A DNA stretch of 51,304 nucleotides, taken from positions 54,027,618 to 54,078,921 of the forward strand of contig NC_057718.1 in NCBI RefSeq assembly GCF_004010195.1. The letters run 5' to 3'. Both the position numbers and the translations under genes were made by a program. This document shows, piece by piece, positions 1 through 51,304 of the stretch. How positions within the stretch are numbered: position 1 is the first letter of the stretch; every line of letters starts with the position of its first letter. The stretch is from Chiloscyllium plagiosum (taxonomy: Eukaryota). The notes beneath the pieces were generated by a model, which was not told where the DNA came from, searched no databases, and was given only the letters and a program-made list of their open reading frames with translations.

Positions 1-376
1 AACAGTTTCCTCATTTCCCGTTCCCCCACCTCATCCTAGCTTCTAACCTCCAGAAACTCGGTCCCCTGACCTGTCCGGACTTGTCCGACCTGCCCAGCTC
101 CTTTTCCACCTATCCACTCCACCCTCTCCTCCCTGACCTATCACGTTCATCTCCTCCCCCACTGAACTATTGTACTCTATGCTACTCTATCCCCACCCCC
201 ACCCTCCTCTCGCTTATCTCTCCACGCTTCAGGCTCTCTGCCTTTATTCCTGATGAAGGGCTTTTGCCCGAAACGTCGATTTTGCCTGTCCTCGGATGCT
301 GCCTGAATTGCTGTGCTCTTCCAGCACCACTGCTCCAGAATCTGGTTTCCAACATCTGCACTCATTGTTTTTACCC
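1..376 (+). mobile_element. Penelope-like element 3' end (pseudo-LTR), probably continuing beyond the window start
   Basis: C-rich tract followed by hammerhead core CTGATGA-A-GGGC-TTTT-GCCC-GAAACGTC and the tail ...GGATGCTGCCTGA...CCAGCA...CATCTGCA shared with copies at 1601-1801, 3400-3702 and 34405-34522. Confidence 0.8.
250..277 (+). ncRNA. Minimal type I hammerhead ribozyme core (PLE-associated)
   Basis: CTGATGA (250-256), stem II GGGC/GCCC with TTTT loop, GAAA (270-273), palindromic ACGT, predicted GUC cleavage triplet ending at 277. Stem I is weak. Confidence 0.75.
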
Positions 377-704
377 TGGGCTGAGCAGGTGCCCAGTCTC
401 CAACTGGCCTGCAATATTTCCTCTCTGGCCAACTAAGAAGCTGTCGCAGTGAGGTACTCACCAGATTATGCTCCCAAATGTTCTAAGGCTGATGCATCTA
501 CCTGAGCTGGTGGAAGGTACAGGAGGCAGCATTGGCGATGTCTCTTCCTCAGAGAAGAAGAAGGTGCCTTTGGATAGTGCAGGCTATTTCTCCACTAGGA
601 TCACAGACATCTTGTTGGCAGCTGCAAGACACAAAGGTTAGAATTATGTGCCATGAATGACACCAACAGTGGAATTACTGAGAGAGTTACACTGGAATGA
701 AGAG

Positions 705-1145
705 TACGTTAGAGTCAAAGTCATACTGCATGGAAACAGACCCTTTGGTCCAACTCATCCATGCTGACCACCTTTTCCAAACTAAACTAGTCCCATTTGT
801 TTCTAAACCTTTCTTATTCATGTACCTGTCCAAATGTCTTTTAAATGTTGTAACTCTACCTACATTTATTAATTCCTCTGGCAGTTCATTCCACATACAA
901 ACCACCCTCTGTGTGAAAAAGTTGCCCCTCAGGTCCCTTTTAAATCTTTTTTCTCTCACCTTAAACATATACCATCTGGTTTTGAACTCCCCGATACTAG
1001 AGAAAAGACTTTTGCTATTCACCTTATCATGCCCCTCATGATTTTAGAACCCCTACAAAAGGTCACCACTCAACCTCCTATGCTCCAGATAAAAACATCC
1101 CAGAAAATCCAGCCTCTATGTATAACTCAAACCTTCCTGTCTCAG
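705..1145 (-). mobile_element. CR1 LINE 3' fragment
   Basis: Minus translation FKVREKRFKRDLRGNFFTQRVVCMWNELPEE...FKRHLDRYM is the CR1 ORF2 C-terminus. Confidence 0.9.
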
Positions 1146-1600
1146 ATATATCTTTGAAGAGAGTTCAGAAAATATTTACAATCAGTTGTTAGGACATGGA
1201 TAGCTTGGTATTCTGGCAGAAGCAGTCTTGATCTTCTAATGTGAGGGACAGGATTTCATCTTCTCATGGGTAAGGAGTCTGATTTGTAAGTCACTTATTT
1301 ATTAGTTTAAATTAGGATAAATCACCTGAACCAGATGGACTTCACCCCCCAGGGTTCTATGAGAGATAGCTGAAGAGCTAATGAAGGTGTTAGTGCTGAT
1401 CTTTCAGGAAGCATTAGAATCAGGAAGGATCCCAGGGGGCTGGAAAATTGCTAACGTGACACCCCTATTTAAAAAAAGGGAGTAAGACAAGAGAGAAAAT
1501 TACAGATGGATTAACCTAACCTCAGTCATGGGTGTGATCCTGGAATTCATTGTGAAGGAGGAGATTTCTGAATACTTGGAAGTCTATGGTAAAATAGGGC

Positions 1601-1801
1601 TGGAAATGTGTTGCTGGAAAAGCGCAGCAGGTCAGGCAGCATCCAGGGAACAGGAGAATCGACATTTCGGGCATAAGCCCTTCTTCAGGAATGCCCGAAA
1701 CGTCGATTCTCCTGTTCCCTGGATGCTGCCTGACCTGCTGCGCTTTTCCAGCAACACATTTCCAGCTCTGATCTCCAGCATCTGCAGACCTCACTTTCTC
1801 C
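1601..1801. mobile_element. Short palindromic PLE insertion with 18-bp TSD
   Basis: TCTATGGTAAAATAGGGC at 1583-1600 and 1802-1819. The inside is a minus-strand pLTR end followed by a plus-strand pLTR end. Confidence 0.85.
1661..1688 (-). ncRNA. Hammerhead core in inverted pLTR copy
   Basis: Reverse complement reads CTGAAGA-A-GGGC-TTAT-GCCC-GAAA-TGTC. Confidence 0.65.
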
Positions 1802-2812
1802 TCTATGGTAAAATAGGGCAAAGTCAGCTTGGTTTCATCAAGGAGAGGTCACATCTTACAAATCTGCTAGAATTCGTTGAGGAAGTAACGAACAGGTTAG
1901 ACCAAAGAGAGCCAATGGATGTTATCTACCTTTGACAAGGTGCTACACAGGAGGCTATTGAGTAAGATAAGGGTCCAAGGTGTTAGAGGCAAGGTGCTAG
2001 CACGGATAGAAGCTTGGCTGTCTAGCAGTAGGCAGAGAGTGGTGATAAAAAGGTACTTCTCAGGATGGCAGCCAGTGACAATAAATGTTTTGCAAGGCGG
2101 TGTGTTGGGACCACAACTTTATACATTAACAATGAAGGAACTGAGGGCATTCTGACTATGTTTGCAGATGATAGAAAGATAGGTAGAGGGACGAGGATGC
2201 AGAAGTTTTGAACATGATAGGAGTGGGCAAAGAAGTGGCAGATGGAGTACAATGTGGAAAGGTGAGAGGTCATGTACTTTGGTAGGAAGAAAAATAGGTA
2301 TGCACTATTTTCTAATGGGGAGACAATTCAGAAGTCTGAAGTTTAAAAGGATTGGGGGGGATCTAATTGAAACATACAGAATATTGAATGGTCTGGACAA
2401 AGTAGATGTTGGGAAGATGTTTCCATTGGTAGGAGAGACTAGGTCCTGAGGGCATAGTCTTCGAGTAAAAGGAAGACCTTTTAGAACAGAGATAAGGAGA
2501 AAATTCTTCAGCCAGAGAGTGGTGAATCTATGGGATTCTTTGCCACAGAAGGCTGTGGAGGTCAAGTCATTGAGTATATTTAAGACTGAGATAGATAGGT
2601 TCTGGAGTATCAAGGGCTATGGGAAGAAAGCAGGAGAATGGGGTTGTGAAAATTAGAGCTAAAAATGTGTTGCTGGAAAAGCGCAACAGGTCAGGCAGCA
2701 TCCAAGGAACAGGAGAATCGACATTTCGAGCATAAGCCCTTCTTCAGGAATGAGGAAAGTGTGCCCAGCAGGCTAAGATAAAAGGTAGGGAGGAGGGACT
2801 TGGGGGAGGGGC

Positions 2813-3348
2813 NNNNNNNNNNNNNNNNNNNNNNNNNNNNNNNNNNNNNNNNNNNNNNNNNNNNNNNNNNNNNNNNNNNNNNNNNNNNNNNNNNNNNNNN
2901 NNNNNNNNNNNNNNNNNNNNNNNNNNNNNNNNNNNNNNNNNNNNNNNNNNNNNNNNNNNNNNNNNNNNNNNNNNNNNNNNNNNNNNNNNNNNNNNNNNNN
3001 NNNNNNNNNNNNNNNNNNNNNNNNNNNNNNNNNNNNNNNNNNNNNNNNNNNNNNNNNNNNNNNNNNNNNNNNNNNNNNNNNNNNNNNNNNNNNNNNNNNN
3101 NNNNNNNNNNNNNNNNNNNNNNNNNNNNNNNNNNNNNNNNNNNNNNNNNNNNNNNNNNNNNNNNNNNNNNNNNNNNNNNNNNNNNNNNNNNNNNNNNNNN
3201 NNNNNNNNNNNNNNNNNNNNNNNNNNNNNNNNNNNNNNNNNNNNNNNNNNNNNNNNNNNNNNNNNNNNNNNNNNNNNNNNNNNNNNNNNNNNNNNNNNNN
3301 NNNNNNNNNNNNNNNNNNNNNNNNNNNNNNNNNNNNNNNNNNNNNNNN
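2813..3348. other. Assembly gap (536 N)
   Basis: Run of N. Confidence 1.
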
Positions 3349-3572
3349 GACTGAGACAAGGTGGGGGGAGGGGAAATCAGGAAACTGGAGAAATCTGAGT
3401 CAGCACCACCTTCCTAACCTGCAATCTTCTTCCTGACCTCTCCGCCCCCACCCCACTCCGGCCTATCACCCTCACCTTGACCTCCTTCCACCTATCGCAT
3501 TTCCAACGCCCCTCCCCCAAGTCCCTCTTCCCTACCTTTTATCTTAGCCTGCTGGGCACACTTTCCTGATTC

Positions 3573-3600
3573 CTGAAGAAGGGCTTATGCCCGAAACATC
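3573..3600 (+). ncRNA. Hammerhead core (PLE pLTR)
   Basis: CTGAAGA-A-GGGC-TTAT-GCCC-GAAA-CATC. Confidence 0.65.
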
Positions 3601-5504
3601 GATTCTCCTGCTCCTTGGATGCTGCCTGACCTGCTGCGCTTTTCCAGCAACACATTTTCAACTCTGATCTCCAGCATCTGCATTCATCACTTTCTCCTCG
3701 AAGTTGTGAAAATTAGCCATGATTGAATGGAACAGCAAACCTGATGGGCTGAATGGCCTAATTTCTACTCCTGTGTGTTATGGTCTTTTAGTTCCTTCTC
3801 AGGTTTCAGTTTCTTTCTCCCTTTTTCTCTTTGAACTCTGAAAGATAGAGAAAACATTTATAAAGGTCAATCTGAGACTGTGGTTCTGGATCACTGGAGT
3901 AAAATATCATCTTCCTTTGGAGTTAAGCAAAGAATTAGTTCTATGTGATCATTTGTTACTTCCATTGTCCATCAGTTAGGGTGACACTACAATGAAAGTT
4001 CGGGAGTGTCTGCTGTCAGGCTCACTACCAGTACAGACCAAGTGATAGATGAAATTTGAAATGCCAATACATTGTGAAGATGCAGCATTACTGAAATAAG
4101 GTCACTTAGCTTTTATCCATGGAGACAACCTCAAAAACTGTAACAGTCTTTGCGCCTGTTTTCTTTTTGCTTAATGCTCATGCAACATTGTGCGAGAATA
4201 AGTTAATTTTCCATTTTTTATTTACTGATATAATTTACTACTATGTTGTCATCAGAATATACATTAGACAGTTTACTCCAACCTCTGATTGTAAAGTTAA
4301 AATCTAATCTACTATGAGCACTCATTCATTTGTCTCTTTTTAGTTTTGAACTATTCGATGTATTAGAACCATGTCTGTGGAGTTAATGGAAGGTCATGCT
4401 GGTTAGTTATCTGTACCTTTATCTACTTTCCTTTCCCTAGAAGTTTAAGTTAGGCACACTCGGTGTGTCATATCTGCCTTTAATTTTGTTCATTTCTCTC
4501 ATGCTTCCTATTACTTCATGCTATCATCACTTCTTCCATTAAATCATTCCTGTTCTTCATTTAAACATTTTGTAATTCATGCTGTATCTGTTTCTGGGTG
4601 TATGTGTTTTCCCGTCCTCATGTTTCTGGACGTTTCAGTCATGCTTTCCCAAAGGTCAATACCCAAAATCAGAACCGGTTTGTTCACTCTACACATGCTG
4701 CCTGATGTAACAAATGTTTCCATCAATTTCTGCTCTTTTTAAAAGTTAAGGATTGGAATAGTGAGACTCAAAATGAATATAAACATGGTTTGGAGTGAGT
4801 TACTTGCACCTGCAAAGAGATATGATCTATTTTTACAAGATGCATATGGTGCCATTCTCACTGTTGGTAAGTGCCCAATAGTAAGCTTACAGATAGCAGG
4901 AGAGACAACTGTAGAACAGGAGGTAATGGCAATTACTCTGGAACTGATGATAAAGCATTCCTCCTCCTGCTGACAACACAGGAATCAATTTAGAGTTTTG
5001 TTCATTAAATGAACTTTTGTTGGTGGTTGGTAGTTTAGCCTACAGCAACTGATCAATCACCTCTAGATTTGACTAAAGGACCCAATAGATGTTTTTTTTA
5101 AGACATATATGCATGAAAACTTAGCAAGCCCAATATTGGTTTGGCATTTTTACAGGTGATTTTTAGTTGAATGGGATATCATTCCCCAAATTGATTGTTT
5201 CTGTATCTGTTGAATGGCCCGACGCAAGTCCAGTATCTATCCCTAAATGTACCTATTCTCATAATCCTCTTCACACTAAACTACTGATTATCCAACCAAT
5301 CCTCCCCATTTCCATTTTGGTTGATATTAGAAATAGTTCTTTCTCCTTGGATTTTTTTCTCTCTTCTTTAAATTTGCCATTAATGCCCCCCTCCCAAAAG
5401 GTCAACCCACCATCCTTGCAAACCGACATCTCATCTCCAACTTTCCAAAGTCCAAATAATGCTGTGACAGTCCAAATCCATCCCTATACCTCCCAGAACT
5501 TATA

Positions 5505-6150
5505 GAATCATAGAGTCAGAATACAGCATGGAAACAGACCCTTCAGTCCTACTGGTCCATGCCAACCAGATATCCTAAATTAATCTAGATTTACTTGCCA
5601 GCATTTGGCCCATGTCCCTCTAAACCTTTTATATTTACATACCCATTCAGGTGCCTTTTAAATGTTGTAATTGTACCTGCTTCCACCACTTCCTCTGATA
5701 GAGGGTGGAGCATATATGGAATGAAAAAGTTGCCCCTCAGGTCACTTTTAAATGTTTCTCCTCTCACCCTAAATTAATACCCTCTAGTTCTGGACAGCCT
5801 TACCCTGGGAAAAGCACCTTTGCTATTCACCTTATCCATGCCCTCATGATTTTGTAAACCTCTATAGAGGGCTTCCCTCAGTCTCTGACACCCCAGGGAA
5901 AATAGTCCCAGCCTATTCAACCTCTCCCTATAGCTCAAACCCACCAAATTCAGCAAAAGCCTTGTAAATCTTTTCTGTACACTTTCAAGTTTCACAACAT
6001 TTTTCCTATAGCAGGGAGACCAGAAGTGAACGCAGTATTCCAAAAGTGACATAACTAATGATCTATACAGCCACAACATGACCTTCCAACTTCTATACTC
6101 AATGCACTGACCAATAAAGGCAAGCATTTCAAACATGTTTTTCACCATCC
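5505..6150 (-). mobile_element. CR1 LINE 3' fragment
   Basis: LYRSLVMSLLEYCVHFWSPCYRKNVVKLESVQKRFTRLL, CR1 ORF2 C-terminal region. Confidence 0.9.
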
Positions 6151-6179
6151 ACTCTAATGTTTTGTTTTAAATCCTAAAG

Positions 6180-6470
6180 TCAAGTTTCTGCCCCGAGACA
6201 GTACTGAAACTTCTCTTGTTAAAGTCATAAATGACAATGCACCTAGTGCCTCTAAAAGCTGTGTGGAAATGCTCTCAACTGGTTTCTTTATTATCAACAT
6301 AACTACCTAGAAACCGAATTGCAATGGTTTCCTTCCTGCTCCTTCTCCACGACATCTGTGATTCGCAAGGCTCTATCTTTAACCTGCTCTAATCATCATC
6401 TATACACTGGTCCTTGGCAACTTCATTCAAAAATAACTTAATTTATACATTCACATTGAGAACAACTTTT
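6180..6470 (+). mobile_element. Old L2/CR1-group LINE RT remnant
   Basis: ...CACAGTACTGAAAC-like sequence encoding STETSLVKVIND, resembling the L2 motif HSTETALxKVxND, followed by a QGSI-like segment. Confidence 0.55.
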
Positions 6471-6775
6471 CTATATAATTTATATCTCAGCTATGCAGAG
6501 ATTACACCAGTTTCCATGTGTGTATATATTGTATTTACAGTGCTTTAAATTGTCTGCTCTCATGCTTCTAGCTTTTAGCTCCATCTAGCAGCCCAATACA
6601 GTGTGGTTACTTTTGTCTGACACCATATTCAGGCTTTATCAATCACATTGATCATCAAAGGTAAACAGCCTTATATAATCAAATACTAACACTACTTCCT
6701 TCTCCTGGGTAAGCTAAAAACCTTACTTTCAGTTAAATCATCCCACATAACAAATACATGCAGACTGAGTCTAGC

Positions 6776-7081
6776 TTAGATTACTTACAGTGTGTGGAAA
6801 CAGGCCCTTTGGCCCAACAAGTCCACACCGCCCCGCCGAAGCGCAACCCACCCATACCCCTACATTTACCCCTTACCTAACACTACGGGCAATTTAGCAT
6901 GGCCAATTCACCTGACCTGCACATCTTTGGACTGTGGGAGGAAACCGGAGCACCCGGAGGAAACCCATGCAGACACGGGGAGAACGTGCAAACTCCACAC
7001 AGCCGCCTGAGGCGGGAAATGAACCCGGGTTTCTGGCGCCGTGAGGCAGCAGTGCTAACCACTGTGCCACCGTGCCGCCCA
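6776..7081 (-). mobile_element. tRNA-derived SINE (HE1-like)
   Basis: Minus strand has a GGCGGCACGGTGGCACAGTGGTTAGCACTGCTGCCTCAC head (A box), a CCGGGTTCATTTCC B-box-like motif, a conserved core and a TAATCT tail. Confidence 0.9.
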
Positions 7082-7339
7082 CATTTCTTATTGTTTCTTA
7101 TTTCTTATTGTTTCATTGGTCAGTTTCATTCTAAGCAAATGAATAGTGGTTGAGATACGAAGGTCTCCAATCACAGCACTGTGATCTACAACATTGAGGA
7201 TGTAGTTTTGTGTGTTAACTTTGGATGTATGAACTTGTGCAATACACAGCTTCAAAGTTTTCCAAATGAAGATGATCTGACCATCTGTAGATATTTAGAG
7301 GTCAATGACCAGGTCCTGATAAAGCTAACAATAAAGTCT

Positions 7340-8040
7340 GCATATAGCATAGCACTCAGCATAGAGTGTAAACTTAGTACTAGAGAGATATTATTCACAA
7401 GCGTAGGTACAAGCTCTTGCTTCTCTTTCTGAAGTAGAGGATTTGCATTCAGTTCCTGAAAACAGTGATGATGCATAAGTGATGGGTCACTTCCTTCCAT
7501 GGACCTTCAAAGTACTGTTCCAGTTGTAGTTCCTGACAAAGCGGTTGTGACACGCATGTTTCCATATATGGATTGTATATGCTAGGATTGGTGGAGATGC
7601 TATCTTTGCCATTAACGTAGAAAATTTTGTTTGCTGGGCAACTGTTCATTCAATTTTTGCAGTAGCTTTCACAGAGAGAACACAATGTCTGTGTGCTTTG
7701 GAAATAATTAACGGTGTTACATGATAGTACCAAGGAATGATGCCAGTCTTTCGCATAAGAGAGTTTCAGAGGTGTATGAATGGCTTTGACATTGATGTGT
7801 GTAGGTTTACTCCAGCTGTTGCCACCTTTATGCTCGAAGAAGTCAATTTTGGGTGCCACAAATATGCATTCATCTTTGTTAAATGTCAAATTGTCTTGAG
7901 CAGTTAAGTGAGCACCAGTACTAACTACTAATCATACTCCACCTCGTCTCTGCCACAGACAACAACATAATCTCATAGGTTGAGCATCTCCTCAAACTTC
8001 TGAGAAATGGGTCTTCTGGAATGTACCAAGTGTTGAACTT
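7340..8040 (-). mobile_element. Ty3/Gypsy pol remnant (RT C-terminus and RNase H)
   Basis: TFNKDECIFVAPKIDFFEH...KPTHINVKAI resembles LNxxKCxFxxxxIxFLGH. Downstream YASSLFSGTECKSSTSEREARAC resembles YASRxLxxxExxYSxxEREALAC. Many frameshifts. Confidence 0.75.
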
Positions 8041-9166
8041 CATCCATAGGGCAAACTGTAGTACCAAATCAAAATGGAGTTAATTCATTCTACCAAAATC
8101 TTGTATAATTTTCTATTCTCTGATAGTTTCAAATCATAAATAAATTGAAAGCTCTTAATTTGTCACACATTCTATAGAGACAAGGCTTAATGTGTATCCA
8201 GATGGGCTTCCGAGAAATGTTGTGGTGTATCTATGATCTCAATATTCATGTGAAAGAGACAACTGCTAAAGAAAAGCAGCTTAGGACTGAGATGCCTATT
8301 GTATGATCCACCTGTACGTTCTGTAATTAATTACAGATAACCTCCGAGGTCTGATCGGAGGTTATCTAGTAGATCAAGCCATGCTAAAATACCACCAACT
8401 TCCAATATGACACTCCGACCCTAACCTTCCTCTGAATGAAATTTTAACAATGCTTTAAAATTTTCCAAACCAATCCCCACAGATATGACAGCCTTAGCTT
8501 TAATTTCCTACAATTTGCCTTCACACTTCCTCATTTCTGACAAATAATTGGAACCTATCCTCCACACTATCTGCCTTTTCATCTTTTCTATCTTCATCAG
8601 TGTGATTTTACAAATAGCTTGTTTCTACTCACATTCTTAAGAGACATTTCATATTGTCAACCTTTAAATTAGTGTCATTATCTTAGAAAATATCTACACC
8701 TTCTAGATGGGGCCAGATACACACAGGAATTCCATTTTTACATTCATCAATTAAGAGGACCTCTAAGGTTTTCAAAATCTGGTTTTGTTTTCATAGCCCT
8801 TTGTCACTTATCAAATATTACTTTCTTTTCTCCAGCAAACCACACAAAATATGATTTGGTTTCTTTCTTAAATTTCTAAATATTTTGCCTGTGAGCTATC
8901 CAACACAGCTACTTCACTGTCCCATAGTCACATTGTATGTGCGAAAGAGTTGATTACACTTCCAACATTTTCTCCATGACAGACTTTGAAATTAAAAAAA
9001 AGAGTCCAATTTTCTTTTGACCATTTCAGCGTTGTCACAATTTTCTCAAATAACATGAAATATATTTCAATTTCTCCCTCATTGTTTTAAGCATTAATAA
9101 AAATATTCCTTGACAGTCACATACCATGAGTTAAATCTGGAATATCATGTTTTCCTACTATCCCTT

Positions 9167-9723
9167 TGAAATAACTCCACAGAGGTCAGTATTCCATCAC
9201 CAAGTCACCTTTTATTTACACATGCATAGTACTTGTCACTGGTCTGGCTTCCTCAGCTTTCGGAATGAACAGAACTTCTAACCTTTGTTTATTTATTTTT
9301 TCCTTTTTTCACAATAAACAATAAAGAAAAGCAAAAATTCAAAATAAACTCTTCGTCAATAGGAAGACACCAATAGCAATAAATAAGATACACTGACAAG
9401 GTGATTCCAGGCTGTGTAGAAGTTCCTCTCCTTTCCTCTCTTCTCTCCTATCCTATACAGGAAAGTGGTGAGTCTTTCACTCTCACTCATCCAGCTCAGT
9501 CAGAGCCAGCTCTCAGTGTCAGATTGTCTGATAGTCCTCCTTTTTTTCGTCGTGTGTGTGCAGGTGTCGGACACAGTGAAAAACAACAAGTGTGTAAATC
9601 TTTATTTATATTGCACCATCAGGAAGAAAGGAAACACATGAGTGGCCAGTGACTAGCAGTGGCCCAATCAGAGAACACATATACTATGAGGTCCATCAGG
9701 CTGACCTCATTACAATCACTGTA
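9167..9723 (-). mobile_element. Probable solo LTR with internal nested fragments
   Basis: Minus strand ends AATAAAGGTGACTTGGTGATGG...GGAGTTATTTCA. The other end is a decayed TG-type terminus. Flanks CCCTT (9162-9166) and CCCCT (9724-9728) resemble a 5-bp TSD with one mismatch. Confidence 0.5.
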
Positions 9724-11034
9724 CCCCTACTTGTGTAACCTAACATTTTTGTGTTGACACCAAATTTCCTTGCTTATTTTTCACTTTGGAATTGGTGTGT
9801 TTTGGTTTGGTATTCGCAGTTTTCCTATTGTTTTGCTCCTTTGAATTCAAATTCAAGTTTTTATGTTTCTCTTTTGATTCAAGTCTTTTCATTTATTTTT
9901 CCAAACCTAATTAGTTCATTTGCAACTGAGTTTTAGCTGAATCAATGTGACTACTGTTGGGACCACCTTTTCATTCCACAGTGTTCAAAGTTTGAGCCAA
10001 AACTTCAAAATATCTCTGCCTTTTTAGTCTTAACTTTTGATTCTGTCCACATTCCCCTTGCTACTGCTTTCAAATTAACTTCTGTCGAATGTTGTAAGGC
10101 TATTTCTGTCAGGTTCACACCTTACAGGCTGCTACAAAAGGTAGAGTGCTGGCTAGATGGATAGAGAACTGGTTTGGTCACAGAAGACAGTATTAGTGGA
10201 AGGGTACTTTTCGGGATGGAGACCAGTAAGGTCCTCACCTTACAGAAATGCCTAAGCAATACAAATAGCCATGCTGAAATGTTAAATGTATACATCTAAA
10301 AGTCATTTAAATTGTTCATTTAAACCCTGGCAAATTCCAACCTCAGTATTCATCTGGGCAAGAGCTGTCAATTAGTCAGACATCCTCTGGAGGCTAATCA
10401 AAATGTAAAATAATACTTCAATACCCAATGAGTGACTTAACAGAATCACATGATGAAAATTTAACATTTTAAGACTTTTACTATAACTAAACAAAAAACT
10501 AAAACTAATATTGACTGGGCATTATTTAATAGGAAACTAATATCCTAAACTATAGAAAAGATATCAAAACCAAGCTTCCTAATAGAACTGAAACAATAAA
10601 CTTCATTTTTATATTCCTTACAGAAACTGGTTTAATGTTACTGCCAGATTCCAGACCTCCTCCCTATTTAGCTGAGTTGTTTTGTTCATTTCCAACCAAA
10701 AGTAATTTCCCTCAATCTTCTGAGAATCACCAAAAACTACTTTCAGCAGCAAGACAAATTCCATTTCCTTTCCCAGCCACAAAAAGGTCAAATCCTCTCG
10801 TGTCCTTAACACTCTACAGATTCTAATTTTTCAACCAGAGACCTCATCTCTGTCCTAAATGGTCTATCTCTTACTCTGAAACTAATGTCCCTTGGTTCTA
10901 TTTATCCCAGTCAAAGGAATCATTAAGCCATCGAGGCATTCTGCATGTTTTAATGAGATCACCACTTCTAAATTCTAGAGAATACAGGTCCAACTGTACA
11001 CAATACTCCAGGTAGCATTTCGTCAAAATTCTAA

Positions 11035-11480
11035 ACACGGGGAGTCCAGAACTAGAGGGCATAGGTTTAGGGTGAGAGGGGAAAGATATAAAAGAGACCT
11101 ATGGGGCAACGTTTTCAGAGTGGTAAGTGTACATAATGAGCTGCCAAAGGAAGTGATGGAGGGTGGTACAATTGCAACATTTGAGAGGCATTTGGATGGG
11201 TATATGAATAGGAAGGGCCGGGAGCTGGCAGGTGGGACGAGATTGGATTGGGGTATCTGGTCAGCATGGAATTCTCCTGTTCCCTAGATGCTACATAATG
11301 AGCTGCCAAAGGAAGTGATGGAGGCTGGTACAATTGCAACATTTGAGAGGCATTTGGATGGGTATATGAATAGGAAGGGCCGGGAGCTGGCAGGTGGGAC
11401 GAGATTGGATTGGGGTATCTGGTCAGCATGGATGAGTAGGACTGAAGGGTCTGTTTCCATGCTGTACATCTCTATGACTA
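11035..11480 (+). mobile_element. CR1 3' end containing a 141-bp tandem duplication
   Basis: RGERYKRDLWGN...NELPKEV...FERHLDGYM. 11130-11270 is repeated at 11292-11432. Confidence 0.9.
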
Positions 11481-11749
11481 TGACTTGTAACCAGATATCT
11501 TTACTCCTGTTCTCAAAATATTATTGCACAATTTTGCATTCCCTAAATGCCTGACCAGGACAACTGAAATTTATGTTAACTGGAATATTCCAGATCCAAA
11601 CCATTGATTCTATGATGCGATATTTGTTCATTTGTCTCTTTTGCCAATCACCTCAAATGTGCTATCAATCTTCTGTTCTCTAAAGGTGATTTTCTCCAAT
11701 CTGTCCACTGAATTTCCTCATTACTGGAACTATTTTTGTGCATCTTTTC

Positions 11750-12920
11750 TTGCAGTGGGAAGCAGTTAGAGAATATTCTGAGAGACAGAGTTTATTTCAC
11801 ATTTGAAACTGAATGGACTTTTTGGTGATATGTTTGTGCATGGCAGTTCATGTCTCACCAACTTTGAGTTTTTTTGAGGAGGTGACAAGAATGATTGATG
11901 AGGAAAGAGCAGTGGATGTTGTCTATGTCGACTTTAGTGAGGCATTTGTTCTGGTACCCCATGGCAGGCTGCTACAAAAGGTAGAGTCTCATGGGATCTG
12001 GAGGTGTGCTGGGTGGATAGAGAACTGGTTTGGTCATAGAAGACAGTAGCAGTGGAAGGGTGCTCTTCAGGATAGAGATCAATAATTAGTGGTGTTCCGC
12101 AATGATCAGTGTTGGGACCTTTGTTGTTCATAGTACATATATAAATGATGTGGAAGACAATTAAGTGATCTGATTAGTAAATTTGCAGATAACACTAAAT
12201 TGATGGAGTTGTCAAAGATATACTAGAATATAGATAGACTGCAGATTTGGGTAGAGAAATGGCAGATGGAGTTTAAACTGGACAAATTTGAGATGATGCA
12301 TTTTGGAAAATCACATTCAGATATGAATCATACAATAGATGGCAGAACCCTTAGAAGCATTGACACAGAGGGATCGGAGTGTCCAGGTCCATGAAAAAGT
12401 GATAACACATGTGGATAAGATGGTCAAGAAGGCATACCTCGTCTTTACCAGCCAGGGCATCAAACATAAAAGTTGGCAAGCTTTGTTCCAGCTGTATAAA
12501 ACTTTAGTCTGGCTACCTTTGGGATATTGCATGCAGTTCTGGTCATCCCACTACCAGAAGGACATGGATGCTTTGGAGAGGGTGCAGAGAAGGTTTACCA
12601 GGATGTTGCCTGGTCTGGAGGATTTTAGTTATGAGGAGAGGTTGATTAAGCTCACATTGTCTTTCCAGTGAAAAGAGGTTGAGGGGCGATCAGAGAGATG
12701 TCGACAAAATCACGAGAGGCATAGATAGAGTGAATACTCAGAGGCATTTTCCCCAGGGTTGAAAGGTCAACCTCAAAAGGGCACAGGTTCAAGGTGAGAG
12801 GGAGAAAGGTTTGGGGAGAAGTGCAGGGAAAAGTTTTTCTCAGAGGGTGGTGGGTGCCTGGAACACACTGCTAGTGGAGGTGGTGGAAGCAATGTTTAAG
12901 ACATGTCTTGACAGATAGAC
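11750..12920 (+). mobile_element. Decayed CR1 ORF2 (RT)
   Basis: FFEEVTRMIDEERAVDVVYVDFSEAF, FADNTK, LERVQRRFTRMLPGL. Confidence 0.9.
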
Positions 12921-14544
12921 CAACACTTCTGCGTTTTTTTGTCCTCATGCTTCTATTTAAAACACCCAAAATTCTATATACCTTGCTAACCATATGAAAT
13001 CTGCGCTGCCACCTTTAACAGTCTTCCCACATATAACACTAGGGCTCTCACTTCCTGCAGCTCATTTAGTTCATATTACCTCTTCGCAATTTATAATCAA
13101 AATATCTCACTGCAAGCTGCTCGGCATTAATTTTCACCCATCATCACCTATTCCACCAGTCTGTCAATTTCCTATGGAAGGTTACCACAGTGCTCCTCAC
13201 AATACCTCCACATTTTGTGTCATTTGCAAGTCTTGAAATTGTGACCATGTCTAGAGTATTGTCTCCCAATAGAAAAATACTCATCAAGCATCCCTTATGA
13301 GAAAAAATATTATTTCCCATTGAGTTCAGTTCTGCTCCATTTGTTGTAAAATATTTAAATATAAAGGATTTTTATAACATTTGGGCAAGTACAAACTTGC
13401 AATTGTTTTTCTCAAATAGATATTATTGGCTCTCTAATTAGGATTTCAGACACTATAGAGGTTCAGTTAAAATATTAATGGGTGAATTATGGTCTATATT
13501 AAGATAAATTTGAAAATAACATTCAAAATGTCATCTTCCCAACTGCACTAATGTTCATTTTGATATAAAGCTATGATATAGTCTTTGAACATTCATAATT
13601 TTGTATCTGCTTTCCCTTTCAGTGAAATGCAATTTGAACCAATTAGCTCCGCCATGTTAATTATAGTGATATGAATCACAAGGGCATGTAAATGATGCGT
13701 GGGCTGTACTCACATGTGCAGGCTGTAATTTGCTTCTTTGGAAAATATTCAACTGGCAGAAATAGCAGAAACTGTTGCTGAGTCACCACAGAAGTTAATT
13801 CTGCAGCTCAAAGGTTGAGATCGTGACAAAAATCATGAAAGCAAAACTGGGCCCATCTGTATCGGTTACGTTTTGGATAAGTCAATTTTATGAAGTTGTA
13901 GTCTACATTCCAAAAGTGCCCAAAATATGTCTGAACCAAAACTGAATCAGATACTTTATCAAATCCTCCTTGTGGTCACCTATCCTTATAGATAGGATTA
14001 AGGGTAAGGTTTCTCTTAATTGAAAGAAGCGGGGGCAGTACTGGCTCTGACTAAGTACCAATTGCCTATAAAAAAGTGGCATAACTGTGAGGTGGAGTCA
14101 GGTGTCCTCCTCACTCCCTCTCCAACTCAAATGCTCCTTCAGACCGCCTGCAGGTGGCATCATTCCTGTTGTCTTAACCATTAACCCCGGAGGGCTGCTG
14201 ACAACTAGAAATGGAGAGAAATGGATTCCTTCAATCGGTCCTGTGTCTTTGAGTGACTCAAAGCAGCTCAATCAAATTATTGTAACATGTTTTGTGGTCC
14301 AATTGAAAGTGAGCTTGAGCCTTCTGGTTCTGCCACACTTTCTATGAGTTGTTCATTACATTCCAGGAAATAGACAATGGTGAATTTCACTTCCAACCTT
14401 AAAGAAAATAAAGAACTTTGATGTAAATAGAAATTTAAATATATTCATCCACGCATGTAAATTACTGTTCTTGGTCATTTGAATTTTGGAAAATTCTTTA
14501 ACAATTCAGTTTTTGTTTTTAATGTTGAGACAGATTCACACTGG

Positions 14545-15165
14545 ACATAGAGTTATAGAGATGTAAAGCACGGAAACAAACCCTTCGGTACAACTTGTGC
14601 ATGCCGACCAGATATCCCAATCTAATCTAGTCCCACTTGCCAGCACCCGGCCCATATCCCTCCAAACCCTTCCTATTCATATACCCATCCAAATGCCTTT
14701 TAAATGCTACAATTATACCAGCCTCCACCACTTCCTCTTGCAGCTCAATCCATACACGTACCACCCTCTGAGTGAAAAGATTGCCCCTTAGGTCTCTTTT
14801 ATATCTTTCCCCTCTCACCCTAAACCTATGCCCTCTAGTTCTGGACTCCGCCACCCCAGGGAAAAAGACTCTCTCTATTTATCCTATCCATGCCCCTCAA
14901 TTTTATAAATCTCTAAGGTTACCCCTCAGCCTCCGACGTTCCAGGGAAAACAGCCCCAGTCAATTCAACCTCTCCCGATAGCTCAAATCCTTCAACCCTG
15001 GCAACAACCTTGTAAATCTTTTCTGAACCCTTTCAAACTTCACAGCATCCTTCCAATAGGAAGGAGACCAAAAATAGCACGCAATATTCCAACAGTGACC
15101 TAAACAAAAACCTGTACAGCCGCAACATGACCTCCCAACTCCTGTACTCAATACTCTGACCAATC
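14545..15165 (-). mobile_element. CR1 LINE 3' fragment
   Basis: SRTRGHRFRVRGERYKRDLRGNLFTQRVVRVW and ERVQKRFTRLLPGL. Confidence 0.92.
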
Positions 15166-18100
15166 TTTAAAATTTGATGGATGTCTGCAGTTGCCATGAA
15201 ATACTATTTACTTTTCTCATGGTGCAACCTTCTGCTATTCAAAACTTGTATTCAGTCTCTCCTTCTGTGTGCAACAGCACATGCAAACACTTCAGCTAAG
15301 ATCATAGGTTAAAATGAAAAAAAATTCTTCCAGTTTCCAAACATTTATCTTAAATGGAGACATTTATCAATATCATCTTACCTCTTTGTTCTTTTTGTTG
15401 CCATTCAATTTAGAAAAAAAAAGAAATTATGTGAGCTTGCTGTATACATCAATACAGAATCTTAAAATGGAGAGAACAATGATGAAAATTAAATACATGG
15501 AAATAGTATAAATACACTTGTTAAACCATTTTACCACTGACTCCTGGCAGTGCCTCATACATAAAGTTATGCCCATTCTTCACACGTTCATTTCCCATGA
15601 ATAACATTTAAAAAATGGCAGTTTTTTCATATATTAAGGATTTTAATCTTTAAAACACAGTATTACTTCTTTATGTATTTTCATACACCTATGTTCATTT
15701 TAAAAAGGTATCCATTTGTTTAACAGAATATGTATGTGCAAACAAACTTGTATAATGCAAGCAGTTCTAGAACTGTCTCGCTTAAGTGAAATATTAAATA
15801 GCATTAGCAGGAAAAAGATAACACTATCTGCTTACTTTAAAGTAAAGCAAGAAATGAAGGCCGGAAGACATAAATGAAAGTTAGCGATATGTAAAATTAG
15901 AGCAGTTATCAGAAGCAGTCTTTACTTGAGCAAGATAGCAAAAATAAAATTATTGATAATATTCTAAGTATAGTTTATCGCCAAAATGGAAGAGAGTCAG
16001 GGTACTAGAGGAATGAGCTTTAAAAAGGCTAAATGGGCTTTCCTTTTTCTTGACTTTTCTTCTATCAGGCCATATTGGGTTACTGCGTTTTGATCAGAAT
16101 GTTCTGTTAAAATGGTCTCACATCATCATTTGCTGAACAACAAGACACCATTTGTTCAACACTTCATTCCCGAATTATTACAGTGGATAGGTAGAAACCA
16201 GATGTACCCTGAAAATGCCTGCCTGGACCCTTCATAAGTCCTGAGACACTGACTTTGTAGTAATTGCCAGATTCAGTAGAGTGATCTATGAACTGTATTA
16301 TTATCGTCAATTTATCCCAGTTTTAGATTTTTTTAAAAACTGTTCCCATTTTAAAAAAACACAGCAACAAGGCTTTAATTGTAAAGATAAAGATGTTTAT
16401 TTACAATTATTGCTCTAAAAGCTGGAGTAAAATGTTGATACCGTAATTAGCCAAAAATACAGATACAAAAGATGAAAAGTAGGTATGATTATGTGCTATT
16501 TATAAAGATTGAAGTATCATCAGTCTGTTATCATTGAAGGCTTGGAGATTCTATCTCTGAAGTGAAGGGGTTAGAAATTTAAATTCAGAATTTGGAAATG
16601 TGATGTCTTCTGTATTCAAATACAGACACAGAGTTTCCTTATACCAATGGATTCAGTAGGTAGATCAGGTTTTGGGAGAGCACAAAGTTTCCTGTTCCTC
16701 ATTAGTTTTTTGATGACACCACTTGTAGATTGGCTGGACATTTTCAATAGAGCTGCTGTTGATTTCTGAAATCCTTTTCCTGCTATTCCCTTTGACTCAA
16801 ACCTCAATGTTTTCCTCATTGTCCTTCCTAGGGAGTTGTGCTAAAATAGTGTCTTACATCCTGTCTCATACAGATGAAAATTTAAGATCACAGCTGTGTT
16901 AACTTTGACAAATCATGTTTACACAAAGCAAAGTTAATGATGCTGAATTTTCCTTCAGTATCTTTCCAGTTTCTTTTTCTCTCAGAAGCCTTAAATCTCA
17001 AGCCTTTTGAAGGACCCATTATGTGTCCAAATGTTTGTCAAATTCTGAATGTCTCCTCTTGAAATGTACATGGAGCTAACACAGTACAATTTTTTTGACT
17101 GAGGGAATCAGCAAGAGCAGTCTTGTGATTTCTGGGAGCCAGTACACAAGATATTGCATCCACTTTGAAAACCCAGAACAGCCTTCGTCACAAAGCACAT
17201 GTTACAATAGCACAGTCACAGTGAAAGCTTTCAGTCTAGTTTAAGATTACTACAGCACCTGCACATTAAACTGTAGCTCCATCCATCAGCACCTTCATTT
17301 CTATGAGACACTTTCAAATTTTCAACTCTCTCTCCAGTGCAAAGGGGGTAATGAAGATCAGATGCTAACTTTATGCTGCTCTCGGAGCTGAAGCAGCAAG
17401 TGTCTCTCTCTCTCTCTCTGTCTGAGAGAGATGCCTATAATCCCCCATAGACAATGGCTAATGACCTAACTTGCTGCACTCTTAAATGAGTGTTGCCCCC
17501 AATGGCAGTCTGTCAACTCCAGAGCCAAAACAGGTTGTCAGCAGTTGAAGAGAAAGAAAATGCTTAAGTGGGCTCAGCTGGATTTGTTCTGAACATTAAT
17601 ACTGGGTATAAACGCTGCCCGTGCCAGTACAATAGAGTTTATGATACTGTGTCAAGATATGACCTCAGAAGTGATTTAGCTGCTCAGATCCAAGCTGAAA
17701 GATTGTGAGTAATAATTGTTAGACTATACACGAAGGGGCAGTACAGTGATTTATCTTGTCACTGAAAAGTGAATTGTAAATATTTCCTGACCAAAACATG
17801 TTATGAACTTTGTGGATCACCTTTATCACCTTAACATTAACACACTATTTCTAGAACTGCAATTGCCAATAAGGCTGAAATTTAGTAACCGTCCTTTTGT
17901 CATCAGGAAATGTGCTACAAAATGTCAGTGCTCCTGTGAATCTAAATGCTACAAGCATATAACAATTAAGTCATTGTAGCTAGTAATGCTGCAGCAGGAG
18001 CTGAGATTTTAACTGTATACTAAATTGGATCGGTTAGAAACTTAAGATATTTTTAGCATCATATTGGTGATAGATACAAACAAATCAATAAGAGTCCATG

Positions 18101-18284
18101 CATCATATGGTATTGGCCTGTCATAGTGGATGCTCCAATTTAAGACAACACCAAAATTGGCTATATATCATCCCTTTCAAATTGATGCGGTGGTTTAAAG
18201 TAAATGCCTCCTGGACGGCATAAATCTATTTCTCCTGCTATTTCTATCTTCATGTATTAAATGAATGAAGCAATTGCAAACAGT

Positions 18285-18565
18285 TACAAAAATAAAATAA
18301 GGCAGATGCTGGGAATCAAATGAAGAGAGGAAATGCTGGAAATAGTCTACAGGTCTGGCATTATCTGTAGAAAGAATAAACAAAGTTAATATTTCAGATT
18401 GATCAGTTTTTGTGAGAGCTGGATGATGATGAGGATTCTGAGGAGGACGACAATGACGACTTGTTCCCATTTCTTGACTTTCCTCAGAATTGGTGAACTG
18501 TCATGAATTTGAAACCTTAACTTTGATTTTCTTTCTTCATAGACAGCGGAGTACTTCAAGCATTT
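18285..18565. mobile_element. Old PLE pLTR remnant, probably an inverted pair
   Basis: Minus-strand pLTR tail (GCAGATGCTGGGAATC...AAATGCTGGAAATA...CAGGTCTGGCA) followed by a decayed plus-strand copy ending CAAGCATTTTT. Confidence 0.5.
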
Positions 18566-19104
18566 TTAAAAATATTTTTGATGCAAACAGATATCTATCA
18601 GCAAGAGATTAATTATATTCAATTTAACAACTGAGTGAACAATATGTACTGTACCCATTTTCAGTTTACTTCAGTTTGAATTTCCACTGCATTGGAACCT
18701 GAGCAGCAAAATCTGCTGTTTCCTTCAATTTGAAGCCAATTGTCAGATGCTGAGGTGTGACAGATCCCCAGATCTGAACACTGGCACAGAGCAGTTAAGA
18801 ACACGCTGAACTACAATTGGAAAACAAAGCAAAGTAAAGCCAGTATAATATGTGAAGGGTGGCTGATTAGCTCAGTTATTAGTCAGAAAATGGAACAAGT
18901 AGTCATCAACCAGCTCTGACAATCCATGTTTCAATGGAATTAAACTCCGAAACTGTCTCCTCACTGTGCCTATTAAAATGTTAGAATGCTTTGCCACAGT
19001 TCAGCAATCAATTGTCCTACCTTCAGGCAGTGATCTCAAGCAGAAATATGTAGAAGAGCTAACAGACAATTGAGGAAAGTTAGGCCATATTAATCAAGCA
19101 TCAC

Positions 19105-19547
19105 TTGAGCTGTTGAGGAAGATAATAACAGAACATTTGCAAAATCAAAAATCTGATCAGGCAAAGTTAAAAATCACAACCCCAGGTTATAGTCCAACAG
19201 GTTTAATTGGAAGCACAAGCTTCTGGTGTGCCAATCCATCAGGTGGTTGGTGAAGGAGCAGCGCTCCGAAAGCTAATGCTTCCAATTAAACCTGTTGGAC
19301 TATAACCTGTTATTGCGTGATTTCTAACTTTGTACACCTCAGTCCAACACCGGCATCTTCAAATCCTGATCAGGCAAAGTCAATATGGCTTTGCGAAAGG
19401 GAAATTCTTTTTAACTAACTCATCTGAAATCTGAGGATGCAACAAGCAGGTGGATAAAGGGGAACATTTAGATACGGTGTACTTGAATTTTCAGAAAGCA
19501 TTCAACAAGGTGTCACAATAAAGTCTACTACACCAACAAGAGCTCCC
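19105..19547 (+). mobile_element. Old CR1 RT fragment, left half of a split element
   Basis: QSQYGFAKGK...LDTVYLNFQKAFNKVS, stopping abruptly after AAGAGCTC. Confidence 0.8.
19168..19365. mobile_element. Palindromic PLE insertion (second family) with 15-bp TSD
   Basis: CTGATCAGGCAAAGT at 19153-19167 and 19366-19380. Inverted arms CCAGGTTATAGTCCAACAGGTTTAATTGGAAGCA / TGCTTCCAATTAAACCTGTTGGACTATAACCTG. Partial hammerhead GGAGC-AGC-GCTCC-GAAAGCTA. Confidence 0.8.
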
Positions 19548-20034
19548 ACATCATAAGTGCTTCTGACAGGTCATCTCACTGCCAGCTTATGACCCCTCAT
19601 TGCATGCATACTAATCACCATACCACCACATGAATTCTGCTTTCAAAAGCCATCAAGCTAGAGAAGACTTCATGCTTTTAAAACAGGCTTTACCAGCTTG
19701 TTGCATCATGTTTCTGTTTGGCCCTGATAGATTGCAGTAAGTTTTGTGGTGGCGACATGAACAAGTTAATAGAAAATTAGTTACTGATGCGTAAATTCAG
19801 CATATTACAATTATAGAGTTTCAGTTTGTGGTCAGTAATTTGCTCATCTTTTAGGTAGTTCAAATCACCCCTAGATCCCTAGTTCTAGACACTGGACTTA
19901 TTTAGGGAATGTGAAATGAAGATTACAGGTATTTCAGGGCAAAATAAGCTCTGTGTTTATTAAATACAAAACATAAGTAAGTATAATACAAGAAATAAAA
20001 GCAAATGTAATAAACAGTGAATTGACAAGTGACT

Positions 20035-21435
20035 TTTCAGAGGAAATAATTAAATACACTATTAAATTAAACACAGGTTAAAACACTATTAGAAGCTAAA
20101 CAGCAGTTTTAATCACAAACTTTAATCAAGCTTCCTACCCTGTCACAACCCACCTTCCGCTGCCTGCGAGGCAGCTGGGAAACTTTGGGGTTTCGGGAGT
20201 TTCAGCTCACCACTGGGGAAAACATGGTTTTGAAGTAATGGTAGCTATTCCTGCTTGCTGTACCCAGTGCCTCGAAGACAACTTCAGACGGTGTATGCCT
20301 TCAATCTGGGTGAAGTTTGCTGAGGTGATTGGATGCATATTGAATTTATTAGGTAAGTACTTGGTTTTCCTCACTTTCTGGTGATTGTGCAGGCCCGGTT
20401 TTCACCTCAGGATGTGCCTAAGGCCTTGTGGCGGTGGTTGGTTAGTGCCTTTCAGAGGTTGTCAGTTCTCAGGTCTGTAGGTCATAGTCGGTTACCATTA
20501 GTTCCACTGGGGTGGAACAGAACGGTGTTGATAGGTTTGCAATTGCTGTCAGGGTCACCCTTCCAGAGATACCCCTTGGAAATAGTCACTGTAATTAGTG
20601 TTGGAACTTTTCTTCTGGGAATAGCTGCCAGAGGATCACTCTCATGGAGATAACTCTTTGGGATCCGTCTTCTGCAGATAGCAGTGGGGGTCACTCTATA
20701 GATGAGGTTGGAGCCTGCAATTATACTGTTTGTGATCCTTTGATCTTCACACCAAATCTGCACTTGCCATGGTGCTGCTGCTGCTGTTGTCAATTGGCCT
20801 CCCAGTAGTTAACAAGTATTTGAAAATATATTTTGTCGAGATTGAATGCCTGATATCTCTGACAGAATATTGATTGAAGTTGAATTTTTGGTATCTGTAT
20901 AGGTTCCATCATGCCTGGGCCGGGTAGTCAGAGATGTAAATGTTGGTTTCAGTCAAGAGCGAGAGGTCTGGCTGATTGTTCTCAGAGTGGAGGTTCAAGT
21001 TGGATTTTTGGTCTGAACAATGTCCCAGACTGAAATCATTCTGGCTCAGTGTGTGTATTTGTTGCAGCTGGGAGTTCAGGTTTTTGTTCAGTATTTGAGG
21101 TTAGAAAAGTCCAGTGTCTTGGTCCAATGTTGTAGAATGTGGGGATTTTTGTTCAATCCTACACAATACTTAAAGCATAGGAGGCTAGTCAGCCTATCAG
21201 ATCAGTGTGGAATTGATGCAAGAGCACCTCAGCTGGTTCTGTTTCTGCTTCTCTACTCCTTCTCTATGGACCTGCAGTTTATATTCTTCAGCTGTTTATG
21301 TAGTAGGTCCACGCAGGATGAAGAAAAGTTACAGGTAATGCTGCCGTGCCCCATATCCAGTACCCAAAATAGGCAAAGCAACCAGGGATGCCGGAAACAA
21401 ATTGCGACCACAGAAATGACCTTCTGTATCTCCAC
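20035..21435 (-). pseudogene. Decayed intronless gene: possible signal peptide, Cys-rich segment, Ser/Thr-rich linker and trypsin-like (S1) protease domain
   Basis: Collinear minus-strand motifs across frameshifts: LLGGQLTTAAAAPWQV (from 20808), HC (20686-20681), VLFHP (~20510), DYDL (20489-20478), CTIT (20391-20380), AG...KPC (~20225), GRWVVTG (~20150). AATAAA on the minus strand at 19961-19956. Confidence 0.7.
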
Positions 21436-22046
21436 ACTTGATCAGCAGCCAGCAATGTTCTGGTATGTTCCGGAGGCATGTGTTGTCGTGGAATGACATC
21501 ACAAACTACAAGGTGAAGCAATAATAATAAGTGATGAACCTGGACTACCCGAAAAAAATCCAAAAAATGTACAACTTCCACACGGTACGGGAAAATATGT
21601 TTCTGTTCACAACTGTAAAAGACAGGAGAAAGTGTTTGCCTGATATGTCAAAGTATATCAAGTAGTAAATAGGGAAATTTGGAACAACTCCACAGGTTGA
21701 TGCATAGTAAAGTCAAGGATTGTTTACCCCAGAACAACATGCTTTGGACAAATGAAGTTTACGAACTGAAGGCCATTTTGAAAGGTCAACAGTCATTCTT
21801 TTACTAAACCCGCAGCAAAAAGGTTAAGATCTGCACCGAAGAATCATTTAGTGTTTCCCACCTTCCAGCAAAATACAAAGAAGTCATTCATGGCTGACAA
21901 AGTAATTACAGAAGCAATGAACGTGGCTGCTATCTCTTTATTCAACGAATTTAAGAACAAAGAACAAATAACAGCAATTCAGTGCATATCATTGAATGCT
22001 TCCACAGTAGAAAGAAACTAGCTTCTCTTTTGTGTTTAATTTTATT

Positions 22047-22390
22047 GGCAGCAGAGTGGCTTATCGTACCAGAGACCCAAGTTTGATTTCAGCCTGGGCT
22101 GAATATCTATATGGAGTGTGCACATTCTCCCAGTGTCTGCAGGAGTTTCCTCTGGATGGTCCAGTTTCCTCCCACAGTCCAAAGATGTGCAGGTTAGGTA
22201 GAGTCGCTATACTAAGTTGTCCTATCATGTGCAGAGATGTGGGTCATTTACAATGGGTTAGCCACAATAAGTGCAGAGTTATGGGGATAGAGTGTGGTTT
22301 GGGAATAGGTAGGATGCCCTTTTGGAGGGTTGGGTCAGAGTCAATGGGCCTAGTGGTCTCTTTCCATGCTGGAGGGATCCTATGATTCTA
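22047..22390 (+). mobile_element. Older tRNA-derived SINE inserted in hAT
   Basis: Core GTTTCCTCCCACAGTCCAAAGATGTGCAGGTTAGG and a CTATGATTCTA tail. Confidence 0.85.
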
Positions 22391-23174
22391 AAAGCTGAGT
22401 GGATACTTTTCATAAAGGCACCTTTCAGGAACTACAAGAGGACCTGCAGTATTATGAATGCTTATCACTGTAGTTCGATAAATCTATTGACATGACAGAC
22501 AGAGTTCAGCTGATTGTTTTCTTGTGTATGATGTTTAAGGACATAATTTCTAAAAAGAGCACAGTGATGGTTCCTCACAATACATTTTCATTTGATTTCC
22601 CCTCTCATCAGTTACCGCAGTATAATACACTAGCAAGCATTATGGAGTAAATTTATGGACTTTTCTCATAATTTGATTTGAACAAAAGTCCTTTGGCTTA
22701 AATGCTTACTCAGCAAACTTGATGCTGCCTATGGTAAAAAAAACTCTCCACACTGATGTGAGGTGGTTATGTTGAGGGAAGATTCTGGAAGGATTTTGAG
22801 ATCTGATGTCTGAAATTATCACTTTTAAAACCCCAAGGAATGACTTGAGCAGTGAGCGGTCAGATAATGAGTGGTTGCTTACAGACAGAATGGTAAAACT
22901 GCATGAGCTAAACTGTGAACCGCAGAGATAGAGCAGAGACTTGACACTTGATCAGTGCAGCAAATGCATTCAACTTGAACCTGGGTCTGTAGTCCTCCCA
23001 AATTAAAAATAATCACTGCAAAATTTCCTGAGTCTGGAGAAATGCCAGAAAAAAATTCAAGTCAAAATGATTCCTCTCAGAAAACTTCTGTGCAGAACTG
23101 AGGACATTATCAGAGAAATTCAACAGGTGATTTTAGAAATTGCATGTGATGGAACAAATCATCAAGTTTGTGGC

Positions 23175-24640
23175 ATCCTTAAATACAGGTGAAGTGCCAG
23201 AGGACTGGAGGGTTGTTCATGTTGTCCCCTGCACAAGATGGGTAGTAGGGATATTCCATGTAACTACAGACCGGTGAGCCTGACGTTGGTGGTGGGAAAG
23301 TTGCTGGAGAAGGTACAGAGGGATAGGATCTATATATATATCTTTATATTTAGAAAAGAATGGGCTTATCGGTGATAGGCAACATGGTTTTGTGGGGGGA
23401 GATCATGCCTTACCAACTTAAAGAGTTCTTCGAGGAAGTGACCAAGTTGATAGATGAAGGAAGGGCTTTTGATGTCATATACATGGACTTTAGTAAGGCA
23501 TTTGATAAGGTTCCCCATGGTAAACTAATAGAGAAAGTGAAGTCACATGGTGTGCAGGGTGTTCTAGCTAGGTGGATAAAGAACTGGATGAGCAGCAGGA
23601 GACAGTAGTAGTTGAAGGACGTTTCTCAAAATGGAGAAAGGTGACCAGTGGTATGCCACAGGGGTCAGTATTGGTGCCACTGTTGCTTGTAATATACATA
23701 AATGATCTGGAAGAGGGCACTGTTGGTATAATCAGCAAGTTTGCAGATGACATGAAGATTGGTGGAGTAGCAGAAAGCATAAGGGACTGTCAGAGAATAC
23801 AGGAGGATATTGATAGACTGGAAAGTTGGGCGGAAAAGTGGCAGATGGAGTTCAATCCAGACAAATGTGAGGTGATGCATTTAGGCAAGACTAATTCTGG
23901 AGCGAATTATACAATGAACGGAAGAGCCTTGGGAAAAGTTTATGGGTGGAGAGATCTGGGAGTGCAGGTCCATTGTACCCTGAAGGTTGCTGCACAGGTG
24001 GATAGAGTGGTCAAGAAGGCATATGGTATGCTTGCTTTCATTGGACAGGGTGTTGAGTGCAAGAGCTGGCAAGTCATGTTAACATTGTACAAGACATTGG
24101 TTCGGCCACATTTAGAATACTGTGTACAGTTCTGGGCACCACATTAGCAAAAAGGATGTGGATGTTTGGAGAGGGTGCAGAGAAGGTTTACAAGGATGTT
24201 GTCTGGTATGGAAGGTGCTAGCTATGATGAGAAGTTGAGTAGGTTTATTTTCGTTAGAAAAAGGAGAGATTGAGGAGGGACCTGGTTGAGATTTATAAAG
24301 ACAGGATGGATAGAGACAAGCTTTTTCCCAGGGTGAAGGATTCAGTAACGAGGGGTCACATTTTCAAGGTGAGAGGTGGAAAGTTTAAGGGGGATACGAA
24401 GCAAGTATTTCACACAGAGGGTGGTGGGCATTTGGAACGCGTTGCCAGCAGAGGTGGTAGAGGCAGGCACGGTAGATTCATTTAAGATGCATCTGGATAA
24501 ATGCATTAGTAGGTGGGGAATAGAGGGATGCAGATGCTTAGGAATTAACCGACGGGTTTAGACAGTAAATTTGGATCGGCTCAGGCTTGGAGGACTGAAG
24601 AGCGTGTTCCTGGGCTGTAAATTTTCTTTGTTCTTTGTCT
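23175..24640 (+). mobile_element. CR1 LINE ORF2 (RT) and 3' end, relatively young, nested in hAT
   Basis: DFSKAFDKVPH, GMPQGSVL, KFADDMKIGG, WQMEFNPDKCEVMH, LVRPHLEYCVQFW. Confidence 0.95.
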
Positions 24641-24704
24641 CAGTTTGGTGGGTCACCCATTACGGAGTTCAAACCTATAATATTCCAACAGCACGAGATT
24701 GGGA

Positions 24705-25052
24705 ACATCCTTCTTGTGTTTACCCTATGATTGGAGAATCCAGAATGAACAGTTACAGTTTAAAGTACAGGATGTGTCCTTTAGGATTAAGAGGAGGAGA
24801 AATTTCTTCACCCAGAGAGTGGTGAGCCTATGGAATTAGTTATCACGGAACGTGATTGAGGCCAAAAAACTTTGAATGTTTTTAAAGGAGGAGTTAGATA
24901 TAGCCTAAAGCTCTAAAGGGATCCAAAGGATTTGTGGAGAATGCAAGAACAGGGTACCGAGTTGGATAATCAGCTATGATTATATTAAATGGTGGAGCAG
25001 GTTCAAAAAGGGCCAACTGGTCTACTCCTGCTCCTATTTTCCAAATTTTTAT
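24705..25052 (+). mobile_element. CR1 3' fragment nested in hAT
   Basis: GAGAAATTTCTTCACCCAGAGAGTGGTG and a 3' UTR ...AATGGTGGAGCAGG...CTACTCCTGCTCCTATTT. Confidence 0.85.
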
Positions 25053-25519
25053 GTCAGTTACCAAATGCCATCAGGTGTCTGAAGTACAAAATCAGTGGAA
25101 TTGCTGTGGAGATAATTATAATGCAAAATGATATTGAGCTGAATGTCAGTTCAGGGTACATTACGAGTCCCCAGGAATCAAACAGAAAAATACTCACTCC
25201 TTTCATCCTGGTCTTTTAAATTGAAAGCTTACTTTGACTCCACCACTATGAGACAGCATTCCCCCCAGTGAAGATAATCAAGTCCAATTACTGTACTGAC
25301 CCCACAGATCATTTGATAGACTGTATCAAAGAGTAAACTCCAACTACAACCCAGGCACTGACAGATAGCCTCAGTGTGACACTTGTGACCACACACTAAG
25401 TAGAGGACAAAAAGGAGTTATTAAATAAGTTCTTCAATCTATATTTTCTTTGGGGTAAATCCTAGGTTTCACCTAAAATCAAGATCACACTTTGACATTA
25501 AGAAGATCGGAGACTACCC

Positions 25520-26335
25520 GAGGAAAGGAAATAACGTATTAGCATGGCGAGAGGATTCGTTAGCTAACAGGAAGCAAAAATAAATGGGTTCGTTTTTGGG
25601 TTTACAGACTGTAACTGGTGGATTGCCCGAGTGATCAATGTTAGGGGCTTAGCTACCTGTGTTTACAATACGTTTCAGTAACTTGGATGAGGGGGACAAA
25701 CGTAAGGCAGTTACAAAGATAGGTGGGAAAGTAAGTTGTCGAGAGCAAATAAAGAATCCACATTGGGATTTAGATAGGTCAAGTAAATAGGCAAACATTT
25801 GGCAGATGGTATATAATGTGAGAATATGTTAATTTGTCCATTTTGGCAGGAAGAAAACAGAAAAATAATTCATTACTTTAATGTGAACAGTCTGCAACAT
25901 TTTACATTTTAGATGCCCTGTAATATGAATCACAAAAACGGTAGCATGTAGGCACAGGAAGAGATTAAGAATGCAAAATGGAATTTGGCAGTGAATGCAA
26001 GGGGAACCAAGCACTGTATAAAATTGGGAAGGATAAAGTAGGCTATAGATGTCTGCTGAAAGGCTTTTACCCATTGTGAGGAAGTCCAGAAATAAGTGAT
26101 ATATTCAAAATTAGGGGTTTCCCCATTTAAGACTCAAACGAGGACAATTATTTTTCCTCAAAAGGGTCATCAATCTGTAGAATGATCTTCTGCAGAGAGT
26201 GGTGTAGGCAAATCAAGAATTCCAAGAGGTGGACAGAAAAGTGGAGTTAAGGCTAGTTTCAAATCAGCCACAATCCTTTCAAGTGGTAGAGCAGGCTTGA
26301 GGGAACAAATAGCCTACTCCAGCTCCAAATTCTCA
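25520..26335 (+). mobile_element. Old CR1, right half continuing 19105-19547
   Basis: Starts AACGTATTAGCATGGCGAGAGGATTCGTTAGCTAACAGGAAGCA (NVLAWxExWLxNRKQ), the segment expected directly after the left half. Ends in a CR1 3' UTR. Confidence 0.75.
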
Positions 26336-26714
26336 TGCAGTCAATGGGAAAAGATGTGCATGTCATCATGTTCAGATCTTGAATCAGTATTTTTGAGCTG
26401 GTTCAAATAATTCAGAATAACTAACAAACATTGGATAGCCAATCTCTTCTTGCTAGAAATGTGAAGAAATAAATTCAGAGAAGTTTCTAGTGCCTTTGTT
26501 AATAATTTTATCAATGAAGTATTAATAATGCAACCTTCAATATCAATATTTTGCACATCAATTAAAACTTCAGATTTCCAAAATAAAAGGAGAGAGAGAT
26601 ACATTAACACACTATCCTCCATTACGTCAAATTGTTACAAAACCCCTTTTAAAAATCTAGTTTTATTGTAAAAAAAAAGTGTAGTCATTGACACATTTTA
26701 ACATAAAACAACTT

Positions 26715-26935
26715 GTAAACAGCAAGATCCCACAATCAGCAATATGCTAATGACCAGGAATTTCATTCAATGATTTTGATTTGGGCTAAAATATTGGCCA
26801 GATCACAAGGATAGATCCCAATAGTATCATGGGATATTTTAATGCCCACCTTAGAAATCAGAGCTTTGGTTTCAGTTCTGAAAGATGGTGCTTCTGATAG
26901 ACCGCTACTCACTCAGAAATATGTTGGAGTATCAA
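26715..26935 (-). mobile_element. Deu-domain SINE remnant (SacSINE1/AmnSINE1-like)
   Basis: CAGCAAGATCCCACAATCAGCAAT...TAATGACCAG...AAATATTGGCCAG...CATGGGAT...GAAAGATGG resembles the remembered Deu-domain consensus. Confidence 0.65.
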
Positions 26936-28729
26936 CCAATATGTTTGAATGTTTCTTCCCTAAAATCCTTGTGAGCCAGCAGCAAGAACATTTTCATTGA
27001 GTGACAAATACCAAGCTTGGTGTCAAACTTGATTAGATGGTACACCAATAGGGTGTTTAACTAACTCAGGAAATTAACTCAAAGAAGGGATTTTGGTGCA
27101 ATTTGTTTGTCCCATCATGGGGCGAAAAACAGCCAAACTTATTCTTCCTTTTCGAAGTTCCTCCCCAGTCAACATGAGGTATCCCTTAGCCTGGCATGTG
27201 GTAGTCAACTAAACCGATCAAGACTTTCAATCTTTGCTGCAGAGGATATTCTCTCGCCCCCAATTAGAGAGCCCCTATTAATAATTCATTTTTATTCCTC
27301 TCTTGTCCCTGCTCCCCACACCAACATAATTGTTTCTGCACCCCATTACCAATGGTTTTAAATGTTTTCTATTATTGCTGTATATAGTTGTTGAGAATAC
27401 AAATTGCAATGCTGAACACTTTCTGAAATAAAATGGGTGGACTGCTTTTATTGCTGGAACATCTCCTTCCATACCGATTACTTCCTAGTAACCCTGGCTG
27501 GGTTTGACATCTTCCTCAAAAGACCTGGGGAGTCAGAGAAGTGGAGAAGGATCAGAAAGAGGTGGGAGGGCTGTCTTTCTCTCCCTTTCTTCTAGTTGAA
27601 ATTTTGGAACTTGATAGATAGAGACAGGACCATTTGAAACTTTTTTTAAAAATGTATCTTGCAAACTCAGAAGAGGAGCTGTGACCAGTTTCCAAACTTG
27701 GAACCAGTTTTACCAATTAAATTGAAGTTTCAATCAAAAGATTTTCTACAGATATACATCTGTCAAGAATTTTATTTCTACAACAATTAAAGTCAAATGG
27801 ACTGTAAGGAGTTATCACCCTTATATAGTTTGTTTTATAGAACTTTTTTTTCCTTTACGAAGTATTATCTCCAAAAAGCTGTTGTTGTCCTGTGCAGGAG
27901 GGAAACATATTTGTTTAGGATTTTTAAAAAAAATGAGGATAAAGTTCTAATTCTGGATTATAGCCGAGATATTCTTAAAATAAATGGCACAACTGCCTGA
28001 TCATAAATAGATTGGAGTTCATTGGTGAAGCCTAATAAAAGACTTTTGTTTTTGTCCGGAATAGCCTTATCAAAAACAAATAAGTGGCCATTTTCATGTT
28101 TGAACTTAATCATGTATACTAAAAAGGTGCAGCTCATATGTAGGATGAGATTATCAGTGCATTTCACCTATCACAGTTAAAAAACTTAACATTTCTCAAG
28201 TTATGTTCTCAGCATATCTAAAATTAGCATTTCTTCAATCAGGGTTTGTCACATTTACAGCTTTAAAAAGATAGTATTTTGTGATCACTATTGCTTATTT
28301 TCTATAACTTCTACATGTCTGATCTGCTCTGGTTCATTCTCCATTGCTAGATCCATAGTGAATCTTCTCTTTGTGAACTTTTTTATTACTTGGGTTAGAA
28401 AGAAGTTCTGTACGCATGGGAAGATTTCCATTCAGATTCCGAATTCATCATAAAGGTGAATGAAATCCCCATGATTATTGTTTATGATCCAAATGACTGA
28501 TCTGTCTCCGTAAGATATCCCCCATCTCCTTTGCACTATTAAATGGTCTCCACACTTCATCTATGGAATGAGTGATATTTTACGACCTTTTATCTTTATC
28601 AATATGGATTCTGTTCTTGTCTTGCAGATATTGGTGTCCCTTTTTCCTTATTTCATTATACTATCTAAACCAAGTATATCTAGTGCACCAACCCATTTTC
28701 TTTCCTAAAGATATATAAAAATTCTAAAT

Positions 28730-29290
28730 ATAATCAAGGATAAGATTATGGATAACCTCGAAAATTTTCAGCTAATCAGCGAGAGTCAGAATAGATTCCT
28801 GATGAATAGGTCATGCCTGACAAACTGAGTATTTTAAATTGGTGACAAAGATGGTGGACAGAGCTAAGTCAGTGGGTGCAGTTTGTCTGAACTTCCAGAA
28901 AATTTTTAATAAAATCCCATACAATGGACTGTTATCAATTTGGAAGCCCATAGAATGGAGGGAAAAATACTGACATGGATAGGAAATTGTTTCCGGCAAT
29001 GCAACCAGAGTTGAAATAATGAAGTAGTACTCAAATTCACATGACATGGCTCGTGGTGTCCCACAGAGACCAGTGCTGGAGTCTCAAGTTTTCAAAATAT
29101 TCATTAACGACCTGGATAACAGCATTAAAAAGTCAAATTTGCTATTGACAAAATTGGGCAGCATGGTAAACAGTGTTGATGATAGCATAAAATTAGAACA
29201 GGATATTGATAGGTTAAGTGAATTGGCAAAGCAATAGGTGTTTGATTTTAATGAGCAAGTGTAGAGTTATCCATTTTCAGTCTGAAATGA
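28730..29290 (+). mobile_element. Old CR1 RT fragment
   Basis: GVPQRPVLESQVFKIFINDLD...LEQDIDRLSELA. Confidence 0.8.
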
Positions 29291-29295
29291 ATAGA

Positions 29296-29585
29296 TTAGA
29301 TTAGATTACCTACAGTGTGGGAACAGGCCCTTTGGCCCAACAAGTCCACACCACTCAGACCCATTCCCCTACATTTACCCCTGCACCTAACACTACGGGC
29401 AATTTTGCATGGCCAATTCACCTAACCTGCATGTTTTTGGACTATGGGAGGAAACCGGAGCATCCGGAGGAAACCCACGCAGACATGGGGAGAATGTGCA
29501 AACTCCACACAGTCAGTCACCTGAGGCAGGAATTGAACCTGGGTCTCTGGCGCTGTGAGGCAACGTGCTAACCACTGTGCCACCC
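29296..29585 (-). mobile_element. HE1-like SINE
   Basis: Same family as 6776-7081, with an (ATTAG)n tail on the plus strand. Confidence 0.9.
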
Positions 29586-30099
29586 ATTATGTGTATGTGT
29601 GGAAGGGAGGGGAAAAAAAAACAAAGAGCGAGAGCAAAAACATTGAAACTGAATGATCTGTTCCACTGCTCTGCATCCCCTGAGAATATTTACAGAAAGC
29701 AAGCTTGGGCAGGAGGAAACTCAGGCTGTTTGTGAACCTGCTTCTCATCCCCATTTTCAAATGCATCTGCTGAGGCGATTTTGGTCTGTTCACCACCAGA
29801 GGTGATAGCAAGGTCAGAATCACTTCAATCCACCTCCTTAAAAGAGTAGCCCCATCCCTCTACTTACCTGCTATTCAGGATTGGAGGTCTAGTCTGTTTC
29901 CTTATTGTTCTTTTTTTTAAAAAAACTAGTATGGCAAATAAATCTTTTAGTAATTAACTGTTGCTTTACACTTAATGGTCATTTTATTATCTTTGCTATC
30001 AATTTATTGCTTTGGAATCATTTTGACTCTGAAATGCCAAAGTTAGTCTTTGTGAAGTTGGCTTACTCAAGAAAAGAATTAAAATATGCCCCTGCTCTC

Positions 30100-30345
30100 A
30101 AATAGATGAAAGCTGGACACACCTCTACAAGATATACTGCACCACCACATCCAAGCAGCAAACTTAGAAATATATTGACAGTCCTTTATCATTAAAGAGT
30201 CAAAATCTTGAAACTCCTTCCCTCAAAGCACTGCCAGGTAACAACACGACAGACTGCAGCAGTTCAAGAAGGCTGTTCACCAACACCCCCTCAAGGGTAA
30301 TTAAGAATGAGCAATAAATGTTAATTTTGCCAGTGATTCACATAT
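30100..30345 (+). mobile_element. LINE (CR1/L2 group) 3' end
   Basis: GACTGCAGCAGTTCAAGAAGGC...CTCAAGGG...CAATAAATG, a terminal motif following a WNSLP-like segment. Confidence 0.6.
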
Positions 30346-32624
30346 CCTGTTTTTGTTTTCTTTATTTGACTTTGGCATCGTTGGCAAGTCCAATACTTGA
30401 CAGAATGTATATAAAACCATATTTGCAAAACAAAAAGGAGGGATTGATAAACTCTGATGGAATTAATGTAATAAAACCATCCATTAGAAGCATATAAATA
30501 TCTTGTTATAAGTGAGGAAGAAATGCTTTCACAGTGAAAAGACCCCTTTCAGGATGATGTTGTAGTTGCAATAAAGACAGGATTCCTGAATTAAATTGGT
30601 CTATTTGACGGAGCCCTTCACAATACCCGAGTTGGAGACTCTCAATCTGTACCAGTATCATGGAGAGATTTTCCACTCTACACAGAATCATGTTTTGCAA
30701 CATAACCGTAAATACTTAAATCAAAATTAATTATATATATATATATAATATTTCTAACATTAAAAAGTAGTAATGGATATAATTCATTTAATAGAAATTT
30801 CCAACTTATTGGTTCAATTTATTCAAGCCTCATTTCATCAGTTAGTGGAGTTATATTACAGTCCTTTGTTTATAGGAAGGTTGAATAAAAATGAGAATTT
30901 GGTACAATGAACCATCAAATATCCCAACCAAATGGCTGGTAACATACCAAATGTTTTGAATTTTAATCAGAAGTCTTTTTTTCCCCCCAAGTGCTGCACG
31001 ACAAAGTGATGTGAGAATCATAAATTAAAAATAAATCAGAAAGTGAAACATAGGCCTTTTGATCAAGACTTTCATAATTAGCTCATTGATCAGCACGTTG
31101 CAGTATTCTCTTGGCAATTATTACCTTATATAATAGTTCAAACATAAAAAAGGTAACAAACAATTAAAGATGTTTATTCTTCAAACCTATATTTTCTAAT
31201 TACTTCTTGGAGATATCAGTATTAGATGCTCAAATTTGGATTATTGCATTAAAGCAAGAAAACAGACAAACTTGAATTTACGTAGCATTTTTACATCCTC
31301 AGAACATCACACAAGTTAGTACATTTGACATCCAGTTTCTTCTGTTATGTAATCAAACACAATTAGGAGCCAACTGAATCCTACACACCATTGCGATAAA
31401 TAATCCAGTTAATCTATTTTGGTAGTGTCACTGTTATATATCATAGTGATGTAAATATTAGTCAAGCATAGCATCCAAACGTTAATCAGAAGAATTGTCC
31501 TCCTATTAGAGCATGAAAACTGGCTTAAATGTGTTTCTGTAGAGAGTTCAATTATAGCTGCACTCAATAAAATGATGCCTGATCACAGCTTGATTTTTCT
31601 TATCATGTCAGAGACACTATAGTTGGGACTTAATTGGCTGCTCTTACAAAATGGCACATCTGAGCATGTTACAAAACCAGACTTTAAGCACCTTCAAACT
31701 TCCAGCTGGTGACAGTCTTGTTAATACGTGACAGATGAGTTTATGAAGAAAAACGTTAAGCTGCTGTAATGGTAGTCTATAGCAAAGCCTATAGTCAATA
31801 CACACAGATGAGTGTCATAGTTACATAATCATCCTGACATGAACATATGAAAGTCTGCTCTTATGACGGCCAATGGGCTTTATTTAATGAGAATCCTTAC
31901 CATTAAGGTTAGCATTGCACTCACATTGCTTGCTGTATACTGAAAATATTACTTAATAAACTTTGTTTCTCCACTTTAATGTTTAAATGGTTTCCCATAA
32001 ATGAAATGGCAATAAGATCAGATATCTGGAGTAAGTACTATACTGCATTTTTTTTTTATCATTACCACTCCATCACTAATTCACCAAATAGAAAATGGGC
32101 ATGGAATATCACTGAAAATAAATGACAATATACTGAACAGATTGCAATAGAATTGCCTTTCCAGTCAAGCTACATTATCTGTAGCTCTTCCAGACAAATT
32201 AATAGATAGCCCTGTGAAAAGTGGCCAGCTGGTATCTTTCTCTAATCCTGAAGGCACATCACTTTAGTCAACTTTCCAAATCATTATACATCCAAAAGAA
32301 TGTTCAATCTACATATTACAAGTGAAAGGAAAAAATTGTTTTCAAGACTGAGCTAAACGGATTATCTTCAAACATTTGGAGCACTTTTACTAAACTTGAA
32401 AGAGAAAGACTTTCTTCCAAATAATTCTTTTTCCATATCTGTTACAATATTTCTGATATTATTGGAGTCTTGTATGAAATCATTTGTACAATTTTGAATT
32501 CATAAGCTGTGCCTCTAGTATCAGTTCCAATTGGCTTGATGCGACAACTGTCTGTATGTCATTATCAAACCCTGGAGCAATCACTATCGTCATTACTAAC
32601 ATTCAATTGCCCTTTCTGAAGTGT

Positions 32625-32817
32625 ACAAAGTTAAAGATCACACAACACCAAGTTATAGTCCAACATGTTTAATTGGAAGCATGATTGTCACCACCACCTG
32701 ATGAAGGAGCAGCGCTCCGAAAGCTAGTGCTTCCAATTAAACCTGTTGGAATATAACCTGGTGTTGTGAGATTTTTAAACTCTGCGCACCCCATTCCATA
32801 CTGGCATCTCCAAATCA
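32625..32817. mobile_element. Palindromic PLE insertion with 12-bp TSD
   Basis: TTTCTGAAGTGT at 32613-32624 and 32818-32829. Inverted arms of the same family as 19168-19365. Confidence 0.8.
32695..32729 (+). ncRNA. Minimal type I hammerhead ribozyme (second family)
   Basis: Stem I CAC/GTG, CTGATGA (32698-32704), stem II GGAGC/GCTCC, GAAA, palindromic AGCT, predicted CUA cleavage triplet ending at 32726. Confidence 0.75.
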
Positions 32818-33149
32818 TTTCTGAAGTGTGTATGACTTTAATCAGATGAAAAATCAAAACTGAGGTTTTGTTCTACTTCATACCTGGGAGAGCCCAGTGA
32901 CAAAGCAAATCAAAGATTTCTTCCTAGTTCCCATCCGACCCACCTAATTACCTACTCAGATGAGTGCAGCCATGATTACCTTGGCCTAAATGCGAAGTGA
33001 CCATCTCTTGGACCTTTAGTGGATACAAGAGAGTAAAGGTTTACTAATTTACTGCAAGCAGCACTTCTTAGAAAAAAGGAAAATGACCCCAGAATGAATG
33101 GATTAGATTAACATTCTGCAGTCCTGCCATCTCCTGTAATGAATGACAG

Positions 33150-34190
33150 TTTACCACTAAAGCGGTTAACAGGAAGAGAAAGTTCAGCAAATATCCCCAT
33201 CCTCAATGCTGGGAGGATCCTCCTATCAGTAAAGATGAAGTTAAAGTAGTCACAACCACCGAGCTGATTCACCTTTGCATCTTAAGGTCTCTCCAGTAAT
33301 GCATGACAGTTTTCAGACTCAATTCATTGTGCATGATATGTAGAAACAGTTGAAGGCACTAGAAATAACAAACTATTCACCCTGATAACATCCCTGGAGA
33401 CATATGCTGTAGACAATCCGTTGACTGGACTCAACTCGACACCCAAAGACCCAACCATCTGGAGACCAATCAACTCAGAGCCAGAATATCACCTCAGAAG
33501 TTCTTCAGATAGTTAAATTTAGGACACTATCATCCTTTGCTTCATTGGTGATCTTCCCTAGATCATATCAGGTACTCAAGCACTCTGTACTTCCAAGTCA
33601 CAAGTCCGGAATAACATTCATACTTGCTTTGTCAGGAGGAAAGTATCACATTGTCATATTAAATTGCATGGCCTCTAACAAGACCTCCCCTTCACAAGTA
33701 ATACCCGTGAAATTTAATGTTGCTACTTTCATCAAATCCCACACCTTCAACATGGTGGATGTTACTATTGACCAGAAACATTTCTGAATCATCCATATAA
33801 ATATTGTGGCTGCAAGAACAGTTCAGATATTAAGAAATCTGTAGCAAATATGGACCTTCAGACTCAAATGTCTGTCCACCGTCTCCAGTACAAGTCAGAA
33901 ACGTGATAGAATACTGTCCATTTGCTTTGAAAGATAAACTCCAACAACACCAGCAGCTCAATACCATCCAGAGCAAAGTACTGCACTTAAATCAGTAGCT
34001 TATCCACCACCTTAAATATCAACACCCTCCATTGCCAAAACACATTGGCATCGTGTGTATGAGATATAACATGTACTACAGCAACTTTCTAACCCTTAAA
34101 CAAAACCTTCCAAACCTGCAACCTCGATTATCAAAAAGGACATGGGCATCAGAAACATATGAAGATCACCCATGCAAACCATACCTAAGT
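33150..34190 (+). mobile_element. Highly decayed CR1/L2-group LINE
   Basis: CAAGTCAGAAACGTGATAGAATACTGTCC resembles QVRSVMEYSP. GTTACTATTGACCAGAAAC resembles VTIDQKL. Confidence 0.55.
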
Positions 34191-34404
34191 CAACCTCGTC
34201 TCCATGGACTCCCTACAGTATGGAAGCAGGCCATTCAGCCCAGTAAGTTCATATTGACCCACTGAAGAGCATTCTATCCAGACTCACGACTCCTCCTACA
34301 CTATCCCAGAACATGCCGTGGACGCTTTAATGAAACAATCATAGCTGAAAAGAAAAATATATTTGAAGATTTAATTCTCACTTTGTCAAAATGGTCTAGA
34401 AGTA

Positions 34405-34522
34405 AATTCCTGAAGAAGGGCTCATGCCCGAAACGTCGATTCTCCTGCTCCTTGGATGCTGCGCTTTTGCAGCAACACATTTTCAGCTCTGACCTCCAGC
34501 ATCTGCAGTCATCACTTTCTCC
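34405..34522 (+). mobile_element. Short PLE pLTR 3' fragment with hammerhead core (34410-34437)
   Basis: CTGAAGA-A-GGGC-TCAT-GCCC-GAAACGTC followed by the family tail to CACTTTCTCCT. Confidence 0.8.
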
Positions 34523-34644
34523 TAAAAGCAAAGATACATTGATGGTGTTTATCCTTGTGTCACTGAGAGAGAGAGTGAATAAGGATCACAACAGAGAGGA
34601 TACTTGCAGGATTTTGGTAGAAAGGAAACCCTGGTAAAAAACAT

Positions 34645-34960
34645 GGGTGGTACGGTGGCACAGTGGTTAGCACTGCTGCCTCAAAGCGCCAGAGACCTGG
34701 GTTCAATTCCTGCCTCAGGCGACTGACTGTGGAGTTTGCATATTCTCCCAGTGTCTGTGTGGGTTTCCTCTGGGTGCTCCGGTTTCCTCCCACAGTCCAA
34801 AAATGTGCAGGTTAGGTGAATTGGCCATGCTAAATTGCCCGTAGTGTTAGGTGAAGGGGTAAATGTAGGGGAATGGGTCTGGGTGGGTTGTGCTTCGGCG
34901 GGTTGGTGTGGACTTGTTGGGCCGAAGGGCCTGTTTCCACACTAAGTAAGTAATCTAATC
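34645..34960 (+). mobile_element. HE1-like SINE
   Basis: TGGCACAGTGGTTAGCACTGCTGCC A box, GGTTCAATTCC B box, TAATCTAATC tail. Confidence 0.92.
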
Positions 34961-34965
34961 CATCT

Positions 34966-35146
34966 AACTTACACATCCCAGATGTACGGGCAATTTACCA
35001 TGCCCAATCCATCTAACCTGCACATCTTTGGACTCAGGGAGGAAACCCACGCAGACAGTGGGAGAACGTGCAAACACCACACTGACAGACCTTCACCAAG
35101 GGTGCAATCGAACCCAGGTACATGGCACCGTGAGGCAGCAGTGCTA
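34966..35146 (-). mobile_element. Older SINE fragment, tail-to-tail with the previous copy
   Basis: CTAACCTGCACATCTTTGGAC...GGAAACCCACGCAGACA...GTGAGGCAGCAGTGCTAA. Confidence 0.85.
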
Positions 35147-35689
35147 AAAAATAAACCATCATGCTGCGCATTAATTAAAGTATTAAAGTATAACCTTTGT
35201 TTAAATAGCCAGACTGGCATTGTAATAGAACCCCCACAAGACTAATGTGCAGACAAGGTCTTACATCTGTTAATTAAAAACATGACAATGAATGGAAATT
35301 ATGGACATTGTCTAATTAGTCTGATCAGATATTATCACACACCACGAGCTCATGTAGAATTTGAATCCAGCTGTCAAGGTTCAGAGGTAGGGACACTACC
35401 ATCGCAATATAACAGCCCTAAAAGAAAGTTGTATACTGAGAATATCATAGCAGCAATACCATTTTACTGATGTTTAAGCAGGAGTTCATATCAAAATCTT
35501 GTTTTTCTTAAAAGAAAAAGTGTTGTTAGACTTTAACACCTTTGTCAAAATCAGAGTGGATTTTAATATGCATTCATTGAATAATAGCACTGGCAGTAAT
35601 AATAAAAAAAATTATGAAATGGACTCAGAGCCCAGGGAAAGAAAACAAATGTATTAAAATTCTGAATATGCTGAAGATTGGGAAAGTTG

Positions 35690-35858
35690 TCACTCAACAT
35701 ATTTAAGAAATAGATAGATACCTTTGTATGTACTAAATGTGTCAAGGGGAATGGGGAGAGAGCAGGAGTACAGAGTTGAGAAAGAGGATCAGTCATGATC
35801 ATATTGCCTGGCAGAGCAGACTCAAGAGGCCTAATGATCTACCTACTCTTGCTCCTAC
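35690..35858 (+). mobile_element. CR1 3' UTR fragment
   Basis: TCAAGGGGAATGGGGAGAG...GATCAGTCATGATCATATTG...CCTACTCTTGCTCCTA. Confidence 0.7.
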
Positions 35859-36181
35859 AACGACTGCAATTCAAAATTCTATAAAAGTGAAAGAAATTTC
35901 TTGAATCTGCATAAAATGGGAAATGATCTAGAGTTAATTTAAAAGGATTTCCTTTCTACTGAATAAGGAGTGTGGAAATAACCACAAATGTATGGTTGAA
36001 GCCTTGACATGATTTTTTGACATTAGGAATCTACGTGTGATATGCACAACAGTGGTTAAAGCTAATCAGATTTAGGGAAGGCATTGTTGTATTACGAAAA
36101 AGTAGACTGAATGGTCTGTTTCTGTGCAGTTGTTTCTATTAAAATCGGATACTTTAAAACCAACCATAAGTTGAATACTTA

Positions 36182-36998
36182 CGATTTGGAGGTGCTAGTA
36201 TTGGACTGGGGTGTACAAAGTTTAAAAAAAAAATCACAACATCAGGTTATAATCGAACAGGTTTATTTGGAAACACTAGCTTTCGGAGCACTGCTCCTTC
36301 ATGTGTTTGTAAACTTTTGCTCTAAAACTCTGTGCCTTACAGTGTGATGTAACAAATTATATATTGAAAAAGACCTGGATTGTTACGTCTCTCATCTTTT
36401 TAGAATGACCATGTTGGTTTCAGTTCATTTCACATAGTTCTGGGATTTACATAAGTTACGCTCTCAAGTGAACCTTTAACAATAGGTGCCATGTCAAGTC
36501 AGATAATGCATTGAAGGTGTGAGGTGCCCTGCTTGAGGCATTATCTGAGCTGACATGGCATCTATTGTTACAGTTCACTTGAGAGCGTAGAAAAATGTTC
36601 TGGGATTTACATAAACTGCCGTCAAGTGAACTTTAACAATAGATGCCATGTCAGCGCAGATAATGCCTCACGGCAGGGCACCTCACACCTTCAATGCATT
36701 ATCTGACTTGACATGGCACCTATTGTTAAAGGTTCACTTGAGAGCGTAACTTATTAAATCCCAGAACTATGTGAAAAGAACTGAAACCAACATGGTCATT
36801 CTAAAAAGATGAGAGACGTAACAATCCAGGTCTTTTTCAATATATAATTTCAGTTACATCACACTAAACTTTTGCTCTAAATTCTGCACCTTGCAATCTT
36901 ATACTCCACAATCACTTGATGAAGGAGCAGGGCTCCAAAAGCTAGTGCTTCCAAATAAACCTTTTGGACTATAACCGAGTGCAGCAGGATTTTTATCT
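36182..36998. mobile_element. Complex PLE insertion built from nested inverted repeats
   Basis: Outer inverted pLTR ends. Inner arms 36341-36582 and 36622-36865 are near-perfect reverse complements. Candidate TSD TTG(A/G)ATACTTA at 36171-36181 and 36999-37009. Confidence 0.75.
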
Positions 36999-37087
36999 TT
37001 GGATACTTATGGCACACAGCTGGGCCAGTGAACCCATAAAGGTCCAGGTCCACGTCCCAAAATAGGGACAATAATCAGTGTTACAAG

Positions 37088-37424
37088 TGGGTGGCACGGT
37101 GGCAGTGGGTGGCACGGTGGCACAGTGGTTAGCACTGCTGCCTCGCAGCGCCAGAGACCCGGGTTCAATTCCCATCTCAGGCGACTGACTGTGTGGAGTT
37201 TGCACGTTCTCCCCGTGTCTGCGTGGGTTTCCTCCGGGTGCTCCGGTTTCCTCCCACAGCCCAAAGATGTGCAGGTCAGGTGAATTGGCCATGCTAAATT
37301 GCCCGTAGTGTTAGGTAAGGGGTAAATGTAGGGGTATGGCTGGGTTACGCTTCGGCGGGTCAGTGTGGACTTGTTGGGCCGAAGGGCCTGTTTCCACACT
37401 GTAAAGTAATCTAATCTAATCTAA
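37088..37424 (+). mobile_element. Young HE1-like SINE with duplicated 5' head
   Basis: GTGGGTGGCACGGTGGCA occurs twice, then a full SINE with CpGs retained and a (TAATC)3 tail. Confidence 0.92.
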
Positions 37425-39274
37425 GAGCCCCTTTAAGTGTGGATATTCTGGCCTGATTAAAAGTAGTAAACCTTCCAAGCTCATTGATTCACTGCTCATC
37501 TGGTCAATCTGTTGTTTCATGGGACATAAATACAGCTGATACTTATATAGTGACTCTTAATTGAGTTGTAAATAACCATATTAGCATTCAATGTGATTAT
37601 TTATTCTCATTATTTGACCATCTGTGTCAAAAATTGTTCTCAGAATCTTCACAGCTAATAAGTGTACTATCTTTCACACAATTATCATCTGAGCTAATTT
37701 GCCTCCGTTTATTTTGTCTTACCCCACAACCCTTTTTTAGGAAATACATTAAGTGGTGGCTACTTGGCTTGGCTATTTATCACTGTTCAGTTATTAACTC
37801 TAGCTTTCCTTCCAAGCTAGTTTAGAAACATTTGGTGCTTTAATTGAAATTTCAAACATTTTTGGCTGTGTCGTACTGGAAAGTTGTTAACATTTTCAGA
37901 AGCATCTTGCCCATATATCTCTAGATTTCCTTCTCAAAAAAAAGTCAAGCCAGGCAATTAATGTGAAGGTTTCTGTTAAGGATTACCAAATGCTCCTGGC
38001 ACAAGGTTTAAATGATCACATTTACTTTGAAGGATTTGTAAAATCCATGTTAAATTGAAAAGTTAAAGTTTCACATTAAAGAAAGAAAATGAAGCAACTG
38101 TTAGTAGACAAAAATTAATGAACTAAAATTTCCCTTGAATTTGGAATCTGATTTAAGATTTTTTTTCTATTTAGATTTGTGTATTAGTCAAATAGTCTCG
38201 GTGTAAGACCATCTTTGTGAGGAATTCAATCTCTATGAAAGAGCTTGTTTTGTTTTATAATCTAAATCAATATTTCTAAATTTCATCCATGAACATTAGG
38301 CAGGAAGGAAATTCCTAAGTTGATGCGATCAGTGTTCTAAGTAGCCAGTGAACATTGTCAGTGACTAGTTGGATTATTTCCTTTAGCTGATAAAGTAATC
38401 AAGTTATGCTCAAATGTCCATTTATCCACAGGCTGTTTATTGAAACATGGTAATAAGGAAAGTTGCTTCCAATGAAGCTTGAAATGGAGAGAGTGATTGT
38501 TCAACACTTTAAATAATCTGATGAAACAGTCACAGTGTGCAAACATCTTAACTGATAGCACCTACCAATCTTCATAACTTCCCACTCTCACTGTACAGAT
38601 CAGCTCATTCATCTCCAGAACAGGTAGAGAGTTTATTTTTAATCCCCTCAAAAAAAGGTTCCTTCTGGATAGGAAAGTCAATGAAACTCAGCAAAATTGA
38701 CATTAGTTTCAAACTCAAAATAATCCATTACTCTGCAATATACAATTTTCCCTTGACTGACTAAAAATATTTTGATTCCTATGTCTTTTTTACATGTAAA
38801 TGGATTGGGAATTCTCTCTTCCAATATTTGTGTTGGAATGTAGAATAATAGAAGACTCCCCAAAAAAGGACAAAAAAAAACAAAAAAAGAATCTTGATGC
38901 AGCTTCTTAGATGCCACATTGAAAATCCTGGATGATCTTTCCATTATAAACTCCTCTCAATAGATTGCTGAGCCATAGGAATTACAAGTGAAGGGGTACA
39001 TGTGCATGTTCACCAATGACCTATACTCCTTCTGGGCATTGCCACTCATGAACTCTAGATGCCTCAAAATATAGGCAACTTTGGCCAGGGGTGCTCTGTT
39101 ATAATATGGCAGGTTGAAGGTTTTTCACAGACAGCAAAATTGCAGAAAAGGTGTTGGATTTTCTCCTACTGCAAAAGGAAACAAAAAAAATACTGGAAAT
39201 CACAGGTCAGGCAGCATCCATGGAGACAGCAAATGGAGCAGACATGAAGTGTGGTGGGCACAGCATTTATGCAA

Positions 39275-40405
39275 AAGAACATAGAACTGTACAGCATAGG
39301 AATAGGCCCTTCAGCCCATGACGTTTTACCAAACATGACGCCAAATTAAACTAATCCCTTCTGCCTGCCCTTGGTCCATATCCCTCCATTCCTTGCATAT
39401 TCAAGTGCTGATCCAAAAGTCTCTTAAAATGAGTCTATCATATCTGCCTCCACCACCACTCAAAATAAACTTGCCCGCTCTCACTTTAATGCATTCCCCT
39501 CGTTTTAGATATTTCAACTCTGGGGAAAAAAGGATTCTGACCAACAACCCTATCTATGCATCTCAACTTCACAGAGTTCCGTCAAGTCTCTCCTCAGCCT
39601 CCACTGCTCCAAAGCAAACAGCCAGAGTTTTTTTTAAGTTCTCCTAGTAGCTCATACCCTGTAATCCAGACAGCATCCTGGTAAAGATCTCCTCCAAAGG
39701 CTCTACTTCCTTCTGTAATTTGGCAACCAGAATTGAATGCAATATGGAGTGTGCCTAACCAAACAAAACAGCAACATGACATCCTGACTCTTGTATTCAA
39801 TTCCCTGATCAATAAAACTCAAATCATGCCATATGCCTTCTTTACCATCCTATCCACTTGTGTGGCCACTTGTATGGGTTTGAACCCCAAGATCCCTCTG
39901 TAAACCACAGTTCAGGGTCTTGCCATTAACTGTATTTTTCCTTAACATCTGACCTATCAAAGTGCAGCACCCCACACTTACCTGGATTAAACTCTATCTG
40001 CCATTTCTCCATCCAGATCTGCAACTGATCTGTATCTCTGCAGAACACCAGTCATGGACCTCCAGCCCAAAAAAAAAATTTAAAAAAACATCCTTCCGCC
40101 ACTACCTTCTACCTCCTATGGACAAGCCAATTCTGAATCCACGTGGCCAAGGCACTGTGAATCCCATACATCCTAATCTTCTGGATGACCCTACCATGAG
40201 GGACTTTGTCGAAAGCCTTACTAAACATCCATGTAGACAACATCCACTGCTCTACCCACATTGATCACCTTTGAATTTTGAGGAGATGATAATCAAATTA
40301 TTAAGACATGATCTCCCAAGCACAAAGCTATGCTGACTGTTCCTAATTAGGACACACTTTTCCGAATGTGTGTAAATCTTATCCCTAAGAATTCTTTCCA
40401 ATCAC
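39275..40405 (-). mobile_element. Decayed CR1 (RT to 3' end)
   Basis: Minus strand shows VDVVYMD/FSKAFDKVPHGR-type, WQIEFNPGKC and CR1 3' UTR sequence. Confidence 0.85.
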
Positions 40406-40559
40406 TAATTTGGGGCTCACTAGTGCAGAGTTTGAGGGAGCAGTGGTTTCAGGGATAAAATGTGTAGTGCTCAGAGAAAAAATGTTCTGACCGTGCAGAT
40501 TAAGTGACCGGAATGTGAAAGTGGCAGAATAATGTCTAACTGCTAGTCTGGAAAGAACA

Positions 40560-42999
40560 TGGTTAGAGTCAAAAAAAATCTGCAGATGCTGGAATCAAAG
40601 GTGGACAAGAAGGAGTCTGGAAGAACACAGCAAGCCAGGCAGCATTAAGAGGTGGTGAAGACAACATTTCAGATGTAACACTTCTTCAGGACTGGGGGTG
40701 GGTGGAAGGGAAACTGCAGATAAAAGGTGGTGGTGCACGGGGGTGAAGTGGAGATAAGTGAACACAGGCAGAGGGTATGAACTGATTGGTCAATGGGAGG
40801 AATGGAATGCACTTTTCCTCCCTCTGTCATCCAGACAGCCCTCCATTGCACCACCTCCATTCCACTGCTCTAAACTCCCCCACCAACCAAATGCAATAAT
40901 GACAGGGTCCCCCTTGTCCTCACTTATCACCCCACCAGTCTCCACATCCAACACATCATCCTTAAACACTTCCACCAATTCCAACTAGACCCCACCACCA
41001 AGAACACCTTCTCCTCCCCAGCCCTCTCTGCCTTCCACAAGAGCTATTCCCTTCGCCAATCCTTGGTTCTCCCCAATGCCCCACCCCCAACACCCTGAAC
41101 CCCAGGTACCTTCCCCTGCAACTGGAAAAGATGCAAAACCTGCAGGCACACCATCTCCCTCACCTTCGTCCAGGGCTCCACACAGTCCTTCCAGGTGAAG
41201 CAGAGGTTCACCTGCCTCCCCTCTAACCCAGTTTACTCGATAATGTGGTCTTCTCTACATTGGGGAGAAGAAACATAAACTAAAGGGAATATTTCACTGA
41301 GCATCTTAGCCAGGCCAGCAGGGGTCGACCTGACCTCCCAGTTACCAACCATTTCAATTCCCTTTCACATTCCCTTTCCAAGATGACGATCCTTGACCTC
41401 CTCTGTTGCCACAGTGAATCAAACTGCAAATTGGAGAAACAAAGAATAAAAGAACGAGGAGCAGGTGTAGGCCATCTGGCCCTGCGAACCTAATCAGCCA
41501 TGATCTTATTGAATGGCAGAGATTCTTGTGGCCTCAGCTCCACTTACCCACCCTCTCACCGTAACCCTTAATTCCTCCATTGTTCAAAAAAAAAACCACA
41601 ATCTTAGCTGTATAAATATTTACTAAAGCAGTGTTAACTACTTCACCGGGCAGGGAATTCCATAGGTTTACAACCCTCTGGGTGAAGAAGTTTCTTCGCA
41701 ATTCAGTCCCAAATCTGCTCCCTCTAATCTGGAGGCTCCCTCTTGTCCTAGGTCTACCTGCCAGTGGAAGTTTCCTCTCTATGTCGTATCTATTCCCTTC
41801 ATAGTTTTATATGTTTCTATAAAAAAAAAGGTGCCCCCCGCCCTCACTCTTGAATTCCAATGAATGCAATTAAAATAATTACTCGTCACAGTCTCTCCTC
41901 ATAAGCCAAACCCCTCAACTCTGGAATCAACTTAGTGAACCTCCTCTGCACCCCCTCCAGTGCCAGTACATCCTTTCTCACGTAAGGAGGCCAAAACTGC
42001 ACACAGTACTCCAGAGGTGGCCTCACCAGCACCTTGTACAGCTGCAACATAATCTCCCTGCTTTTAAACTTAATCCCTTTAGCAATGGAGGACAAAATCC
42101 CATTTACCTTCCAAACTATACAAAATACTAGTGCGGCCACACTTGGAATATGGTGTACAGTTCTGGTCACCATATTTCCAGAAGGATGTGGAAGCATTGG
42201 AAAAGGTGCAGAGGAGATTTACCAGGATGTTGCCTGGTCTGGAGGGTAGGTCTTATGGAGGAAAGGCTGAGAGATTTGGATCTGTTCTCATTGGAAAGGC
42301 TGCAGCTAAGAGGAGATTTGATAGAGACATACAAGATGATCAGAGGATTAGATAGGGTAGACAGTGAACGTCTTTTTCCTAGGATGATGACATCAGCTTG
42401 TACAAGGGGGCATAACTACAAATTGAGAGGTGATAGATTGAAGACAGATGATGTCAGAGGCAGGTTCTTTATGCAGAGAGTGCTAAGGGCGTGAAATGCC
42501 CTGCCTGCCAATGTAGTTAACTCAGCCACATTAGGGAGATTTAAACAATCTTTCGATAAGCACGTGGACGATGAGATAGTGTAGGGAGACAAGCGGAGAA
42601 TAGTTCACAGGTCGGCGCAACATCGAGGGCCAAAGGGCCTGGTTTGCGCTGTATTTTTCTATGTTCTATAATTCCCCTTTCTACCTGCAAACTTACCTTC
42701 TGTGATTCATGCACAAGGACTCATTTTCTGCTTGGGCAGCATACAGCCCAAAGGACTCTACAATGAGTTCCCCAATTTCAATCTCCCTACCCATCACCGA
42801 CACTCTTCCATTCTTCTCATCAACCAATGAGGTCATACCCTCTACCTGTGTTCACCTATCCCTACCTCACCACCCTGACCCCCCCAACCCCCTTTATCTG
42901 CAGCTCCCCCAGTCCTAAAGGAGGGTTACACCCCAAGTGTTGACTTCTCCAGCTGCTGACAATGTCTCGCTTACTGTGCTCTTCCAGTCTCCAGCTTGT
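40560..42999 (+). mobile_element. Penelope-like retroelement fragment with GIY-YIG endonuclease remnant, inverted pLTR at left, interrupted by CR1 copies
   Basis: PGTFPCNWKRCKTC (41102 on), QRFTC, CGLLYIGE (~41244). Resumes at about 42720. 40560-40805 is the inverted pLTR. TSD CTAG(T/A)CTGGAAAGAACA at 40543-40559 and 43000-43016. Confidence 0.85.
41442..42720. mobile_element. Nested CR1 fragments: minus copy (41442-42112 and 42670-42720) interrupted by a plus copy (42113-42669)
   Basis: Minus LYKVLVRPPLEYCVQFWPP. Plus RPHLEYGVQFWSPYFQKDVEALEKVQRRFTRML. Confidence 0.88.
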
Positions 43000-43711
43000 C
43001 TAGACTGGAAAGAACAGACAGTTCCACTGGGGCGGGGGGGGAGAAACAGAGGGCATAGTGAGAGGAGATTACAACAAGTAAAGCTAACAAGAAAAAAAAG
43101 GGAAGGAATGGGAATGGGCTCAATCTGAAAATGTTGAACTCAAAATTAACTTCAAAAATGTTTGAAAGGTGCCTAGTCTGTCTCCTCGTTGCTTCAGGTT
43201 TTTGAAGAATGTGCAGTGGATGGTGAAGAGGAAAACTCTTTGTAACAGACTGAAAGTCATTAATCCTCCTGTACAACTGAAAAGCAAAAACTTCAATCAA
43301 GGCACCAATTACAGCAAACATAAGCATCAGCGGCAACTTACTGGACATCATGGAATTCATATTTAGAGTTCCCGATGTAAGCAGATGATAGTTGAAAACA
43401 ATTTTCATAGTTTATTAAATTGTTAAGCAGCAGTTTAGATATGAAAGAAGTATATGACCCATCACAGACGAGAAAGCTTTACCAATCCCAAAGCTATGAA
43501 GAGCAGGGGCAGTAGACCCTATATTTTAGTTTGGTGGAGTGCTCGCTGGTGATGGTGATTCACCATCCTGACTAGAAAGTGTGCAAGTAATGTTCATCTA
43601 CATTTTGTAATGAGATTACCTATGAGACTTTGTAAATCCACTCTTTAAAGTTAAAATGAGGAAGTCAGATGTTATGATCAGAGTTACTAGTAACCTACAC
43701 AGTCTGCTCTA

Positions 43712-44105
43712 AAAGCAACAAAAACAGAAGTTGCTGATAAAGCTCAGCAGGTCTGGCAGCATCTGGTGAAGAGAAATCAAGCATAATGTTTCAGATCCAG
43801 TGACCCTTACCTCATAACTGATGATAGGTGGAAAAATGTTTTGATAGGTGGTGGTGTGGGAGGCAATAGGCAGGGATAGAGCCCAAAAAGAGAGGGAAGA
43901 ACAGTTGGACAGACAAAGGAGTCGATAACGACCTGGTTGGGAGGTGAATAGCTGTTAATAGGGACTGTTAACAATAGGTAGTGTGTAATGGCAGACTTTG
44001 TGATAACAAGGCCAGGTGTGTGTCGTAAGGGGCTGGGACATGGGAGAGTTCAGGTCCTAAAATTATTGAACACCATATTGAGTCCAGAGGGCTGTAAGGT
44101 CCAGC
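43712..44105 (-). mobile_element. PLE 3' fragment (third family)
   Basis: AAAAACAGAAGTTGCTGATAAAGCTCAGCAGGTCTGGCAGCATC tail, decayed hammerhead-like GGGTCACTGGATCTGAAAC on the minus strand, LQPSGLN-type ORF end. Confidence 0.7.
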
Positions 44106-46361
44106 CACTTTAATCAGTTGTGTGTGATTTAATGTGGTTAACAAATAATTTGAGTATACCTAATTAAAGTCAAGCTAGCTTCTTCAAAGTATATAATTCC
44201 AATACTTCAGGTTCAATAATCAAGACCAGAAAACTGATCAATGAATAATCAAACTTGATCAAATGTGATCAAGTAAAACAAGACGTTTCTCCAATAACAA
44301 AAGATTATTTAAGTAACAAAATGACAGAAATATTGTTATACTTATTAGAAACAGAAGAGAGACAAAAGTGGCCAAAACCTGACTTATGAACAGGAAACTT
44401 CTTCATTCCTCAAGATAAAACTCCTCCAGTTTTCAGGCTGACAAAAAGTCCGTGATGAAATATAACCAAAAACTACCTTCACTTGGATGGATAGAAATCC
44501 CAGTCTGAGGCATGACCAAATATCAACTGCCACAGATATATGCAGAACTCTCAAGTGATTTCATTTAAATTTAATTTAAATTCATATTAAAATGTTCATA
44601 TCCTCTTTGTATAAAACCTCCTTAATTGAAAAGTTCAAATATAAATTGCTATTAATATGGTAATAGTCAATTTGGTTGCATCTGATCATAAGCATACGTG
44701 GACTCTTACCCCAAGGACATGAAGCATTTCATAATGTCCACCTTATCTTTAAAATGAACAAATAATTATTCAGAAGTGTCCCTGTATCATAGGGCCAAGG
44801 TCAGTGTTATAAATAAGATGCTAGAGGTGCTTCCCTCAATCAATTCCCATTGTCTGTTTACAGCAATATATTTTTTTTTTAAATCATTTTTGGCAGAGAT
44901 TTGAGGAATGCATTTTCTCTGGTTCCATTACTCGACCCATAACACATATTTAAAAAGTGTTTTACCAATTATATGTTAACTCATCTAATTCAAAACTAGT
45001 AAGCCAGTTGGATTTCTTTCATAAAGAAAATTATTGATTTATACTGAAGGAAGACTTATTCAGTGAAGGTGCAAAGCTTATTAGCACATAGTTTAAACTA
45101 TATCCACACCATTTATAATAATTACACATGTGCACACACAAGTAAAGAAACTTTCTTTGCAGAGATCAACTTTACAAAAACAAAAAGATTCACCACATAA
45201 TTCTTGAAGTTGAAATGGTAAGATACGAAGTGTTCCAGATAACTTTTGGTTTAGAAAAAGGAAAAGGATCCAAAAAAAAAGTGTTTTTAGTAACTAAGAA
45301 AAAAAAATGCCATGCCTCCTCAATATTTCAGATGAGCCAGTTTTCACCATCCTTTAAAAGGAGTCCTAAACAAACTGGAAATGCCTTCAAACTATACAGA
45401 GGGCAAATAATTTAATTAGTAGAAATTAATAAAAATATGACATTCATTTAATTGTGATTAGCAATTAATTATCCTTCAATTGCAGTGTAATTACCATGCT
45501 TCTTCTAGTACTGTTGTAGTTGCTTGCTACTCAATTTTAATTTGTCAATGTCAAGATAATGTGACTGTGTGGCAGTGTATAATAGTTTCTTTCAAATATG
45601 TTGCGCTCATATATAAATGGCATCTTGGCCTTGTTAGACTACTAGAATACATATGTTCGTAATAACCTCCAAAAGTTAGCAGATTAAGCAAACTAAACCT
45701 TAAATCTAGAATTGAAAACTTTGATTTACTTATAGTTAAGTACTGCTGAGTAAATGCAAGGCAAGAGACAAAAGAGAAGACTAAAATGAGTCTTTGTTAC
45801 GACTCAGTCATGGTGAAGGGAAGTTTTTTTTCCCCCCCAGTTAAATTGATAGTATTTTCAACTCATGTACTGCACTGGCAGAACCCTCAATTTAACTTTA
45901 CATACATGGCATCTGGTTCCTTCAAAGTTATATTGAAGATCAACATTTTTATTAACTTCTTCTGCATATCTATACAAATCTCAGTTTTTGTTCCCTCCTT
46001 TTATCTTGCTTCCCATATGTGATTTAAAGTTAAACTTATACTACATGGTTTACACCTTGGAAGAAGTGACACAATGCAGATTTGTAGATTTCCCAGGATA
46101 AGCAGGTCCACCTGGTCTTCTTCATTTACATCAATGGAGAGTGGTCCACAGGTAGCAGCTCAAGTACTTCCACCACTTGGAATGTAACATGAGTTTACTG
46201 ATCTTCTGCAATAGGTGAGACTTGTACCTGGCCCTCCAGGCTCAGAAATAATAACACCATCACTGAGGCAGAGGCAGCACTATGGTGAATGCATTTCTTC
46301 CTTGTATTTCCCAGTGAAGAATCTTCAATATTACTTTTTGAAGAGAAGATTAATTAATACA

Positions 46362-46555
46362 AAGTTAAAAATCACACAACACCAGGTTATAGTCCAACAG
46401 GCTTAACTGGAAGCACTAGCTTTCGAAGCACCGCTCCTTCAAGCAGTGTTCCGAAAGCTAGTGTGCTTCCAATTAAACCTGTTGGACTATAACCTGGTGC
46501 TGTGTGATTTTTAACTTTGTACCCCAGTCCAACACCGGCATCTCAAAATCATGAC
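46362..46555. mobile_element. Palindromic PLE insertion with 11-bp TSD
   Basis: TAATTAATACA at 46351-46361 and 46556-46566. Inverted arms meet inside the hammerhead stem II region. Confidence 0.82.
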
Positions 46556-46756
46556 TAATTAATACAGTTAGCCAAATGACTAGGGTGGTTTTCACAACAA
46601 CAATAACAGCTTGGGTTCAATTCCCAGAAGGGCTGAGGCAGACTTAATACCACAAATTCCAACTGACACAGTACAGTAGCGCTCCACAACACTGAGGATG
46701 TCACTTGGCAAGAGGACAAAACTTCGGCAAAATCAAATTCCAAGCTCGATAAGCAT

Positions 46757-49700
46757 ACAGAACATAAGAACTAGGAGCAGGTGTAGGCCATCTCACCTTT
46801 CGAGCCTGCTCTGCCATTCTATAGGATCATGGCTTATCTTTTTGTGGACTCTGCTCCACTTATTGGCCTTCTCACTACATTCATTTATTCTTTATTGTTC
46901 AAAAAAAATCTACCTTAGCTTTAAAAATATTTACTGAAGTAACATCAACTACTTCACTGGGCAGGGAATTCCATAGATTTACAACCCTCTGAGTGAAGAA
47001 GTTCCTTCTCAATTCAGTCCTAAATCTGCTCCCCCTAATCTTGAGGCTATGTCCTCTTGTCCTAGTTTCACCTGCCAGTGGAAACATCCTCTCTACTTCT
47101 ATCTTATCTTCCTTTCACAATTTTATGTTTCTATAAGATCCCCCCTCATTCTTCTGAATTCCAATGAATATATTATAATCCCAGTGCACTCAGTCTTTCC
47201 TCATAAGCCAACCCCCTCAACTCCAGAATCAACTTTATGAACCTCCTCTGCACCTTACCAGTGCCAGTACATCCTTTCTCAAGTAAGGAGACCAAAACTG
47301 AACATAGTACTCCAGGTGTGGCCACACCTGCACCCTGTATAGCTGCAACATAACCTTCCTGCTTTTAAATGCAATCCCTTTAGCAATGAAGGACAAAATT
47401 CCATTTGCCTTCTTAATTACATGTTGTACCTACTGACTAACCCTCGGGATTCATGCACATGGACACCCAGGTCCCTCTGCGTAGCAGCATGCCGCAACTT
47501 TTTACCATTCAGGTAATTTTTTTATTTTTTAAAAACTATTACTCCTACCAAAATGTATGACTTCACATTTTTTAACATTTTACTCCATCTGCCAGACCCT
47601 TTGCCCATTTACTCACCGAATCTATGTTCCTCTGCAAAGTTTCACAGTCCTCTGCACACATTGCTCTGTCACTCATCTTCGTATCATCTCCAAACTTTGA
47701 CACACTGCATGTGGTCCCCCAACCCTAAAACATCTATGAATTGTGATTAATTGCAGTCCCAACACTCATCTCAGAGGCACACCATTAGTTACTGATTGTC
47801 AGCCCAAATAGCACTCATTTATCCCCACCCTTTGCTCCCTATCCTCTACCATATTAATACTTTACCCATAATGCCATGCATCTTTATCTTGTGCAGCAGC
47901 CTCTTATGTGGCACCTTGTCAAAGGCCTTTTGGAAATCTAGGTATACCATGTTTACTGGGTCTCCGTTTTCCAACTTGCTCATAATATTTTCATTGAATT
48001 CCAAAATATTTGTTAAGCATGACCTGCCCTTCATGAACCCATGCTGCATCTGCCCAATGGGACAAGTTCTATTGAAATGTCTTGCTATTTCTTCCTTGAT
48101 AATAGACTCAAGCATCTTCCCCTCTGCAGAGGTTAAGCTAACCAGTCTATAATTCCCTATTTTTTGTCTACCTCCCTTTTAAAACAGTGGCATCACATTT
48201 GCTGTTTCCCCATCTGCTGGAACTGCCCCACATTCCATTGAATTTTAGAAAATTAATACCACTTGCTATTTCTCCTGCCATCTCTTTTAGTAGCCTGGGA
48301 CACATTCCATCAGGGCGAGGAGACTTGTCTATCCTTAGCTCCACTCTCTGGTCCAACACTAGCTCTTCCATTACAATTACTTCCAGGTCCTCACATACCT
48401 TAGTTTCTGATTAGTGTTCTCCACTGTGAAGACCGATACAAAATACTTGCCATTTCATTACATCCCATAATTAAATGCGTCTTTTCATCTTATAAAAGGA
48501 TGAATGTTTACTTTAGCTACACTATTTCATTTTTAATATATTTGTAGAAACTGTTACTATCTGTTTTTATATTCTGTACTAGTTTTTTCTCATTCTATCT
48601 TACTTTTCTTTATAGCTCTTTTTGTGGGTCTGTTGATCTTTAATATTTTCCCAACCTTCTAGATTCCTGCTGTTTTTGGCCACTTTGTATGCATTCTCTT
48701 TCAATGTGATAGCGTCCCTTATTTCTTACAACACGAATGGCAGATTACCCTTTTTCTTACAGTCCTTCCTTTTCACTGGAATATACTTTTGCTGAGCACC
48801 TTGAAAAATTGCTTTGAAAGTCCTCAACGGTTAGTCAACTATCTCACCATAAAATCTTTGTTTCCAGTCTACATTAGCCAAGAACTCCCTCATTCTATTG
48901 TAGTCGCCCTTGTTTAAGCACAGGACCCTGGTGTTATATTTTATCTTCACACTCTCCATCTGTATTCTAAATTCAACTATACTGTGATCGCTCTTTCCAA
49001 GAGGATCCCTATCTATGACATCATTATATATTCCTGTCTCATTACACAGGACCAGCTCTAAGATAGCTTGTTCCCTCATTAGTTCCATTACACACTGTCC
49101 AAGAAAACTATCGCAGATACACTCAACAAACTGCTCCTCAAGGCTACACTGACCAATCAGCATTTAGATTAAGAACCCCCATGATTATTGCCATGCCATT
49201 TTTACAGACATTAGTTATTTCTTTGTTTATTGCCCAACCCAATGTGATGTAATATTTGGTGGCCTATAGACTGTGCCTATCAGTGACATTTTCTTCTTAG
49301 AATCTCTAATTTCTACCCAAACGAATTCAACCTTATTCTCCATAGAACCTATATCATCTCTCAGCACCATCCTGATGTCATTCTTAAATATCAGAGCTAC
49401 ACCAACTCCATTACCTTCCTGGCTGTCCTTCCGAATAGTCCGATTCCCCTGGATATTTAACTCCCAGCGGTGACAACCCTGTAACCAAGTCTCCGTAATG
49501 GCTGCTAAATCATATTCATTTGCAATGATTTGTGCTGTTAACTCATCTACCTTGTTATGAATGCTACGAGCATTCAAGTAAAGTGCCCTTATGCTAGCTT
49601 TCTTAGCATCATGATTTCCAACATCTAATAAAGTCTCCTGAGTTATCCTTCCTTTTTACTTCTTCATAGCCTTGTACTTAAACGCTCGTGCACACGTGCT

Positions 49701-49860
49701 AACCTGCCTGCTTACCTTTTTATTTGCCATTATACTTCCTGCTGTTTTCCCTTTGCCGTCCCCCCTAATCCATTTAAAGTGAAAACACTGGTTCCAGTTC
49801 AGTTCAGGAGGAGACTGTCCCAGCGGTACAGATCCCTCTGGATTTGTAACTGAAACCAGC
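46757..49860 (-). mobile_element. Long decayed CR1 (end of ORF1 esterase, APE endonuclease, RT, 3' UTR)
   Basis: DLYRWD-xxLN, NARSIHNKVDEL...AITETWL, LGKSDH, QHGFMKGRSCLTN, YLDFQKAFDKVPH, RRNFFTQRVVNLWNSLP. Confidence 0.93.
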
Positions 49861-50099
49861 GCCTGAGCTACAAATCTTTACGAATCCTTGAACACCTACA
49901 AGTGATAGATGCTAAAACAAGCAAGGAAATGGGAATTCTGTGTCAACCATCTAAGCACTACCTATGAACAATCCTGCATGAATGCTGAAGGAATCAAAAT
50001 CTACTACCTGTTGTCAGGTACAGACCACCAATCAACCAGCCACAAGCCAGAGAAACAGCCAGACAAAACGTGCAGTCCGAGGTACACACAGATGTTTTT

Positions 50100-51304
50100 G
50101 TGGCCAGCAGAGAAAAACCAGCCAGGATCAAGGATGTCTCAGGCAGGGTGCAGAATGTTCTCACGGGGGAAGAGGGACCAGCAAGAGGTCATTGTCCACA
50201 TTGGAACCAACAATATAGGAAGGGAAAAGGTTGAAATACTGAAGGGAGATGAGAGAGAGAGAGTTAGGCAGAAATTTAAAATGGAGGTCCTCAAGGATAG
50301 TAATACCTGGATTACTCCTAGTGCTACGAGCTAGTGAGGGCAGGAATAGGAGGAGAGAGCAGATGAATGCATGGCTGAGGAGCTGGTGTATGGGAGAAAG
50401 ATTCACATTTTTGGATCATTAGAATCTCCTTTGGGGTCGAAGTGACCTGTACGAGAAGGACGGATTGCACCTAAATTGTAAGGGGACTAATATACTGGTA
50501 GGGAGATTTGCTAGAACGGCTTGGGAGGATTTAAACTAGTAAGGTTGGGATGGGGTGGGGTGGGGGAGGATCCCAGGGAGATAGTGAGGTAAGAGATCAA
50601 TCTGAGACTGGTACAGTTGAGAACAGAAGTGAATCAAACAAACACAGTCAGGGCAGGCAGGGACTAGGTAGGACTAATAAATTAAACTGCATTTATTTCA
50701 ATTCAAGGGGCCTAACAGGAAAGGCAGATGAACTCAGGGCATGGTTAGGAACATGGGATTGGGATATCATAGCAATTATGGAAACATGGCTCAGGGATGG
50801 GCAGGACTGGCAGCTTAATCTACCAGGAAACAAATGTACAGGAAGGATAGAAAGGGAGGCAAGAGATGAGGTGGATGTGGCATTTTTGATAAGGGATAGC
50901 ATCACAGCTGTGCTGAGGGAGGATATTCCCGGAAATACATCCAGGAAGTTATTTCAGTGGAACTGAGAAATAAGAAAAGGGATGATCACCTTATTGGGAT
51001 AATATTATAGACCCCCTAATAGTCAGAGGGAAATTGAGAAACAAACTTGTAAGGAGATCTCAGCTATCTGTAAGAGTAATAGGGTAGTTATGGTAGGAGA
51101 TTTTAACTTTCCAAACATAGACACGGACTGCCATATTGTTAAAGGTTTAGATGGAGAGGAAATTGTTAAGTGTGTACAAGACAATTTTCTGATTCAGTAT
51201 GTGGATGTACCTACCAGAGAAGGTGCAAAACGTGACCTACTCTTGGGAAATAAGGCAGGGCAGGTGACTGAGGTGTCAGTGGGGGAGCACTTTGGGGCCA
51301 GCGA
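50100..51304 (+). mobile_element. CR1 5' portion: ORF1 SGNH esterase remnant and ORF2 APE endonuclease, running off the window end
   Basis: VIVHIGTNNIG and DGLHLN (SGNH blocks). CIYFNSRGL...IMETWL, YYRPP, VGDFNFP (APE domain). Confidence 0.92.

Follow-up and report, generated by a model that had tools for sequence, protein, structure and literature searches.

Introduction

Buster-clade hAT transposons (TcBuster, SPIN, AnBT) carry terminal inverted repeats (TIRs) of 14–16 bp and normally measure 2.5–3.0 kb in total, with a 5′ region of 240–500 bp in an active element (PMC12637253). Transposons with passenger sequences are exemplified in animals by Pack-hAT-N8_XT, which holds a 291-bp piece of CAPSL, and in plants by KI-MULE with a protease; for the Pack-TIRs of that report, TIRs, distinct duplications and a parent gene are all shown (PMC8277862). 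Among retroelements, fish and chicken have many LTR-mediated retrocopies (PMC5131818), and crocodilian endogenous retroviruses (ERVs) that captured the mRNA of KIT-ligand or nectin3 have been described (PMC4299795).

Here we analyse a window (the whole stretch of DNA studied, 51,304 nucleotides of the Chiloscyllium plagiosum genome) in which one CR1 copy is split by a block of ~6 kb. A preliminary description had raised the possibility that this block is a hAT transposon carrying a protease-like gene. We find that it looks like an ordinary stack of nested repeats; a gene-carrying transposon is not proven. No such element was described in the titles and abstract starts covered by our literature search, which falls short of most subscription journals and of Repbase.

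Results

The block interrupts a CR1 copy in exact register

The left half of the old CR1, belonging to the RT region, lies at 19045–19547 (+) and is ~63% identical to CR1 copies in the window. It is itself split by a palindromic repeat of ~200 bp (19153–19380) that has copies elsewhere in the window. At 19153 and 19366 stand the two identical copies of a 15-bp duplication that flanks this repeat. The right half lies at 25520–26337 (+), is internally deleted, keeps its 3′ tail and likewise aligns to CR1 copies of the window. As the reference for the junction we used the window copy at 47780–48050 (–), three other window copies being weaker or misregistered. Against this reference the left half stops at base 173 (window position 19546) and the right half begins at base 187 (window position 25532). 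The 13 intervening reference bases are supplied by 19547 and 25520–25531, therefore no gap separates the halves. The earlier observation that the RT sequence ends at ~19547 and resumes at ~25520 is thus confirmed, as is the collinearity of the two halves, and the later arrival of everything between them is supported.

In the register fixed by CR1, the 8 bp at 19540–19547 (+) match those at 25512–25519 (+) at five of eight positions (binomial P-value ~0.03), the best of nine registers. These may be the two copies of a decayed target-site duplication. The preliminary description had recognised neither a 5′ TIR nor an 8-bp duplication: the former statement holds, while for the latter there is now a candidate. 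No inverted match between the block ends exceeds chance, and TIRs of 14–16 bp may have decayed. One 13-bp inverted pair inside the block, at 19887 and 21119, scores 26, where the highest null score is 25.

A relative diverged by ~4% (runs X14 and X20) also carries the block at the same site, so that the empty allele whose search had been suggested was not seen. The whole stack is older than the split from this relative.

A nearly complete but dead hAT contains further insertions

The block had been described as protease-like cargo plus the start of a hAT transposase. A transposase indeed starts at ~21534 on the plus strand; its N-terminal part (21534–22030) is frameshifted, and the segment 21782–22018 scores 0.95 against FAM200/ZBED5 RNase-like clusters in Atlas (185 of 256 features). 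By sequence we assign it to the FAM200/ZBED5-type transposases of Buster-clade hATs. The earlier content list is otherwise too short. A SINE follows within the transposase (22040–22390, +; 75–84% identical to several window copies, very high depth), and then a frameshifted stretch at 22390–23165 (+; 4–6× depth) that we take, from its frames and motifs, to be the transposase middle part. Next come a 5′-truncated CR1 of 1.45 kb (23170–24620, +), supported by window copies and two RVT_1 matches (E-values 3e-12 and 1.5e-4), and a second CR1 3′ piece (24640–25040, +) that aligns to the 3′ end of the copy at 46700–49700 (–). The transposase C-terminus, which the earlier list lacked, resumes with its stop codon at ~25065–25400 (+), presumably, as recognised by eye from motifs in frame +25040. 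The hAT is nearly complete but dead and frameshifted. The transposase ends 110 bp from the right end of the block, leaving a hAT 3′ end of ~110 bp (25400–25511, +) for which no TIR partner was found.

Pfam gave no match for the decayed transposase frames, the middle and C-terminal parts included, PDB gave none for the C-terminus, and homologue searches with the N-terminus gave no usable match. Scanning DNA for motifs of a reference Buster transposase returned either no loci or 30 prokaryotic loci unlike the block.

Segment X is a multi-copy repeat with one LTR-like end

Within the 2 kb that precede the transposase lies a segment on the minus strand, which we call X, spanning from ~19.6 or 19.9 to 21.4 kb. 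With X the hAT 5′ region measures 1986 bp, and without it would measure ~400 bp. The left end of the block (19548–19850), with no recognisable TIR, is presumed to be either the hAT 5′ end or the end of X. The most repeated part of X (19850–20225, –) is AT-rich, LTR-like or 3′-UTR-like, and has an AATAAA signal at 19961–19956 on the minus strand. A purine-rich tract adjoins a 238-bp stretch (19910–20147) with TGTGA...TCACA ends. The polypurine tract, TG...CA ends and poly(A) signal, all within 19910–20160, were picked out by eye without a chance control, and the ends are 5 bp long, so that chance could give them. Neither 19548–20200 nor 19910–20147 has a further copy inside the block that could serve as a second LTR; a truncated LTR element would be compatible with a single LTR-like end. 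No primer-binding site or target duplication was found around X, and no retroelement protein in any frame (Pfam, PDB).

Several candidates were rejected. An LTR of 585 bp with a 7-bp inverted pair (19564/20147) at its ends fails at base 19570, which differs in the relative and in one same-species contig and thus shortens the pair. A Gypsy integrase reading of the minus strand, made by eye from motifs, was backed by no retroelement family, rve included, in six frames and by no PDB match. Echoes of a tyrosine recombinase, a LINE endonuclease and Ig-like domains, also seen by eye, had no library support.

The upstream part of X (20809–21450, –; 6–16× depth) has coding-like 3-base periodicity (P-values 0.017–0.07) in the same register as the trypsin-like trace described below, and no Pfam or PDB match. 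Homologue searches with X gave no usable match, and Rfam gave two matches at chance level. X is a mid-copy family for which the searches made found no named relative.

X holds a weak, decayed trypsin-like trace

The preliminary description had read a protease-like gene from the minus strand. It is not a gene: the best of its frames contains 16 stops over 443 codons, the other five 10–25, and measurable likeness to S1 proteases is confined to the first 36 codons. The trace (20140–20808, –, one frame without introns) opens at 20808 with LLGG, eight residues and PWQV, an arrangement matched once in 300 whole-window shuffles, and weak echoes (GSNLI, TAIC, HPS, TDL, ICI, TGYS, EGG) follow in the same frame. 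TAIC stands where AAHC is expected, GDSGG is absent from the three minus frames, and there is no intact His or Ser motif.

The trace may instead be a chance motif picked by eye in an unclassified repeat, such as the non-conserved part of an LTR element or of a LINE, nested as described below. Pfam, PDB, a collection of 5.8 billion proteins that includes shark S1 proteases, and 1.84 billion representatives returned no match; tblastn with 120 S1 proteins gave no E-value below 0.02, and chance matches elsewhere in the window were as good or better; together these searches identified no parent non-TE gene for X. An S1 profile chosen independently of the motif fails to detect the trace or gives 19.4 bits, below the shuffle maximum of 20.0. 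A single-sequence AlphaFold model has a pLDDT of 31.9, and base composition suits two other frames about equally. Against chance stand the rarity of the opening motif in shuffles and the borderline signal downstream of it, which was reached by 0–3 of 60 nulls in each of six settings. The N-terminal score of a PWQV-selected profile is circular, since the profile was chosen on that motif; the downstream test leaves the motif out of scoring. An hhalign alignment with the PWQV-selected profile extends to the HP motif (E-value 6e-4, probability 29%), and for a query without LLGG the top named family in Atlas was trypsin (0.83, lead level). We consider the chance reading rather improbable and lean slightly towards descent of the coding trace from an S1 (trypsin-family) protease.

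Depth hints at separate multiplication of X and the transposase

Depth was taken as summed contig depth relative to single-copy sequence in three DNA runs and is not a copy number. It reaches 55–67× and 56–64× in the two bins covering 19606–20307, falls over the remaining bins of X (15–24×, 10–16×, 6–9×) toward its 5′ end, and is 4–7× over the transposase body; the left part of X (19.6–20.3 kb, ~60×) is thus up to ~10-fold more repeated than the transposase. Long contigs stop at 19873/19887 and restart at 20195, with indels and joints common to 3–24 contigs; they break nowhere else except, in the relative, at 20890–20919, and run unbroken across the hAT right end (25110–25855). The end of X therefore has exact 30-mers in common with other loci, and that of the hAT has none. 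Among the contig joints listed (15 of 1610), CR1 predominates. Reads of both species show the protease-like segment as multi-copy, in support of the earlier proposal that no ancestral single-copy locus of the host is involved.

These depths bear on whether X was hAT cargo. One Buster family could have had a 2-kb passenger ahead of its transposase, in divergent orientation to it, and the two could have spread jointly as a Pack-hAT, a type known in multiple copies in frog (PMC8277862). X does lie inside two block ends that fit a single insertion with a possible 8-bp duplication. Depth falls across the X/transposase boundary gradually (6–9×, 8–13×, 4–7×), with no step, which counts against nesting, and the profile is U-shaped, bin 25222–25572 being high as well (28–49×, though 53 bp of it are CR1). 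Deletion derivatives of a cargo element would be expected to produce such a pattern; those keeping the left end would explain the high left depth, and bins 19606–19956 and 19957–20307 are nearly equal in all three runs. However, in the relative's run X14 both the left 20 bp of the block and position 19570 are at single-copy level, the shared 30-mers belong to the end of X, no TIR pair was found, and the same hAT has received three other nested inserts. Together with the tenfold contrast, which favours a separate nested retro-type repeat, this leaves cargo unlikely. Less probable again is an ancient shark Buster-type family whose 5′ region housed an intronless gene for a divergent, secreted trypsin-like protein and which dispersed this gene to tens of loci. 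X and the hAT could also be adjacent, the true hAT 5′ end lying at ~20.9–21.5 kb or being deleted and X having entered the CR1/hAT junction. Two observations fit such an end: at 20921, 9 bp match the right end of the block exactly in inverted orientation (12 of 15 bp overall), and contigs of the relative break at 20890–20919. A match of this size is, by our estimate, expected by chance among ~78,000 comparisons, no duplication lies beside it, depth is above single-copy on both sides, and two events at one CR1 base would be demanded. This we judge very improbable.

Discussion

We favour, with a probability of about 0.55, a Russian-doll stack in which CR1 was followed by the hAT and then by the SINE and CR1 pieces, with X as a fourth nested repeat. 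Nesting of X is favoured because three proven insertions already lie in the same hAT, and because its 5′ region without X is close to that of active Buster elements. The history would begin with the old CR1 LINE seen at the site. A Buster-clade hAT would then have entered its RT region, one cut-and-paste event setting both block ends; for this step the CR1 register is established, and the sequence of the duplication is only suggestive. The hAT then died and received the SINE and the two CR1 pieces visible in it. Finally, an independently multiplied retro-type repeat, X, may have entered the hAT 5′ non-coding region in minus orientation. A retro-type origin is favoured by the intronless frame, the AT-rich tail with AATAAA, and the purine tract beside TG...CA ends. 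The likeliest identity of X is a non-autonomous LTR element that has been truncated, or else a family of retrocopies. Its interior would be a decayed coding sequence that lacks introns and probably derives from the mRNA of a trypsin-family protease. Nothing in the block is functional. Of the two routes offered earlier, carriage of the protease-like segment by the hAT is so far unsupported, and the better fit is an insertion of its own into the hAT 5′ region, given the depth contrast, the three nested inserts and the single-copy left end of the block.

In the most likely case, the locus is a further example of nested transposon decay, and perhaps one of mRNA capture by shark retroelements, and is useful mainly in repeat annotation. 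If transposase and protease did travel jointly, a kilobase-scale protein-coding passenger would join the few vertebrate multicopy Pack-TIRs, and a vertebrate DNA transposon would have held a whole protease passenger oriented away from its own transposase.

Compared with described Buster hATs, the element here has a FAM200/ZBED5-type transposase with ~1.6 kb of coding remnants, a short 3′ end and a possible 8-bp duplication, and differs in being dead and frameshifted, in lacking a detectable 14–16 bp TIR pair and in its 1986-bp 5′ region. As in Pack-TIRs, non-transposase sequence lies between the ends of a block, here bounded by in-register CR1 halves; unlike them, the block has no demonstrated TIRs, distinct duplications or parent gene, and its passenger X is itself multi-copy. 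The trace resembles S1A proteases (PF00089) in its IVGG-like start, eight residues, PWQV and later weak echoes in the right order, and departs from them in having no Pfam match or intact His/Ser motif, ~45 extra residues and many stops. With only one LTR-like end and no retroviral genes, parent gene or intact frame, X is unlike LTR retrocopies and the crocodilian ERVs. Like them, it has been multiplied and places an intronless coding stretch of host-like character next to an LTR-like end, and, as in an LTR element with captured mRNA, it is multi-copy with its terminal part over-represented (~60× against 6–24×, as depth and not copy number).

Primary insertion into the CR1 copy

The left (19045–19547, plus strand) and right (25520–26337, plus strand) fragments of an old CR1 have the same best alignment, a CR1 copy at 46700–49700 (minus strand) of the window. 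On this reference the left half stops at base 173 and the right half begins at base 187, the intervening bases being exactly accounted for. The halves are thus in exact register and were split by one primary insertion, the ~6-kb block at 19548–25519, as the preliminary description had proposed. The octamers at the two junctions, 19540–19547 and 25512–25519, are identical at five positions (P ~0.03; best among 9 registers, and the register fixed by CR1); across 9 bases at the CR1/block junctions, 6 are identical (P ~0.01). This points, if modestly, to a target duplication of the hAT type that has since decayed. The left half has its own palindromic insert bounded by an exact 15-bp duplication; further copies of the palindromic repeat (~200 bp, 19153–19380) lie near 32616–32816, 36183–36301, 36907–37001 and 46358–46554.

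The block had been described as a protease-like part plus a hAT element. The transposase start stood (~21534, plus strand, six-frame reading); the two-part content did not, as six-frame reading and self-comparison show many more parts. Feature-based protein family scoring (Atlas) of the stop-free stretch 21782–22018 against FAM200/ZBED5 RNase-like clusters (0.95, 185 of 256 features) places the transposase, as judged from sequence, in the Buster clade. Within it lie, all on the plus strand, a SINE (~22040–22390, self-comparison), a CR1 (23170–24620, RVT_1 matches) and a second CR1 3′ piece (24640–25040, aligned to the window CR1 copy), followed by the C-terminal part (~25065 to near 25400). 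The middle and C-terminal parts, for which Pfam and PDB searches gave no match, we take to be transposase from motifs recognised by eye; coding remnants total ~1.6 kb. Since Buster-type transposase resumes and ends ~110 bp short of the right end of the block, the hAT is the primary insertion, and therefore the 1986 bp at 19548–21533 belong to its 5′ region. Searches at the block ends found no TIR pair, in agreement with the preliminary description. The nesting shows that the CR1 came first, that the hAT entered it, and that the SINE and two CR1 pieces then entered the hAT.

In reads of the same species (X1) and of a relative ~4% diverged (X14), single contigs span both junctions of the block with the CR1, as well as the boundary between the transposase and segment X, the multi-copy minus-strand stretch ahead of it (~19.6/19.9–21.4 kb). 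In a second run of the relative (X20), contigs span this boundary and the right-hand junction. The nested stack therefore predates the split of the two species. No empty site was seen in reads of either, and where an unoccupied site in a related shark had been envisaged, both runs of the relative show a filled one.

Nature of segment X

Depth was taken in three runs relative to six single-copy bins; summed depth is not a copy number. It was 55–67× at 19606–19956, 56–64× at 19957–20307, then 15–24×, 10–16× and 6–9× onward to 21360, 8–13×, 4–7×, 4–6× and 4× after 21360, across the boundary and over the transposase, and 28–49× at 25222–25572, a bin with 53 bp of CR1. Position 19570 is single-copy in X14. 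Long contigs break off at 19873/19887 and begin again at 20195, and the hAT right end is crossed without a break. Among the joints listed (15 of 1610), ~20100 is joined to 20178 in 2–6 contigs per run, and none concern the X/transposase linkage.

We favour X as a fourth nested repeat in the hAT, with a probability of about 0.55. The most heavily repeated stretch of X is an AT-rich end that carries AATAAA, has TG...CA ends and adjoins a purine tract; from there representation declines to the 5′ end of the segment, a pattern like that of a retrocopy family or a truncated LTR element. We do not class X as an LTR element because neither a second LTR nor a duplication flanking it was found. That X is instead cargo of the hAT (a Pack-hAT) is unlikely; this explanation survives because depth passes the X/transposase boundary without a step and is U-shaped over the block overall. 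A hAT carrying X as cargo with a protease in it is considerably less probable again.

Contigs of both relative runs break at 20890–20919, beside a 9-bp exact inverted match (20921) to the right end of the block that is probably due to chance. Just ahead of the transposase lies a 159-codon open frame (21017–21496, plus strand) without a notable Pfam match; its frame has the fewest stops in X (10 of 443 codons), and it could be an antisense shadow.

The protease-like trace

A minus-strand frame from 20808 reads LLGG, 8 residues and PWQV, with weak echoes of trypsin-family (S1) protease following in order to ~20140. The strict motif, picked after being seen, occurred once in 300 whole-window shuffles. 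Trypsin was the top named Atlas family (0.83, lead level). S1 profiles built from 119 metagenomic loci selected on PWQV (78 distinct N-termini, 36 full domains) match 20808–20701 only (E-values 5e-4 and 3e-3); hhalign with 28 of these 36 full domains extends to the HP motif (E-value 6e-4, probability 29%), the other two frames giving 0.12 and 0.82. When PWQV was left out and the alignment was anchored just after this motif, the score was equalled by 0–3 of 60 nulls in each of six settings, and 3-base periodicity is present at 20448–20747 (P-value 0.003).

The trace had no match in Pfam, PDB, 1.84 billion representatives or a collection of 5.8 billion proteins, which contains shark S1 proteases. 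A profile of 53 S1 sequences picked on the Ser motif missed it or scored 19.4 against a shuffle maximum of 20.0, and tblastn with 120 S1 proteins gave E-values of 0.02 or worse, with chance matches elsewhere as good or better. Overall, S1 origin has slightly better than an even chance. The sequence is dead whatever its origin and no gene, as it had been called: the frame holds 16 stops in 443 codons and no intact His or Ser catalytic motif, and its predicted structure has a pLDDT of 32.

Other features and comparison with known elements

The window is rich in CR1 and SINE copies and looks intronic or intergenic; a Pfam scan of 17 longer ORFs across it recognised no host exons. A near-perfect inverted repeat at 36354–36850 (96-bp arms, 99%; 82-bp arms, 100%; 140-bp loop) suggests either a foldback element that inserted recently or an artefact of the assembly. 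An N run of 536 bp (2813–3348) lies between 166-bp inverted arms (93%), and a tandem duplication of ~141–162 bp (99% identity) lies at 11130–11432 inside a CR1 3′ end.

The preliminary description is thus partly confirmed in observation and partly supported in interpretation: what lies here is a pile of decayed repeats nested in one another, and one of these, unclassified and of middling copy number, may contain the remains of a trypsin-like sequence. Zebrafish retrocopies were LTR-mediated in 5 of 7 informative cases (PMC5131818), crocodilian ERVs with captured mRNAs are known (PMC4299795), and multicopy Pack-TIRs, among them a frog hAT, are seldom seen in animals (PMC8277862). Active Busters measure 2.5–3.0 kb, with TIRs of 14–16 bp and 8-bp duplications, and the left end of AnBT is 500 bp (PMC12637253), whereas the 5′ region here is 1986 bp.
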